64,000 nucleotides of DNA from Shigella phage TB004. Numbering within the stretch: position 1 is the stretch's first letter; each line of letters begins with the position of its first letter. Location of the stretch: the sequence record MW822011, one strand, 5' to 3'. Shown piece after piece: positions 1-64,000 of this stretch. The notes beneath the pieces were generated by a model. That model was given only the letters and a program-made list of their open reading frames with translations, had not been told where the DNA came from and made no database searches. Made by a program: the position numbers and the translations under genes.

Positions 1-17
1 TCGGGAGTCCTTTTTTC
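1..17 (+). terminator. 3' half of a hairpin plus T-run, truncated by the window edge; same sequence as the terminator at 54379-54404
   Basis: tcgggagtcctttttt matches the 3' arm and T-run of ggactccttcgggagtcctttttt at 54379. Confidence 0.35.
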
Positions 18-26
18 ATTTTGCCA

Positions 27-56
27 GTTTACTTTCCAAAATGAGTATGGTATAAT
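27..56 (+). promoter_or_regulatory. T4-type early promoter (-35 GTTTAC, -10 TATAAT, 18-bp spacer)
   Basis: gtttac ... tggtataat upstream of ORF at 83. Confidence 0.5.
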
Positions 57-82
57 AAAACTATCTTATAGAGGAGAGCACT

Positions 83-295
83 ATGTTAAATCGCTGGATT
101 AAACCAAATGAAGACCTTCAGAAGGTTCTTGATAAAGCTATCTCTGATAAATGGGGCATGAAAAGCTGGGATTGTGATATCGTCACGCATTCATTCATGA
201 TGCATGCAGATGGTTCAGTCGAGTTCAATGCTGAAATGCGATACACTGACTGGGGTGGATTTCAAAGAGTCGAATTTCAAAGAGGCTTTTTGTAA
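83..295 (+). CDS. hypothetical early protein (70 aa)
   Basis: ATG with gaggagag SD; ORF track. Confidence 0.55.
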   Translation: MLNRWIKPNEDLQKVLDKAISDKWGMKSWDCDIVTHSFMMHADGSVEFNAEMRYTDWGGFQRVEFQRGFL

Positions 296-633
296 TGTTT
301 ATCTTCAATTGGTTTAAAAGTTTCTTTACGGATTTTTTCTCTACAACTCCCGGAGAAGGTGTAGTTCCTATTTCAAATGACTACCTTCCTTTAACTGTAG
401 TTGAATACGTTTATATGGGAGATGGAACAGTAGAAGCAGTTACTATGACTTATGAAGAAGCCCAAGAATATTATAAAAATCCTTGGCGCTGGTCAACACC
501 TACATCATCTAATGCGCAGAATACACAGTCTAGTTCTGATTCATATGACACTAATGTTCCTGTTCATGTATGGACGGGCGATTCGTGTGGAAGTTCTTGT
601 GATTCTAGTTGTTCATCTACATCTTGTGATTGA
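295..633 (+). CDS. hypothetical protein with Cys/Ser-rich C-terminus (112 aa)
   Basis: ORF track; start overlaps upstream stop (TAATG); C-terminal [18 protein letters not shown]. Confidence 0.5.
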
Positions 634-641
634 GGAAAATT

Positions 642-1127
642 ATGGAAGCGATTTTGTTTGAAATGTATATTAGCAGTAATAGTTTGTCGTTTGCTAAAGA
701 CGTTCCAATTACCGTAGCAGTAATGATTGATAAGGGTTATTGTGACCCAATGTATCTCGTAGAAAATTTTGTTTCAATGCCAGTTCCAGAAGATGCTGAA
801 ATAAAACTTAAAAAGATTGGTATTATTGAAACTGTACCAAATATTCCGTTTAGAGCAATTGAAGCATTTACTAAATCAGAATACATTAATGTTAGCGCAG
901 AACAATATAATGATAAACCTTTATCTTTCTATTCGTACGATTCACTATATAGCTGGAAAATAGATAAAGGAAATAAATTTATAATTGCAAGTGAAGATGC
1001 TTTATCATACTTTATTTCTTCTGTATGGAATAGTTTACATCCAAATTTGCTAAAAATTCATGAATTTGATGATGCTCCTACTGTTGTTTTAGGTAAAACA
1101 AATGAAAGTTCTGAAGAAAATGTTTGA
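642..1127 (+). CDS. hypothetical early protein (161 aa)
   Basis: ORF track frame 630..1127; first ATG at 642 after gaggaaaa SD. Confidence 0.5.
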
Positions 1128-1305
1128 ATGGTTCAATAGACCAAACTCAATGTACATTGATGATGGTTGGGTTGAACAGGCAAATAAAGAAATGCAGAAC
1201 GAATCAGAAGAATGGATGAAATCAATGATTAGTGCCGAGAAAGAAAAGAAATTAGAACGCTCAGCGCTTAAATTGATGAGAGACATCTATGGGGATAAAT
1301 CGTGA
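1102..1305 (+). CDS. hypothetical protein (67 aa)
   Basis: ORF track; overlaps upstream ORF end. Confidence 0.35.
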
Positions 1306-1313
1306 ACAGAGAT

Positions 1314-1466
1314 ATGACGCTAGAAGAGGCCAAGGCTAAAGCAAATGAAGCATTGGATTTGCTTCTTAAAATCGGTAGTAAAATGATGGAAGAAAATGAG
1401 AAATATATCCAGGAAAACAAAATTCCTGACGGCCCATTAGTAGGCAAAAGGAAATCACATGATTGA
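1314..1466 (+). CDS. hypothetical small protein (50 aa), not in ORF track
   Basis: ATG at 1314, in-frame stop at 1464-1466, fills the gap between neighbouring ORFs. Confidence 0.3.
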
Positions 1467-1929
1467 AGTAGCAAAACATTATTCAATAGAATTTATGTCC
1501 AAAGAAGGTAAATCAGTAAATACACTTGATAAAAAGTGCTCATTAATTATTCCTTTAGCAGAAAATCCGGATCTTTTAATTAAAGATATAAAAGAAAGAA
1601 AATATCCAGAAAATGTTATTCTAATTATAAAGCATACTGAAGATATTTTGCAGAATACTGATTCACCATTTTCTTCTTCTGAAGCTTTAACTATTAAAGG
1701 CTATAAAAGAGCTCATGAATATGGTCTTTTTGACCTGTTTGAAGACGATAAAGTTAAATTAGCGAGTCATCCTTCTAAAAGTAAAACATTCATTATTGAA
1801 GATATTAAAGATATAAATGCATTTGTTAAGATGGTCTGGGCTCATTTTGACGTTGGACTACGCTGGAGAATGTCCGAAGAAGAAAGAAAGATTATTGAAG
1901 CTAATCGTTATTTTGGTTTTTATCGCTAG
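1459..1929 (+). CDS. hypothetical early protein (156 aa)
   Basis: ORF track. Confidence 0.5.
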
Positions 1930-1937
1930 GAATTAAT

Positions 1938-2120
1938 ATGGATTTATTTGAGATGTTAGAAGATAATCATTCTACGAATATCCAGAATGATTCTAGTGAT
2001 TATAAGAAAGAGTACCGTATAGTATTACAGAATTATGGAATTGAAGCCCCAGATGCTCTTCTAGAAGAACTAGCTTCATACCATCTTGACCCTCCGCCCT
2101 GGGCTCCCTGGGCAAAATAA
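1938..2120 (+). CDS. hypothetical protein (60 aa)
   Basis: ORF track. Confidence 0.35.
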   Translation: MDLFEMLEDNHSTNIQNDSSDYKKEYRIVLQNYGIEAPDALLEELASYHLDPPPWAPWAK

Positions 2121-2131
2121 TTCAAAAAGTT

Positions 2132-2160
2132 GTTTACTTTCCTTCCTAACAATGATATGA
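2132..2160 (+). promoter_or_regulatory. T4-type early promoter (aaaaagtTGTTTAC ... TATGAT)
   Basis: A-rich UP region, -35 GTTTAC, -10 about 17 bp downstream; precedes modB. Confidence 0.5.
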
Positions 2161-2187
2161 TAGCTTCTGAAGTATACGGAGGCTATC

Positions 2188-2811
2188 ATGATTATTAATC
2201 TTGCAGATGTTGAACAATTATCTATAAAAGCTGAAAGTGTTGATTTTCAATATGATATGTATAAAAAGGTCTGTGAAAAATTTACTGACTTTGAACAGTC
2301 AGTTCTTTGGCAATGTATGGAAGCCAAAAAGAATGAAGCTCTTCATCGGCAGTTGAATAAAATCATTAAAAAGCATTTAACTGAATCACCTTATCAGCTA
2401 TATCGTGGTATATCAAAATCGACAAAAGAACTCATTAAAGATTTACAAGTCGGAGAAGTGTTTTCAACAAACAGAGTAGATTCATTTACTACTAGTTTGC
2501 ATACAGCGTGTTCTTTTTCTTATGCTGAATATTTCACTGACACAATACTTCGCTTAAAAACTGATAAAGCTTTTAATTACTCTGACCATATCAGCGATAT
2601 TATACTTTCTTCTCCTAATACTGAGTTTAAGTATACATATGAAGATACTGATGGATTAGATTCAGAACGTACTGATAACTTAATGATGATTGTGCGTGAA
2701 CAAGAATGGATGATTCCAATTGGAAAGTATAAAATAACTTCTATTTCAAAAGAAAAATTACACGATTCGTTTGGAACATTTAAAGTGTATGATATTGAGG
2801 TAGTTGAATGA
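2188..2811 (+). CDS. modB: ADP-ribosyltransferase ModB (207 aa)
   Basis: R-S-E ART motifs (YRG ... FTTS ... REQEWMIP); length and position match T4 modB. Confidence 0.8.
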   Translation: MIINLADVEQLSIKAESVDFQYDMYKKVCEKFTDFEQSVLWQCMEAKKNEALHRQLNKIIKKHLTESPYQLYRGISKSTKELIKDLQVGEVFSTNRVDSFTTSLHTACSFSYAEYFTDTILRLKTDKAFNYSDHISDIILSSPNTEFKYTYEDTDGLDSERTDNLMMIVREQEWMIPIGKYKITSISKEKLHDSFGTFKVYDIEVVE

Positions 2812-3410
2812 AATATTCAGCAATGCAATTAAAAGATTTTAAAATCAAATCAATGGATGCATCGGTGCGTGCTTCTATTCGTGAAGAATTACTTTCTGAA
2901 GGATTTAATTTATCTGAAATTGAACTTTTAATTCATTGTATTACTAATAAGCCAGACGATCATTCTTGGTTAAATGAAATAATCAAATCTCGTTTGGTTC
3001 CAAACGATAAACCTCTTTGGAGAGGTGTTCCAGTTGAGACTAAGCAGGTGTTAAATCAAGGAATTGATATTATTACATTTGATAAAGTAGTATCAGCTTC
3101 ATATGATAAAAATATAGCTCTGCATTTTGCTTCTGGATTAGAATACAACACACAAGTTATTTTTGAATTCAAAGCTCCTATGGTATTTAATTTCCAGGAG
3201 TATGCTATAAAAGCTCTACGTTGTAAAGAATATAGTCCGACTTTTAAGTTTCCGGATAGTCATCGCTATCGTAATATGGAATTAGTTTCAGATGAACAAG
3301 AAGTAATGATACCAGCTGGAAGTGTATTTAGAATTGCGGATAGATATGAATATAAAAAGTATTCAACATACACTATCTATACTCTTGATTTTGAAGGATT
3401 TAATCTATAA
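2808..3410 (+). CDS. modA: ADP-ribosyltransferase ModA (200 aa)
   Basis: paralog of the upstream ORF (WRG ... SAS ... DEQEVMIP); length matches T4 modA; ATGA overlap. Confidence 0.8.
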   Translation: MKYSAMQLKDFKIKSMDASVRASIREELLSEGFNLSEIELLIHCITNKPDDHSWLNEIIKSRLVPNDKPLWRGVPVETKQVLNQGIDIITFDKVVSASYDKNIALHFASGLEYNTQVIFEFKAPMVFNFQEYAIKALRCKEYSPTFKFPDSHRYRNMELVSDEQEVMIPAGSVFRIADRYEYKKYSTYTIYTLDFEGFNL

Positions 3411-3466
3411 TGGAAGGACTTAGATTCATTATACCATGAAAGTTTTAAAGCATTTTTCATAAAGTT

Positions 3467-3496
3467 GTTTACAAGCTGAAGTAAAAATGTTATAGT
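3467..3496 (+). promoter_or_regulatory. T4-type early promoter (GTTTAC ... TGTTATAGT)
   Basis: aaagttgtttac then 18 bp then tatagt. Confidence 0.45.
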
Positions 3497-3526
3497 ATAA
3501 GTAGTTAACCCGTCCGTGAGAAAAAT

Positions 3527-4273
3527 ATGAAACTGTCTAAAAATCAAATTCGTAAAATTACACGTCGTTTAGAGCACACCCAGGCATCTGCCAAAAGACG
3601 TTCTAAAGATTTTAACTTAGACTTCAATTACATTAAGAACATTTTAGATCAGAAAGTTTGCGCTTACTCGGGAGAACCTTTTGATAATCGTATTGAAGGA
3701 GAGAAATTATCATTAGAACGTTTTGATAATAACGTTGGATACATTAAAGGGAATGTTATTGCAGTAAAGAAAAAGTATAATACATTTCGTTCTGATTATA
3801 CTTTAGAAGAGTTGATTGAAAAGCGTGATTTATTTGCTTTGCGAATTGGTCGTTCATCTGCGAAAAAAGTTCATAAACTAAATTTAGATGAAAAGAAATG
3901 GGCTAAAATCAAAAAGACTTATAATCAAATTAAAGCTATACAGAAAAAACGTGAAAACCGAATTGAGCACATTTCTCAGCTTTCTAAATCAAAACAAACT
4001 TCTGACGTTAAGCTAACGATTATAGCACTCAAAGCTCGTATTGATGGTTCTCGTATAGCAGAAGGCGCTGAAGTTGTTAAATTGAACGTTCTTCTTAAAG
4101 GCTCGGATTGGAAAACTGTGAAAAAGTTGTCAGAAGCAGAAATGCAATATGATATGTGTGATAAAATTATTCAAGGTGTAGAGCGGTATCAAAATTTGTC
4201 TTTTATTGATAAACTTAAACTGAAAAGAGGATACCCACTAAATTGTTCAATTTTTAAACTTATCCGAGGATAA
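3527..4273 (+). CDS. srd: Srd-like early protein (248 aa), assigned by synteny between modA and dda
   Basis: ORF track; position and size correspond to T4 srd; basic, lysine-rich. Confidence 0.4.
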   Translation: MKLSKNQIRKITRRLEHTQASAKRRSKDFNLDFNYIKNILDQKVCAYSGEPFDNRIEGEKLSLERFDNNVGYIKGNVIAVKKKYNTFRSDYTLEELIEKRDLFALRIGRSSAKKVHKLNLDEKKWAKIKKTYNQIKAIQKKRENRIEHISQLSKSKQTSDVKLTIIALKARIDGSRIAEGAEVVKLNVLLKGSDWKTVKKLSEAEMQYDMCDKIIQGVERYQNLSFIDKLKLKRGYPLNCSIFKLIRG

Positions 4274-4274
4274 T

Positions 4275-4586
4275 ATGTTTTATGTATATGCGATAGTGTA
4301 TAGAGATAAAGATGGATTTGCGGTGCCTGTTCCTCTTGATGAACATCGTCCTGCTGTATTTTTTGAAAGGGAGATTGCTGATAAAGTATTTACTGCTCTT
4401 AAAGAGCAGTATCGACTAGCTTTAGGTATGGGAATTCCGAGATTAGTTGAGACTCCACGCAAGTTTTGGTTTAATAAAATAGAAGTTAAACACGTTAAGC
4501 CTGATGTAGACACGCAAAGATTATATCGGCGAATTTTAGATACTGGGCGTATTGTTAGTATACCAATTGCAGGGAATTTACGATGA
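4275..4586 (+). CDS. hypothetical protein at the dda.1 position (103 aa)
   Basis: ORF track; synteny. Confidence 0.55.
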   Translation: MFYVYAIVYRDKDGFAVPVPLDEHRPAVFFEREIADKVFTALKEQYRLALGMGIPRLVETPRKFWFNKIEVKHVKPDVDTQRLYRRILDTGRIVSIPIAGNLR

Positions 4587-5902
4587 CATTTGATGATTTG
4601 ACCGAAGGCCAGAAAAATGCCTTTAACATCGTTATGAGGGCTATTAAAGAAAAGAAACATCATGTAACTATTAATGGACCTGCTGGTACTGGTAAAACTA
4701 CTCTTACTAAGTTCATCATTGAAGCCTTAATATCTACGGGCGAAACTGGCATTATTTTAGCAGCTCCTACTCATGCAGCTAAAAAGATTCTTTCAAAACT
4801 GTCAGGGAAAGAAGCGAGTACTATTCACAGTATTCTTAAAATTAACCCAGTAACATACGAAGAAAACGTTCTTTTTGAACAAAAAGAAGTACCGGATTTA
4901 GCTAAATGCAGAGTATTAATCTGCGACGAAGTGTCAATGTATGATAGAAAGCTATTTAAAATTCTGCTTTCAACTATCCCGCCGTGGTGTACTATAATTG
5001 GAATAGGCGATAATAAGCAAATTAGACCTGTTGACCCAGGAGAAAATACTGCTTATATCAGTCCATTCTTTACGCATAAAGATTTTTATCAGTGTGAACT
5101 CACTGAAGTTAAACGCAGTAATGCTCCTATTATTGATGTAGCTACTGATGTTCGTAGCGGTAAGTGGATTTATAATAAAATTGTTGACGGACATGGAGTA
5201 CGTGGATTTACTGGTGATACTGCTTTACGCGATTTTATGGTAAATTATTTTTCAATCGTAAAATCACTAGATGATTTGTTTGAAAATCGTGTAATGGCAT
5301 TTACGAATAAATCTGTTGATAAGTTAAATAGCATTATTCGTAAAAAGATTTTTGAAACTGATAAAGATTTTATTGTCGGTGAAATTATTGTAATGCAGGA
5401 ACCATTAATTAAAACATATAAAATTGATGGAAAGCCTGTGTCAGAAATTATTTTTAATAACGGACAATTAGTTCGTATCATAGAAGCAGAGTATACATCA
5501 ACATTTGTTAAAGCTCGTGGTGTTTCTGGAGAATATCTAATTCGTCATTGGGATTTAACAGTAGAAACTTACGGCGATGATGAATATTATCGTGAAAAGA
5601 TTAAAATAATTTCATCTGATGAAGAGCTGTATAAGTTTAACTTATTTTTAGGTAAAACGGCAGAAACTTATAAAAATTGGAATAAAGGTGGAAAAGCCCC
5701 GTGGAGTGATTTTTGGGATGCTAAATCACAGTTTAGTAAAGTGAAAGCACTTCCTGCATCAACATTCCATAAAGCTCAGGGCATGTCTGTAGATCGTGCT
5801 TTCATTTATACACCTTGTATTCATTATGCAGATGCTGAATTAGCTCAGCAGCTTCTTTATGTTGGTGTCACTCGTGGTCGTTATGATGTATTTTATGTAT
5901 GA
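4583..5902 (+). CDS. dda: Dda DNA helicase (439 aa)
   Basis: Walker A GPAGTGKT, SF1 helicase motifs; length equals T4 Dda. Confidence 0.95.
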   Translation: MTFDDLTEGQKNAFNIVMRAIKEKKHHVTINGPAGTGKTTLTKFIIEALISTGETGIILAAPTHAAKKILSKLSGKEASTIHSILKINPVTYEENVLFEQKEVPDLAKCRVLICDEVSMYDRKLFKILLSTIPPWCTIIGIGDNKQIRPVDPGENTAYISPFFTHKDFYQCELTEVKRSNAPIIDVATDVRSGKWIYNKIVDGHGVRGFTGDTALRDFMVNYFSIVKSLDDLFENRVMAFTNKSVDKLNSIIRKKIFETDKDFIVGEIIVMQEPLIKTYKIDGKPVSEIIFNNGQLVRIIEAEYTSTFVKARGVSGEYLIRHWDLTVETYGDDEYYREKIKIISSDEELYKFNLFLGKTAETYKNWNKGGKAPWSDFWDAKSQFSKVKALPASTFHKAQGMSVDRAFIYTPCIHYADAELAQQLLYVGVTRGRYDVFYV

Positions 5903-5923
5903 TTAAATTTGAGGAAGCTATTC

Positions 5924-6169
5924 GTGGAAATAACTAAAGATCAGTTTTATCTTCTTCAAGATAAAGTAAGCGAAATTTATGAAATAGCTTATAGCAAAAA
6001 TCGCAAAAATGTGAAAACTGAATCAGGCAAGTTAATGCTTCAATTGGAAGAAATTGAACGAGATTTGATTGCGTTAGAATTCTTTTGTGGTGAAGTAAAA
6101 ACTGTTACAATCAGTGATTATGTTTTAGGTGAAATTAGCTATCTTTATAAGGCGGTTATTAATGATTGA
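5924..6169 (+). CDS. hypothetical protein at the dexA.2 position (GTG start)
   Basis: ORF track frame 5909..6169; GTG at 5924 after gaggaag SD; paralog of the next ORF. Confidence 0.45.
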   Translation: MEITKDQFYLLQDKVSEIYEIAYSKNRKNVKTESGKLMLQLEEIERDLIALEFFCGEVKTVTISDYVLGEISYLYKAVIND

Positions 6170-6404
6170 ATTAAGTTGGTGGCAGTTTAAATCTCTTATG
6201 ACAAATGTTAAAGATGTCATTGAAGAAAATCCAGGTCCTGAAAATATTACTATTCGCGAAAAAGCTTCAAAGATAGTATACAGTCTTGAAGAGATACAAA
6301 AAGACATTGAATCTGTGGCAAAATTTATTGATGAGCCCATTAATAAAGTTTATATTCAAGACTATACTGTAGGTCAAATTCGCGATTTAGCAAGGAAAAT
6401 TTAA
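6162..6404 (+). CDS. hypothetical protein at the dexA.1 position (80 aa)
   Basis: ATG at 6162 overlapping upstream stop; similar to previous ORF (LEEIxxDl ... yvxDYtvGqI). Confidence 0.45.
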   Translation: MIELSWWQFKSLMTNVKDVIEENPGPENITIREKASKIVYSLEEIQKDIESVAKFIDEPINKVYIQDYTVGQIRDLARKI

Positions 6405-7087
6405 TGTTTGATTTTATTATAGATTTTGAAACAATGGGAAGCGGTGAAAAGGCAGCTGTTATTGATTTGGCTGTTATTGCCTTTGACCCTAATCCAGAAG
6501 TCGTTGAAACATTCGATGAATTAGTTTCACGCGGCATTAAAATCAAATTTGATTTAAAAAGCCAAAAAGGACATCGTCTTTTTACTAAAAGCACTATTGA
6601 ATGGTGGAAGAACCAATCTCCTGAAGCTCGAAAAAATATTGCACCATCAGATGAAGATGTGAGCACTATCGATGGTATTGCAAAATTTAATGATTACATC
6701 AATGCACACAATATCGATCCTTGGAAATCTCAAGGTTGGTGCCGTGGAATGTCGTTTGATTTTCCAATTTTAGTCGATCTCATTCGTGATATTCAACGCC
6801 TTAATGGTGTATCTGAGAATGAGCTTGACACATTTAAGTTAGAACCATGTAAATTCTGGAATCAGCGTGATATTCGTACCAGAATTGAAGCACTTCTACT
6901 TGTTCGTGATATGACAACGTGTCCCCTTCCAAAGGGAACTTTAGATGGATTTGTTGCGCATAATTCTATTCATGACTGTGCGAAAGACATCCTGATGATG
7001 AAGTATGCTTTGCGATATGCTATGGGTCTTGAAGATGCTCCATCAGAGGAAGAGTGCGATCCTCTGTCTCTTCCAACAAAACGATAA
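6404..7087 (+). CDS. dexA: exonuclease A, DexA (227 aa)
   Basis: N-terminus MFDFIIDFETMG; length equals T4 DexA; DEDD-type exonuclease. Confidence 0.9.
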   Translation: MFDFIIDFETMGSGEKAAVIDLAVIAFDPNPEVVETFDELVSRGIKIKFDLKSQKGHRLFTKSTIEWWKNQSPEARKNIAPSDEDVSTIDGIAKFNDYINAHNIDPWKSQGWCRGMSFDFPILVDLIRDIQRLNGVSENELDTFKLEPCKFWNQRDIRTRIEALLLVRDMTTCPLPKGTLDGFVAHNSIHDCAKDILMMKYALRYAMGLEDAPSEEECDPLSLPTKR

Positions 7088-7093
7088 AAAGTT

Positions 7094-7123
7094 GTTTACT
7101 TCCTCGGTTAGTTGTGGTATTAT
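7094..7123 (+). promoter_or_regulatory. T4-type early promoter
   Basis: aaaaagttgtttac ... tggtattat. Confidence 0.45.
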
Positions 7124-7150
7124 AACACCATAGCTACTGAGGATAATAAA

Positions 7151-7651
7151 ATGAAAATTTATCGTGTTGAATCATCTTTTAGTATTCTTAATTATGAAGA
7201 TGCTATAACAATACGTCGAAATCTTTGTGTTCAAATAACGCCGTACAGGAGTATAATAGATTCATGGAGCGAAGAGTGGCTATTACACGTAGGTTATGAT
7301 AGACCTAATTTTATGCATCATAGCGATAATAATAAAAGAATTCCTTTACCACACGAAGATAAACTATTAGTTAAAAACGCTAATATAGTAATTAATACTA
7401 AGTTCAAGAAAGATTATGTTGGAGTAGAATATCATATTCCAGGATGGTTTATAGCTCTTTATCATTTTGCTTTCGCTAGTGAGTATGATATGATGAGATG
7501 GTTCACGCGAGAAGAGCGGGAAGAATTATCTTCTAAAGGATTTTATCTCGCTGTATACGAAGTTCCTGAAGATGAAGTTATCATTGGTGGGCACCAAGTA
7601 ATGTTCCGCAAATCGCATGCTGAACTCGTAGATTTTATTGAAATGAGATAA
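7151..7651 (+). CDS. hypothetical early protein (166 aa)
   Basis: ORF track frame 7112..7651; ATG at 7151 after gagga. Confidence 0.5.
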   Translation: MKIYRVESSFSILNYEDAITIRRNLCVQITPYRSIIDSWSEEWLLHVGYDRPNFMHHSDNNKRIPLPHEDKLLVKNANIVINTKFKKDYVGVEYHIPGWFIALYHFAFASEYDMMRWFTREEREELSSKGFYLAVYEVPEDEVIIGGHQVMFRKSHAELVDFIEMR

Positions 7652-7653
7652 TT

Positions 7654-8196
7654 ATGAAATTTAATTATAATCCTGAATACATACCAAATCCGGTAGCTAA
7701 ACTGATTGATTTTGATGTTGTAAGCACTTATGTATGCCCTGTTAAACCACTGGAAATTAAGGAACCTACTATGACTACCGCTATTGAAATCGGCAAAACC
7801 TACAAACTGGTTGAACCTGAAATTAAAACTAATGCCTTGATTTCCGGCTATAAAACTTTGACTGATGTTTTTGGCGAAGGCGAATTTACCGTTGAAGACT
7901 TTGAAAAAAGTAAATGGTTTACTAAATCTTATATTGTCCACGGTCGTCGTTTAGACAATAACAAAATAGAGAAAATCCTGGTTTATGAAGCAGAGTTCAT
8001 CCTGTTCCAAGAAGTTGAAGAACAAGACCCTACCGACCTTCTAACTCGTGCAGTAGCTATTAAGACCCCATTTATTTCGGTCTGTGGTTGGGTAACAGAC
8101 CAGTGGATTGAAGATGGTGTTGAACTTCTGAACGTTGTTCATGCAGGTGATTTTAGCGTAGTACCTCGTAGTGCAGTGGTAGCTATTTTGAATTAA
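7654..8196 (+). CDS. hypothetical protein, paralog of the MotB-like ORF (180 aa)
   Basis: shares C-terminal motif (C/Y)(G/A)x(V/I)TDQW(I/V)EDGV with 8273..8770. Confidence 0.5.
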   Translation: MKFNYNPEYIPNPVAKLIDFDVVSTYVCPVKPLEIKEPTMTTAIEIGKTYKLVEPEIKTNALISGYKTLTDVFGEGEFTVEDFEKSKWFTKSYIVHGRRLDNNKIEKILVYEAEFILFQEVEEQDPTDLLTRAVAIKTPFISVCGWVTDQWIEDGVELLNVVHAGDFSVVPRSAVVAILN

Positions 8197-8198
8197 TA

Positions 8199-8234
8199 GT
8201 TTACAAACTCTTGGGACCAGAGTATAATGGTCCC
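8199..8234 (+). promoter_or_regulatory. early promoter whose -10 TATAAT sits in the loop of a 7-bp inverted repeat (GGGACCA / TGGTCCC)
   Basis: gtttac ... ttGGGACCAgagtataaTGGTCCCg. Confidence 0.45.
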
Positions 8235-8272
8235 GTGGAGTATAAAATCTTTTTAACAAGTGAGAGATAACT

Positions 8273-8770
8273 ATGATTATTAATATTGGTGAAATTGCTC
8301 GTGTATCTGATAAATCCCGTTCTAAAGCAGCAGGAAAATTGGTTGAAATTGTAAGCATTCAGCTTAAACATGGTGTTAAAGATGAAGATTCTGAAGTAAA
8401 AGTGCGTATCATTCCTAAAGATGGAAAGTCTAAACCTCAGTTTGGCTATGTTCGTGCGAAATTTCTTGAGTCTGCGTTTTTGAAAGCTGTTCCTGCTAAA
8501 GGAATTGAAACGATTGATACTTCGCATGTAGGTGTAGACTTTAAGTGGAAACTCGGTCAGGCTATTAAGTTCGTTGCTCCTTATGAATTCGAATTTACTG
8601 AAGATGAGGAAGGGGTTGTTCAAAAACATCGTACTCGTGCTATGTGTGCATACATTACTGATCAATGGGTAGAAGATGGCGTTAAGCTGTACAACGCGGT
8701 ATTTTTAGGAACATACAAAGTCATTCCTGAAAGTTGGATTAAACACTATAGTAAAGCTCGCTGTGCATAA
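8273..8770 (+). CDS. motB: MotB-like protein (165 aa), assigned by synteny and size
   Basis: ORF track; position between the dexA cluster and gene 39 as in T4. Confidence 0.45.
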   Translation: MIINIGEIARVSDKSRSKAAGKLVEIVSIQLKHGVKDEDSEVKVRIIPKDGKSKPQFGYVRAKFLESAFLKAVPAKGIETIDTSHVGVDFKWKLGQAIKFVAPYEFEFTEDEEGVVQKHRTRAMCAYITDQWVEDGVKLYNAVFLGTYKVIPESWIKHYSKARCA

Positions 8771-8802
8771 AGTTTAATTTTTTTTTTCATAAACTATATA
8801 CA

Positions 8803-8841
8803 TCAGTAGTTGATTATGGTACTATATCAATATCAACTACT
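8803..8841 (+). repeat. copy of the dispersed promoter/leader repeat, here flanked by an 11-bp inverted repeat
   Basis: CAGTAGTTGATtatggtactatatcaatATCAACTACTG. Confidence 0.5.
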
Positions 8842-8943
8842 GGTATAGAAAATAACTTGGAGAATAAAATGGAAAATTTGCCAAAGGTGCTGCTACTCTT
8901 CTGAAACGCATCGCTCCAATGTTCAATTAACGAGGAAATTGTA

Positions 8944-9159
8944 ATGAAACGTAAAATTGTTCAGAACTGCACTAATGACGAATTTGAAGATGTGTTATTC
9001 GATCCAGATTTGGTAGTAGTTCAAAAGGAACACACTGCTAAGTTTACTCACTTGACTTCGGTTTATGTGTATGAAAAGGTTGGGGATAAACAACCAATTT
9101 ACGGTGTATTTCGTGAAATCACTGAAGACGGTACAACTTACTGGAAGGAAATTTATTAA
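8944..9159 (+). CDS. hypothetical early protein (71 aa)
   Basis: ORF track; gaggaaa SD. Confidence 0.5.
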
Positions 9160-9587
9160 TGGCTATTAAATTTGAAGTTAATAAATGGTATCAATTTAAA
9201 AATAAACAAGCTCAAGAAAATTTTATTAAAGACCATACTGATAACAAAATCTATGCACGCCGTTTAGGTATGCATCCTTTTAAAATTTTAAATGTGGATG
9301 CTCTTGGACGTCCTATTAAAATTATGTCATTTGCTGGAAATTTAGTACTATCTTCTGGTAAAGATATTTTGGATGAAGATTTTATTTGGCTTTCATCGAA
9401 TGAAGCTGAATTCTTTAATGAAGTTGAAAATCCATACCAGGCAGCTGAAGACCAGGCAGCTGAAGAGCAGGAAGAATCTGTAACAATAACTGATCCATCT
9501 GAATTCCCGGTCATGAAAGTTACTATTGAAAATAATGAACAGGCATGGTCTTTGTATCAGATGTTGAAAGCTCACTTTAAGGAATAA
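9159..9587 (+). CDS. hypothetical early protein (142 aa), acidic C-terminal region
   Basis: ORF track. Confidence 0.5.
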
Positions 9588-9589
9588 TT

Positions 9590-9766
9590 ATGCCGCTTTA
9601 TGATTATAAATGTCAATCCAAAGACTGTGCAAAAGAATACGAAAAAATCAAGAAAATTTCTGAAAGGGATACTGATGTATGTCCTGATTGTCATCGGATT
9701 GCTATTCGGTTAGTTTCCGCTCCTAAGCATGTGAATGGTGGTTTTTACGACTTACTTAAAGGGTAA
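9590..9766 (+). CDS. small zinc-ribbon protein (58 aa), not in ORF track
   Basis: MPLYDYKCQSKDCAKEYE ... VCPDCH: two Cys pairs in an FmdB-like arrangement; ATG 3 nt after upstream stop. Confidence 0.45.
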   Translation: MPLYDYKCQSKDCAKEYEKIKKISERDTDVCPDCHRIAIRLVSAPKHVNGGFYDLLKG

Positions 9767-9768
9767 TT

Positions 9769-10029
9769 ATGAAATATATTAATCGTTCTATCGCAGCATT
9801 AGTATTAGCAGTGTCTTTAGCAGGATGTACTGATGCTGATAATGCAACCAAAGTTTTGTCTTCAAGTGGTTTTACTAATATTGAAATCACTGGATATAAT
9901 TGGTTCGGTTGCTCTGAAAATGATTTCCAGCATACTGGATTTCGTGCTATTGGACCTACCGGGCAGAAAGTAGAAGGAACAGTATGTTCTGGTCTATTCT
10001 TCAAGGATTCGACTATCCGTTTTAAATAA
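9769..10029 (+). CDS. putative lipoprotein (86 aa)
   Basis: signal peptide with lipobox LAGC (MKYINRSIAALVLAVSLAGCTD). Confidence 0.55.
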   Translation: MKYINRSIAALVLAVSLAGCTDADNATKVLSSSGFTNIEITGYNWFGCSENDFQHTGFRAIGPTGQKVEGTVCSGLFFKDSTIRFK

Positions 10030-10048
10030 AAGGCCTTCGGGCCTTTAG
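10028..10048 (+). terminator. rho-independent terminator (UUCG tetraloop hairpin)
   Basis: aaaggccttcgggccttt. Confidence 0.6.
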
Positions 10049-10071
10049 CTTTATGATTACCGGAGTATAAT
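10046..10071 (+). promoter_or_regulatory. possible MotA-dependent middle promoter for gene 39
   Basis: tagcttta (near MotA-box) 12 bp upstream of tataat. Confidence 0.3.
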
Positions 10072-10098
10072 ATTCCCGAAACCAAACGAGGATAAGTG

Positions 10099-11916
10099 AT
10101 GATTAAGAATGAAATTAAAATTCTGAGCGATATTGAACATATCAAAAAGCGTAGCGGCATGTACATTGGTTCTTCTGCTAATGAAATGCATGAGCGCTTT
10201 CTGTTTGGTAAATGGGAAAGTGTTCAGTATGTACCTGGTCTTGTTAAGCTTATTGATGAAATTATCGATAACTCAGTAGATGAAGGTATTCGTACTAAGT
10301 TTAAATTCGCGAATAAAATTAATGTTACTATTAAAAACAATCAAGTAACAGTTGAAGATAACGGTCGCGGTATTCCACAAGCGATGGTTAAAACACCTAC
10401 CGGTGAAGAAATTCCTGGTCCTGTTGCTGCATGGACTATTCCAAAAGCAGGTGGTAACTTCGGTGATGATAAAGAACGCGTCACTGGCGGTATGAATGGT
10501 GTTGGTTCTAGTTTGACAAACATTTTTTCTGTGATGTTTGTCGGTGAAACTGGCGATGGTCAAAATAATATTGTAGTTCGTTGTTCAAATGGCATGGAAA
10601 ATAAATCGTGGGAAACTATTCCTGGAAAATGGAAAGGAACTCGTGTTACTTTCATTCCTGATTTTATGTCATTTGAAACTAATGAGCTATCTCAAGTTTA
10701 TCTTGACATTACACTAGATCGTCTCCAGACACTTGCAGTAGTTTATCCTGATATTCAATTTACCTTTAATGGTAAAAAGGTTCAGGGTAATTTTAAGAAA
10801 TATGCACGCCAATATGATGAGCATGCTATCGTTCAAGAACAAGAAAATTGTTCTATTGCGGTTGGTCGTTCGCCGGATGGTTTTCGTCAATTAACATACG
10901 TCAATAACATTCATACTAAGAATGGTGGCCACCACATTGACTGCGTTATGGATGATATTTGTGAAGACCTTATTCCACAAATCAAACGTAAATTTAAAAT
11001 TGACGTAACTAAAGCACGTGTTAAAGAATGTTTGACTATCGTTATGTTTGTTCGTGATATGAAAAACATGCGATTTGATTCTCAAACTAAAGAGCGTCTG
11101 ACTTCTCCATTTGGTGAAATTCGTAGTCATATTCAGCTTGATGCTAAAAAGATTTCACGTGCTATTTTAAATAATGAAGCAATTTTAATGCCAATCATTG
11201 AAGCTGCCTTGGCTCGTAAATTGGCGGCAGAAAAAGCAGCAGAAACTAAAGCAGCTAAAAAGGCCTCTAAAGCTAAGGTTCATAAACATATTAAAGCGAA
11301 TCTTTGCGGTAAAGATGCTGATACTACTCTTTTCTTGACTGAGGGTGATTCTGCTATCGGATATCTTATTGATGTTCGTGATAAAGAACTTCATGGTGGT
11401 TATCCATTGCGTGGTAAAGTTCTTAACAGTTGGGGTATGTCATATGCTGATATGCTTAAAAACAAAGAACTATTTGATATTTGCGCAATCACTGGATTGG
11501 TTCTTGGTGAAAAAGCTGAAAACTTGAATTATCATAATATTGCAATTATGACCGATGCTGACCATGATGGTCTAGGAAGCATTTATCCTTCTCTGCTCGG
11601 ATTTTTTAGTAATTGGCCAGAATTGTTTGAACAAGGAAGAATTCGCTTCGTCAAAACTCCTGTAATCATCGCTCAGGTCGGTAAAAAACAAGAATGGTTT
11701 TATACAGTCGCTGAATATGAGAGTGCCAAAGATGCTCTACCTAAACACAGCATCCGCTATATTAAGGGACTTGGCTCTTTGGAAAAATCTGAATATCGTG
11801 AGATGATTCAAAATCCAGTATATGATGTTGTTAAACTTCCTGAGAACTGGAAAGAGCTTTTTGAAATGCTCATGGGAGATAATGCTGACCTTCGTAAAGA
11901 ATGGATGAGCCAGTAG
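10099..11916 (+). CDS. 39: DNA topoisomerase II large subunit gp39, unsplit form (605 aa)
   Basis: GHKL ATPase and Toprim motifs; N-terminus MIKNEIKILSDIEHIKKRSGMYIGS; length corresponds to T4 gp39 plus gp60. Confidence 0.95.
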   Translation: MIKNEIKILSDIEHIKKRSGMYIGSSANEMHERFLFGKWESVQYVPGLVKLIDEIIDNSVDEGIRTKFKFANKINVTIKNNQVTVEDNGRGIPQAMVKTPTGEEIPGPVAAWTIPKAGGNFGDDKERVTGGMNGVGSSLTNIFSVMFVGETGDGQNNIVVRCSNGMENKSWETIPGKWKGTRVTFIPDFMSFETNELSQVYLDITLDRLQTLAVVYPDIQFTFNGKKVQGNFKKYARQYDEHAIVQEQENCSIAVGRSPDGFRQLTYVNNIHTKNGGHHIDCVMDDICEDLIPQIKRKFKIDVTKARVKECLTIVMFVRDMKNMRFDSQTKERLTSPFGEIRSHIQLDAKKISRAILNNEAILMPIIEAALARKLAAEKAAETKAAKKASKAKVHKHIKANLCGKDADTTLFLTEGDSAIGYLIDVRDKELHGGYPLRGKVLNSWGMSYADMLKNKELFDICAITGLVLGEKAENLNYHNIAIMTDADHDGLGSIYPSLLGFFSNWPELFEQGRIRFVKTPVIIAQVGKKQEWFYTVAEYESAKDALPKHSIRYIKGLGSLEKSEYREMIQNPVYDVVKLPENWKELFEMLMGDNADLRKEWMSQ

Positions 11917-11945
11917 TTTACTTTACCACAAGGATGTGGTATAAT
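11916..11945 (+). promoter_or_regulatory. T4-type early promoter (GTTTAC ... TGGTATAAT)
   Basis: agtttactttaccacaaggatgtggtataat. Confidence 0.5.
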
Positions 11946-11970
11946 TAATTGGGCAAATGAGGATATTGAA

Positions 11971-12174
11971 ATGAAATCATATAGAGTAAATTTAGAACTT
12001 TTTGATAAAGCAGTTCACCGAGAATATAGAATCATTCAACGCTTTTTCGATATGGGAGAAGCCGAAGAGTTTAAAAACCGCTTTAAGGATATTAGAGATA
12101 AAATTCAATCCGACACCGCAACTAAAGATGAACTACTAGAAGTTGCTGAAGTTATTAAACGCAATATGAATTAA
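11971..12174 (+). CDS. hypothetical protein at the rIIA.1 position (67 aa)
   Basis: ORF track; synteny. Confidence 0.5.
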
Positions 12175-12184
12175 TGAGGAAATT

Positions 12185-14362
12185 ATGATTATCACCACTG
12201 AAAAAGAAACAATTCTTGGTAATGGTTCTAAATCAAAGGCATTTAGCATCACAGCATCTCCTAAAGTATTTAAAATTCTGTCATCTGATTTGTATACAAA
12301 CAAGATTCGCGCAGTAGTCCGCGAATTGATTACCAACATGATTGATGCCCATGCTCTCAATGGAAATCCTGAAAAATTTATCATTCAAGTTCCAGGACGA
12401 TTAGATCCGCGATTTGTTTGTCGAGATTTTGGTCCGGGTATGAGCGATTTTGATATTCAAGGTGATGATAATTCTCCTGGGTTGTATAATTCATACTTCA
12501 GTTCATCTAAGGCTGAATCTAACGATTTCATTGGTGGATTTGGTTTAGGTTCTAAATCTCCGTTTAGTTATACTGATACATTTAGTATTACTTCGTACCA
12601 TAAAGGTGAAATTCGTGGTTATGTAGCTTACATGGATGGTGATGGTCCGCAGATTAAACCTACATTCGTAAAAGAAATGGGTCCAGATGATAAAACTGGT
12701 ATTGAAATCGTAGTTCCAGTTGAAGAAAAAGACTTTAGAAACTTTGCTTATGAAGTTTCTTATATCATGCGACCATTCAAAGATTTGGCTATCATTAATG
12801 GTCTTGACCGCGAAATTGATTATTTTCCGGATTTTGATGACTATTACGGTGTAAATCCAGAAAGATACTGGCCAGATCGTGGTGGATTGTATGCTATCTA
12901 TGGTGGTATTGTTTATCCTATTGACGGTGTTATTAGAGAGCGTAACTGGTTAAGCATTCGCAATGAAGTGAATTACATTAAGTTTCCAATGGGTTCACTT
13001 GATATTGCTCCATCGCGTGAGGCTCTTTCGCTGGATGATCGTACTCGTAAAAATATTATTGAGCGTGTTAAAGAGCTTAGTGAGAAGGCATTCAATGAAG
13101 ATGTAAAACGATTTAAAGAATCTACATCTCCTCGTCATACATACCGTGAATTGATGAAGATGGGATATTCTGCTCGAGATTATATGATTAGCAATTCAGT
13201 CAAATTCACGACTAAAAATCTGTCATATAAAAAGATGCAGAGCATGTTTGAACCTGACAGTAAGTTATGCAATGCAGGGGTTGTGTATGAAGTAAATCTT
13301 GACCCTCGACTGAAACGCATTAAGCAAAGCCATGAAACTTCAGCCGTTGCGTCAAGCTATCGCCTGTTTGGTATTAATACGACAAAAATTAATATTGTTA
13401 TTGATAATACTAAAAATCGTGTTAATATTGTCCGTGGATTAGCACGCGCGTTAGATGATAGTGAATTTAATAACACCTTAAATATTCATCACAATGAGCG
13501 GCTTCTGTTTATTAATCCAGAAGTAGAATCACAGATTGATTTACTCCCTGATATTATGGCAATGTTTGAAAGTGATGAAGTTAACATTCATTATTTGTCA
13601 GAAATTGAAGCTTTAGTTAAAAGTTATATTCCAAAGGCAGTAAAAAGTACAGCTCCTCGTCCTAAAGCTGCCACTGCATTTAAGTTTGAAATTAAAGACG
13701 GACGCTGGGAAAAAGAGGAATTGTTTACACTTACGTCAGAAGCAGATGAAATTACTGGTTATGTAGCATACATGCATCGTTCTGATATTTTCTCTATGGA
13801 TGGTACTACATCGCTTTGTCATCCATCTATGAATATTTTGATTCGTATGGCTAATCTTATTGGCATTAATGAATTTTATGTTATTCGTCCGCTTTTGCAG
13901 AAAAAGGTAAAAGAACTTGGTCAGTGCCAATGTATTTTTGAAACTTTGCGTGATTTATATGTAGATGCTTTTGATGATGTAGATTATGATAAGTATGTAG
14001 GTTATTCAAGTTCAGCTAAACGATATATTGATAAAATTATCAAGTATCCTGAGTTAGATTTTATGATGAAGTACTTCAGTGTAGATGAAGTTTCCGAAGA
14101 ATATACACGACTCGCTAATATGGTTAGTTCATTACAGGGTGTATATTTCAACGGTGGAAAAGATACCATTGGTCATGACATCTGGACAGTAACTAATCTT
14201 TTTGATGTATTATCAAATAATGCTTCAAAAAACAGTGATAAAATGGTTGCTGAGTTTACCAAGAAATTCCGTATTGTTTCCGACTTCATCGGATATCGCA
14301 ACTCTTTAAGTGATGATGAAGTTTCCCAAATCGCTAAAACTATGAAGGCCCTTGCGGCCTAA
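12185..14362 (+). CDS. rIIA: rIIA protein (725 aa)
   Basis: length equals T4 rIIA; N-terminal GHKL-like ATPase motifs; followed by rIIB. Confidence 0.95.
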
Positions 14363-14373
14363 TAAGGAAAATT

Positions 14374-15312
14374 ATGTACAATATTAAATGCCTGACCAAA
14401 AACGAACAAGCTGAAATTGTCAAACTGTATTCAAGCGGTAATTACACCCAACAGGAATTGGCTTATTGGAAAGATGTATCGGTTGATACAATCCGTCGTG
14501 TTTTGAAAAATGCTGAAGAAGCTAAACGTCCTAAAGTTACTATTAGCGGTGACATTACAGTTGAAGTTAAGAGCGATGTAGCTATTGCTCCAGTTGCTAA
14601 ATCTGACATTATTTGGAATGCATCTAAAAAATTCATTTCAATTACTGTTGACGGTGTAACTTATAACGCAACTCCTAATACTCATTCAAACTTCCAGGAA
14701 ATTCTTAATCTGCTTGTTGCAGATAAATTGGAAGAAGCAGCGCAAAAAATTAACGTTCGTCGCGCTGTTGAAAAATATATTTCTGGTGATGTTCGAATTG
14801 AAGGTGGAAGCTTGTTCTATCAAAATATTGAATTGCGGTCTGGTTTAGTTGATCGTATTCTCGATTCGATGGAAAAAGGTGAAAACTTTGAATTTTATTT
14901 TCCGTTCTTGGAAAATCTGTTGGAAAACCCGAGCCAAAAAGCGGTATCTCGACTCTTTGATTTCTTGGTAGCAAACGATATTGAAATTACAGAAGATGGT
15001 TACTTCTATGCTTGGAAAGTAGTTCGCAGTAATTACTTTGACTGCCATTCAAATACTTTTGATAACAGTCCTGGTAAAGTAGTTAAAATGCCACGTACTC
15101 GTGTGAATGACGATGATACACAAACTTGTTCTCGCGGTCTGCATGTGTGTTCTAAATCTTATATTCGTCACTTTGGCAGTTCAACCAGCCGAGTTGTAAA
15201 AGTTAAAGTACATCCGCGCGATGTAGTATCAATTCCGATTGATTACAACGATGCTAAAATGCGTACTTGCCAATACGAAGTAGTTGAAGACGTTACTGAA
15301 CAATTTAAATAA
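14374..15312 (+). CDS. rIIB: rIIB protein (312 aa)
   Basis: length and position match T4 rIIB. Confidence 0.9.
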   Translation: MYNIKCLTKNEQAEIVKLYSSGNYTQQELAYWKDVSVDTIRRVLKNAEEAKRPKVTISGDITVEVKSDVAIAPVAKSDIIWNASKKFISITVDGVTYNATPNTHSNFQEILNLLVADKLEEAAQKINVRRAVEKYISGDVRIEGGSLFYQNIELRSGLVDRILDSMEKGENFEFYFPFLENLLENPSQKAVSRLFDFLVANDIEITEDGYFYAWKVVRSNYFDCHSNTFDNSPGKVVKMPRTRVNDDDTQTCSRGLHVCSKSYIRHFGSSTSRVVKVKVHPRDVVSIPIDYNDAKMRTCQYEVVEDVTEQFK

Positions 15313-15326
15313 GGGCTTCGGCCCTT
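15311..15326 (+). terminator. UUCG hairpin after rIIB (weak or partial terminator)
   Basis: aagggcttcggccctt, no clear T-run. Confidence 0.35.
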
Positions 15327-15340
15327 AACTGAGGAAAATT

Positions 15341-15535
15341 ATGTTAGGTTATCAAGCACGAGTAAAAGAAGAATACGATCAATTAATGCTCAAAATTAAT
15401 GCACTGAGCAAATTTTTAGAAAGTGAAAAGTTTTCAACGGTTAATGCAGTTGAGCAAGAATTACTGCTTTCGCAGTTTATCTCAATGAAATCTTATGCAG
15501 ATTGTTTAGAGAAAAGAATTGCACAGTTCAAATAA
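15341..15535 (+). CDS. hypothetical protein (64 aa)
   Basis: ORF track; gaggaaaa SD. Confidence 0.5.
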   Translation: MLGYQARVKEEYDQLMLKINALSKFLESEKFSTVNAVEQELLLSQFISMKSYADCLEKRIAQFK

Positions 15536-15537
15536 AA

Positions 15538-15562
15538 TAAAGGGCTTCGGCCCTTTTGTTTT
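15538..15562 (+). terminator. rho-independent terminator
   Basis: aaagggcttcggcccttttgtttt. Confidence 0.6.
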
Positions 15563-15621
15563 AAGGGAAACTATGATTTATTACATGAATATCAGTGATT
15601 CCGACGTAAAAGGAAAGTTTA

Positions 15622-16179
15622 ATGCAGAAAACGAATCCGGGTTTACAGAGACTATTTCAGATTCCGACATTTACCCTATCGAACAATGACTTGACTAGTG
15701 AAATGAAGGTCAAAATTGCTGATACAGCAAGATACTCTTTAAAACAAAATCCTAATCAGGATAAAGCAGAAGTCATCGAAAGATGCCGTATCGCGGTATA
15801 CGCAGAGTTTTTTGTAGCAGATTGGCTAAGCGGGTATGTTAACAAAGGCCAAGAGGATGTTAATGACCCGTATACATACGCGTGGGATGTATTGGCGCAT
15901 CCAAGATACTGCGGGCTTCGTGTAGAAGTTAAGACACATCAAACTGACTCACGTTGGATTTCGGTAACAACCGGATGCAGCGGAGAGTATCCATACGGTT
16001 CTGGAATAAATCTAGGGCCCATTCTGAATCACCAAGTCGCTGACTGTATAATTATATTCAACACTAAAGAAATTCATCCAGGTGTCATCCAGTACACTCC
16101 GAAGTTCATTGGTGATAGAGAAGACCTTCGTAAGGTTGTAAGAAAAAGCAACTACAACGGATGGTATCTTTCCATTTAA
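15622..16179 (+). CDS. denB: endonuclease IV, DenB (185 aa)
   Basis: length and position match T4 denB (between rIIB and ndd). Confidence 0.85.
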   Translation: MQKTNPGLQRLFQIPTFTLSNNDLTSEMKVKIADTARYSLKQNPNQDKAEVIERCRIAVYAEFFVADWLSGYVNKGQEDVNDPYTYAWDVLAHPRYCGLRVEVKTHQTDSRWISVTTGCSGEYPYGSGINLGPILNHQVADCIIIFNTKEIHPGVIQYTPKFIGDREDLRKVVRKSNYNGWYLSI

Positions 16180-16196
16180 AAAATTTTCACAAAACA

Positions 16197-16250
16197 GTTT
16201 ACATACCACAAGGACTGTGGTACTATACAACTATCAGCTACGGAGGAGTA
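16197..16250 (+). promoter_or_regulatory. early promoter plus conserved leader (member of the dispersed repeat family)
   Basis: gtttac ... ctgtggtactatacaactatcagctacggagg. Confidence 0.5.
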
Positions 16251-16253
16251 AAA

Positions 16254-16517
16254 ATGAAATTTAAATTTTATTACGCTAAACATAAAATTACCGGTGAATT
16301 TATTGCATTTACGACTTCAACTACAGATGAAGGAGATATTTTTACTGCAGTATTTTTATCAAAATGGGAATCAGATCAACCTTACTTATCATCACGTGAA
16401 GATCTCCAACGATTAGTTAATGGAGAATATAATGATTCATGGTCATATTTAGTCCATGATTGTGTTAAAAAGGCAATAAAACAAAAACACTTGGAAATTG
16501 CTGAGATTGAACTATGA
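16254..16517 (+). CDS. hypothetical protein (87 aa)
   Basis: ORF track frame; ATG at 16254 after ggagg. Confidence 0.5.
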   Translation: MKFKFYYAKHKITGEFIAFTTSTTDEGDIFTAVFLSKWESDQPYLSSREDLQRLVNGEYNDSWSYLVHDCVKKAIKQKHLEIAEIEL

Positions 16518-16600
16518 GTTCATTATGGTGGTGTTTCGTTTGGTTAATTAGTATTCCATTAATTTGTTTAACATTTACTTTTGTGATGAGGTTATTATGA
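16514..16600 (+). CDS. micro-ORF, hydrophobic peptide (28 aa)
   Basis: MSSLWWCFVWLISIPLICLTFTFVMRLL; ATGA overlap with upstream stop. Confidence 0.3.
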   Translation: MSSLWWCFVWLISIPLICLTFTFVMRLL

Positions 16601-16695
16601 AAATTTTGAATTCTGTACTTATTGCTTGTGCATGGTGGGTTGTACAAGTTTCAGCAGTAGTAGTTGGTATTCACATTTATTACGAATATTTTTAA
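16597..16695 (+). CDS. micro-ORF, hydrophobic peptide (32 aa)
   Basis: MKILNSVLIACAWWVVQVSAVVVGIHIYYEYF; ATGA overlap. Confidence 0.3.
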   Translation: MKILNSVLIACAWWVVQVSAVVVGIHIYYEYF

Positions 16696-16702
16696 AAAAG
16701 TT

Positions 16703-16756
16703 GTTTACAAGACTGTTCCTCTGTGGTACTATACAACTATCAACTACGGAGGAACA
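16703..16756 (+). promoter_or_regulatory. early promoter plus conserved leader (member of the dispersed repeat family)
   Basis: aaaaagttgtttac ... ctgtggtactatacaactatcaactacggagg. Confidence 0.5.
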
Positions 16757-16759
16757 GAA

Positions 16760-16873
16760 ATGAAAAAGATTGTTAAAGCTATATGGAATGTAGTTATAAT
16801 ACTAGTAGTTTTGAGTATATTCACAATCGTTTTAATGATTGATGTATTAAACGCTTACTTTGGATTTATGTGA
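16760..16873 (+). CDS. small membrane peptide (37 aa)
   Basis: MKKIVKAIWNVVIILVVLSIFTIVLMIDVLNAYFGFM; ATG after ggagg. Confidence 0.4.
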   Translation: MKKIVKAIWNVVIILVVLSIFTIVLMIDVLNAYFGFM

Positions 16874-16880
16874 GGAAAAT

Positions 16881-17078
16881 ATGAAGCGTAAACGTAGTGC
16901 TTTTACATTTATTGAATGGTTTTTCGATAATATTTTTCCGGCTTTATTCATTTTCATGCTAATTTTTGCCTTAGGTTCAGTTGTAGTTGGAATCTATTTA
17001 ATGGCAGTTGTCGGAATGGATATTCACCAAAATGGTTTGAAATCTGTGGTTGAAACAATTTGGAATGGTGTAAAATAA
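16881..17078 (+). CDS. small membrane protein (65 aa)
   Basis: ORF track frame; ATG at 16881 after gaggaaaa; hydrophobic core. Confidence 0.45.
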   Translation: MKRKRSAFTFIEWFFDNIFPALFIFMLIFALGSVVVGIYLMAVVGMDIHQNGLKSVVETIWNGVK

Positions 17079-17121
17079 TGAATTTACTAAGCATTTGGTT
17101 TTATACTCCTTGAGGTGAATC

Positions 17122-17337
17122 ATGAAAATCTTTAAAGATGTAAAAGTTGGTGAAATTTTCTGTTTAGATAATGGTGATCAGTTAATTCGTATTTCACCTC
17201 TTAAGAGCACTAGCGAGAAAATGACAGTTAACGCTACTTTAGCAAATAACAGTAATGAACGTTTCTGTATTGAAAATGATACTGAAACTTATACTGTAGA
17301 AGAATTCTGGGAATTAAGTGTCGACTGCGACGATTAA
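17122..17337 (+). CDS. hypothetical protein (71 aa)
   Basis: ORF track. Confidence 0.5.
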   Translation: MKIFKDVKVGEIFCLDNGDQLIRISPLKSTSEKMTVNATLANNSNERFCIENDTETYTVEEFWELSVDCDD

Positions 17338-17396
17338 TTTATCGGCCGTGTGTATTCATGCGGCCTTGGAGTAGAAAATAATTAGAGGAAATTAAC

Positions 17397-17852
17397 ATGA
17401 AATACATGACTGTTACTGATCTGAATAATGCAGGCGCAACTGTTATTGGTACAATCAAGGGCGGTGAATGGGTTTTTGGAACTCCGCATAAAGACATTTT
17501 GTCTAACCCTGGATTTTACTTTTTAGTGAGCAAATTTGGTGGTCCATTTGATAGTCCGTGTGTATCTGCACGATTTTATGTAGGTAATCAGCGTTCTAAA
17601 CAAGGGTTCAGTGCAGTTCTAAGTCATATTCGCCAGCGTCGATCTCAGCTTGCGCGTACTATTGCAAATAACAATGTTCCATACACAGTATTTTATCTAC
17701 CTGCTTCTAAGATGAAACCTCTGACGACGGGATTTGGAAAAGGTCAGTTAGCTTTAGCGTTTACTCGTAATCATCATTCTGAGTATCAAACGCTTGAAGA
17801 AATGAATCGTATGTTGGCTGATAATTTTAAATTTGTTTTGCAGGCATATTAA
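17397..17852 (+). CDS. ndd: nucleoid disruption protein Ndd (151 aa)
   Basis: N-terminus [25 protein letters not shown]; length equals T4 Ndd. Confidence 0.9.
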
Positions 17853-17932
17853 TGAGCAATTTCCATAACGAACATGTGATGCAGTTCTATCGTAACAATC
17901 TTAAAACTAAAGGCGTCTTCGGACGCCAGTGA
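17852..17932 (+). CDS. stp: Stp peptide (26 aa), not in ORF track
   Basis: [26 protein letters not shown] matches T4 Stp as I recall it; 3' end of the ORF forms a UUCG hairpin. Confidence 0.8.
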
Positions 17933-17939
17933 GGAAAAT

Positions 17940-18098
17940 ATGAATATTGCGAAATTATTAGGAGTTATTTCATTTATTTGTTGGATAGTAGCATGTGTTT
18001 TAACTATCTGTATCGATGCTAGCAGTGTGTTTTCACAAGCTTTAGCCCAGGGTATGTGTGCATATTTAACATTTGTGTTGTTATCTACTAATGATTAA
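17940..18098 (+). CDS. ac: small membrane protein at the ac position (52 aa)
   Basis: gaggaaaat SD; hydrophobic; position between stp and 52. Confidence 0.5.
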   Translation: MNIAKLLGVISFICWIVACVLTICIDASSVFSQALAQGMCAYLTFVLLSTND

Positions 18099-18231
18099 GA
18101 AAATCTTGGGCTACTCAGTAGCCCTTGCTGCTTTATTGGTAGCACTATATTATGGAGTAATGTTCGGATTAATTCAAGTCGTGCTTTTCATTTCTGATGT
18201 TATTATGGCACTACATTCACTAGTATGGTAA
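18091..18231 (+). CDS. small hydrophobic protein (46 aa), not in ORF track
   Basis: MIKKILGYSVALAALLVALYYGVMFGLIQVVLF. Confidence 0.3.
   Translation: MIKKILGYSVALAALLVALYYGVMFGLIQVVLFISDVIMALHSLVW
18183..18206 (+). promoter_or_regulatory. possible MotA-dependent middle promoter for gene 52
   Basis: TGCTTTtca box about 12 bp upstream of tattat. Confidence 0.3.
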
Positions 18232-18235
18232 ATTT

Positions 18236-19564
18236 ATGCAACTGAATAATCGCGATTTAAAAAGTATCATTGATAATGAAGCACTGGCTTATGCTATGTA
18301 CACGGTTGAAAATCGTGCTATTCCAAATATGATTGATGGATTTAAGCCAGTCCAACGATTTGTTATTGCTCGAGCTCTTGATTTGGCGCGAGGAAATAAA
18401 GATAAGTTTCACAAACTTGCTTCTATTGCAGGCGGTGTAGCGGACCTTGGATATCATCATGGTGAAAACTCTGCGCAAGATGCGGGGGCTTTGATGGCTA
18501 ACACTTGGAATAATAACTTTCCTTTGTTAGATGGTCAAGGAAACTTTGGTTCTCGTACCGTTCAAAAAGCAGCAGCAAGTCGTTATATTTTTGCTCGTGT
18601 AAGTAAAAATTTCTATAGTGTATATAAAGATACTGAATATGCTCCGGTACATCAAGACAAAGAACACATTCCGCCTGCTTTCTATTTGCCTATTATTCCT
18701 ACCGTTCTTCTTAATGGTGTTTCCGGTATTGCAACTGGTTATGCAACTTACATTCTTCCTCATAGTGTTTCTTCTGTCAAGAAAGCTGTACTACAAGCTC
18801 TTCAAGGAAAGAAAGTAACTAAACCGAAGGTAGAATTCCCAGAATTTCGTGGTGAAGTCGTTGAAATTGACGGTCAATATGAAATTCGTGGAACGTACAA
18901 GTTTACTTCACGAACTCAAATGAATATCACTGAGATTCCGTATAAGTATGATCGTGAAACTTACGTGAGTAAAATCTTAGACCCGCTTGAAGATAAAGGC
19001 TTCATTACATGGGATGATGCTTGTGGTGAGCATGGGTTTGGCTTCAAGGTTAAATTCCGTAAAGAATATTCTTTGAGCGATAACGAAGAAGAACGTCATG
19101 CGAAAATTATGAAAGACTTTGGATTGATTGAGCGTCGTTCTCAGAATATTACAGTCATCAACGAGAAAGGAAAGCTGCAAGTTTACGATAACGTAGTTGA
19201 TTTAATCAAAGACTTCGTTGAAGTTCGTAAAACTTATGTTCAAAAACGAATTGATAACAAAATCAAAGAAACTGAATCAGCATTTCGTTTAGCCTTTGCC
19301 AAGGCACATTTCATTAAGAAAGTAATTTCAGGTGAAATTGTTGTGCAAGGTAAAACTCGCAAAGAACTGACCGAAGAACTTTCTAAAATTGATATGTATT
19401 CTTCTTATGTTGATAAACTAGTTGGAATGAATATTTTTCATATGACTTCTGATGAAGCAAAGAAACTTGCTGAAGAAGCTAAAGCTAAAAAAGAAGAAAA
19501 TGAATATTGGAAAACTACTGATGTAGTTACCGAATACACTAAAGATTTAGAGGAAATCAAATGA
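18236..19564 (+). CDS. 52: DNA topoisomerase II medium subunit gp52 (442 aa)
   Basis: GyrA-like N-terminus with active-site Tyr region; length equals T4 gp52. Confidence 0.95.
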   Translation: MQLNNRDLKSIIDNEALAYAMYTVENRAIPNMIDGFKPVQRFVIARALDLARGNKDKFHKLASIAGGVADLGYHHGENSAQDAGALMANTWNNNFPLLDGQGNFGSRTVQKAAASRYIFARVSKNFYSVYKDTEYAPVHQDKEHIPPAFYLPIIPTVLLNGVSGIATGYATYILPHSVSSVKKAVLQALQGKKVTKPKVEFPEFRGEVVEIDGQYEIRGTYKFTSRTQMNITEIPYKYDRETYVSKILDPLEDKGFITWDDACGEHGFGFKVKFRKEYSLSDNEEERHAKIMKDFGLIERRSQNITVINEKGKLQVYDNVVDLIKDFVEVRKTYVQKRIDNKIKETESAFRLAFAKAHFIKKVISGEIVVQGKTRKELTEELSKIDMYSSYVDKLVGMNIFHMTSDEAKKLAEEAKAKKEENEYWKTTDVVTEYTKDLEEIK

Positions 19565-19710
19565 GTCCATTCATTGGTATTACAAGCGCGGCATTAGTAT
19601 CTGGTAGCATTTTACTAGCGGGTTTAGGTGTTGTTCCAGCCGTAGCAGGAGGTCTTCTTGCATTCGGAATTCAACGTGTTATCATGATAGTTATCACAGT
19701 CATGCAGTAA
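19561..19710 (+). CDS. small hydrophobic protein (49 aa), not in ORF track
   Basis: MSPFIGITSAALVSGSILLAGLGVVPAVAGGLLAFGIQRVIMIVITVMQ; ATGA overlap with gene 52. Confidence 0.4.
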   Translation: MSPFIGITSAALVSGSILLAGLGVVPAVAGGLLAFGIQRVIMIVITVMQ

Positions 19711-19713
19711 TTT

Positions 19714-19731
19714 TAGGGAGAGCCTCGGCTC
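19714..19731 (+). terminator. short hairpin (possible terminator or RNA-processing element) preceding the motA promoter repeat
   Basis: agagcctcggctct. Confidence 0.3.
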
Positions 19732-19733
19732 TA

Positions 19734-19764
19734 CCAAAGCATACTGTGGTACTATACAACTATC
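19734..19764 (+). repeat. 31-bp promoter/leader repeat upstream of motA, identical to 36776-36806 inside gene 32
   Basis: ccaaagcatactgtggtactatacaactatc. Confidence 0.7.
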
Positions 19765-19796
19765 AACTACTGATACAGAATTACGGAGATTAGAAA

Positions 19797-20432
19797 ATGT
19801 CTAAAGTAACTTACATCATCAAAGCTTCTAACGATGTTCTGAATGAAAAAACTGCTGCGATTTTAATTACCATTGCTAAGAAAGATTTCATTACAGCTGC
19901 AGAAGTTCGTGAGGTGCATCCAGATTTAGGTAACGCAGTAGTTAATAGTAATATTGGGGTATTGATTAAAAAAGGCCTGGTGGAGAAATCTGGTGATGGA
20001 TTAATCATTACAGGTGAAGCTCAGGATATTATTTCAAATGCAGCAACTTTATACGCGCAGGAAAATACTCCGGAACTACTGAAAAAACGAGCAACTCGTA
20101 AAGCTCGCGAGATTACTTCTGATATGGAAGAAGATAAAGACTTTATGTTAAAACTTTTAGATGAAAATGGATTTGTTCTTAAAAAAGTTGAAACTTATCG
20201 TAGTAACTATCTCGCTATTTTAGAAAAACGCACTCACGGAATTCGTAATTTTGAAATTAATAACAATGGAAATATGCGAATTTTTGGATACAAAATGATG
20301 GAACATCATATTCAGAAATTTACTGACATCGGTATGTCATGCAAAATCGCTAAAAATGGTAATGTGTATCTTGACATTAAACGCTCGGCAGAAAACATTG
20401 AAGCAGTAATCACCGTAGCATCTGAACTGTGA
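19797..20432 (+). CDS. motA: middle-transcription activator MotA (211 aa)
   Basis: N-terminus MSKVTYIIKASNDVLNEKTAAILITIAKKDFITAAEVREVHPDLGNAVVNSNIGVLIKKG; length equals T4 MotA. Confidence 0.95.
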   Translation: MSKVTYIIKASNDVLNEKTAAILITIAKKDFITAAEVREVHPDLGNAVVNSNIGVLIKKGLVEKSGDGLIITGEAQDIISNAATLYAQENTPELLKKRATRKAREITSDMEEDKDFMLKLLDENGFVLKKVETYRSNYLAILEKRTHGIRNFEINNNGNMRIFGYKMMEHHIQKFTDIGMSCKIAKNGNVYLDIKRSAENIEAVITVASEL

Positions 20433-20442
20433 GGAATAAATA

Positions 20443-20772
20443 ATGAACAAGTTAGAAATTATCAATGAACTTCGTCGTTGTGCAGAACCCACTCAAGAGG
20501 GGTGGGACATCTGGTACCATGGAGCTTATCTTGGAACTATCGTAAAGATTAAGACTGGTAAATACATGATTATTCGTGAAAGTAAAGATGCTCCAGTAGG
20601 TATTCGCAATAATTTCATGGCAGCGATAAGTTCCTTTACGGATTCAGCTTACGAAATTTACCTTGCTGATTATAAAGAATTTCAGGAATCTCAACCAGTT
20701 ATTCGTTCAATTGGCGTTAACAAAGCTCAACAGAAAACTTTGTGGCAGCGTATTAAAGGATGGTTTAAATGA
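20443..20772 (+). CDS. hypothetical protein (109 aa)
   Basis: ORF track. Confidence 0.5.
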
Positions 20773-21230
20773 AAACTTTTAAAGAACGTTTAGCTCTGTT
20801 AGATAAAGCTTTGTCACGTGAGACCCCAGAAAGTTTGGCTGCTAAATTAGCTTCTTACAGTGGTGAATACACAGAACAAAATGTTTTAGATGAAGTTCCT
20901 GAAATCTGTTGGCAGACCGCATACTGGGATGAAAACCAAAAGTACCAACGACGGATTGTTTGCGCAGCCAACCGTTTTAAATTAAAAGATGGACGAACTC
21001 TTGTTATTCCAGGTGCTCGTCATTATTCTAAAGATATGGCAGCAGTTTTAGATGTAGTTAAACCTCAATTAGTTACTCAGCAAGTTTGTGATGATGACCA
21101 AGGGTTTATTGACCAATATAGTAATTATTGGACACGTGAAGAAGCAATGATTATTGCAACTTACGCTGGACAAGTACGTATTGAACGTGGTGGTAGTGAA
21201 AAAGAACTTTACTCTGAGGACCTTTACTAA
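20769..21230 (+). CDS. hypothetical protein (153 aa)
   Basis: ORF track; ATGA overlap. Confidence 0.5.
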
Positions 21231-21526
21231 TGAATATTAAAAAGTTTCAAATTGATGGAATTATGAATCAAATCCAGGCACTGGAATATGCCAATAAAAT
21301 GATGTCAACTAATTGGGGAATTTATACCAATGAACCGGGATTTAAGTTCTGCGATATGGAATTCACTAAAAAGCTCGTAGGAAAAGATTATGTATGTCCA
21401 TTTAGTTCTCCAGTAAATGGAATGTTAAAACCTGCTTTACGCGATCTTTATATTGCGATGAACGAAGAAATGATAAAAGAACTAAAACGTCAACTGAAGG
21501 TGATTCAATTTGGCCAGGGAAATTAA
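21230..21526 (+). CDS. hypothetical protein (98 aa)
   Basis: ORF track. Confidence 0.5.
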   Translation: MNIKKFQIDGIMNQIQALEYANKMMSTNWGIYTNEPGFKFCDMEFTKKLVGKDYVCPFSSPVNGMLKPALRDLYIAMNEEMIKELKRQLKVIQFGQGN

Positions 21527-21728
21527 TTCAAAATCCGATTATTTTAATTCTCTCAATGATAAAGATAAAAATCTAATACGGCATTTTATCGTTGAGATGG
21601 GATATACTGACACACGTGATTTAAGAGAACATATATTTGAATGTGGTGTAGCTAAAAAGTTTTCATTCACATGCAAATGTTTAAGAGAGGTAATTCAGCA
21701 CTATGAACAATTTAGTCGCAAAACATAA
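21510..21728 (+). CDS. doubtful ORF (TTG start; first in-frame ATG at 21597)
   Basis: ORF track only; no SD or ATG at the annotated start. Confidence 0.2.
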   Translation: MAREINSKSDYFNSLNDKDKNLIRHFIVEMGYTDTRDLREHIFECGVAKKFSFTCKCLREVIQHYEQFSRKT

Positions 21729-21811
21729 TTTTAATAAAGCTTCTGTTCATAAAGATAAGAAGAAAGCGTTTAAAGAATCTAATCACAAACAGAAACATAA
21801 GGGGAAGGTCT

Positions 21812-22090
21812 ATGATTATTGATTCTCAATCTGTGGTTCAATATACAATCAAAATTGACATTCTAGAAAAGCTATATAAGTTTCTACCAAATTTATACCA
21901 CTCAATTGTCAATGAATTAGTTGAAGAACTACATCTTGAGAATAATGATTTCTTGGTTGGAACTTATAAAGATAACTCAAAGGCGGGATATTTTTATGTA
22001 ATTCCAGCTCCAGGAAAAAGTATTGATGATGTATTAAAAACTATAATGATTTATGTCCATGATTACGAAATTGAAGATTATTTCGAATGA
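21812..22090 (+). CDS. arn: anti-restriction nuclease Arn (92 aa)
   Basis: length and position match T4 arn; acidic DNA-mimic-like composition. Confidence 0.85.
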   Translation: MIIDSQSVVQYTIKIDILEKLYKFLPNLYHSIVNELVEELHLENNDFLVGTYKDNSKAGYFYVIPAPGKSIDDVLKTIMIYVHDYEIEDYFE

Positions 22091-22239
22091 GTCATAATCT
22101 TGAAATGGTAATCGAGCATAATGTAGCTCAGGAACGTGAGTTGTTCAAGGAATTCGTAGAAAAAATTTTTGAAGAAAATAACACAGACCAGTTTACAAAT
22201 CAAACGTCTGATGATATTATAATAAAGTCAACTAATTGA
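22087..22239 (+). CDS. hypothetical small protein (50 aa), not in ORF track
   Basis: ATGA overlap with arn; MSHNLEMVIEHNVAQERELFKEFVEKIFEEN. Confidence 0.35.
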   Translation: MSHNLEMVIEHNVAQERELFKEFVEKIFEENNTDQFTNQTSDDIIIKSTN

Positions 22240-22251
22240 GTGGTATAGTTA

Positions 22252-22524
22252 ATGAATAAAAACATTGATACAGTTCGTGAAATTATTACTGTTGCGTCTA
22301 TTTTGATTAAATTTTCCAGAGAAGATATTGTTGAGAATCGTGCTAATTTTATTGCATTTCTGAATGAGATTGGAGTAACGCATGAAGGTAGAAAGTTAAA
22401 TCAGAATTCATTCCGTAAAATTGTTTCTGAATTAACCCAAGAAGATAAGAAAACCCTCATCGACGAATTCAACGAGGGTTTTGAGGGTGTATATCGATAT
22501 CTAGAGATGTATACAAACAAATAA
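22252..22524 (+). CDS. asiA: anti-sigma-70 factor AsiA (90 aa)
   Basis: MNKNIDTVREIITVASILIKFSREDIVENRANFIAFLNEIG matches T4 AsiA as I recall it. Confidence 0.95.
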   Translation: MNKNIDTVREIITVASILIKFSREDIVENRANFIAFLNEIGVTHEGRKLNQNSFRKIVSELTQEDKKTLIDEFNEGFEGVYRYLEMYTNK

Positions 22525-23181
22525 TTATTTAGCCCTTCCTAATATTCTGGCCGCCTGAGAACATATTGATTCAAGGCGGTCATTACTTATATGATCATTT
22601 CTATACCAGTACATGGTTATTGTTCCAGCATAGATGTTATCCAAATTAAAATATGGACAACTGTACATGTAATTTATTTCGGGAGTAGGCTTTTTAGTTG
22701 GTAAAAAAGCAAATTTTGAGTTGGAATAATAATGACGTCCATTTAAATGAACTGTATATTCATCCATAGTTTTATCAACAGGATATCCTCCAAGTGATTT
22801 TTCACTTATTGTTGAAGGTAATTTTCCTTCATATGCTATAATATCAACAAAATAGTTTAAGTTTTTAGGGCGGAAAGAATACACCGCACTAAAGTCTGCC
22901 TCAGATGATATGTGAACTATCTGGAGTTGTTCCAGGGCGACAGATTCAAAGCGTGCATTTCTTTCCTTTTCAATAATTTCACTGTATGTTTCATACTTTG
23001 ATTGCTTATAGTACTCAAAGAAACTATCTCCCCTATACCAAACAATCGCCATTATAAACAAAAGAATTACGACAGCTACTCGGGAAGCAAGAACCTTCCC
23101 GGTAGCATTATCTTTGAACAAGCGATCTAGAACACCCAACAGAATATCAGAGGGCGAAAATGATATTCTAGGTGCTGCCAT
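22525..23181 (-). CDS. t: holin T (218 aa)
   Basis: length equals T4 holin; N-terminal TMD and large periplasmic domain; adjacent to gene 38. Confidence 0.9.
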   Translation of the reverse strand: MAAPRISFSPSDILLGVLDRLFKDNATGKVLASRVAVVILLFIMAIVWYRGDSFFEYYKQSKYETYSEIIEKERNARFESVALEQLQIVHISSEADFSAVYSFRPKNLNYFVDIIAYEGKLPSTISEKSLGGYPVDKTMDEYTVHLNGRHYYSNSKFAFLPTKKPTPEINYMYSCPYFNLDNIYAGTITMYWYRNDHISNDRLESICSQAARILGRAK

Positions 23182-23199
23182 AGACCCTCCTTTTAAGGA

Positions 23200-23207
23200 T
23201 ATTTATT
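23200..23207 (-). promoter_or_regulatory. possible late promoter for t (AATAAATA on the coding strand)
   Basis: near match to late consensus TATAAATA. Confidence 0.3.
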
Positions 23208-23211
23208 CAAA

Positions 23212-24003
23212 TTATACTCTTGCACCATATATTGTACCAACTTTAGTCCAAGTTGGAGCATTACCAGTAACAGCTTTACCCGCAGCACCACCCGAGTGAA
23301 CAGTTCCTCCAGTACCACCTTGAATATGTGAAGATTTGCCAGCAGCTCCCAAATCTCCACCATTTCCTCCATAGTGAACCCCAGAAACAGTACCTTTACC
23401 AGGAGCAGAAATTGTACCAGCAGATGCTGCCGCGGCACCGCCTCCAGCTTTACCTGCTGCACCAAATGGACGACCTCCGCCACCTCCAAATATCATATCC
23501 ATTTGAGGGAAAGGATGGTATCTAGCACCAGCGCCGCCGCCACCACCACCACCGATAATACCATTATTGTTTATTCTTAAACGAGTTCCAATTCCGTTAT
23601 TTATTGCAGTTCCTCCTGCTCCACCAGCAGAGTTACTTCCGCCATTTCCTCCTCGACCTAATACATGAACCCCGCTATTAATATTTAAGGTAACGTATGC
23701 ATTAGTTAATGAGCTAGGAAAATCTAAGCATGGAACACCAGTAGATTGAGAAACAATATTTCCTGTAATAGTAACAACAACAGGAGTACTACCTTGAGAT
23801 TTGAGATAATTTATTAGCGTGTCTTTATTATAAGAATTGCTAGCACCAATACTGTAATATACTTCTTTAGATTGTCCAGCCATTGAGCTCATCCAACCGG
23901 GAACTGAAACACGAACTGCTTTCATTGCAGCATCCATCCAGCGTTGTCCAGTTTCATTCACGGCAGATTCACCAATCCAGCCAGGAACACCTACAATTGC
24001 CAT
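23212..24003 (-). CDS. 38: gp38 receptor-recognising adhesin, T2 type (263 aa)
   Basis: N-terminus MAIVGVPGWIGESAV; multiple polyglycine motifs separated by variable segments; immediately downstream of gene 37. Confidence 0.85.
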   Translation of the reverse strand: MAIVGVPGWIGESAVNETGQRWMDAAMKAVRVSVPGWMSSMAGQSKEVYYSIGASNSYNKDTLINYLKSQGSTPVVVTITGNIVSQSTGVPCLDFPSSLTNAYVTLNINSGVHVLGRGGNGGSNSAGGAGGTAINNGIGTRLRINNNGIIGGGGGGGAGARYHPFPQMDMIFGGGGGRPFGAAGKAGGGAAAASAGTISAPGKGTVSGVHYGGNGGDLGAAGKSSHIQGGTGGTVHSGGAAGKAVTGNAPTWTKVGTIYGARV

Positions 24004-24014
24004 TAAAAATCCTT

Positions 24015-24032
24015 AGAGGGCCGAAGCCCTCT
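24015..24032 (-). other. UUCG-tetraloop hairpin in the 37-38 intercistronic region
   Basis: mRNA sense AGAGGGCUUCGGCCCUCU followed by aaggauuuuuaAUG. Confidence 0.5.
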
Positions 24033-24033
24033 T

Positions 24034-27000
24034 TTACATAAGTTTAGATTCAAGTTCTTTTACACGAGCAGAAAGTGTTTTCACAGCTTCAACCAGAAGA
24101 GCAATCTGGGCTTGAGAAGAAACAGTGAGTATTTTATTACCCTTACTGTCTTCTGTTTCACGGACAGCTTCTGGTAAAACGTCTTGCAACGTTTGAGCCA
24201 CAATACCCGCTTCAGTTTCAATTGCCTCTCCACCGATGTATTCAGCTTTATCGTAAATGACACCGTTAAGTTTTTCAACTTTATCAAGTGCGTTTTCGAT
24301 AGGTTTAAAGTTGGATTTTAAACGAATATCAGAACGAATATAAACGTTTGGAGCATTTATATTTTTGTATGAGTACAAATCACCGTTTTGGAAACGGAAT
24401 ACTTGTGCGCTGTTCGCATATATGTCTAATAATCCATCGCCATTTTGCTTAATACCAGTATCATTATCACCAAATGTTATACTGTTTCCACCAAGAGAGT
24501 TTGATGTGTTAATACCAAATGAATTTATTTGAGTAACACCACCCACAGTAGCATTATTTACTACAAAGCGGTTAGCTCCACCTGGAGTCTTTTCAAAGTA
24601 AGCAATATAGTTAGTTTCATCTGCAATTTCAATGCGGTTACCGCGAGAAGCATCGCCAGCATGAAATATTCTCATATTTCTCGGGTTAGCACCTGATTTA
24701 TCAAAGTTAATAGAACCGTTATCTTTGACGTTTATGCTATTATAGAATAAAGCAGCGCTGCGAACAGCTATGCCATTATTCATCATCACTTCGCCGGTTG
24801 TTAAGTTAATTGCAAAAGGACGCTTACTATTCCAATCACCATTAACAGTTGCTGCGCCATCGGTGGCATTTTTATCTGTAAACAGAATATAAAAACTGCC
24901 GCCATCATTTCGTAGCATTGTAGCAACAGAACCAGTTTTATCGCCATTGCTTCTGATACGAATACCGGTTTGGCTATTAATAGCTATTTCAGAATCGGCT
25001 TCATAACGCTTAACTTTACCACGATCAACCAAGTTATTAAGAACATTAGCAACTTGACCGTTAACTGCTGTATCTGGGAGAGCATCTACAGGCGACTGCG
25101 TAGATGAGTTAATACCAATAACGCTAACAGTAGCATTTTCGGTACATGACCATTCACAAACTAGTTGATTACAATATGTTCCAGCATAAACATAAATGTC
25201 ATATGTATTTCCAGAGACATTGTTAACTGCAATATTTCTAAATGCTGCGCTATACATTCCAGTTGTTCTTGTGTATAATACAGCATTTAAGTCAGAAGGT
25301 CTTTCATTACTAGTACGTAAAACAATTTCAGCAATATTACATTGGGTGAATAATCCGCTATTAAATCCAGAACCTCCAACTATTTTAAAGAAGACTGTTG
25401 AAGTGGATTGTGGCATTGTTACTGTTGCAAACTTATACCATCCAGCAGTTGCTCCATAAGTAATAAATCCAGAATTAACTTTACGATTTAACGTGGTATT
25501 TAAGTTGGCAAAGTTTCCTGAACCATTGGTAATATTACCGTCAGTTCTTAGTTGGGCATTTCCGACTTTAAGAGGCTTAGTAATATCGACAGAATCAGAG
25601 TTTAATGCAATACCGTGGGAATAGGTATAGTTATGTAAACGAACAACGTTACCACCGTCACCAATACCCAAATACCATTTAGGCACATCAGCCTTACGTC
25701 CTTGGATAAAGTTAGACGCTGCTTGAGAAGAAGCATTCAAAACAATACCGTCGGAATCCATGTTAACACGAAAACGAACATCAGTTTGTACTAATTTAGA
25801 AACGTTATCAACCGTGAAAAGGTTTTTACCCGCTTGAGCATGGTTACCCATTACAACGGAGCCAGTTCCAAGGTTAATACTGAATGGTCTTATATCGGTT
25901 ATTCCACCGCTTTCGCCTTGGTTAATGGGTGTAGGAATTATATACAAGGAATCTTCTGAACGACGGAAAATAGCACCGTATTTAGCGTTCCAAATACGGA
26001 AGTTATCTGCGGTGCCACCGACCTTTAATTCGCCGTTTACTGACATGCCATTATTAACACTCAAAGAAGATTCGGTTGTAATAGAACCAGAAGCAACAAT
26101 ACTGCCTGAAGTCAATAAACCACCATTAACTCGGAGTTGAATAGGGCCGACAGTCGAACCAGGTGCAGGAGCTACGCGTTGAGAATAAAAATGGTAACCT
26201 TGCCCATCAGCTACTTCAAAAACGGTTTCACGATTACGATCACCAGATGCGTTAAATGCATTACCCCATGCTTTAACAGTTACATAACTCTTATTCTGAC
26301 CTGGGCGGGTACCGCCTTCCCACACTATAGATTTAGTGCCGTCAATACCTGAAGCTGCTTTAAAAACTAGAGAAGCATTAGTTCCATCACCATTAAAATA
26401 TAATCCATTATTAAGTTTTAATGTTTGAACAGAAGCGATTGTACCGTCGGCTCGTAAAGATAATGTGTTTGAGCCAGTTTTAATGTCTAAAATACCTGGC
26501 TCAACAATTAAACCTTCTGCCATACTAACTGACATACGGCCCCGGCCACGGAAATAGTGATACATTTTAGAATTACTGTTATAACCGATATGAGTTTGAC
26601 CATCGCCGTTATTATTACCATCAATATCGGTGCGTGCAGTAAACATTGCTTGGTTGTTATTTGGGAAATCCCAAGTAGAACCGGAATCTCGACTATAACC
26701 AACCATCAATTTTTTAGTACTATTAATACCATTATTCAAAATGGTAGCGGTTGAAATACCGTTAGCCATTAAGTCAATAACGCCATCGCGGACCCATTTA
26801 ATACCGGTATCGTTATCGCCAATCGCAATACCAATAGAAATTGCAGAATCAAGTGGATAACGGCCATTTGTACCACTATCAGGAAGACCTACTGAAATAG
26901 ATTTACCTGCGGTAATACGTCCAGTGGTATCAAATGCCCACTGGAAAGACGAAGGTCCTACGCCGGTCCACCAAGAAATTTCTTGTGGTTTTCCCGAACG

Positions 27001-27798
27001 ACAATCAACAATTTCATGGAAAATACTTGATGCACTTGATGCACGTAATTTACGCAAATAGTTCAATCCATTTGTAGTATTGTCGGAACCATCTGCCGGT
27101 GGGTTATAAACCCAGGTAGGTAAAGAAACAATGTCATAACCCGTGTCATTATTCGGTATAAAGGTTTTAGAACTCAGGTTAATATTTTTTGTATTGACGC
27201 GCGGTGCAGAAACAAATCCAGTTGCCGAGTTAATATTGCCTGATGCAGAAATATTACCTGCACGGACTTCAATACTGCCATTATCTACAATAAAACTACC
27301 GTTACGATTAAAAGTCCAATATTTTGAATCACCAGATTCATTGATATATTGAATTTTAAAACTACCTTCGTTTACTAACGTACCAACAGAAAAAGTTCCA
27401 TCTTTATAGCGTTGTTTAATTAGCGGATGGTATTCTGAAGTAGAAGTCGTTGAACTCAAATCGGTAAAGATAGGAGCTTTATTTTTATGTTGGTTTGCCC
27501 AAGCACCATTACCAGCAGTTTTAGGTAAAAATTCAATATATTTTCCTGCATAAACAAACTGGTTTCCATTAAGATTATATGTTCCATTTTGTAAATAATC
27601 ACCAGTTTGAGTGATATTACCACTGATATTACCGCCAGCGGAAATGCTTAAGTCAATGATATTTCCCGAATCATCTTTAGTAAAAAGTGTTCTATCTTTT
27701 AAGTTTATAGCCAATTCACCTTCGGCTAATACTGAAGCAGCAGGACGTGCACCTGCGGTTTTGCTTCTTTTAAATTGTATTTGTTTTAAAGTAGCCAT
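24034..27798 (-). CDS. 37: long tail fibre distal subunit gp37 (1254 aa) with C-terminal intramolecular chaperone/autoprotease domain
   Basis: size and position in the 34-35-36-37-38 operon; C-terminal SDIRLKSNF ... motif. Confidence 0.9.
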   Translation of the reverse strand: MATLKQIQFKRSKTAGARPAASVLAEGELAINLKDRTLFTKDDSGNIIDLSISAGGNISGNITQTGDYLQNGTYNLNGNQFVYAGKYIEFLPKTAGNGAWANQHKNKAPIFTDLSSTTSTSEYHPLIKQRYKDGTFSVGTLVNEGSFKIQYINESGDSKYWTFNRNGSFIVDNGSIEVRAGNISASGNINSATGFVSAPRVNTKNINLSSKTFIPNNDTGYDIVSLPTWVYNPPADGSDNTTNGLNYLRKLRASSASSIFHEIVDCRSGKPQEISWWTGVGPSSFQWAFDTTGRITAGKSISVGLPDSGTNGRYPLDSAISIGIAIGDNDTGIKWVRDGVIDLMANGISTATILNNGINSTKKLMVGYSRDSGSTWDFPNNNQAMFTARTDIDGNNNGDGQTHIGYNSNSKMYHYFRGRGRMSVSMAEGLIVEPGILDIKTGSNTLSLRADGTIASVQTLKLNNGLYFNGDGTNASLVFKAASGIDGTKSIVWEGGTRPGQNKSYVTVKAWGNAFNASGDRNRETVFEVADGQGYHFYSQRVAPAPGSTVGPIQLRVNGGLLTSGSIVASGSITTESSLSVNNGMSVNGELKVGGTADNFRIWNAKYGAIFRRSEDSLYIIPTPINQGESGGITDIRPFSINLGTGSVVMGNHAQAGKNLFTVDNVSKLVQTDVRFRVNMDSDGIVLNASSQAASNFIQGRKADVPKWYLGIGDGGNVVRLHNYTYSHGIALNSDSVDITKPLKVGNAQLRTDGNITNGSGNFANLNTTLNRKVNSGFITYGATAGWYKFATVTMPQSTSTVFFKIVGGSGFNSGLFTQCNIAEIVLRTSNERPSDLNAVLYTRTTGMYSAAFRNIAVNNVSGNTYDIYVYAGTYCNQLVCEWSCTENATVSVIGINSSTQSPVDALPDTAVNGQVANVLNNLVDRGKVKRYEADSEIAINSQTGIRIRSNGDKTGSVATMLRNDGGSFYILFTDKNATDGAATVNGDWNSKRPFAINLTTGEVMMNNGIAVRSAALFYNSINVKDNGSINFDKSGANPRNMRIFHAGDASRGNRIEIADETNYIAYFEKTPGGANRFVVNNATVGGVTQINSFGINTSNSLGGNSITFGDNDTGIKQNGDGLLDIYANSAQVFRFQNGDLYSYKNINAPNVYIRSDIRLKSNFKPIENALDKVEKLNGVIYDKAEYIGGEAIETEAGIVAQTLQDVLPEAVRETEDSKGNKILTVSSQAQIALLVEAVKTLSARVKELESKLM

Positions 27799-27806
27799 AA
27801 GTCCTC

Positions 27807-28466
27807 TTAATAATAGCCGAAATCTTGAACAGAATCCTTAATTACGATTTGGTCAAATCGCGGAACGTGTGAAGGTTGAGATGCAGGATTCTGCGAGAAA
27901 AAGTTTGGTGCGGTTAAGTTACCCGTCATAGTATCGCCAGATCGTAACACTCTAGAGTTCGCATTTGCCGTAACAGTATTTATTGCTCCATCAACATAGT
28001 CCTTTCTAGTAAGGTCATTTGCGGCAATGGGCGCTGCGGCTTCGGCTCGCACCTGACGCTGTGAATTTATATTACCACGGGCCGAAATTTCACCGTCACG
28101 AACGTTAAAAACAATTGTCCTAGGTCCTGTTCCTTGAGATGATTTAAATCCGATACCATACCAAGATATTATATCAAGGTTAACATTATCATAAGTTGCT
28201 CCATCACCTGGCCCAACAAACATCCCGGTCAGACCATTGCCAGCTCCCGGGACTTGAATACCCTGGTTAAAGGTAACTCGGTTTAGATAAATACCGCCAT
28301 TAGCTTTAGAAACGAAATCGTTATCTGCAGCTTGTGGTTTATTATATTCTGAATATATTTTAAATGATTTATAGAGTACATCGTCACCGGCTGGATTCAA
28401 TGGAAAATTTCCTTGATGCCAAATGACAGAGCCTCCAGTTGTTGAACCTACTTTTAAATCAGCCAT
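27807..28466 (-). CDS. 36: long tail fibre hinge connector gp36 (219 aa)
   Basis: size and position. Confidence 0.85.
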   Translation of the reverse strand: MADLKVGSTTGGSVIWHQGNFPLNPAGDDVLYKSFKIYSEYNKPQAADNDFVSKANGGIYLNRVTFNQGIQVPGAGNGLTGMFVGPGDGATYDNVNLDIISWYGIGFKSSQGTGPRTIVFNVRDGEISARGNINSQRQVRAEAAAPIAANDLTRKDYVDGAINTVTANANSRVLRSGDTMTGNLTAPNFFSQNPASQPSHVPRFDQIVIKDSVQDFGYY

Positions 28467-28489
28467 TGTATGCCCCTTTATTTTAATAG

Positions 28490-28497
28490 TATTTATA
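28490..28497 (-). promoter_or_regulatory. late promoter (TATAAATA) for gene 36
   Basis: tatttata on + strand, about 25 nt upstream of gp36 start. Confidence 0.55.
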
Positions 28498-28524
28498 AAG
28501 AAAAAAGGGAACCCGAAGGCTCCC
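28497..28524 (-). terminator. hairpin plus U-run after gene 35
   Basis: mRNA sense GGGAGCCUUCGGGUUCCC followed by UUUUUUCUU. Confidence 0.5.
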
Positions 28525-28529
28525 TCAAT

Positions 28530-29645
28530 TTAAACTTCTCTAAATTCTTGTCCAAACACTTTACCAGTTTTAGACGATGCTTGCGTAGGAAGTACCATTA
28601 TATCCGGAGGTGAAGCAGATTCACAGACATAATTAACTCGAATACCGTTGACGCCAAATTCAGCAGGTTTCGAAATTCCGCCATTTCTTGACACTTCAGA
28701 AAAGCTTAAATTTCTCATGCCACCTTGACCAGCTTGTGCAGTTCTTTGTGCATATATCGTAAATCCCACAGCGTTTTCTGGAACAACTACATAATCTTCT
28801 TTTAATTCCCAAGACCCAGCTTGCCCGGTAAACTCAGCTTGTGTTGAAGAAATATATCCGTTAGATGCATTATAAAAACGGATAGATATATTTGTAGTTC
28901 CAAGAGCAAGTAAATCGGCATCAGCATATAACTGAGCTTTAAGATAAAGAACATCACCAGGAATTAAATTATAATCAGAGAGTTTACTTATAGCAGCTGA
29001 AGTTGGCAATCGCGCAATTTCGTTATTAGTTCCACCGACTGCTGACATAAATTGCTCAATGCTTTCGTATGTTCTTTTAGGAAATCCCGTAGCTCCAACA
29101 TCTTCTAAACTGTCAAATACAACATCTAAAATAGTTTGATAGTCGTCTGTGCTTTTTCTATTACTTAATTTAACATGCTCTAATGCAATAGCTCTTTTAG
29201 AAGAAGTGTAAAAAGCAGCATATGATACGTCAAATCTTGACAATATAGAATCAGATGGAAAAGCAGACGTTCCTGCGGTTCTTAGCCAAGATACTACTTC
29301 AGGAGGAAAATTAACCTTTCCGCTAGTTAATATAGCAACAAGTCTATTATTCGCCAAAGAATTCATGAAACTAACAAAAGCAGCTGATGTAGTATCATTT
29401 GAAGTAGAAAAAGCATATGACTTACTATCAACTAATGCTCCGGTGGAAGGGTCAAAAACTCTTAGATGAAGACCTGCGCTAAATGTTTGACTTCCAACAG
29501 GATTATCTTGAAATTTAACGTATGGTCCTGCAGTAGAAAGCGGGCAAGAACCCGCTATACTTATTTTATATCTTACTGAATTACTTTCCGATAAAAATGG
29601 CGTTTGGACATATCCTTGTCCAAACTCTGCCATAAATTTTTCCAT
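28530..29645 (-). CDS. 35: long tail fibre hinge protein gp35 (371 aa)
   Basis: size and position. Confidence 0.85.
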   Translation of the reverse strand: MEKFMAEFGQGYVQTPFLSESNSVRYKISIAGSCPLSTAGPYVKFQDNPVGSQTFSAGLHLRVFDPSTGALVDSKSYAFSTSNDTTSAAFVSFMNSLANNRLVAILTSGKVNFPPEVVSWLRTAGTSAFPSDSILSRFDVSYAAFYTSSKRAIALEHVKLSNRKSTDDYQTILDVVFDSLEDVGATGFPKRTYESIEQFMSAVGGTNNEIARLPTSAAISKLSDYNLIPGDVLYLKAQLYADADLLALGTTNISIRFYNASNGYISSTQAEFTGQAGSWELKEDYVVVPENAVGFTIYAQRTAQAGQGGMRNLSFSEVSRNGGISKPAEFGVNGIRVNYVCESASPPDIMVLPTQASSKTGKVFGQEFREV

Positions 29646-29653
29646 AATACCTC

Positions 29654-32600
29654 TTATTCAATCCATTCAAATTTAACAGATTTATTCACTGGGTCAGGAA
29701 TAATGCGAACATTACCAATTCGTAAGAAATCACGAATAGTAAGATTCCCCATTGTAGCATTATCAGATGGTAAAGCACCGATATCAGATGGTTGAGGAGG
29801 GTTACCTCCGTCAAATACCTGAACAAAACTTGACCAAGAGTTTTTGGTTTTCTGCCATGTACGTGTCCAGCGAGTGGTACGTGCTTCTGGAGTCGTTGGA
29901 TAAGTAATCCAATCTTGGTAAAGCGAATCAAGTGTGTTACCAAACTGAGTCAATGTACCAGGAGATTTAACTTCTTCGCCACGTTCTAAGTATGGAAGTC
30001 CAGTCACTTCATTAGTTTTTTCAACCATTTTAAAATAACCTGGGAACTGGTTATAAGTAGCTGAATCATTAATATCGATTGACCAGAATCCTACAGTATC
30101 AGATGTTGGCGCACGGGTATATAAGTCAGATGTTTTAGTGCCCTGAGAACGAATTCTCGAGTTAACAGTTAAACCACCTGAATTTATAGTAGCACCTTTG
30201 GCAATGATTAAGCTTTCACCAATCGTTACTTGACCGGACTGATTGTTAATAGCTAAAGGACGTAATCCATTAAATCCGCCAGTCTGATCACCTGATGTAG
30301 TAAGCATAAAATAGACATTAGCACCATCATTACGAATAAAGAATCCGTAATTACCACTAATAGCTCTAAAAGCATTCGATGATTTGCTGATGAATTCACC
30401 ATTAGCAGTAACTGAACGACCGAATGTTGCAACGCCATTAACATTCATCAAACCGGAAGCATTAATGTTTATTGGCATTACAGTACCATTAATGCTAAAC
30501 GCTATATTCCCGTCTTCTTTATTACGTTGAGAATAAAAGTGATAAGATGTATCATCACCAACTTCAAACACTGTCGAACGGGTCGTATCACTACCGCCGC
30601 CAAATTGGTTACCCCATACACGGATGCTCATTGACTGAACCGGGTTTGCACCGGATGCAGGACCTTTTTCGAAAACGATACGGGTCGGAGTTCCAGTATT
30701 AGAAATAGTTAATGTACTATTTGCCGAAACTGAACCACCAAACGTAGCAGTACTAGATGATACAAGAGGGGCACTCAGATTCGTTTGTTGGGTTAAGGTT
30801 AGTGAACCATTAACCGTCTGTGCAATGTCCCTACGAATGAACTGGGATGAATCTAGACCATCCAATAAATTTGTATCAGCAGCTTTTGCTTTTAATGGCA
30901 AATAATTTGCTAATACACGGTTTAATTCATATGGTGATACTGCATAACTATTTTTTTCGTATAATTCTAATGACTGGGTTGAACCAACGGTATCATTACC
31001 GACGAATGTAATTGAACCAGATGAAGTTTTAACAAATCCTCTTATCGCAGTAGTAGCTGCCCAAGTAGGTTCACTCTGCACAATCCATTTTAAATTTTTT
31101 GGAGATACAGCAGTATTTGCTGACGTTCCAGTTACAGTTTCAGACTGAGTTGCAACTTTAATAACACCTTCCTGTGCTTCAGTAGATTTAGTACCTAAAA
31201 GCTTTTTAGGAGTTATTAAAACATTATCTAATGTTCCTGCAGCAGCTTCAACTTGCGTAGCTACACGAAGTGTACCACGCTGTTTCTCATTTGCTTCAAG
31301 AATATTAAGGGTATAATGGTCCCAGAGAGTTCCTGATTCAACTAATCCAGATAGAGCAACAACAGAAGTACGATCAGTACTATTAAATCTAGTTTTAATT
31401 TTTAATGGTGTAGAGATACGAGTATCGTCGACGCCTGCGTCGAATTCAACTTGTGTAGCAATTTCAGCTATACCACTTAAACTTTCAGTTGCTCTACGGT
31501 CATTTAAAGTTTTAGGAGTGACTGCACGAGTATAATCAGTTCCTGTATTAACTTCACTTTGCGTAGCAATTTCAATTAAACCAATTCTTCCATCAGTTGA
31601 TGTCTTTTTATGTAACGTTTCTGGCGTTACAACAGCATTTGCCCATCCTTCTTGACTTTTTCCAGCAATTACTTCACTTTCAACTGCTAAAATTACTGCA
31701 CCTTGTTGTGTTGGAGTAGCTTTATACTGATCCAGAGCTTTAGGTGAAACAACTAAATTATTAGTGTTTTTATTATAAACGTTTGTACCATTTAATTCAC
31801 GACTAGAAGCTGGAGTAGCTCCTGCAGTAGATACAAATGTTACAATACCAGATAATGATTCAGAACCTTGTCGAGCTTGAAGCTTTTTAGGAGTGATGAT
31901 TGTAGTATCATCAGTACCTGCATTAGTTTCCTGTTGCGTAGCAATTTCAGCAACACCTCTACGAGTTTCTGTAGCAGTTCTTTCATTCAGCTTTTTAGGA
32001 GTGATGATAATATCATCAGCAAAAGAGAATGTGGTGTTCTGATTCACTTGAGCAGTAGTTGCTATTCTTGCGATACCTCTACGAGTTTCTGTAGCAGTAC
32101 GGTTAGCTAATGTTTCTGGAGTAATTGCTAATTCTTTTTGTGGAGAATTTTCTAAATCGACATTAGCTTGAGCTTGTGTAGCTAAAGCAATTACACCTAA
32201 TCTTGCTCTAGTAGAATCATTTAAAGAATCAACTCTTTCTACGGTTGGAACGTTTTGCTGTACAACCCAATATTTTCCATCAGAATCTTCTATGTAAGCA
32301 AGCTCCAAAACTGGAACATAATTAGTTTCACCGTTAAAAACTAATTCTTGAACAGTCACCCATTTAGTTTCAGGCGGATACTCTGAACGTTTTGGGAATT
32401 GCAGCAATTGAACTGAAGAAGCAATTTTATCTTCACCGGCAGCTTTGATTTTAACTGTTTGTCCTTTTCTCATGTAATTCATGGAAATTTTAACAGTATC
32501 ACCAACAGAAATATTAGTTGGAAGCTTAAGCTCAATTGTCTGAGCTGTTCCGTTATTCGCACCAAATACCATAACTTCTTCATTTGGACGAATATTAGAA

Positions 32601-33526
32601 TTAGTCGTTATAATGCGTAAACGCGCTTTACTATCCCCGTCAAACAATCTCCACAATTTCTCATTATCATCAAACATCAAGAAACCGTCAATCGTTGTAC
32701 GGCCTTCAATGGAATGAGTTCCAACTTCTTGTATTGAAGTCGTTTCATCGTATGTAGTAACAATTGTATGATAAAGCGGATTTAGTTTATCTAAATCGAC
32801 GAAATTAATAATATCGCCATGATTAGCAAATCTTGGAAGTTTAACATTAATTGGTGCAGCAGAAGTAAATCTACGTACGATAAAATCGTTGGATTGCGCT
32901 TGATAAGTATTCGCTGGTGTTACAACTACAGCTTCTCTGCTATAATCAGCTACATACATTTGCCACAGACGATTACTAAAAATTAAAACTAGCTGTGACT
33001 TTGGATGAGTCATTAGTACTGAACGTACTTGCTCGCCTCTGAAGTTTACAATACTTTGCACCGGAGCTACAATTAAAACTTGGTTAACTCCAGGTTTTCC
33101 TCCAATATCTTGGAGAACGATAGTATCACCATCAATTGGAGTAGATGGTAAAGTAAATGTAATATCATTACCAGCTGCAGTGTTAACCGAAATAGCTTCA
33201 CCGGATTTTAATTGATATGAACCAGATGAAACTGTAATCCAGTTAGCATCAGTACGTAATGCTCTCCAGCGTCCGCTATTAAAAGCTCCTGCCGGTTTTG
33301 GAATATCATTTATAGCAGCCCAAAAGCGGTTATCATAAATGATTACAAAATCTTTTAAATATCCACGAGTTGGATCATATTGTTGAACTGTGTTTTCTTG
33401 AATTAGATAATCAACGTTAACACCGTCAGTTCCTACGGTACGATCAGCTAAAGCTACGTTGATTATTTTATCGCCACCTGCGTCCAGACCATCTTCTGCT
33501 CTGAACTTTCTTTTAATCTCGGCCAT
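29654..33526 (-). CDS. 34: long tail fibre proximal subunit gp34 (1290 aa)
   Basis: size equals T4 gp34; internal tail-fibre repeats (ATETRRGxA ... TPKKL). Confidence 0.9.
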   Translation of the reverse strand: MAEIKRKFRAEDGLDAGGDKIINVALADRTVGTDGVNVDYLIQENTVQQYDPTRGYLKDFVIIYDNRFWAAINDIPKPAGAFNSGRWRALRTDANWITVSSGSYQLKSGEAISVNTAAGNDITFTLPSTPIDGDTIVLQDIGGKPGVNQVLIVAPVQSIVNFRGEQVRSVLMTHPKSQLVLIFSNRLWQMYVADYSREAVVVTPANTYQAQSNDFIVRRFTSAAPINVKLPRFANHGDIINFVDLDKLNPLYHTIVTTYDETTSIQEVGTHSIEGRTTIDGFLMFDDNEKLWRLFDGDSKARLRIITTNSNIRPNEEVMVFGANNGTAQTIELKLPTNISVGDTVKISMNYMRKGQTVKIKAAGEDKIASSVQLLQFPKRSEYPPETKWVTVQELVFNGETNYVPVLELAYIEDSDGKYWVVQQNVPTVERVDSLNDSTRARLGVIALATQAQANVDLENSPQKELAITPETLANRTATETRRGIARIATTAQVNQNTTFSFADDIIITPKKLNERTATETRRGVAEIATQQETNAGTDDTTIITPKKLQARQGSESLSGIVTFVSTAGATPASSRELNGTNVYNKNTNNLVVSPKALDQYKATPTQQGAVILAVESEVIAGKSQEGWANAVVTPETLHKKTSTDGRIGLIEIATQSEVNTGTDYTRAVTPKTLNDRRATESLSGIAEIATQVEFDAGVDDTRISTPLKIKTRFNSTDRTSVVALSGLVESGTLWDHYTLNILEANEKQRGTLRVATQVEAAAGTLDNVLITPKKLLGTKSTEAQEGVIKVATQSETVTGTSANTAVSPKNLKWIVQSEPTWAATTAIRGFVKTSSGSITFVGNDTVGSTQSLELYEKNSYAVSPYELNRVLANYLPLKAKAADTNLLDGLDSSQFIRRDIAQTVNGSLTLTQQTNLSAPLVSSSTATFGGSVSANSTLTISNTGTPTRIVFEKGPASGANPVQSMSIRVWGNQFGGGSDTTRSTVFEVGDDTSYHFYSQRNKEDGNIAFSINGTVMPININASGLMNVNGVATFGRSVTANGEFISKSSNAFRAISGNYGFFIRNDGANVYFMLTTSGDQTGGFNGLRPLAINNQSGQVTIGESLIIAKGATINSGGLTVNSRIRSQGTKTSDLYTRAPTSDTVGFWSIDINDSATYNQFPGYFKMVEKTNEVTGLPYLERGEEVKSPGTLTQFGNTLDSLYQDWITYPTTPEARTTRWTRTWQKTKNSWSSFVQVFDGGNPPQPSDIGALPSDNATMGNLTIRDFLRIGNVRIIPDPVNKSVKFEWIE

Positions 33527-33560
33527 TCTCCCGGGCTCCTATTGTGTTTTCAATAATAAG

Positions 33561-33568
33561 TATTTATA
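33561..33568 (-). promoter_or_regulatory. late promoter (TATAAATA) for gene 34
   Basis: tatttata on + strand about 35 nt upstream of gp34 start. Confidence 0.55.
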
Positions 33569-33571
33569 CTT

Positions 33572-33601
33572 GTTTACTTTAAGATTCGGATGGTATATAA
33601 T
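33572..33601 (+). promoter_or_regulatory. T4-type early promoter for rnh (divergent from the gene 34 late promoter)
   Basis: gtttac ... tggtatataat. Confidence 0.5.
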
Positions 33602-33630
33602 AGAAATCTCACTAATTGAACGAGGTTCAT

Positions 33631-34548
33631 ATGGATTTAGAAATGATGCTGGATGAAGATTACAAAGAAGGAATCTGCTTAATTGACTTTAGTCAAATTG
33701 CGCTTTCAACTGCTCTAGTAAACTTCCAAGATAAAGAAAAAATTAATTTATCAATGGTTCGTCATTTGATATTGAATTCAATTAAGTTTAATGTCAAAAA
33801 AGCAAAAACTCTTGGATACACTAAAATTGTACTGTGTATCGATAACGCGAAATCTGGATACTGGCGTCGTGATTTCGCTTATTATTATAAGAAAAACCGT
33901 GGAAAAGCACGAGAAGAATCTACTTGGGACTGGGAAGGTTATTTTGAATCCAGTCATAAAGTTATAGATGAATTGAAAGCTTATATGCCATACATCGTTA
34001 TGGATATTGATAAGTATGAAGCAGATGACCATATTGCTGTTTTGGTTAAAAAGTTCTCTTTAGAAGGACATAAAATTTTAATCATTTCATCGGATGGTGA
34101 CTTTACTCAACTTCACAAATATCCAAATGTTAAGCAATGGTCACCGATGCACAAGAAATGGGTTAAAATTAAAAGCGGTTCTGCTGAAATTGACTGTATG
34201 ACTAAAATCCTTAAAGGCGACAAAAAGGATAACGTTGCTTCAGTTAAAGTACGATCTGACTTTTGGTTTACCAGAGTTGAAGGTGAACGAACTCCTTCAA
34301 TGAAAACCTCTATTGTTGAAGCTATTGCTAATGACCGTGAGCAAGCTAAGGTGCTTCTCACTGAATCTGAATATAATCGTTATAAAGAAAATTTAGTTCT
34401 AATTGATTTTGATTATATTCCTGATAATATTGCTTCAAACATTGTGAATTACTATAATTCATATAAATTACCACCGCGTGGCAAAATTTATTCATATTTT
34501 GTAAAAGCGGGTCTTTCTAAATTAACTAATAGCATTAATGAATTTTGA
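33631..34548 (+). CDS. rnh: RNase H / 5'-3' exonuclease (305 aa)
   Basis: N-terminus MDLEMMLDEDYKEGICLIDFSQIALS; FEN-1 family; length equals T4 RNase H. Confidence 0.9.
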   Translation: MDLEMMLDEDYKEGICLIDFSQIALSTALVNFQDKEKINLSMVRHLILNSIKFNVKKAKTLGYTKIVLCIDNAKSGYWRRDFAYYYKKNRGKAREESTWDWEGYFESSHKVIDELKAYMPYIVMDIDKYEADDHIAVLVKKFSLEGHKILIISSDGDFTQLHKYPNVKQWSPMHKKWVKIKSGSAEIDCMTKILKGDKKDNVASVKVRSDFWFTRVEGERTPSMKTSIVEAIANDREQAKVLLTESEYNRYKENLVLIDFDYIPDNIASNIVNYYNSYKLPPRGKIYSYFVKAGLSKLTNSINEF

Positions 34549-34556
34549 GGTGAATA

Positions 34557-34826
34557 ATGGCTAAAAAAGAAATGGTTGAATTTGATGAAGCTATCCATGG
34601 CGAAGACTTAGCTAAATTTATCAAAGAAGCATCTGATCATAAACTGAAAATTTCAGGTTATAATGAATTGATTAAAGACATTCGAATTCGCGCCAAAGAT
34701 GAACTTGGCGTTGATGGTAAGATGTTTAATCGTCTATTAGCTTTGTATCATAAAGATAACCGTGATGTGTTTGAAGCTGAAACCGAAGAGGTAGTTGAAC
34801 TTTATGACACAGTTTTCTCTAAATGA
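34557..34826 (+). CDS. dsbA: dsDNA-binding protein DsbA (89 aa)
   Basis: length and position (between rnh and 33) as in T4. Confidence 0.75.
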   Translation: MAKKEMVEFDEAIHGEDLAKFIKEASDHKLKISGYNELIKDIRIRAKDELGVDGKMFNRLLALYHKDNRDVFEAETEEVVELYDTVFSK

Positions 34827-35142
34827 TATTCGTCCGGTCGATGAGACCGGTCTTTCAGAAAAAGAACTTTCAATTAAGAAAGAAAAGGATGAAATAGCAA
34901 AACTTCTTGACCGTCAAGAAAATGGATTTATTATTGAAAAAATGGTAGAAGAGTTTGGAATGAGTTATCTTGAAGCTACGACAGCATTCTTAGAAGAAAA
35001 TTCTATTCCTGAAACTCAATTTGCTAAATTTATTCCTTCGGGTATAATTGAAAAAATTCAGTCAGAAGCTATTGACGAAAATCTTTTACGTCCTTCTGTT
35101 GTTCGTTGTGAAAAAACTAATACATTAGATTTTCTGCTATGA
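34804..35142 (+). CDS. 33: late transcription co-activator gp33 (112 aa)
   Basis: MTQFSLNDIRPVDETGLSEKELSIKKEKDEIAKLLD; length equals T4 gp33. Confidence 0.9.
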   Translation: MTQFSLNDIRPVDETGLSEKELSIKKEKDEIAKLLDRQENGFIIEKMVEEFGMSYLEATTAFLEENSIPETQFAKFIPSGIIEKIQSEAIDENLLRPSVVRCEKTNTLDFLL

Positions 35143-35792
35143 TTAAACTCCGCATGCCTGCTGGTGGTGAAAGATACATTGATGGTAAATCAGTTTATAA
35201 ATTATACTTAATGATAAAACAACATATGAATGGAAAGTATGATGTAATTAAGTATAATTGGTGCATGCGGGTGTCTGATGCCGCTTATCAAAAGCGAAGG
35301 GATAAGTATTTTTTTCAGAAGTTATCAGAAAAATATAAATTAAAGGAACTTGCTTTAATCTTTATAAGCAATCTTGTTGCTAACCAAGATGCTTGGATTG
35401 GTGATATCTCTGACGCTGATGCACTTGTGTTTTATCGTGAATATATCGGACGCTTAAAGCAAATTAAATTTAAGTTTGAAGAAGATATTCGCAATATTTA
35501 CTATTTTAGTAAAAAAGTTGAAGTTTCTGCTTTTAAAGAAATCTTTGAGTATAATCCAAAAGTTCAATCAAGTTATATTTTTAAACTACTTCAATCGAAT
35601 ATAATTTCGTTTGAGACGTTTATCTTGCTTGATTCGTTTTTAAATATAATCGATAAACATGATGAACAGACTGATAATTTAGTCTGGAATAATTATTCTA
35701 TAAAGTTAAAGGCTTATAGAAAAATTTTAAATATTGATTCACAGAAAGCTAAAAGTGTTTTTATTGAAACTGTGAAATCTTGTAAGTACTAA
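35139..35792 (+). CDS. 59: helicase loader gp59 (217 aa)
   Basis: length and position upstream of gene 32. Confidence 0.85.
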   Translation: MIKLRMPAGGERYIDGKSVYKLYLMIKQHMNGKYDVIKYNWCMRVSDAAYQKRRDKYFFQKLSEKYKLKELALIFISNLVANQDAWIGDISDADALVFYREYIGRLKQIKFKFEEDIRNIYYFSKKVEVSAFKEIFEYNPKVQSSYIFKLLQSNIISFETFILLDSFLNIIDKHDEQTDNLVWNNYSIKLKAYRKILNIDSQKAKSVFIETVKSCKY

Positions 35793-35800
35793 TTGCTTAT

Positions 35801-35808
35801 TATAAATA
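35801..35808 (+). promoter_or_regulatory. late promoter TATAAATA upstream of gene 32
   Basis: tattataaataga. Confidence 0.45.
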
Positions 35809-35825
35809 GATTATAATTATCTCAC

Positions 35826-35891
35826 TGACCAGCTATGAGGTCATACATCGTCATAGCACCAACTGTTAATTAAATTAAAAAGGAAATAAAA
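35826..35891 (+). promoter_or_regulatory. gene 32 autoregulatory translational operator (pseudoknot plus A/U-rich gp32 binding tract)
   Basis: tgaccagctatgaggtcatacatcgtcatagcac followed by ttaattaaattaaaaaggaaataaaaATG, as in T4. Confidence 0.8.
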
Positions 35892-36827
35892 ATGTTTAAA
35901 CGTAAATCTACTGCTGAACTCGCTGCACAAATGGCTAAACTGGCTGGAAATAAAGGTGGTTTTTCTTCTGAAGATAAAGGCGAGTGGAAACTGAAACTCG
36001 ACAATGCGGGTAACGGTCAAGCAGTAATTCGTTTTCTTCCGTCTAAAAATGATGAACAAGCACCATTCGCAATTCTTGTAAATCACGGTTTCAAGAAAAA
36101 TGGTAAATGGTATATTGAAACGTGTTCATCTACCCACGGTGATTACGATTCTTGCCCAGTATGTCAGTACATCAGTAAAAATGATTTGTATAACACTGAC
36201 AATAAAGAGTACGGTCTTGTTAAACGTAAAACTTCTTACTGGGCTAACATTCTTGTAGTAAAAGACCCAGCTGCTCCAGAAAATGAAGGTAAAGTATTTA
36301 AATACCGTTTCGGTAAGAAAATCTGGGATAAAATCAATGCAATGATTGCAGTTGATGTTGAAATGGGTGAAACTCCGGTTGATGTAACTTGTCCGTGGGA
36401 AGGTGCTAACTTTGTACTGAAAGTTAAACAAGTTTCTGGTTTTAGTAACTACGACGAATCTAAATTCCTGAATCAATCTGCGATTCCAAACATTGATGAT
36501 GAATCTTTCCAGAAAGAACTGTTTGAACAGATGGTTGACCTTTCTGAAATGACTTCTAAAGATAAATTCAAATCGTTTGAAGAATTGAGCACTAAGTTCA
36601 GTCAAGTTATGGGAACTGCTGCTATGGGTGGTGCCGCAGCGACAGCCGCTAAGAAAGCTGATAAAGTTGCTGATGATTTGGATGCATTTAATGTTGATGA
36701 CTTCAAAACAAAAACTGAAGATGATTTTATGAGCTCAAGCTCTGGCAGTTCATCTAGTGCTGATGACACGGACCACCAAAGCATACTGTGGTACTATACA
36801 ACTATCGGCAATACTGCTGATGATTAA
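35892..36827 (+). CDS. 32: ssDNA-binding protein gp32 (311 aa), variant C-terminus
   Basis: [52 protein letters not shown]; OB-fold core conserved; last 17 aa diverge from T4. Confidence 0.9.
36776..36806 (+). repeat. 31-bp promoter/leader repeat inside the 3' end of gene 32 (identical to 19734-19764)
   Basis: ccaaagcatactgtggtactatacaactatc. Confidence 0.7.
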
Positions 36828-36840
36828 AGAGGAAAATAAT

Positions 36841-37068
36841 ATGGCTAAAATTGATATTGATGTTGTTGATTTTGAATATATTGAAGAAATTATTCGTAAT
36901 CGTTATCCTGAACTCCGTATTACAAGCGCACTAAATGATCCTAATTGCAATGTTTCGGTTGTTATTGAAGGTCCTTTAAATCGTCTTAAACAATTTATGG
37001 TTAATGAATACTGTGATGGTATGGATGCTGAAGATGTAGAATTTTACACAGGATTTATTGAGCAGTAA
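36841..37068 (+). CDS. hypothetical protein (75 aa)
   Basis: ORF track frame; ATG at 36841 after gaggaaaa. Confidence 0.5.
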
Positions 37069-37073
37069 TTATC

Positions 37074-37096
37074 AAGGGGCTATCAAGCCCCTATTA
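37074..37096 (+). terminator. hairpin terminator
   Basis: aaggggctatcaagcccctatt. Confidence 0.45.
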
Positions 37097-37112
37097 AAAT
37101 GAGGAAAACGCA

Positions 37113-37493
37113 ATGTATACTGGTCGAAAGTATGAACTTGTTCCAAGACTTATTGATACATTTATTAATTATAGCCCACGATCCAATGCGTCAATAGTTA
37201 AAATTATTCGAGAAAATGGCGGATGGTTTGAAGTTAAAGAAGTTTCCGTCGCCAATGGATACAAAGCAGTAAAACACATTGAATGTGCAAATGGAAAGCA
37301 TTTTTATCTCAAAGATAGACTTTTAGAAATTTGCGAAGACGAATTTCATTGTTTTCGTGAGTATAAAGAACCGACTTCTGAAGAAGATGAAATCGAAGAC
37401 AAGGTTTCTGGCGTAACAAAAATTCACTGCATTGTTGACGAAAACAATGTAGATGAAATCATTGAACTTTTGCGAAAAACTTTCAAAAAGTAG
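37113..37493 (+). CDS. hypothetical protein (126 aa)
   Basis: ORF track; gaggaaaa SD. Confidence 0.5.
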   Translation: MYTGRKYELVPRLIDTFINYSPRSNASIVKIIRENGGWFEVKEVSVANGYKAVKHIECANGKHFYLKDRLLEICEDEFHCFREYKEPTSEEDEIEDKVSGVTKIHCIVDENNVDEIIELLRKTFKK

Positions 37494-37530
37494 TTTACAG
37501 AAGGGTAGTAGTGTGATACTATTACCCTAT
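37494..37530 (+). promoter_or_regulatory. early promoter with overlapping imperfect palindrome
   Basis: gtttac ... aGGGTAgTAGtgtgatactattaccct. Confidence 0.45.
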
Positions 37531-37547
37531 AAACTAAGGAGAATAAA

Positions 37548-37790
37548 ATGAGATTACAACGTCAGAGCATTAAAGATTCAGAAGTTAGAGGTAAATGGTA
37601 TTTTAATATCATCGGTAAAGACGCTGAACTTGTTGAAAAAGCTGAACGTCTTTTGCGTGATATGGGATGGGAAGATGAATGCGATGGATGCCCTCTTTAT
37701 GAAGATGGAGAAAGCGCAGGATTCTGGATTTACCATTCTGATGTTGATCAGTTTAAAGCTGATTGGAAAACTGTGAAAAAGTCTGTTTGA
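37548..37790 (+). CDS. hypothetical protein (80 aa)
   Basis: ORF track. Confidence 0.5.
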   Translation: MRLQRQSIKDSEVRGKWYFNIIGKDAELVEKAERLLRDMGWEDECDGCPLYEDGESAGFWIYHSDVDQFKADWKTVKKSV

Positions 37791-37800
37791 GGAAAATATT

Positions 37801-38136
37801 ATGTCTGACATTCATGTAACTGGAATTTCCCAAGTAAACATTCGCTGCCAATTTAAAACTGTACCTGGGGTGACTCATATTACTTTATCACACGACCCAT
37901 ATTCTCGTGGAACACAGTTAACTGGTGTAATTAAGTTTTTCGGTGGAATTGGCGGAAACGAATTTACTATAGGCGATGACGAAATTGTTGGTTGTAAATT
38001 AAAAGTTCAGAAGGGAGTGTTAGAACTTTTTAGTGATGAAGTTTTTAATGAAATCTCACAAGCAGTTAATAAAGGACTGCTAACGTTAATCAAAATGATT
38101 AAAGCCAGTGGATATGTTCCCGATCCTTTATATTAG
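37801..38136 (+). CDS. hypothetical protein (111 aa)
   Basis: ORF track. Confidence 0.5.
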   Translation: MSDIHVTGISQVNIRCQFKTVPGVTHITLSHDPYSRGTQLTGVIKFFGGIGGNEFTIGDDEIVGCKLKVQKGVLELFSDEVFNEISQAVNKGLLTLIKMIKASGYVPDPLY

Positions 38137-38144
38137 GAGATAAT

Positions 38145-38971
<827 letters not shown>

Positions 38972-38990
38972 AATAACATTGGCGGAAAAT

Positions 38991-39341
38991 ATGAATTTTA
39001 ATTATTACCCTATTCTATTAGAAAAAGACGCGAAACAACCAAAATGGCAGGGTCCTCAGTTTATTAAAGGCGTCTATCAATTAGTAGTTCCCAAAGATAA
39101 GATTTATAGCAGCAGTTATTGCACTGAATCCGCTTGCAGTATTTTCGGTAATAGTTCTCCGTATTGGAATTTTGATATAAAGCTGGATAGAAATATCGAT
39201 ATTTGGTTGAAAGCTATGGATATTGGCAATATCACGTTTGATGAGAATAATTACCATATTATTGGTCGCTTTTCCAAGCGTGGTAAAGAATTGTATTTTA
39301 CGCCTGAAATTGAAAGAAAATTTGATGCTAAACCGTATTGA
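38991..39341 (+). CDS. hypothetical protein (116 aa)
   Basis: ORF track frame 38979..39341; ATG at 38991. Confidence 0.45.
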   Translation: MNFNYYPILLEKDAKQPKWQGPQFIKGVYQLVVPKDKIYSSSYCTESACSIFGNSSPYWNFDIKLDRNIDIWLKAMDIGNITFDENNYHIIGRFSKRGKELYFTPEIERKFDAKPY

Positions 39342-39385
39342 TTATTAGCTTCATAAAATGTATTATAATTTATATAAGGTACTAA

Positions 39386-39934
39386 ATGAAACAATACCAA
39401 GATTTAATTAAAGACATTTTTGAAAATGGCTATGAAACTGATGACCGAACAGGCACAGGAACAATTGCTTTGTTCGGTACTAAATTACGCTGGGATTTAA
39501 CTAAAGGTTTTCCTGCAGTAACGACTAAGAAGCTCGCCTGGAAAGCTTGCATTGCTGAGCTAATATGGTTTTTATCGGGAAGTACTAACGTAAATGATTT
39601 ACGTCAACGTACTCATGGATCTTTAATTGCAGGAAAAACAATTTGGGATGAAAACTACGAAAACCAGGCCAAAGACTTAGGTTATCATAGCGGTGAACTT
39701 GGTCCAATTTACGGAAAACAGTGGCGTGATTTTGGTGGTGTAGATCAAATTGTAGAAGTTGTTAATCGTATTAAAACATTTCCCAATGATAGACGTCAAA
39801 TTGTGTCGGCATGGAATCCAGCTGAACTCAAGCAGATGGCATTACCGCCTTGTCATATGTTCTATCAGTTTAATGTGCGTAATGGTCATCTTGATTTACA
39901 ATGGTACCAGAGAAGTGTTGATGTTTTCTTAGGT
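39386..39934 (+). CDS. td: thymidylate synthase, exon 1
   Basis: MKQYQDLIKDIFENGYETDDRTGTG ... QWYQRSVDVFLG, then in-frame stop at the intron 5' end. Confidence 0.95.
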
Positions 39935-40950
39935 TAATTTAGGCCTAGGTATAAGGTGACTTATACTTGTAATCTATCTAAACGGGGGACCTCTCTAGTA
40001 GACAATCCCGTGCTAAATTGTAGGACTACCCTTTAATAAATACTTCTATATAAAAAGAGGTGTTTATGAAAAGCGGAATTTATCAGATTAAAAACACTTT
40101 AAACGGTAAAGTGTATGTTGGAAGTGCTAAAGATTTTGAGAAAAGATGGAAGAGACATTTTAAAGACCTTGAAAACGGTGTTCACTCTTCTATAAAATTT
40201 CAAAGGTCTTTTAATAAACATGGTAATGTTTTTGAATGCTCTGTACTGGAAGAAATTCCATATGAGAAAGATTTGATTATTGAACGAGAAAATTTTTGGA
40301 TTAAAGAGCTAAATTCTAAAATTAATGGATATAATATTGCTGATGCGTCTTTTGGCGATGTGCTTTCAAATCATCCATTAAAAGAAGAAATTGCTAAGAA
40401 ACGAGCTGAAACTGTTAAAGCTAAGATGCTTAAACTTGGTCCTGATGGTCGGAAAGCTCTTTATGGTAAACACGGAAGTAAAAATGGCCGATGGAATCCA
40501 GAAAACCATAAGTTTTGTAAATGCGGTGTTCGCATACCGTCTTCGGCCGATACTTGTGGAAAGTGCCGAAAACGTTCAGGTGAAAATAACCCGTTCTTTA
40601 ATCACAAACATTCAGAAAAAACTAAAACTAAGCTATCTGAAAAGATGAAAGGCAAAAAGCCAGCTAACATCAAAAAGATTTCATGCGATGGGATTATTTT
40701 TGAATGTGCAGCCGATGCGGCTAGACATTTTGAAATTTCATCAGGATTAGTTACTTACCGTGTAAAATCTGATAAGTGGAATTGGTTCTACATAAATGCC
40801 TAACGACTATCCCTTTAGGGAGTAGGGTCAAGTGACTCGAAACGATAGACAACTTGCTTTAACAAGTTGGAGATATAGTCTGCTCTGCATGGTGACATGC
40901 AGCTGGATATAATTCCGGGATAAGATTAACGACCTTATCTGAACATAATG
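39935..40950 (+). mobile_element. td group I intron (1016 nt) carrying the I-TevI homing endonuclease gene
   Basis: exon 1 ends ...ttaggt; intron begins taatttaggcctaggtataaggtgacttatacttgtaatctatctaaacggg and ends ...ctgaacataatg; exon 2 resumes ctaccgttcaacatt (LPFNIASYA). Confidence 0.9.
40066..40803 (+). CDS. I-TevI: intron-encoded GIY-YIG homing endonuclease I-TevI (245 aa)
   Basis: [35 protein letters not shown]; Zn finger CKCGVRIPSSADTCGKC; C-terminal HTH. Confidence 0.95.
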   Translation: MKSGIYQIKNTLNGKVYVGSAKDFEKRWKRHFKDLENGVHSSIKFQRSFNKHGNVFECSVLEEIPYEKDLIIERENFWIKELNSKINGYNIADASFGDVLSNHPLKEEIAKKRAETVKAKMLKLGPDGRKALYGKHGSKNGRWNPENHKFCKCGVRIPSSADTCGKCRKRSGENNPFFNHKHSEKTKTKLSEKMKGKKPANIKKISCDGIIFECAADAARHFEISSGLVTYRVKSDKWNWFYINA

Positions 40951-41262
40951 CTACCGTTCAACATTGCATCATATGCTGCGTTAGTTCATATTGTAGCTAA
41001 GATGTGTAATCTTATTCCGGGAGATTTGATATTTTCTGGCGGTAATACTCATATCTATATGAATCACGTAGAACAATGTAAAGAAATTTTACGTCGTGAA
41101 CCTAAAGAGCTTTGTGAACTTGTAATAGGCGGATTACCTTATAAATTCCGCTATCTTTCTACTAAAGAACAATTGGAATACATTCTTAAACTCAGGCCTA
41201 AAGATTTCGTTCTTAAAGGTTACGAATCACACCCTTCTATTAAAGGAAAAATGGCGGTGTAA
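40951..41262 (+). CDS. td: thymidylate synthase, exon 2
   Basis: LPFNIASYAALVHIVAKMCNLIPGDLIFSGGNTHIYMNH ... KGKMAV; joined CDS is 286 aa. Confidence 0.95.
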   Translation, partial: LPFNIASYAALVHIVAKMCNLIPGDLIFSGGNTHIYMNHVEQCKEILRREPKELCELVIGGLPYKFRYLSTKEQLEYILKLRPKDFVLKGYESHPSIKGKMAV

Positions 41263-41285
41263 TTAATTATTAATTGTGAGGATAT

Positions 41286-41531
41286 ATGATTTTACGATTT
41301 AAAGATACTTCTGGTGTAGTTCTTTTTACACTTCCTAATCCAAGCGAGTTAGAAGTTCCAGGACCAGAACAGCCTATTGTCATTTATGGCAAAAAATATT
41401 ATACTCATAAAATGACTCGTGAGTATTTTGATAATAAAATTTCTACAGTTAAAACTTCTTCAGATTGTTATTATGATATTACTGTTTTAACGGAAAAACA
41501 ATATGACGAATGTAGAACTTTAGCAGTATAA
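41286..41531 (+). CDS. hypothetical protein (81 aa)
   Basis: ORF track; 3' end overlaps the convergent GIY-YIG gene by about 12 nt. Confidence 0.45.
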
Positions 41532-42251
41532 ATATGATTCCCAACAATCTAGAGCACATCTTTTAGATATAAGTTTTCTGCTTATTCCAGTTTGACGCAC
41601 AGCTTCTGCTATTGTTGGATATTCTACCCCATCTATACTTACTCTTAGATGGGGTTTCTTTTTACCTCTTTGTGAGTCAGAAATTCGTTTTCTAACTTCA
41701 TTGGTATGTGTCTGTCCATAATATGGATTATTGATGCCTTTCATATTAAGTGCAGCGTTTCTTTCTTGGAACTTTTTGCTTATTTCTATAGCACGATCTA
41801 ACCCATAGTGTTCTTCTATAGTTTTACCTTTGATATCTTTAGGTCTACCATGTTTTTGCTTAAGTTCTTCTGGTGATAATTTTGAATTATTATTTTTAAT
41901 TGCATTTGAAATTTTATTAAGGATTTCTTGCTTTCTTGGGTGATGAGATAAGGTATCCCCAAACGATGCGTCTGCTATATTATACCCATTTTCCTTTGAG
42001 TCATATTCATGTATCCAATAATTTTCACGTTCAATAATGATAGATTTTTCGTATGGAAGTTCTTCTATGATTTTACATACGAAAGCATCTTTCCCATGCT
42101 TATTATAAGAACGCTGCAGCTTTATTGAATGATGATTTCCATTATCTAAATCTTTAAAGTGTCGTTTCCATCGTTCTTCAAAATTAATTGCACTTCCTAT
42201 ATAGTGCTTATTGGTTTTAGTGTTTATAATAGCATATATTCCAGATTTCAT
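41520..42251 (-). CDS. free-standing GIY-YIG homing endonuclease, I-TevI-like catalytic domain with a different C-terminal DNA-binding region (243 aa)
   Basis: [38 protein letters not shown] ... IIERENYWI ... [12 protein letters not shown] near-colinear with I-TevI residues 1-100; C-terminus NUMOD-like ([17 protein letters not shown]) plus HTH, no Zn finger. Confidence 0.85.
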
Positions 42252-42306
42252 TATATTCTCCTATATAAAATTATATTTATATGGGGTAACTTACTACAGA
42301 GGACTT

Positions 42307-44571
42307 ATGCAATTAATTAATGTTATCAAAAGTAGTGGTGTTTCTCAGAGCTTTGACCCGCAAAAAATTATTAAAGTTTTATCTTGGGCAGCTGAAGGAA
42401 CATCTGTAGATCCTTATGAATTATATGAAAATATTAAATCATATCTCCGTGATGGAATGACCACTGATGACATTCAAACCATTGTAATTAAGGCTGCTGC
42501 GAATTCTATTTCAGTTGAAGAGCCTGATTATCAATATGTAGCTGCACGCTGTTTAATGTTCGCTCTTCGTAAGCATGTTTATGGGCAATATGAACCACGT
42601 TCATTTATTGATCATATTTCTTACTGTGTAAATGAAGGTAAATATGACCCTGAACTGCTGTCAAAATATTCAGCAGAAGAAATTACATTTTTAGAATCAA
42701 AAATTAAGCACGAGCGGGATATGGAATTTACTTATTCCGGGGCGATGCAATTAAAAGAAAAATATCTCGTTAAAGATAAAACCACTGGTCAAATTTATGA
42801 AACTCCGCAGTTTGCATTTATGACTATTGGAATGGCATTGCATCAAGATGAACCTGTTGATAGACTAAAACACGTTATTCGTTTTTATGAAGCGGTATCT
42901 ACTCGACAAATTTCATTGCCAACTCCTATTATGGCTGGTTGCCGTACTCCGACTCGACAGTTTAGTTCATGCGTTGTTATTGAAGCAGGTGATTCATTAA
43001 AGTCTATCAATAAGGCTTCCGCTTCAATTGTTGAATATATCTCCAAACGCGCTGGAATTGGCATTAACGTTGGTATGATTCGTGCCGAAGGTTCTAAGAT
43101 TGGTACAGGTGAAGTACGCCATACTGGTGTTATTCCTTTTTGGAAACATTTTCAGACTGCTGTTAAATCATGCTCACAGGGTGGAATTCGTGGCGGCGCT
43201 GCTACTGCTTATTATCCTATTTGGCATTTGGAAGTTGAAAATCTTCTCGTTTTGAAAAATAACAAAGGCGTAGAAGAAAACCGTATCCGTCATATGGATT
43301 ATGGCGTCCAGCTGAATGATTTGATGATGGAACGTTTTGGAAAGAACGACTACATTACTTTGTTCAGTCCGCATGAAATGGGTGGCGAACTTTATTATTC
43401 TTATTTTAAAGACCAAGATCGTTTCCGTGAATTATACGAAGCCGCAGAAAAAGATCCTAATATTCGTAAAAAGCGTATTAAAGCACGTGAACTGTTTGAA
43501 TTACTCATGACTGAACGTTCAGGAACAGCAAGGATTTATGTGCAGTTCATTGATAATACGAATAACTATACTCCATTTATTCGTGAAAAGGCACCTATTC
43601 GTCAGAGTAACTTGTGCTGTGAAATTGCTATTCCAACAAATGATGTGAATAGTCCTGATGCTGAAATTGGATTGTGCACGTTATCTGCATTTGTGTTGGA
43701 TAACTTCGATTGGCAAGACCAAGATAAAATTAATGAATTAGCAGAAGTTCAAGTTCGTGCTCTTGATAATCTTTTGGATTACCAAGGATATCCAGTTCCT
43801 GAAGCAGAAAAAGCTAAAAAGCGTCGAAACCTTGGCGTAGGTGTTACTAACTATGCAGCTTGGCTGGCAAGTAACTTTGCTTCTTATGAAGATGCTAACG
43901 ATTTAACACATGAACTATTTGAGAGATTACAGTATGGACTCATTAAAGCATCCATTAAGCTCGCCAAAGAAAAAGGACCTTGCGAATATTATTCAGACAC
44001 TCGTTGGTCTCGAGGCGAATTACCTATCGACTGGTACAATAAAAAGATTGACCAAATCGCAGCTCCAAAATACGTTTGTGACTGGTCGTCGCTGCGGGAA
44101 GACCTTAAGCTCTTTGGCATCCGTAATAGCACATTATCAGCACTTATGCCATGTGAGTCATCTTCCCAAGTTTCTAACAGTACAAACGGTATCGAGCCTC
44201 CACGTGGACCAGTCTCGGTTAAAGAATCAAAAGAGGGTTCCTTTAATCAAGTCGTGCCCAATATTGAACATAACATAGACCTATATGATTATACATGGAA
44301 ATTAGCTAAGAAAGGTAATAAACCTTATCTTACGCAAGTAGCTATTATGCTGAAATGGGTATGTCAATCAGCTTCAGCGAATACATATTATGACCCGCAG
44401 ATTTTTCCAAAAGGAAAGGTTCCAATGTCAATAATGATTGATGACCTTTTGTATTTTTGGTATTTTGGCGGAAAAAATTTCTATTATCATAATACCCGCG
44501 ACGGTTCTGGTACTGATGATTATGAAATAGAAACTCCAAAAGCTGAAGATTGTTCATCCTGTAAATTATGA
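42307..44571 (+). CDS. nrdA: ribonucleotide reductase alpha subunit NrdA (754 aa)
   Basis: MQLINVIKSSGVSQSFDPQKIIKVLSWAAEG; ATP-cone plus class Ia RNR motifs; length equals T4 NrdA. Confidence 0.95.
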   Translation: MQLINVIKSSGVSQSFDPQKIIKVLSWAAEGTSVDPYELYENIKSYLRDGMTTDDIQTIVIKAAANSISVEEPDYQYVAARCLMFALRKHVYGQYEPRSFIDHISYCVNEGKYDPELLSKYSAEEITFLESKIKHERDMEFTYSGAMQLKEKYLVKDKTTGQIYETPQFAFMTIGMALHQDEPVDRLKHVIRFYEAVSTRQISLPTPIMAGCRTPTRQFSSCVVIEAGDSLKSINKASASIVEYISKRAGIGINVGMIRAEGSKIGTGEVRHTGVIPFWKHFQTAVKSCSQGGIRGGAATAYYPIWHLEVENLLVLKNNKGVEENRIRHMDYGVQLNDLMMERFGKNDYITLFSPHEMGGELYYSYFKDQDRFRELYEAAEKDPNIRKKRIKARELFELLMTERSGTARIYVQFIDNTNNYTPFIREKAPIRQSNLCCEIAIPTNDVNSPDAEIGLCTLSAFVLDNFDWQDQDKINELAEVQVRALDNLLDYQGYPVPEAEKAKKRRNLGVGVTNYAAWLASNFASYEDANDLTHELFERLQYGLIKASIKLAKEKGPCEYYSDTRWSRGELPIDWYNKKIDQIAAPKYVCDWSSLREDLKLFGIRNSTLSALMPCESSSQVSNSTNGIEPPRGPVSVKESKEGSFNQVVPNIEHNIDLYDYTWKLAKKGNKPYLTQVAIMLKWVCQSASANTYYDPQIFPKGKVPMSIMIDDLLYFWYFGGKNFYYHNTRDGSGTDDYEIETPKAEDCSSCKL

Positions 44572-44622
44572 TATAATTTGACTCACGGACGAGTCACTAT
44601 CTATTAACTAAGCGGAAAATTT

Positions 44623-45792
44623 ATGAGCACAGTTTTTAATACAAATCCAGTTGATGTTTTAAAAGAACCTATGTTCTTCGGTTCAGGTCTTGGTATTGCG
44701 CGTTATGATATTCAACGGCATAGAGTATTTGAAGAACTTATTGAGAAATCTTTATCATTTTTCTGGCGTCCTGAAGAAGTAAACTTAATGATGGATGCTG
44801 CACAATTTAACAAGCTTCCTCAATATCAGCAAGATATTTTTACTAATAACCTGAAGTATCAATCACTTTTGGATAGCATTCAGGGTCGTGCACCGTCTGC
44901 TGTACTTATGTCATTAATTTCAGACCCAAGCCTTGATACATGGGTTGCTACATGGACTTTTAGTGAAACTATTCACAGTCGTTCATATACTCATATCATG
45001 CGAAATCTTTATACTGATCCATCAAAGGTATTTGATGAGATTGTATTAGATAAAGCTATCATGAAACGCGCTGAATCTATTGGTCGTTATTATGATGACG
45101 TTCTAGTTAAGACTCGTGAATATCAGAATGCGGTTGAAGATTATGAAGGAATTTTATCAGAAGGATTTCGTAAAGAAGAGTTAGGCAAAGTTGTTGAATG
45201 TACTAAACGAGCACTAATGAAATCTCTTTACCTCTGCCTGCATGTAATCAACGCATTGGAAGCTATTCGTTTTTATGTATCTTTCGCATGTACCTTTAAC
45301 TTCCATAAGAACATGGAAATCATGGAAGGTAATGCCAAGATTATGAAGTTCATTGCACGTGATGAGCAGCTTCACCTTAAAGGCACCCAATATATTATTC
45401 GTCAACTTCAATCCGGTACTGATGGCGATGAATGGGTTAAAATTGCTCAAGAGTGTGAACAAGAAGCAGTTGATATTTTCATGGAAGTTAACCGCCAAGA
45501 AAAAGATTGGGCAGTTCATTTATTTAAAGATGGCGATGTTCCTGGATTAAATACAAATAGTATGTGGAGTTTTATTGATTACTTAACTGTATCTCGTATG
45601 AAACAGTGTGGTCTTCCATGCCCAATTACCGATGCTCCGGTTAAACATCCATATCCTTGGATTCGTGAATATCTTAATTCTGATAATGTTCAATCCGCGC
45701 CACAAGAAGTAGAACTGTCATCTTACCTTGTTGCACAGATTGATAATGATGTTGATGATAAAGTTATGATGAGTTTTAAAAAATATTTTTAA
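44623..45792 (+). CDS. nrdB: ribonucleotide reductase beta subunit NrdB (389 aa), intronless
   Basis: continuous ORF with di-iron ligand motifs; no intron interruption. Confidence 0.95.
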   Translation: MSTVFNTNPVDVLKEPMFFGSGLGIARYDIQRHRVFEELIEKSLSFFWRPEEVNLMMDAAQFNKLPQYQQDIFTNNLKYQSLLDSIQGRAPSAVLMSLISDPSLDTWVATWTFSETIHSRSYTHIMRNLYTDPSKVFDEIVLDKAIMKRAESIGRYYDDVLVKTREYQNAVEDYEGILSEGFRKEELGKVVECTKRALMKSLYLCLHVINALEAIRFYVSFACTFNFHKNMEIMEGNAKIMKFIARDEQLHLKGTQYIIRQLQSGTDGDEWVKIAQECEQEAVDIFMEVNRQEKDWAVHLFKDGDVPGLNTNSMWSFIDYLTVSRMKQCGLPCPITDAPVKHPYPWIREYLNSDNVQSAPQEVELSSYLVAQIDNDVDDKVMMSFKKYF

Positions 45793-45796
45793 GGAG

Positions 45797-45819
45797 TGGG
45801 CCGCAAGGCCCATTTTATT
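45797..45819 (+). terminator. hairpin (GCAA loop) plus T-run after nrdB, abutting the denA start
   Basis: tgggccgcaaggcccattttatt. Confidence 0.45.
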
Positions 45820-47408
<1,589 letters not shown>

Positions 47409-47411
47409 GCT

Positions 47412-47465
47412 GTTTACAAGTCCCTCGTGTTGTGTTATAGTAATCTTACTGACATAACATGAGGA
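47412..47465 (+). promoter_or_regulatory. 54-bp early promoter / imperfect palindrome cassette upstream of alc (copy A)
   Basis: gtttacaagtccctcgtgttgtgttatagtaatcttactgacataacatgagga; near-identical to 61671-61724. Confidence 0.6.
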
Positions 47466-47472
47466 CTTTATG

Positions 47473-47976
47473 ATGGATTTACAGCTTATTACTACTGAAA
47501 TGGTCGTTGAAGCATACGGTGATACTACAGATGGGATTTCTGTATTTAAAGGAAATCGTCGAGTTGGATATATCACCGATCTTAAGAAAGATTTAGCTAA
47601 GCAAGTCAAGCGGAAAACGACCATTAAAGAATATCGAAATCGTCGTCTTGAGCAAGCCCGTGATATGCTTCCTGATGCAGTTGAGGAGATGAAAGTCTTT
47701 TTAGAAAATCAGCTTGCGAAATATGATTGTGATGTGTTCATTAATCAGACTCAACCTAATGTTCATATTAACAACTGTAAATGCTATATCATCGTTAATC
47801 CTTTGACGGGAAAACATCGTCTTGGAATTAGTAATCCAAATCGTAGCGCATCAGATATGGCAGAAGATGTTGAGGCATGCTTTAAAATTTCTAAATCTCC
47901 GGCTGAACATCATATTTTAATTAACGGTCTTTCTCAAGACGATATTGTAGAGGTTATTAAAACTTTATGCAATTAA
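47473..47976 (+). CDS. alc: Alc, host transcription unfolding/termination factor (167 aa)
   Basis: MDLQLITTEMVVEAYGDTTDGISVFKGNRRVGYIT; length and position between rnlA and pseT. Confidence 0.85.
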   Translation: MDLQLITTEMVVEAYGDTTDGISVFKGNRRVGYITDLKKDLAKQVKRKTTIKEYRNRRLEQARDMLPDAVEEMKVFLENQLAKYDCDVFINQTQPNVHINNCKCYIIVNPLTGKHRLGISNPNRSASDMAEDVEACFKISKSPAEHHILINGLSQDDIVEVIKTLCN

Positions 47977-48320
47977 GTAATACGACAGCAGGTTTGTTAT
48001 TAATTGTAATTGCATTGGGCGGAACTTCTTTAATTTTAAAAAATAAAATTGAAAGATTAGAAACGTCTGTTGTAGAAATTACAAAAACGGCCAATGAAAA
48101 CGCTTTAGCATTAGATAATTTGCGAATTCAGTATAATTATATTGATGCGATGAATAATAAAAATCGTGAGGCAATTGCTGCTATTGAGCGTGAAAATGAA
48201 AAACTGCGCAAAGATGCAAAGAAGGCGGGTGTGGTGGCTCATAAGCCAGGATTGGTTGAAAAACAAATCAACAACTCCTTCAACAAGTTCGCAGAAGACA
48301 TCCAGGACCTTTCTAAATGA
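47967..48320 (+). CDS. i-spanin (Rz-like; T4 pseT.3 equivalent), 117 aa
   Basis: N-terminal TMD (AGLLLIVIALGGTSLIL) followed by coiled-coil-like periplasmic domain; followed by an overlapping lipoprotein gene. Confidence 0.7.
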   Translation: MQLSNTTAGLLLIVIALGGTSLILKNKIERLETSVVEITKTANENALALDNLRIQYNYIDAMNNKNREAIAAIERENEKLRKDAKKAGVVAHKPGLVEKQINNSFNKFAEDIQDLSK

Positions 48321-48616
48321 TTAAACTGTCAGCAGTAATATTATCTATTGGTCTTCTAGTTGGTTGTTCGACAAAGCCTCTAGAAGTAAAGAAAGAAACA
48401 GTTCATCCTAATTGGCCAGTACAAATAAAGTCATACGATGAAGCTAAACTATCTTGGCAAGTTAAAGTTATTGATGGTAAAGCTTGGGTCGGTATGCCAT
48501 TTGAAGATTCCCAGGAATTTCGTATTTGGCTTAATGATGTAAAACGATATGTACATGACCAAAAAACTATGATATGTTATTATCGTCAAGAGCTAAAAGA
48601 GGATAAATGTAAATGA
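48317..48616 (+). CDS. o-spanin lipoprotein (Rz1-like; T4 pseT.2 equivalent), 99 aa
   Basis: signal peptide plus lipobox LLVGC; ATGA overlap with the i-spanin gene. Confidence 0.7.
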   Translation: MIKLSAVILSIGLLVGCSTKPLEVKKETVHPNWPVQIKSYDEAKLSWQVKVIDGKAWVGMPFEDSQEFRIWLNDVKRYVHDQKTMICYYRQELKEDKCK

Positions 48617-48839
48617 TTTCATGGCATCAATTTGAACATCTCAAAGGATTGATTTATGAATCCGAGATGGCTGCAATGATTTATGGACGCCAGATTCAGC
48701 GATTAGAATCTTTACCTCCAACTAATGATGTTTTATTAGCTCAATCTCGGGCTAATCTTAAAAATGAATATCAAAATAAGTGGGGTAAAGCATCTAAAGA
48801 CCTGTATGATTATATTCAATCATTGGTTGAGAAAAATAA

Positions 48840-48843
<4 letters not shown>
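48613..48843 (+). CDS. hypothetical protein (76 aa)
   Basis: ORF track. Confidence 0.45.
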
Positions 48844-50064
<1,221 letters not shown>

Positions 50065-50065
<1 letters not shown>

Positions 50066-50262
50066 TGGCTTTGCATCATGAAACTTGGGCTATTGTTATT
50101 GTAAATAGTGGTTTAGTTGGTACTAGTAATGGGCAATTTTGCATATTCACTAGTGAAATCAGAGCTTGGGAGGAATGCCTTAAATTAAGAGAAAAGAATC
50201 CTGATGTTGAACTAACAGTAAAGAAAACTAAACTGCCTTTACCATGGAAAACTTATGAATAA
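50065..50262 (+). CDS. hypothetical protein (65 aa)
   Basis: ORF track. Confidence 0.4.
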
Positions 50263-50455
50263 CATAGAAAAGATTTATCGACTTTGTGATAAAATTGAAA
50301 AAGAAAAGAAATATCTATTTTGTTTATGGCCTATTGTAGATGGAAGAGTAGGCTTAGATGTTCTTGATTATGAAACAGAAGACAAAGTAGATGGTTCAAT
50401 TTTTGATAACGCTTTGGATGTTATTGATTGGCTTGAAGAAAATTATGTGAGGTAA
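50255..50455 (+). CDS. hypothetical protein (66 aa)
   Basis: ORF track. Confidence 0.4.
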   Translation: MNNIEKIYRLCDKIEKEKKYLFCLWPIVDGRVGLDVLDYETEDKVDGSIFDNALDVIDWLEENYVR

Positions 50456-50457
50456 AT

Positions 50458-50733
50458 ATGTTTCCGACTTACTCTAAAATCGTAGAAGTAGTGTTTAGCC
50501 AAATTATCGCTAATAACATGTTTGAAAAGCTTGATAATGCAGCTGAACTTCGAATCCACGCTCAAGTGACTCATGTATTGAACGCTTTGCTTCCAGACCA
50601 AGTGGATTCTATTGCAATTACGCTGTATCCAGGTTCCGCGCATATCATTGTCGTATTTGGTCTTGATGCTGAGTTAGTTATCAAAGGCGATATTCGCTTT
50701 GAATCGCAGACATCAGAATTCAAAGCAATTTAA
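50458..50733 (+). CDS. hypothetical protein (91 aa)
   Basis: ORF track. Confidence 0.45.
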   Translation: MFPTYSKIVEVVFSQIIANNMFEKLDNAAELRIHAQVTHVLNALLPDQVDSIAITLYPGSAHIIVVFGLDAELVIKGDIRFESQTSEFKAI

Positions 50734-50735
50734 TA

Positions 50736-50765
50736 GTTTACTTTAAGGCAGAGTTGTGATATTAT
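50736..50765 (+). promoter_or_regulatory. T4-type early promoter
   Basis: tagtttac ... tgtgatattat. Confidence 0.4.
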
Positions 50766-50795
50766 AGCTCTACCAAAACAAATGAGGAAATTGAA

Positions 50796-51323
50796 ATGAG
50801 CGAATGGTTTGAAGAAGATAAGGTTTATCGCTTTAAAGCTGGATATAAAGATATTTTTAATGAAACCTGCGGGGCTAATAAACGAATTGCCCAGTTTATT
50901 GGGGAAAATTCATTTAAAGTAAAAATAGATCCTGCGAAAAATGTTATTAGCATTAAACGTGAAATTGATGATTGCTGGTATAAAGCTGTTGATGTAATGG
51001 GCGAATCCTATAAAGTTAGCCCGTTATTTTCAATTGCTTATATGTTGGAATATTCTTTTTTCGAAGAAGTTCAAAAAGATGACTCTGTCAGTAAATTTGA
51101 AATTAAAGCTGATAAAGAAATTAAGTGGAAAGTAGTAGGTATTACTGGTTGTATGTTTTATATCTATGCTCAAACTGATACGAAGGAAGAAGCTAAAAAG
51201 AAAGCTCTAGAATATCTCGAAGAGTATGAAGAAGGTCCGGTAATGATTACTCAAGATGCTGAATTAGTTTCTGTCAAATTAGTTAAAAACGTTGAAAGTA
51301 AGGAGCTTGGATCAACATGCTAA
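50796..51323 (+). CDS. hypothetical protein (175 aa)
   Basis: ORF track; gaggaaa SD. Confidence 0.5.
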   Translation: MSEWFEEDKVYRFKAGYKDIFNETCGANKRIAQFIGENSFKVKIDPAKNVISIKREIDDCWYKAVDVMGESYKVSPLFSIAYMLEYSFFEEVQKDDSVSKFEIKADKEIKWKVVGITGCMFYIYAQTDTKEEAKKKALEYLEEYEEGPVMITQDAELVSVKLVKNVESKELGSTC

Positions 51324-51553
51324 GTGAAAAACCAATTACTGTTAAAGAATTCCAAGAAAAAGTTAAACTATTTGCTCAGGAATTGGTAAATAAAGTTTCT
51401 GAACGATTTCCTGAAACATCGGTTCGTGTTATTACCGAAACTCCTCGTTCAGTATTAGTAATTGTGAATCCAGGTGATGGTGACCAAATAACACATCTCA
51501 AATTGGATTTTGATGGATTAGTTGAAGCGCAAAGGGTGTATGGCGTACTATGA
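51317..51553 (+). CDS. hypothetical protein (78 aa)
   Basis: ORF track. Confidence 0.45.
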   Translation: MLSEKPITVKEFQEKVKLFAQELVNKVSERFPETSVRVITETPRSVLVIVNPGDGDQITHLKLDFDGLVEAQRVYGVL

Positions 51554-51888
51554 TGAATTTAACTGATATAATTGATAATTGTCTTGAAAATGATACTGGC
51601 GATCATAGAGCGCTTGACTCTGAAACAGCACAGTTCATTAGAATAACTTTAATGAATGATACTCTAGTGAATAGCATTCATCCTTCTGTGTATGATGCTA
51701 TTATTGTGACGAAGTATCCAGTTGAGCTTCACAAAAAGATGGCTGGTGCAATTTTTATTGATAAGAAAAACCGCTTTAAAGATGGGCAGAATATAATTAG
51801 TTCTGTTATTAAAAGTATAACTAAACTTCGTCACGAAATTTATCGTGTTGAAACTGCTAAATCTGCTTATCTGGTGATTATGAAATGA
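51550..51888 (+). CDS. hypothetical protein (112 aa)
   Basis: ORF track. Confidence 0.45.
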   Translation: MMNLTDIIDNCLENDTGDHRALDSETAQFIRITLMNDTLVNSIHPSVYDAIIVTKYPVELHKKMAGAIFIDKKNRFKDGQNIISSVIKSITKLRHEIYRVETAKSAYLVIMK

Positions 51889-52466
51889 AAGCGAGTACAG
51901 TACTTCAAATTGCATATTTAGTATCACAAGAATCCAAATGTTGCTCCTGGAAGGTAGGAGCAGTAATTGAAAAGAATGGACGTATTATTTCTACCGGATA
52001 TAACGGTTCTCCTGCCGGTGGTGTGAATTGCTGCGATTATGCTGCTGAGCAAGGTTGGTTGCTGAATAAGCCTAAACATACTATCATTCAAGGTCATAAG
52101 CCCGAATGTGTATCATTTGGTTCAACTGATCGTTTTGTTTTGGCGAAAGAACACCGCAGCGCTCACTCTGAATGGTCGTCTAAAAATGAAATTCATGCTG
52201 AACTAAATGCGATTTTGTTTGCTGCACGAAATGGTTCTTCAATTGAAGGTGCTACTATGTATGTAACACTTTCTCCTTGCCCAGATTGTGCAAAAGCGAT
52301 AGCTCAATCTGGAATTAAAAAGTTGGTTTATTGTGAAACATACGATAAAAATAAACCTGGCTGGGATGATATTCTGCGAAATGCGGGTATTGAAGTGTTT
52401 AATGTTCCTAAGAAAAACTTGAATAAGTTAAATTGGGAAAATATCAACGAATTCTGTGGTGAATAA
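51885..52466 (+). CDS. cd: dCMP deaminase (193 aa)
   Basis: zinc-binding deaminase motifs (HAELNAI ... PCPDC); length equals T4 Cd. Confidence 0.9.
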   Translation: MKASTVLQIAYLVSQESKCCSWKVGAVIEKNGRIISTGYNGSPAGGVNCCDYAAEQGWLLNKPKHTIIQGHKPECVSFGSTDRFVLAKEHRSAHSEWSSKNEIHAELNAILFAARNGSSIEGATMYVTLSPCPDCAKAIAQSGIKKLVYCETYDKNKPGWDDILRNAGIEVFNVPKKNLNKLNWENINEFCGE

Positions 52467-52702
52467 TGAAATTTCGTTTGGTACAACTCACAGCAATTAG
52501 TTCTTATTCTAATGAGAATATTTCATTTGCTGTAGAGTATAAGAAATATTTTTTCTCTAAATGGAAGCAGTATTATAAGTCAGAATGGGTTTGTATTGAT
52601 AAACCGTATAGTTGGAAATCTGATTTAGAAAAATGCCAAAAGTTGCTTTCCACTCTTAAAGAACGTGGAACAACCCATATTAAAACTGTAATAGGTAAAT
52701 AA
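52466..52702 (+). CDS. hypothetical protein (78 aa)
   Basis: ORF track. Confidence 0.45.
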   Translation: MKFRLVQLTAISSYSNENISFAVEYKKYFFSKWKQYYKSEWVCIDKPYSWKSDLEKCQKLLSTLKERGTTHIKTVIGK

Positions 52703-53011
52703 ATGAAATTGACAACTGAGCAGAAAGTAGCAATTCGTGAAATTTTGAAAACTAAATTGTCCATGGGTATTTCAAACGTGGTTTTTGAAAAGTCTGATGG
52801 TACTATTCGTACTATGAAAGGTACTCGTGATGCAGACTTTATGCCAACCATGCAAACCGGTAAATTGACTGAATCTACTCGGAAAGAATCTACTGATATG
52901 ATTCCAGTATTTGATGTTGAGCTTGGTGCATGGCGAGGTTTTTCTATTGACAAATTGATTTCTGTTAATGGTATGAAAGTTGAGCATTTACTCCAATTTA
53001 TTGGTAAATAA
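52703..53011 (+). CDS. hypothetical protein (102 aa)
   Basis: ORF track. Confidence 0.5.
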   Translation: MKLTTEQKVAIREILKTKLSMGISNVVFEKSDGTIRTMKGTRDADFMPTMQTGKLTESTRKESTDMIPVFDVELGAWRGFSIDKLISVNGMKVEHLLQFIGK

Positions 53012-53067
53012 ATGCTTTAAGAATTATTTGTTATTATTAATTCATCTGTTAACAAAAAGGAAAAACG

Positions 53068-53403
53068 ATGTCTGAAGTACAACAGCTACCAATTCGTGCT
53101 GTCGGTGAATATGTTATTTTAGTTTCTGAACCTGCACAAGCCGGTGATGAAGAAGTTACAGAATCAGGACTTATTATCGGTAAACGTGTCCAAGGTGAAG
53201 TTCCTGAACTGTGTGTAGTTCACTCTGTTGGTCCTGATGTTCCTGAAGGTTTCTGTGAAGTTGGTGATTTGACTTCTCTTCCAGTTGGTCAAATTCGAAA
53301 CGTTCCGCATCCTTTTGTAGCTCTGGGTCTTAAGCAGCCAAAAGAAATTAAACAAAAATTCGTTACCTGTCACTATAAAGCTATTCCGTGTCTTTATAAG
53401 TGA
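53068..53403 (+). CDS. 31: co-chaperonin gp31 (GroES-like), 111 aa
   Basis: length and position next to rIII as in T4. Confidence 0.85.
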
Positions 53404-53550
53404 TATAAATAATAATATGAATTGGGTGTCGGAATAATAAGTTAACCGAACGATTCTACGTGGTAGTCTACAACTGAGAGATCTGTCGAAAGAAGATGAA
53501 ATTCAGAAGAACGTGACTACCGAGTTTTAATCTCTAACGAGAATTTTTAA

Positions 53551-53799
53551 ATGATTAAACAATTACAACACGCTCTTGAACTGCAACGAAACGCATGGAA
53601 TAATGGTCACGAAAACTATGGCGCATCTATTGATGTTGAAGCCGAAGCTCTTGAAATCCTGCGTTATTTCAAACATCTGAATCCTGCTCAAACTGCATTA
53701 GCTGCTGAGCTTCAGGAAAAAGATGAACTTAAGTATGCTAAGCCTCTGGCTTCTGCTGCACGAAAAGCAGTTCGTCACTTTGTGGTAACACTGAAATAA
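53551..53799 (+). CDS. rIII: rIII lysis-inhibition accessory protein (82 aa)
   Basis: length and position as in T4. Confidence 0.8.
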   Translation: MIKQLQHALELQRNAWNNGHENYGASIDVEAEALEILRYFKHLNPAQTALAAELQEKDELKYAKPLASAARKAVRHFVVTLK

Positions 53800-54197
53800 T
53801 TTATTGGAGATTCACTGCCTTAGTGTGAGCTAAAATCGAGGAGCCATCGAACTGTCTGATTAATGATTTGCGAATCATTATAGTTTTAAGACCCCGGCAG
53901 TTTTATGGTGTACCTCTTGAATGTTATTCTTATAGCGGCAAGTGCATGCTACCCCGAGGTGATGGCCAATCGGGAGTACGCCTCAAGGCCTATATATCCA
54001 TCAGTATATATCTTATCCTCGAGAAATCGAACCCGGAACCTTTAAGCTAACGGTGTGCAACAGATAAGAGCTATAAGGTATGATGACGGGTTTATGGTTA
54101 TCCTGGTCGTTAAATATTCAAAAACCTATGTTCCCCTTGAGGGCTTGCGCAGGCAATGCCAATAAGTCCTGCATTTTCATTTAAAAGAGAATTTATA

Positions 54198-54374
54198 ATG
54201 GCAAAACAAGCTAAAGCAAAGAAAGCAGTTGAAAAGAAAGTTGGTGATTCTAAACGCGCTGGTTACAAGCGTGGGTCGAACTCTCGTATCAATCAAACTG
54301 TTGAGAAGATCATGCGCCGAGCACGTGCGGTTCTTCGAGATGATGCTTCTCGTTTTGGTAAGCAGAAAGCATAA
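54198..54374 (+). CDS. small highly basic protein (58 aa)
   Basis: MAKQAKAKKAVEKKVGDSKRAGYKRGSNSRINQTVEKIMRRARAVLRDD; followed by a strong terminator. Confidence 0.45.
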   Translation: MAKQAKAKKAVEKKVGDSKRAGYKRGSNSRINQTVEKIMRRARAVLRDDASRFGKQKA

Positions 54375-54378
54375 GTTG

Positions 54379-54404
54379 AGGACTCCTTCGGGAGTCCTTT
54401 TTTA
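54379..54404 (+). terminator. rho-independent terminator (UUCG hairpin plus T-run)
   Basis: aggactccttcgggagtccttttttatttt. Confidence 0.7.
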
Positions 54405-54426
54405 TTTTCCAAAGATTGCATAAAGT

Positions 54427-54460
54427 TGTTTACAGTATAGTTCATTTGTGATAGTATTAT
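54427..54460 (+). promoter_or_regulatory. T4-type early promoter
   Basis: taaagttgtttac ... tgtgatagtattat. Confidence 0.45.
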
Positions 54461-54484
54461 CTTACACAAACAAAGGAGAATAAA

Positions 54485-54817
54485 ATGAAAACGATTAATC
54501 TGAACGCTACAGTTAAAACTAAATGCTTCAATGGTAAATATGATGAAACTATGTGGTTCTTAATGGCAGTTGAAGGTGATATTATTGAAGTAGAAACAAC
54601 AGAAGGTATGGGAACAGATTTCACCTTTACAATTCAAGTTCATAATTTCTTTACTGGTTGGATTTATGAATTGAATACAGTAATCGTTGGAAAAATTGAA
54701 CAAAATGAATTAGGTGAATGGTATTATGTTACAGCTCGCCAACGTGCAGAACGCTTAATTGAGAAGATGAAAAAAGTTGGTAAACTTGACATGCAGCACT
54801 GGAAAGTAGTAAAATAA
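54485..54817 (+). CDS. hypothetical protein (110 aa)
   Basis: ORF track; ggagaataaa SD. Confidence 0.5.
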   Translation: MKTINLNATVKTKCFNGKYDETMWFLMAVEGDIIEVETTEGMGTDFTFTIQVHNFFTGWIYELNTVIVGKIEQNELGEWYYVTARQRAERLIEKMKKVGKLDMQHWKVVK

Positions 54818-54819
54818 TT

Positions 54820-54849
54820 GTTTACTTTGGTACAGGATATGATATTATA
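54820..54849 (+). promoter_or_regulatory. T4-type early promoter
   Basis: aattgtttac ... gatatgatattat. Confidence 0.4.
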
Positions 54850-54884
54850 TACCTATACCGCAATTAAACATCTTGGAGAATAAA

Positions 54885-55250
54885 ATGAACTACATCAACT
54901 TTGAACGTAAATATGTTTCTAACGGTATTGCAGGTTCTATTGATACTATCTGCCTTTGGAAACATCAAAATGGATCAGTATGCGAAATTGAACAGTATAT
55001 GACTCCTAACTACGTTTATATGCGATTTGAAAATGGCATCACGGTTTCAATCACGAAAGAAGGTTCTTCTTTTAAAATCGCATTAGATGATGATTTTCGT
55101 CAACGTGATTTAGGGACTCATCCTTGCTGGAATGGCGTCAATCGTAAGCTTCTGGTTAAAACTTGGATTCGTCATATTCTGAGTAACAGAGCTAAACCTG
55201 AGCATCTTGAAGCGATCTTTGATGTAGTTCTTAACGAATTTGATATTTAA
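54885..55250 (+). CDS. hypothetical protein (121 aa)
   Basis: ORF track frame 54873..55250 (TTG); ATG at 54885 after ggagaataaa. Confidence 0.5.
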   Translation: MNYINFERKYVSNGIAGSIDTICLWKHQNGSVCEIEQYMTPNYVYMRFENGITVSITKEGSSFKIALDDDFRQRDLGTHPCWNGVNRKLLVKTWIRHILSNRAKPEHLEAIFDVVLNEFDI

Positions 55251-55257
55251 AATAAAA

Positions 55258-55276
55258 TAGGGGCTTCGGCCCCTTA
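55258..55276 (+). terminator. UUCG hairpin (terminator-like)
   Basis: aggggcttcggcccctt. Confidence 0.4.
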
Positions 55277-55290
55277 CTGAGGAAAATATT

Positions 55291-55578
55291 ATGTTTATGA
55301 CTACTTATTTTGATACCCGTAAAAACTTCTGTGAAGTAGTTTTCTCTAAGGCGCCTAAAGACCTTCCTGCTCATTTGCAGCCTACAAGTGAATCGATTAA
55401 AAACTACGTTAATGTAGTCTGCCCTTTAGAGTTTCGTACTGTAAATGGGCGTGATACTCTAGCTATCGCTAAACTCAATCGTGAAATTGACATTGACCCT
55501 TCAATTGCGCGTGAAATTAACATTTCTGACATTGGCGGCGGTAATGTTAAATCGCACGGTTTTCAGATGAGGTTCTAA
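55291..55578 (+). CDS. hypothetical protein (95 aa)
   Basis: ORF track; gaggaaaa SD. Confidence 0.5.
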   Translation: MFMTTYFDTRKNFCEVVFSKAPKDLPAHLQPTSESIKNYVNVVCPLEFRTVNGRDTLAIAKLNREIDIDPSIAREINISDIGGGNVKSHGFQMRF

Positions 55579-55775
55579 TGAAATTCTTTTTAGATCAAAC
55601 TGTTGAATTAAAGGGAGTTGGTATACCTGGATTAATTTCTAAGGTTCTACCTCCATTTAAATGGAGTGGTATTCAAATAAAAGAGGCTTATATTGTTTCC
55701 TGGGTAGATGGAAATGAAGACCTTCGTATGGGTGATGAATTATCTCCTATCTATGGATTAAAGGAATTAATATGA
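55578..55775 (+). CDS. hypothetical protein (65 aa)
   Basis: ORF track. Confidence 0.4.
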   Translation: MKFFLDQTVELKGVGIPGLISKVLPPFKWSGIQIKEAYIVSWVDGNEDLRMGDELSPIYGLKELI

Positions 55776-55978
55776 ATATAATTAATAAGATTTTTGGAAT
55801 TCAGTACATTAAGGTTACATATAAAGTAACGTATAAAGGTCCGTATACCGATGAATATGAAGAGCCACAAGTTCAGTCTATTATATTAGAAAAGGACCCT
55901 AACTGGCCAGTTGAATTTCGTCTTCCTTGCTATGGTCATTGGGCTGATGTTGAAATTATAAGTATTGAAAATGTCTGA
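55772..55978 (+). CDS. hypothetical protein (68 aa)
   Basis: ORF track. Confidence 0.4.
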   Translation: MNIINKIFGIQYIKVTYKVTYKGPYTDEYEEPQVQSIILEKDPNWPVEFRLPCYGHWADVEIISIENV

Positions 55979-56429
55979 GTTAGAGATTAGAAGCAATTTT
56001 AAATGGCCATCATGTGCATTAAGCAATTTCGCCCAATGGCCTTTTGTTATGGATGGCATTCAATTTGGAGGTCTCGAAGGATTCCTACAAGGATGTAAGG
56101 TGAAAAATGCTGAACATCAAAGACGTATATTTGGGTTGTCTGGATTGGCTGCACAGCAAGCTGGAAGGTCTTATGCAAGAGCTCAGGACCGTGGAACTCT
56201 CTTCTGGTTAGGAGTTCCATTTTCAAGATACTCTGAAGCGTGGAAAGAATTATACACAAATGCATATTTTGAAGCAGCGATCCAAAACAGGGGCTTTCGT
56301 GATGCATTACAAGCCTCGAAAGGAAAAGTTTTGAAGCACAGCATGGCTAGTGGTCTAACAAAAGATGATACAATACTAACCGAAGCTGAATTTATTGACG
56401 TGTTAAACCTATTAAGAGACTCTCTATGA
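55971..56429 (+). CDS. NADAR / YbiA-like (DUF1768) domain protein (152 aa)
   Basis: N-terminal F ... LSNF ... PF ... G ... F ... E pattern typical of the YbiA/NADAR family. Confidence 0.55.
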   Translation: MSELEIRSNFKWPSCALSNFAQWPFVMDGIQFGGLEGFLQGCKVKNAEHQRRIFGLSGLAAQQAGRSYARAQDRGTLFWLGVPFSRYSEAWKELYTNAYFEAAIQNRGFRDALQASKGKVLKHSMASGLTKDDTILTEAEFIDVLNLLRDSL

Positions 56430-57289
56430 AGCCAACTATTTTGACTGATATTGATGGAGTATGTTTAAGCTGGCAATCAGGCCTTCCTTATTTTGCTCAG
56501 AAATATAATCTTCCATTAGAACATATTTTAAAAATGATCCAAGATGAGAAATTTATTTCTCCAGGTAAGCTCTTTAATTGTGATGAAGAACTTGGTGTCA
56601 AGTTAATTGAAAAATACAATCGTTCGGATTTTATTCGTTACTTGTCTCCATATAAAGATGCTCTGCGTGTAATTAACAAATTAAAAGAAGATTATAATTT
56701 TGTAGCTGTTACAGCACTGGGTGATTCTATTGACGCTCTGCTGAATCGTCAATTTAATTTGAATGCTCTTTTTCCTGGTGCCTTCTCAGAAGTACTGATG
56801 TGTGGTCATGATTCTTCAAAAGAAGAGTTGTTCAAAAAGGCAAAAGAGAAATATAACGTAATTTGTTATATTGACGATCTCGCTCACCACTGCGATCATG
56901 CGAGTGAAATATTAAATGTTCCTGTTTATTGGATGGCTCGAGGGGAGCGTGACAGTATTCCAAAAACTGCACAGCGAGTTTATACATGGAATGATGTAGA
57001 AAATAAGCTTTTTTCACCAAAGGAAAATAAAGAAAGTTTTGATAGTGAAAAAGCTATAAAAGATGTAATTGAGAAGATGGTTAAAAACGATTCTTTTCGT
57101 TGGAACACTACCTGGAGAACTCCTGGATTTAATCCGTATAACCCATATTATACACATCCATATAATCCATATTATACACACCCGTATCATATGAATCCAT
57201 TCCATACGTGGAGTTATATTAAGCCCGGTGATGCAGGGTATTTTAATAGATTTACTAGTGGTGATAATATTTTCCAAGGAGCATTCTAA
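56426..57289 (+). CDS. HAD-superfamily phosphatase-like protein with Pro/Tyr-rich repeat tail (287 aa)
   Basis: N-terminal DIDGV (HAD motif I); C-terminal NPYNPYYTHPYNPYYTHPYHMNPFH. Confidence 0.55.
   Translation: MKPTILTDIDGVCLSWQSGLPYFAQKYNLPLEHILKMIQDEKFISPGKLFNCDEELGVKLIEKYNRSDFIRYLSPYKDALRVINKLKEDYNFVAVTALGDSIDALLNRQFNLNALFPGAFSEVLMCGHDSSKEELFKKAKEKYNVICYIDDLAHHCDHASEILNVPVYWMARGERDSIPKTAQRVYTWNDVENKLFSPKENKESFDSEKAIKDVIEKMVKNDSFRWNTTWRTPGFNPYNPYYTHPYNPYYTHPYHMNPFHTWSYIKPGDAGYFNRFTSGDNIFQGAF
57141..57188 (+). repeat. 24-bp direct tandem repeat (2 copies) inside the HAD-like gene
   Basis: ccatattatacaca(t/c)cc(a/g)tat(a/c)at twice; coordinates approximate. Confidence 0.6.
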
Positions 57290-57558
57290 TGTTTGTCGTT
57301 CACACTATTTATGAAAATGAAGGTAATACTACACGTGATTACGGTCACGTAAATCAATTTTTTAGATGCAATCCAGAATTCCGAGCTCAAAAAGACGAAC
57401 GAATTTTTAAAAAATGTGTAGAGCAAGGTTTCATTTACGTCAAGCATTGGATGCAAGGAAATAAAGTTAGAACTACATATCATAAGTCTTTGCCTGAGCT
57501 TAATGATGAATTGATTTATAATAGAGCTGTAAACCAAACCTTGAAGGATGAGCAATGA
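57289..57558 (+). CDS. hypothetical protein (89 aa)
   Basis: ORF track. Confidence 0.45.
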   Translation: MFVVHTIYENEGNTTRDYGHVNQFFRCNPEFRAQKDERIFKKCVEQGFIYVKHWMQGNKVRTTYHKSLPELNDELIYNRAVNQTLKDEQ

Positions 57559-59018
57559 TTCTTAAAATTCTGAATGAAATAGCATCTATTGGATCAACTA
57601 AGCAGAAGCAAGCAATTCTTGAAAAGAATAAAGATAATGAATTGCTTAAACGGGTATATCGTCTGACTTATTCTCGTGGGTTACAGTATTATATCAAGAA
57701 ATGGCCTAAACCTGGTATTGCTACCCAGAGTTTTGGAATGCTGACTATTACCGATATGCTTGACTTCATTGAATTCACGTTAGCTACTCGGAAATTGACT
57801 GGAAATGCAGCAATTGAGGAATTAACTGGATATATCACTGATGGTAAAAAGGATGATGTTGAAGTTTTACGTCGAGTTATGATGCGAGACCTTGAATGCG
57901 GTGCTTCAGTATCTATTGCAAACAAAGTTTGGCCAGGTTTAATTCCTGAACAACCTCAAATGCTGGCAAGTTCTTATGATGAAAAAGGCATTAGTAAGAA
58001 TATCAAGTTTCCAGCTTTTGCACAGTTAAAAGCAGATGGAGCCCGGTGTTTTGCTGAAGTTCGAGGCGATGAATTAGATGATGTTCGTCTTTTATCACGA
58101 GCTGGTAATGAATATCTAGGATTAGATCTTCTTAAGGAAGAATTAATCAAAATGACTGCTGAAGCCCGCCAGATTCATCCAGAAGGTGTGTTAATTGATG
58201 GCGAATTGGTATACCATGAGCAAGTTGAAAAAGAGCCAGAAGGCCTAGATTTTCTTTTTGATGCTTATCCTGAAATTAGTAAAGCTAAAGAATTCGCCGA
58301 AGTAGCGGAATCTCGTACTACTTCTAATGGAATCGCCAATAAATCCTTAAAAGGAACCATTTCTGAAAAAGAAGCTCAATGCATGAAGTTTCAGGTCTGG
58401 GATTATGTCCCGTTGGTAGAAATATACGGTCTTCCGGCGTTTCGTTTAAAATATGATGTACGTTTTTCTAAACTAGAACAAATGACATCAGGATATGATA
58501 AAGTAATTTTAATTGAAAACCAGGTAGTAAATAACCTAGATGAAGCTAAGGTAATTTATAAAAAGTATATTGACCAAGGTCTTGAAGGTATTATTCTCAA
58601 AAATATCGATGGATTATGGGAAAATGCTCGTTCAAAAAATCTTTATAAATTTAAAGAAGTAATTGATGTTGATTTAAAAATTGTAGGAATTTATCCTCAC
58701 CGTAAAGACCCTACTAAAGCAGGTGGATTTATTCTTGAATCAGAGTGTGGAAAAATTAAAGTAAATGCTGGTTCAGGCTTAAAAGATAAAGCCGGTGTAA
58801 AATCACATGAACTTGACCGTACTCGCATTATGGAAAACCAAAATTATTATATTGGAAAAATTCTAGAGTGCGAATGCAACGGTTGGTTAAAATCTGATGG
58901 CCGCACTGATTACGTTAAATTATTTCTTCCAATTGCGATTCGTTTACGTGAAGATAAAACTAAAGCTAATACATTCGAGGATGTATTTGGTGATTTTCAT
59001 GAGGTAACTGGTCTATGA
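57555..59018 (+). CDS. 30: ATP-dependent DNA ligase gp30 (487 aa)
   Basis: MILKILNEIASIGSTKQKQAILEKNKDNELLKRVYRLTYSRGLQYY; adenylation motif KADG (AQLKADGARC); length equals T4 ligase. Confidence 0.95.
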   Translation: MILKILNEIASIGSTKQKQAILEKNKDNELLKRVYRLTYSRGLQYYIKKWPKPGIATQSFGMLTITDMLDFIEFTLATRKLTGNAAIEELTGYITDGKKDDVEVLRRVMMRDLECGASVSIANKVWPGLIPEQPQMLASSYDEKGISKNIKFPAFAQLKADGARCFAEVRGDELDDVRLLSRAGNEYLGLDLLKEELIKMTAEARQIHPEGVLIDGELVYHEQVEKEPEGLDFLFDAYPEISKAKEFAEVAESRTTSNGIANKSLKGTISEKEAQCMKFQVWDYVPLVEIYGLPAFRLKYDVRFSKLEQMTSGYDKVILIENQVVNNLDEAKVIYKKYIDQGLEGIILKNIDGLWENARSKNLYKFKEVIDVDLKIVGIYPHRKDPTKAGGFILESECGKIKVNAGSGLKDKAGVKSHELDRTRIMENQNYYIGKILECECNGWLKSDGRTDYVKLFLPIAIRLREDKTKANTFEDVFGDFHEVTGL

Positions 59019-59203
59019 AAGCTTACTTAGAAACAATTGTCGTGGCTCAAAAAGAAGGTGGAGATGTTTCTACTTCTGTATCACAAATCGTTCTTGAATT
59101 TGTAGATGCATATGCTTATAATAAATTCACAGAAACATTTGATGCCTATGAAAAAGGTCCAAAGTTTGAAATATATCGTACTCTCTTACCATTAGATTAT
59201 TAA
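59015..59203 (+). CDS. hypothetical protein (62 aa)
   Basis: ORF track; ATGA overlap with ligase. Confidence 0.45.
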   Translation: MKAYLETIVVAQKEGGDVSTSVSQIVLEFVDAYAYNKFTETFDAYEKGPKFEIYRTLLPLDY

Positions 59204-59222
59204 AGGCCTTCGGGCCTTTAAT
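59202..59222 (+). terminator. rho-independent terminator
   Basis: aaaggccttcgggcctttaatttt. Confidence 0.6.
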
Positions 59223-59224
59223 TT

Positions 59225-59232
59225 TATAAATA
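59225..59232 (+). promoter_or_regulatory. late promoter TATAAATA upstream of alt
   Basis: ttttataaatagaat about 30 nt upstream of alt ATG. Confidence 0.5.
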
Positions 59233-59261
59233 GAATAAGAATAAACACTAGAGAGGATATG

Positions 59262-61310
59262 ATGGAACTCATTACAGAATTATTTGACGAAGATACTACT
59301 CTTCCGATTACAAACTTAAATCCAAAGAAGAAAATACCGCAAATTTTTTCAGTTCATGTTGATGACGCAATTGAACAACCAGGCTTTCGTTTATGTACCT
59401 ATACATCTGGAGGTGATACTAACCGTGATTTAAAGATGGGCGATAAAATGATGCATATTGTTCCTTTTACATTAACTGCTAAAGGTTCAATTGCTAAATT
59501 AAAAGGTCTCGGTCCAAGCCCAATTAATTACATCAATTCAGTTTTTACTGTTGCGATGCAGACGATGCGGCAGTATAAAATTGATGCCTGCATGCTTCGT
59601 ATTCTTAAGTCTAAAACTGCTGGTCAAGCTCGACAAATTCAAGTTATTGCTGATAGACTTATCCGTAGTCGTTCAGGTGGCAGATACGTCCTTCTTAAGG
59701 AACTCTGGGATTATGATAAAAAGTATGCATATATTCTTATACATCGCAAAAATGTATCACTAGAAGACATTCCAGGAGTTCCGGAAATTAGTACCGAGCT
59801 CTTTACTAAAGTTGAATCGAAAGTCGGCGATGTTTATATCAATAAAGATACTGGAGCTCAAGTAACTAAAAATGAGGCAATTGCAGCATCTATCGCACAA
59901 GAAAATGATAAACGTTCTGACCAAGCTGTTATTGTTAAAGTTAAAATTTCCCGTAGAGCAATTGCGCAAAGTCAATCATTAGAATCTTCTAGATTTGAAA
60001 CACCAATGTTTCAAAAATTTGAGGCTTCAGCAGCAGAATTAAATAAACCCGCCGACGCGCCTTTAATTTCTGATGCTAACGAATTAACTGTTATTTCTAC
60101 TTCAGGATTTGCATTAGAGAATGCTCTTAATAGTGTTACAGCTGGAATGGCATTCAGAGAAGCTTCTATAATTCCTGAAGATAAAGAATCTGACGTTAAT
60201 GCAGAAATAAAAAATAAAGCTTTAGAAAAATTACGAAAAGAATCTATTACTTCAATAAAAACTTTAGAAACTATTGCTTCTATCGTCGATGATACTTTAG
60301 AAAAATATAAAGGTGCTTGGTTTGAAAGAAATATTAACAGACATTCGCATTTAAACCAAGATGCTGCAAATGAGTTAGTACAAAATTCTTGGAATGCAAT
60401 AAAAACAAAGATTATTCGAAGAGAATTACGTGGATATGCTCTTACCGCTGGATGGTCATTACATCCTATAGTCGAAAATAAAGATTCATCTAAATACACA
60501 CCAGCGCAAAAACGCGGAATTCGTGAATATGTAGGTTCAGGATATGTAGACATGAATAATGCTCTTTTGGGATTATATAATCCAGATGAGCGTACAAGTA
60601 TTTTAACAGCACCTGAAATAGAACAAGCCATTGATAATTTAGATTCAGCCTTTAAAAATGGTGAACGATTACCAAAAGGTATTACTTTGTATCGTTCACA
60701 ACGAATGTTACCTTCAATATATGAAGCACTGGTAAAAAATCGAGTTTTTTATTTTAGAAATTTTGTATCAACATCATTATATCCAAACATTTTTGGTACT
60801 TGGATGACTGATTCAGCTGTGGGTGTTTTACCAGATGAAAAGCGTCTAAGCATTTCTGTCGATAAAAATGATGAAGGGCTTGTTAATTCTAGCGATAATT
60901 TAGTTGGAATTGGATGGGTTATTACTGGAGCTGATAAAGTCAATGTTGTTTTACCCGGTGGAAGTTTAGCACCTTCAAATGAAATGGAAGTCATTTTGCC
61001 ACGTGGATTAATGGTCAAAGTCAATAAAATAACTGATGCATCTTACAACGATGGAACAGTTAGAACTAACAACAAGCTTATTCAAGCTGAAGTTATGACC
61101 ACAGAAGAACTCACCGAATCGGTAATTTATGACGGTGACCGTTTAATGGAAACTGGTGAATTGGTTACAATGACAGGTGATATAGAAGATAGAGTTGACT
61201 TTGCATCGTTTGTTTCATCAAATGTTAAACAGAAAGCAGAATCATCTCTTGGAATTATTGCGTCTTGCATAGATATTGCAAACATGCCTTACAAGTTCGT
61301 TCAAGGATAA
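59262..61310 (+). CDS. alt: Alt, packaged ADP-ribosyltransferase (682 aa)
   Basis: MELITELFDEDTTLPITNLNPKKKIPQIF; length equals T4 Alt; ART core in the C-terminal half. Confidence 0.9.
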   Translation: MELITELFDEDTTLPITNLNPKKKIPQIFSVHVDDAIEQPGFRLCTYTSGGDTNRDLKMGDKMMHIVPFTLTAKGSIAKLKGLGPSPINYINSVFTVAMQTMRQYKIDACMLRILKSKTAGQARQIQVIADRLIRSRSGGRYVLLKELWDYDKKYAYILIHRKNVSLEDIPGVPEISTELFTKVESKVGDVYINKDTGAQVTKNEAIAASIAQENDKRSDQAVIVKVKISRRAIAQSQSLESSRFETPMFQKFEASAAELNKPADAPLISDANELTVISTSGFALENALNSVTAGMAFREASIIPEDKESDVNAEIKNKALEKLRKESITSIKTLETIASIVDDTLEKYKGAWFERNINRHSHLNQDAANELVQNSWNAIKTKIIRRELRGYALTAGWSLHPIVENKDSSKYTPAQKRGIREYVGSGYVDMNNALLGLYNPDERTSILTAPEIEQAIDNLDSAFKNGERLPKGITLYRSQRMLPSIYEALVKNRVFYFRNFVSTSLYPNIFGTWMTDSAVGVLPDEKRLSISVDKNDEGLVNSSDNLVGIGWVITGADKVNVVLPGGSLAPSNEMEVILPRGLMVKVNKITDASYNDGTVRTNNKLIQAEVMTTEELTESVIYDGDRLMETGELVTMTGDIEDRVDFASFVSSNVKQKAESSLGIIASCIDIANMPYKFVQG

Positions 61311-61313
61311 ATC

Positions 61314-61699
61314 ATGGAACTTATTACAGAATTATTTGACGGCGCTTCGGCGCCGGTTGTTAACTTAAATCCTAAGCATAAAATACCACAAATTTTTGCT
61401 ATTCAAGCCGGCGAAGAAAGCGTGCTTCCTGGATTTAGATTTTGTACATACACCTCTGGCGGTGATACGAATAAAACGTTAAGCCGGGCGATAAAATGAT
61501 GCATATCGTAATGATAGGTGTTAATGAGAAACTATCATTAGTTAAGCTTAAAAACTTGGGTGGAAATCCAATTGGTGTCATTAATGCTGTTTTTGATACT
61601 GCTCTTCAAACAATGAAACAGTATAAAATCGACGCATGCCTATTACGCGTACTAAAAAGTTCAAAATGTAGTTTACAAGTCCCTCGTGTTGTGTTATAG
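61314..61699 (+). pseudogene. frameshifted tandem duplicate of the alt 5' region (Alt N-terminal fragment in two ORFs)
   Basis: MELITELFDGASAPVVNLNPKHKIPQIF ... FCTYTSGGDTN then frameshift, then MMHIV ... TALQTMKQYKIDACLLRVLKS; parallels Alt residues 1-120. Confidence 0.6.
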
Positions 61700-61724
61700 T
61701 AGTCTTACTGACATAACATGAGGA
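61671..61724 (+). promoter_or_regulatory. 54-bp early promoter / imperfect palindrome cassette (copy B)
   Basis: gtttacaagtccctcgtgttgtgttatagtagtcttactgacataacatgagga; one mismatch versus 47412-47465. Confidence 0.6.
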
Positions 61725-61731
61725 ACACAAA

Positions 61732-62022
61732 ATGAAATCTTCTTTACGCTTTTTAGGTCAAGAACTTGTAGTTGAAGGCGTTATTCCTGCTGATAACGCT
61801 TTTAATGAAGCGGTTTACGACGAATTTATCAAAATTTTTGGAACAGATAAAAAGTTCGGAATTTTTCCTTCTGAAAATTTTTCAAAGCCAGAACAGACTG
61901 AAAGCATTTTCCAAGGTGTAGTAACAGGTAAATTTGAGTCAGAAGCTCCGGTAAAAATTGAAGTTTATATTGAAGACAATTTAGTTGCTTCAGTTGCTGC
62001 TTTTATTTCATTCCGTAAATAA
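61732..62022 (+). CDS. hypothetical protein (96 aa)
   Basis: ORF track; SD within the cassette (gagga). Confidence 0.5.
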   Translation: MKSSLRFLGQELVVEGVIPADNAFNEAVYDEFIKIFGTDKKFGIFPSENFSKPEQTESIFQGVVTGKFESEAPVKIEVYIEDNLVASVAAFISFRK

Positions 62023-62026
62023 AAAT

Positions 62027-62048
62027 ATGGGGACCGAAAGGTCCCCAT
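62027..62048. terminator. bidirectional hairpin terminator between convergent genes
   Basis: atggggaccgaaaggtccccat. Confidence 0.55.
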
Positions 62049-62050
62049 TG

Positions 62051-63016
62051 TTATATTGCTCCTAATATTTTACTTTGCGAGTTGACAATTCCCGTCATAG
62101 TATTAATGTTTGAAATGCTTCCCGCAGTTCCTCCTAATCTACTAAGTCGTGAAAGCGAATTAGATAGTCCAGTAACACCTCCACTATTTCCGAGAACGCT
62201 TTGAATGCCATTTATAGCAGCAGATTCAAGCCACTCAAGCGCAGCTTGTCTATCAACCGACCCAGCCTGCATGACTCTATACGCAAAAGTAACATCAAAT
62301 GTAGTTATTTGGTTATCTCCATCATATGATAACTCAGGAGCGCTCACTGACACTGGAATGCATCCAGTGAACATCACCGCAGTATGAGGTAATCCATTAC
62401 GAGCATGAAGATTAACCTGAATATCTGCCTCGACATCTTGTGGCAAAGCACGCAATCCAGTTACTGGGTCTTGAACAGCGTTAACCCAGTCTTGCATTGC
62501 ACGATAGTTACAAGCTTCTGAATCCATTCTAAATGAAATAACCAAAGGGTCTAATTCTCTCCCAGTTATACGAATATTAGGAGAATTATAGTTCCAGTCA
62601 GTTTCATAGGATAATCTATTCTCTGGCATTTTTACGGAATATATCATCAATCCAGATGAGTTATATGCCATGTTAAAGAAGTCAATTAAATATGTACCAA
62701 CTGTAAATGAGCCCAATAAACTTTGAACTGTACGTTGACTCATGGCACCAATAAGATATTTACTAACCCCTGATTTTCTTATCAGTTTTTGTGTGCCAGC
62801 AGTAATTAGCGTGGTAATTCCCTGATTAATATCGCCTTGAGTCAATCCTAACCAATCTGAATTTAGGCCCAAGTTATTATAAGAAAAGTTGCTAATTGAA
62901 CTTATCAACGAAGAGCTTTTAGTTGATGGAGTTGTCGCAAAAACGCAGCTAAACATATTATTACGTTGGAAATCTGCGTTTATTGCTTGATTATTAAATT
63001 CCTCTAAAGAATACAT
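62051..63016 (-). CDS. 54: baseplate tail-tube initiator gp54 (321 aa)
   Basis: size and position next to alt and gene 48 as in T4. Confidence 0.8.
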   Translation of the reverse strand: MYSLEEFNNQAINADFQRNNMFSCVFATTPSTKSSSLISSISNFSYNNLGLNSDWLGLTQGDINQGITTLITAGTQKLIRKSGVSKYLIGAMSQRTVQSLLGSFTVGTYLIDFFNMAYNSSGLMIYSVKMPENRLSYETDWNYNSPNIRITGRELDPLVISFRMDSEACNYRAMQDWVNAVQDPVTGLRALPQDVEADIQVNLHARNGLPHTAVMFTGCIPVSVSAPELSYDGDNQITTFDVTFAYRVMQAGSVDRQAALEWLESAAINGIQSVLGNSGGVTGLSNSLSRLSRLGGTAGSISNINTMTGIVNSQSKILGAI

Positions 63017-64000
63017 TAAAAAGTCCCCGCATATAAAGAAGCACGGTTTAACGTGATAATTTCTCTCATAGTAATCTCAAGAGTAAATGTACTAGGGAGG
63101 TTTGGAGCAATAGCTAATCCATTAAAGTTACCATTAGGTGTTTTATCAAATCTGATGCTCTGTATTTGACATGGGCCAAATATTTCCGTTTTTCCATCAA
63201 ACTTAGATGTTGCACCAAAGTTTTTCACCATCCAAACTGTCGGGTTTGAAACTACTAGAACGTTAGTTAAACTCGATGTCATTTTCTCAAATAGTGTTTT
63301 ATTTTTAGCTGCGTCTTCCGGAGATAAAGGTTCAATTAACGTAGAACGATACCAATCATCTAAATACCCCTTTATTTCAGCAGCATATTGAGATTTGCCA
63401 GTTTCACCATAAGAAAAATAGTTAAAATATTGATAGATATTGATAATAGCCATCAAATCTTCTGTTGAACGTGGAGTCAAATCCCATGTAAACACTTTAG
63501 TTCTATTCTCAGCACCGCCATACATACTTCTGGCTGTCGTATAAATCTGTTCATTATTATCAGCCATTATACCTTGCGTTATACTTTCCAGTGCCCCAAA
63601 TACTGCAGTTGAAGCAATATTACTTAGCACGCCAGTAGCAGTACCTCCGCCTCTACTGATAAGACTTTCTTGAACATCATTAAATCTATGTGATGATGTA
63701 TCAACATCAGATTTAGATCTCGGTAAAAGAATATTTGCGACAGGAGCTTTACTTATTGTTCCTGAATTATTGTTTGATATTAATCCATTTGATAGTTTTG
63801 ATACTGTACTACTAATAGTGTTTCTAGCTGTACTTAAAATACTCGAAGATGAAGAAGAGTAGTTAGATCTCATCGATCTAAGACTTCCAGAATCCCTAGA
63901 TGACATATTGTATGCAGTAAATAATAATCCATTCTTATATAGATCTGTTACCTGGAAGTCCCCTGTAGTGTCATTACCACTAGCACGCCCAGTTGGAAAC
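63016..64000 (-). CDS. 48: baseplate protein gp48, 5'-partial (reading frame continues past the window end)
   Basis: ORF open to the window edge; position upstream of 54. Confidence 0.7.
   Translation of the reverse strand, partial: FPTGRASGNDTTGDFQVTDLYKNGLLFTAYNMSSRDSGSLRSMRSNYSSSSSSILSTARNTISSTVSKLSNGLISNNNSGTISKAPVANILLPRSKSDVDTSSHRFNDVQESLISRGGGTATGVLSNIASTAVFGALESITQGIMADNNEQIYTTARSMYGGAENRTKVFTWDLTPRSTEDLMAIINIYQYFNYFSYGETGKSQYAAEIKGYLDDWYRSTLIEPLSPEDAAKNKTLFEKMTSSLTNVLVVSNPTVWMVKNFGATSKFDGKTEIFGPCQIQSIRFDKTPNGNFNGLAIAPNLPSTFTLEITMREIITLNRASLYAGTF

Follow-up and report, generated by a model that had tools for sequence, protein, structure and literature searches.

The two small open reading frames that follow alt in Shigella phage TB004 (MW822011) are very probably what is left of a non-functional and recently inactivated pseudogene. 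They occupy positions 61314-61699 of the 64,000-nucleotide stretch we analysed (the window), and the segment corresponds to 348 nt from the 5' end and 11 nt from the 3' end of a second alt-like ADP-ribosyltransferase gene in tandem, which we name alt2. Compared at the sequence level, alt2 is an old paralogue of alt that has been evolving separately from it. The feature is already known, since this pseudogene remnant is on record for T4, whose genome is the best studied among phages. What we add is the precise position of the breakpoints, the repeat found at the junction, and the intermediate alleles with their frequencies.

The gene order at the locus is that of T4T. According to the ORF list and the T4T annotation, gene 30 (DNA ligase, 57555-59018), alt.1 (59015-59203) and alt (59262-61310) all lie on the + strand, and the alt stop codon is the TAA at 61308-61310. 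The alt gene is full-length and encodes an ADP-ribosyltransferase of 682 aa, in which residues 374-614 match Pfam PF03496 (ADPrib_exo_Tox, E=1.3e-33). The small ORFs are on the alt strand, directly downstream of alt and ahead of alt.-3 and gene 54. The right-hand boundary of the remnant is set by alt.-3 (61732-62022, + strand), an intact gene encoding a 96-aa DUF5498 protein (Pfam PF17602, E=6e-64; also annotated in T4T). It has its own early promoter and is conserved across all relatives examined. Genes 54 and 48 lie downstream of alt.-3 on the opposite (-) strand, as given by the ORF list and the T4T annotation. A 901-nt region around the feature matched 503 phage records, nearly all of them Tequatrovirus. 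At the nucleotide level the best match was Salmonella phage Lv5cm (99.1% identity), and T4 was 97.2% identical.

The resident alt gene has some features of its own. It starts with two consecutive in-frame ATG codons at 59259-59264 (ATGATGGAA); the T4T form is 682 aa long and the ORF finder returned 683 aa. A propeptide of 7 residues (PMC9026906) would fit the MMELITE at this start. The middle of the gene (60076-60489) gave no blastn-level alignment with T6 alt, the 5' end aligned at 93.5% and the 3' part at approximately 81%. Since only the flanks align to T6 alt, the gene is a mosaic whose hypervariable central part separates the N-terminal region from the ART domain. When Alt was searched by sequence against the PDB, only CdtA-type ART domains were matched, at residues 406-479. 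These matches miss the N-terminal region and thus give no structural clue to the role of residues 1-117.

Both small ORFs were taken from the ORF list and are orthologous to the T4 genes of the same names. The first, alt.-1 (61314-61499, + strand), starts 3 nt past the alt stop and encodes 61 aa (MELITELFDGASAP...). It consists of the former codons 1-54 of the second alt gene, followed by 7 out-of-frame codons and a TGA stop. The second, alt.-2 (61496-61699, + strand), overlaps alt.-1 by ATGA and encodes 67 aa (MMHIV...LRVLKSSKCSLQVPRVVL). It starts at an internal Met-Met of alt2 (...GDKMMHIV...) and comprises the former codons 62-116, followed by 12 out-of-frame codons that extend into the promoter cassette of alt.-3. 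In BLASTP, alt.-1 was 63% identical to Alt residues 1-57 (E=6e-24) and alt.-2 was 62% identical to Alt residues 63-117 (E=2e-21). As judged from these alignments, the similarity of both ORFs to Alt is far above chance. A Pfam search at E<=0.01 found no domain in alt.-1 or alt.-2; Alt and T6 alt2 both match PF03496. The original prediction had described a second alt-like start 3 nt after the alt stop, a frame shift with continuation as MMHIV, a parallel to Alt residues 1-120 and an end within a 54-bp promoter cassette. This description was accurate. The start is at 61314, the frame shift is caused by one missing A, the parallel is significant on alignment and alt.-2 stops within the cassette at 61671-61724.

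An intact second gene occupies the same site in T6 and T2. In both phages a 685-aa ORF lies between alt and alt.-3 (BBF63615.1 in T6, BBF63359.1 in T2), in the same orientation and, by ORF and Pfam evidence, at positions 4001-6058 of the respective comparison sequence (L003 for T6, L004 for T2). T6 alt2 matches PF03496 ADPrib_exo_Tox at residues 416-620 (E=1.6e-19), and its amino-acid identity to Alt is approximately 48% overall and 63% at the N-terminus. Over the first 348 nt of T6 alt2, 336 positions are identical in the remnant (96.6%), with one amino-acid difference across codons 1-116. By contrast, only 236 of 353 nt (67%) are identical between the remnant and the 5' end of the resident alt. 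The remnant can therefore be neither a recent nor a partial copy of the adjoining alt gene. The original prediction, which had called the segment a duplicate of the alt 5' region, was thus right that it is alt-related and frameshifted, but the segment is the leftover of a full 685-aa second alt gene after a deletion.

The intact gene is also widespread. In a tblastn search, approximately 402 phage records (34+363+5) contained a full-length match to T6 alt2 with an identity of at least 90%, and the intact gene is mostly annotated as 'hypothetical protein'. The T4-type junction described below occurs in only 89-90 phage records, indicating that intact alt2 is the majority state and that the T4 state is a derived minority.

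The larger of the two lesions is a deletion of 1699 bp. By blastn and direct reading, window positions 61314-61660 correspond to T6 4001-4348 and window positions 61652-62063 correspond to T6 6039-6450. T6 alt2 contains two copies of a 9-bp direct repeat, CTAAAAAGT (4340-4348 and 6039-6047). A single copy survives in the window, and comparison with T6 places the deletion junction there (61652-61660, + strand). The missing stretch between the repeats starts at codon 117, ends approximately 3 codons short of the alt2 stop and contains the ART catalytic domain. Beyond the junction, the last 11 nt of alt2 are retained at 61661-61671 on the + strand (TCAAAATGTAG, reading ...F K M stop in T6) and are now out of frame. 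As 1699 is not a multiple of 3, the frame past the junction runs on through the promoter cassette to a TAG at 61697-61699.

The junction, at which …CGCGTACTAAAAAGT meets TCAAAATGTAG…, has the same sequence in the window, in T4T and in 10 further sequences. It was counted in 89 records by short megablast of a 49-nt query centred on it against GenBank phages, at a coverage of at least 80%. When IMG/VR was scanned for the exact junction, just 2 contigs matched, which does not suffice to survey the population. From the flanking repeats, we infer that the deletion arose by replication slippage or illegitimate recombination. Recombination via the 54-bp promoter cassette was also considered as its cause and was rejected, since the junction lies inside coding sequence.

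The second lesion is a single-nucleotide frameshift. The intact gene of T6 and T2 reads AATAAAAAC at this position, whilst the window, T4 and Lv5cm read AATAAAAC, one A having been lost. The resulting A4 run is at 61473-61476 (+ strand) and aligns with A5 in T6, T2, fPS-2, SG1, N2 and SYGD1. The A4 allele is identical in T4T, Lv5cm, slur14, pSe_SNUABM_01, HY03, F1, PD112 and two IMG/VR contigs. Programmed ribosomal frameshifting that would rejoin alt.-1 and alt.-2 was rejected, as on inspection AAT AAA ACG is no slippery heptamer and the A5 and A4 runs coexist with stop-codon alleles.

An alignment was made of 14 junction-bearing sequences, the window included. N2 and SYGD1 carry the deletion only and have one 128-aa ORF. 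The deletion is combined with the A4 frameshift in T4T, Lv5cm, the window and the two IMG/VR contigs, and with a GAA to TAA change at codon 6 in fPS-2 and SG1, which keep A5. Deletion, frameshift and codon-6 stop are all present in slur14 and pSe_SNUABM_01. On top of these three lesions there is a 7-nt tandem duplication in HY03, a 9-nt deletion in F1 and, in PD112, a T-run shortened by a 1-nt deletion. The annotators of fPS-2 label their own copy a 'putative pseudogene' in the record.

The codon-6 TAA allele was counted by short megablast of GenBank phages, using a 42-nt query centred on the TAA such that every 28-mer seed included it. It was present in 45 records, approximately half of the 89 junction carriers, with the junction checked individually in part of the 45. 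The spacing from the TAA to the junction was 326 nt with A4, 327 nt with A5 and 325, 317 or 333 nt where extra indels are present, in agreement with the alignment. The TAA falls on Glu-6 (window 61329-61331), the Glu of I-T-E, and the ORF ends there as MELIT. The motif (L/I)-x-E is the cleavage motif of gp21, and this protease would be expected to cleave an Alt-type propeptide at that Glu.

The sequences have one junction in common but differ in several secondary lesions of independent origin, which is the pattern of a pseudogene and indicates that the deletion preceded the other lesions. Of the options raised in the original prediction, that of a decaying paralog is the right one. In the course of events we propose, the deletion between the CTAAAAAGT repeats would have removed alt2 from codon 117 onward, including the catalytic domain. 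Its product would be the 128-aa ORF that is still present in N2 and SYGD1. Loss of one A from the A5 run would then have split this ORF into alt.-1 and alt.-2. The remnant is probably still transcribed, and its ORFs retain the ribosome-binding site of alt2 along with a fortuitous internal Met-Met, with any products presumably not under selection.

Several observations bear on expression of the remnant. A late-promoter motif (TATAAATA) lies upstream of alt at 59225, and we found no terminator-like site on the + strand from alt to the bidirectional terminator hairpin that a terminator scan placed at 62027-62048, between alt.-3 and gene 54. Given this motif and the lack of an intervening terminator-like site, alt transcripts can probably run through and the remnant is probably transcribed. 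The alt.-1 ORF keeps a good Shine-Dalgarno (AAGGA), which is the old alt2 ribosome-binding site. In T4, RNA of both alt.-1 and alt.-2 has been detected and was classed as middle (Class_Tx; PMC9697503 Table S2). The Alt.-1 and Alt.-2 proteins were undetected in the T4 infection proteome (Class_P = NA) and Alt.-3 was detected early in infection (PMC9697503 Table S2). Shotgun non-detection of peptides of 61-67 aa is weak negative evidence. Each of the two proteins has unique tryptic peptides, such as IPQIFAIQAGEESVLPGFR for Alt.-1 and NLGGNPIGVINAVFDTALQTMK for Alt.-2.

Directly before alt.-3 lies the 54-bp cassette, which combines an early promoter with a hairpin (61671-61724, + strand; 10/12 with TG in the promoter scan). 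It contains a -35 element TTTACA at 61672-61677, a -10 element TATAGT at 61695-61700 and a Shine-Dalgarno GAGGA at its 3' end, and the alt.-2 stop TAG falls within the -10 element. The hairpin of this copy has a predicted energy of -23 kcal/mol (z=-4.1). The cassette recurs at 47412-47465 with 1 mismatch, and matches were found in 0 of 100 shuffles. Across both copies the hairpin is at -23 to -24.5 kcal/mol, with z about -4, and the promoter spacer pairs with the downstream Shine-Dalgarno. On this folding model, read-through transcripts would hide the Shine-Dalgarno, whilst transcripts from the cassette's own promoter would not. The second copy precedes a 168-aa ORF (47470-47976), which we take to be alc, and itself follows a 401-aa ORF (46203-47408), presumably RNA ligase 1 (gene 63); both assignments are based on the order of genes in T4 and on the translations. 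In all junction phages, the cassette at 61678-61700 (…AAGTCCCTCGTG…) has 3-4 differences from T6 6065-6090 (…AAGTTCCTTATG…TATAAT), and their alt.-3 cassette is almost identical to the window copy at 47412. This pattern hints at gene conversion between the copies, or at a haplotype linked to the deletion.

The alternative that survives best is that functional small proteins, one or two in number, are made from the remnant; a peptide with the N-terminal propeptide of Alt, for instance, could be directed to the prohead core or could compete with Alt or with the gp21 protease. We consider this alternative highly unlikely. In the window alt.-1 starts MELITE, as Alt does, and so keeps an I-x-E motif of the kind cleaved by gp21. 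This protease has a cleavage logo and removes a propeptide of approximately 7 residues and a C-terminal piece from Alt (PMC9026906). The retained alt2 ribosome-binding site, late transcripts from TATAAATA with no terminator-like site on the way, the RNA detected in T4 (PMC9697503) and a synonymous to non-synonymous ratio of 10:1 relative to T6 also fit a functional product. However, TAA replaces the Glu-6 codon in 45 related records and cuts alt.-1 short, compared with 89 records that have the junction. Likewise alt.-2 is broken by the 7-nt duplication in HY03 and the 1-nt deletion in PD112, frameshifted and unshifted versions coexist, neither protein was detected in T4 (PMC9697503) and approximately 400 relatives carry the intact gene instead.

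The capsid-targeting role that had been suggested for this segment fares no better. A capsid-targeting sequence of approximately 10 aa has been demonstrated for IPIII and is identical in IPII and similar in IPI (PMC9958956; PMC9026906). It is reported as 'not conserved in other core proteins', and the entry of other proteins into the core, Alt included, 'remains mysterious' (PMC9958956; PMC9026906). Experimentally, the signal has been demonstrated only for IPIII, and the original prediction that Alt residues 1-120 carry it is not established. Its second option, a source of a short capsid-targeted peptide, is unsupported given the codon-6 stop in 45 records, the extra indels in alt.-2 and the absence of either peptide from the T4 infection proteome.

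The pattern of substitutions is in line with recent inactivation. With its frame restored, the window remnant differs from T6 alt2 at 10 synonymous codons and 1 non-synonymous codon, indicating that most of the divergence arose while the gene functioned or on the intact lineage, and that the inactivation is young. Taken alone, a ratio of 10:1 resembles purifying selection, but young lesions would give it just as well, with most of the divergence older than the lesions or on the intact lineage. Among 12 remnants compared, a small sample, there were approximately 17 synonymous to 7 non-synonymous variable sites with the stop counted, which is mildly suggestive of relaxed constraint. Several of the remnant variants are common to the intact T2 and T6 alleles, which suggests recombination. 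The counts are too few and too confounded by recombination for a formal selection test. A narrower form of the functional reading is that the truncated N-terminal fragment became a selected micro-protein in the T4 sublineage, either as the 128-aa ORF or as Alt.-1/Alt.-2, with the broken alleles as secondary losses. Such a micro-protein might dock on the scaffolding core via its Alt-type N-terminal region and modulate packaging of Alt or other cargo. We give this even less credence than functional small proteins in general.

A partial tandem duplication, in which the resident alt was copied over no more than its first ~350 nt and the copy later diverged, is less probable again and is contradicted by our results. 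It is the reading of the RefSeq entry for T4 (NC_000866), where the note refers to an 'old duplication of the first part of gene alt, into which a stop codon and new ...', and the homology indeed covers only Alt residues 1-117. Against it, the remnant matches a full-length paralogue at the same locus in T6 and T2 far better than it matches the resident alt (96.6% compared with 67%), and it retains 11 nt of the 3' end of that paralogue. Furthermore, both breakpoints fall on copies of a 9-bp direct repeat of the intact gene, and this gene is the majority state (approximately 402 compared with 89 records). The reverse scenario, in which the T6-type gene is a later fusion onto a T4-type fragment, is implausible because that gene resembles Alt from end to end and contains an ART domain. 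The GenBank note for T4T states that alt.-1 and alt.-2 'together reflect a deletion and further frame shift in the second copy of gene alt'. Both ORFs are also given as paralogous to alt by Nolan et al. 2006 (PMC1524935). We favour the T4T wording over that of RefSeq T4, which is less accurate.

That A4 is a homopolymer assembly or sequencing error and that the window truly holds one 128-aa ORF can practically be dismissed: A-runs are typical error sites and A5 alleles exist in N2, SYGD1, fPS-2 and SG1, but A4 recurs in all the genomes and contigs listed above (T4T, Lv5cm, slur14, pSe_SNUABM_01, HY03, F1, PD112 and two IMG/VR contigs), RefSeq T4 annotates the same two ORFs, the adjacent deletion junction is found in numerous T4 records deposited separately, and even an unshifted gene would be without the 1699 bp. 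The full second alt gene that the original prediction envisaged behind such an error is thus not hidden in the window, but it does exist in relatives.

The pseudogene and its relatives together give a full decay series, from the intact gene through deletion only, to frameshift and/or stop, and on to further indels. It is an example of gene loss in the T-even hyperplastic region. The intact alt2 is of more interest than the remnant. Based on sequence similarity, approximately four-fifths of Tequatrovirus genomes carry a second, apparently intact ADP-ribosyltransferase of the packaged type, which the model phage T4 is without. Our literature search gave nothing on alt2 targets or packaging.

In comparison with known systems, the closest counterpart of the window remnant is T4 alt.-1/alt.-2 (NP_049810 and NP_049809; P39495 and P39494). 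The two share position, ORFs of 61 and 67 aa, the A4 frameshift and the junction. They are separated by only a few point substitutions, most of them synonymous when read in the former frame, and the window is nearer to Lv5cm than to T4 itself. The intact alt2 of T6 and T2 shares locus, orientation, stop codon and the downstream alt.-3 promoter with the remnant. Unlike that gene, the remnant is without 1699 bp, including the ADPrib_exo_Tox domain, and has a 1-nt deletion in the A-run at codon 54/55. T4 Alt itself, a packaged NAD-protein ADP-ribosyltransferase (PF03496), shares the N-terminal 117 residues at 62-63%, and both start MELITELFD. In contrast to Alt, the remnant is without a catalytic domain or an uninterrupted ORF, and nothing indicates that a protein is made from it. 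Finally, the cassette at 61671-61724 resembles the PeSL cassettes of T4-like phages (Arbiol 2010, PMC2839356; Comeau 2014, PMC4122927), in which an early-type promoter and a stable stem-loop likewise form a genomic repeat. The cassette does not bound the alt2 deletion, whose endpoints are the CTAAAAAGT repeats inside the gene, and the junction lies 11 nt upstream of the cassette.
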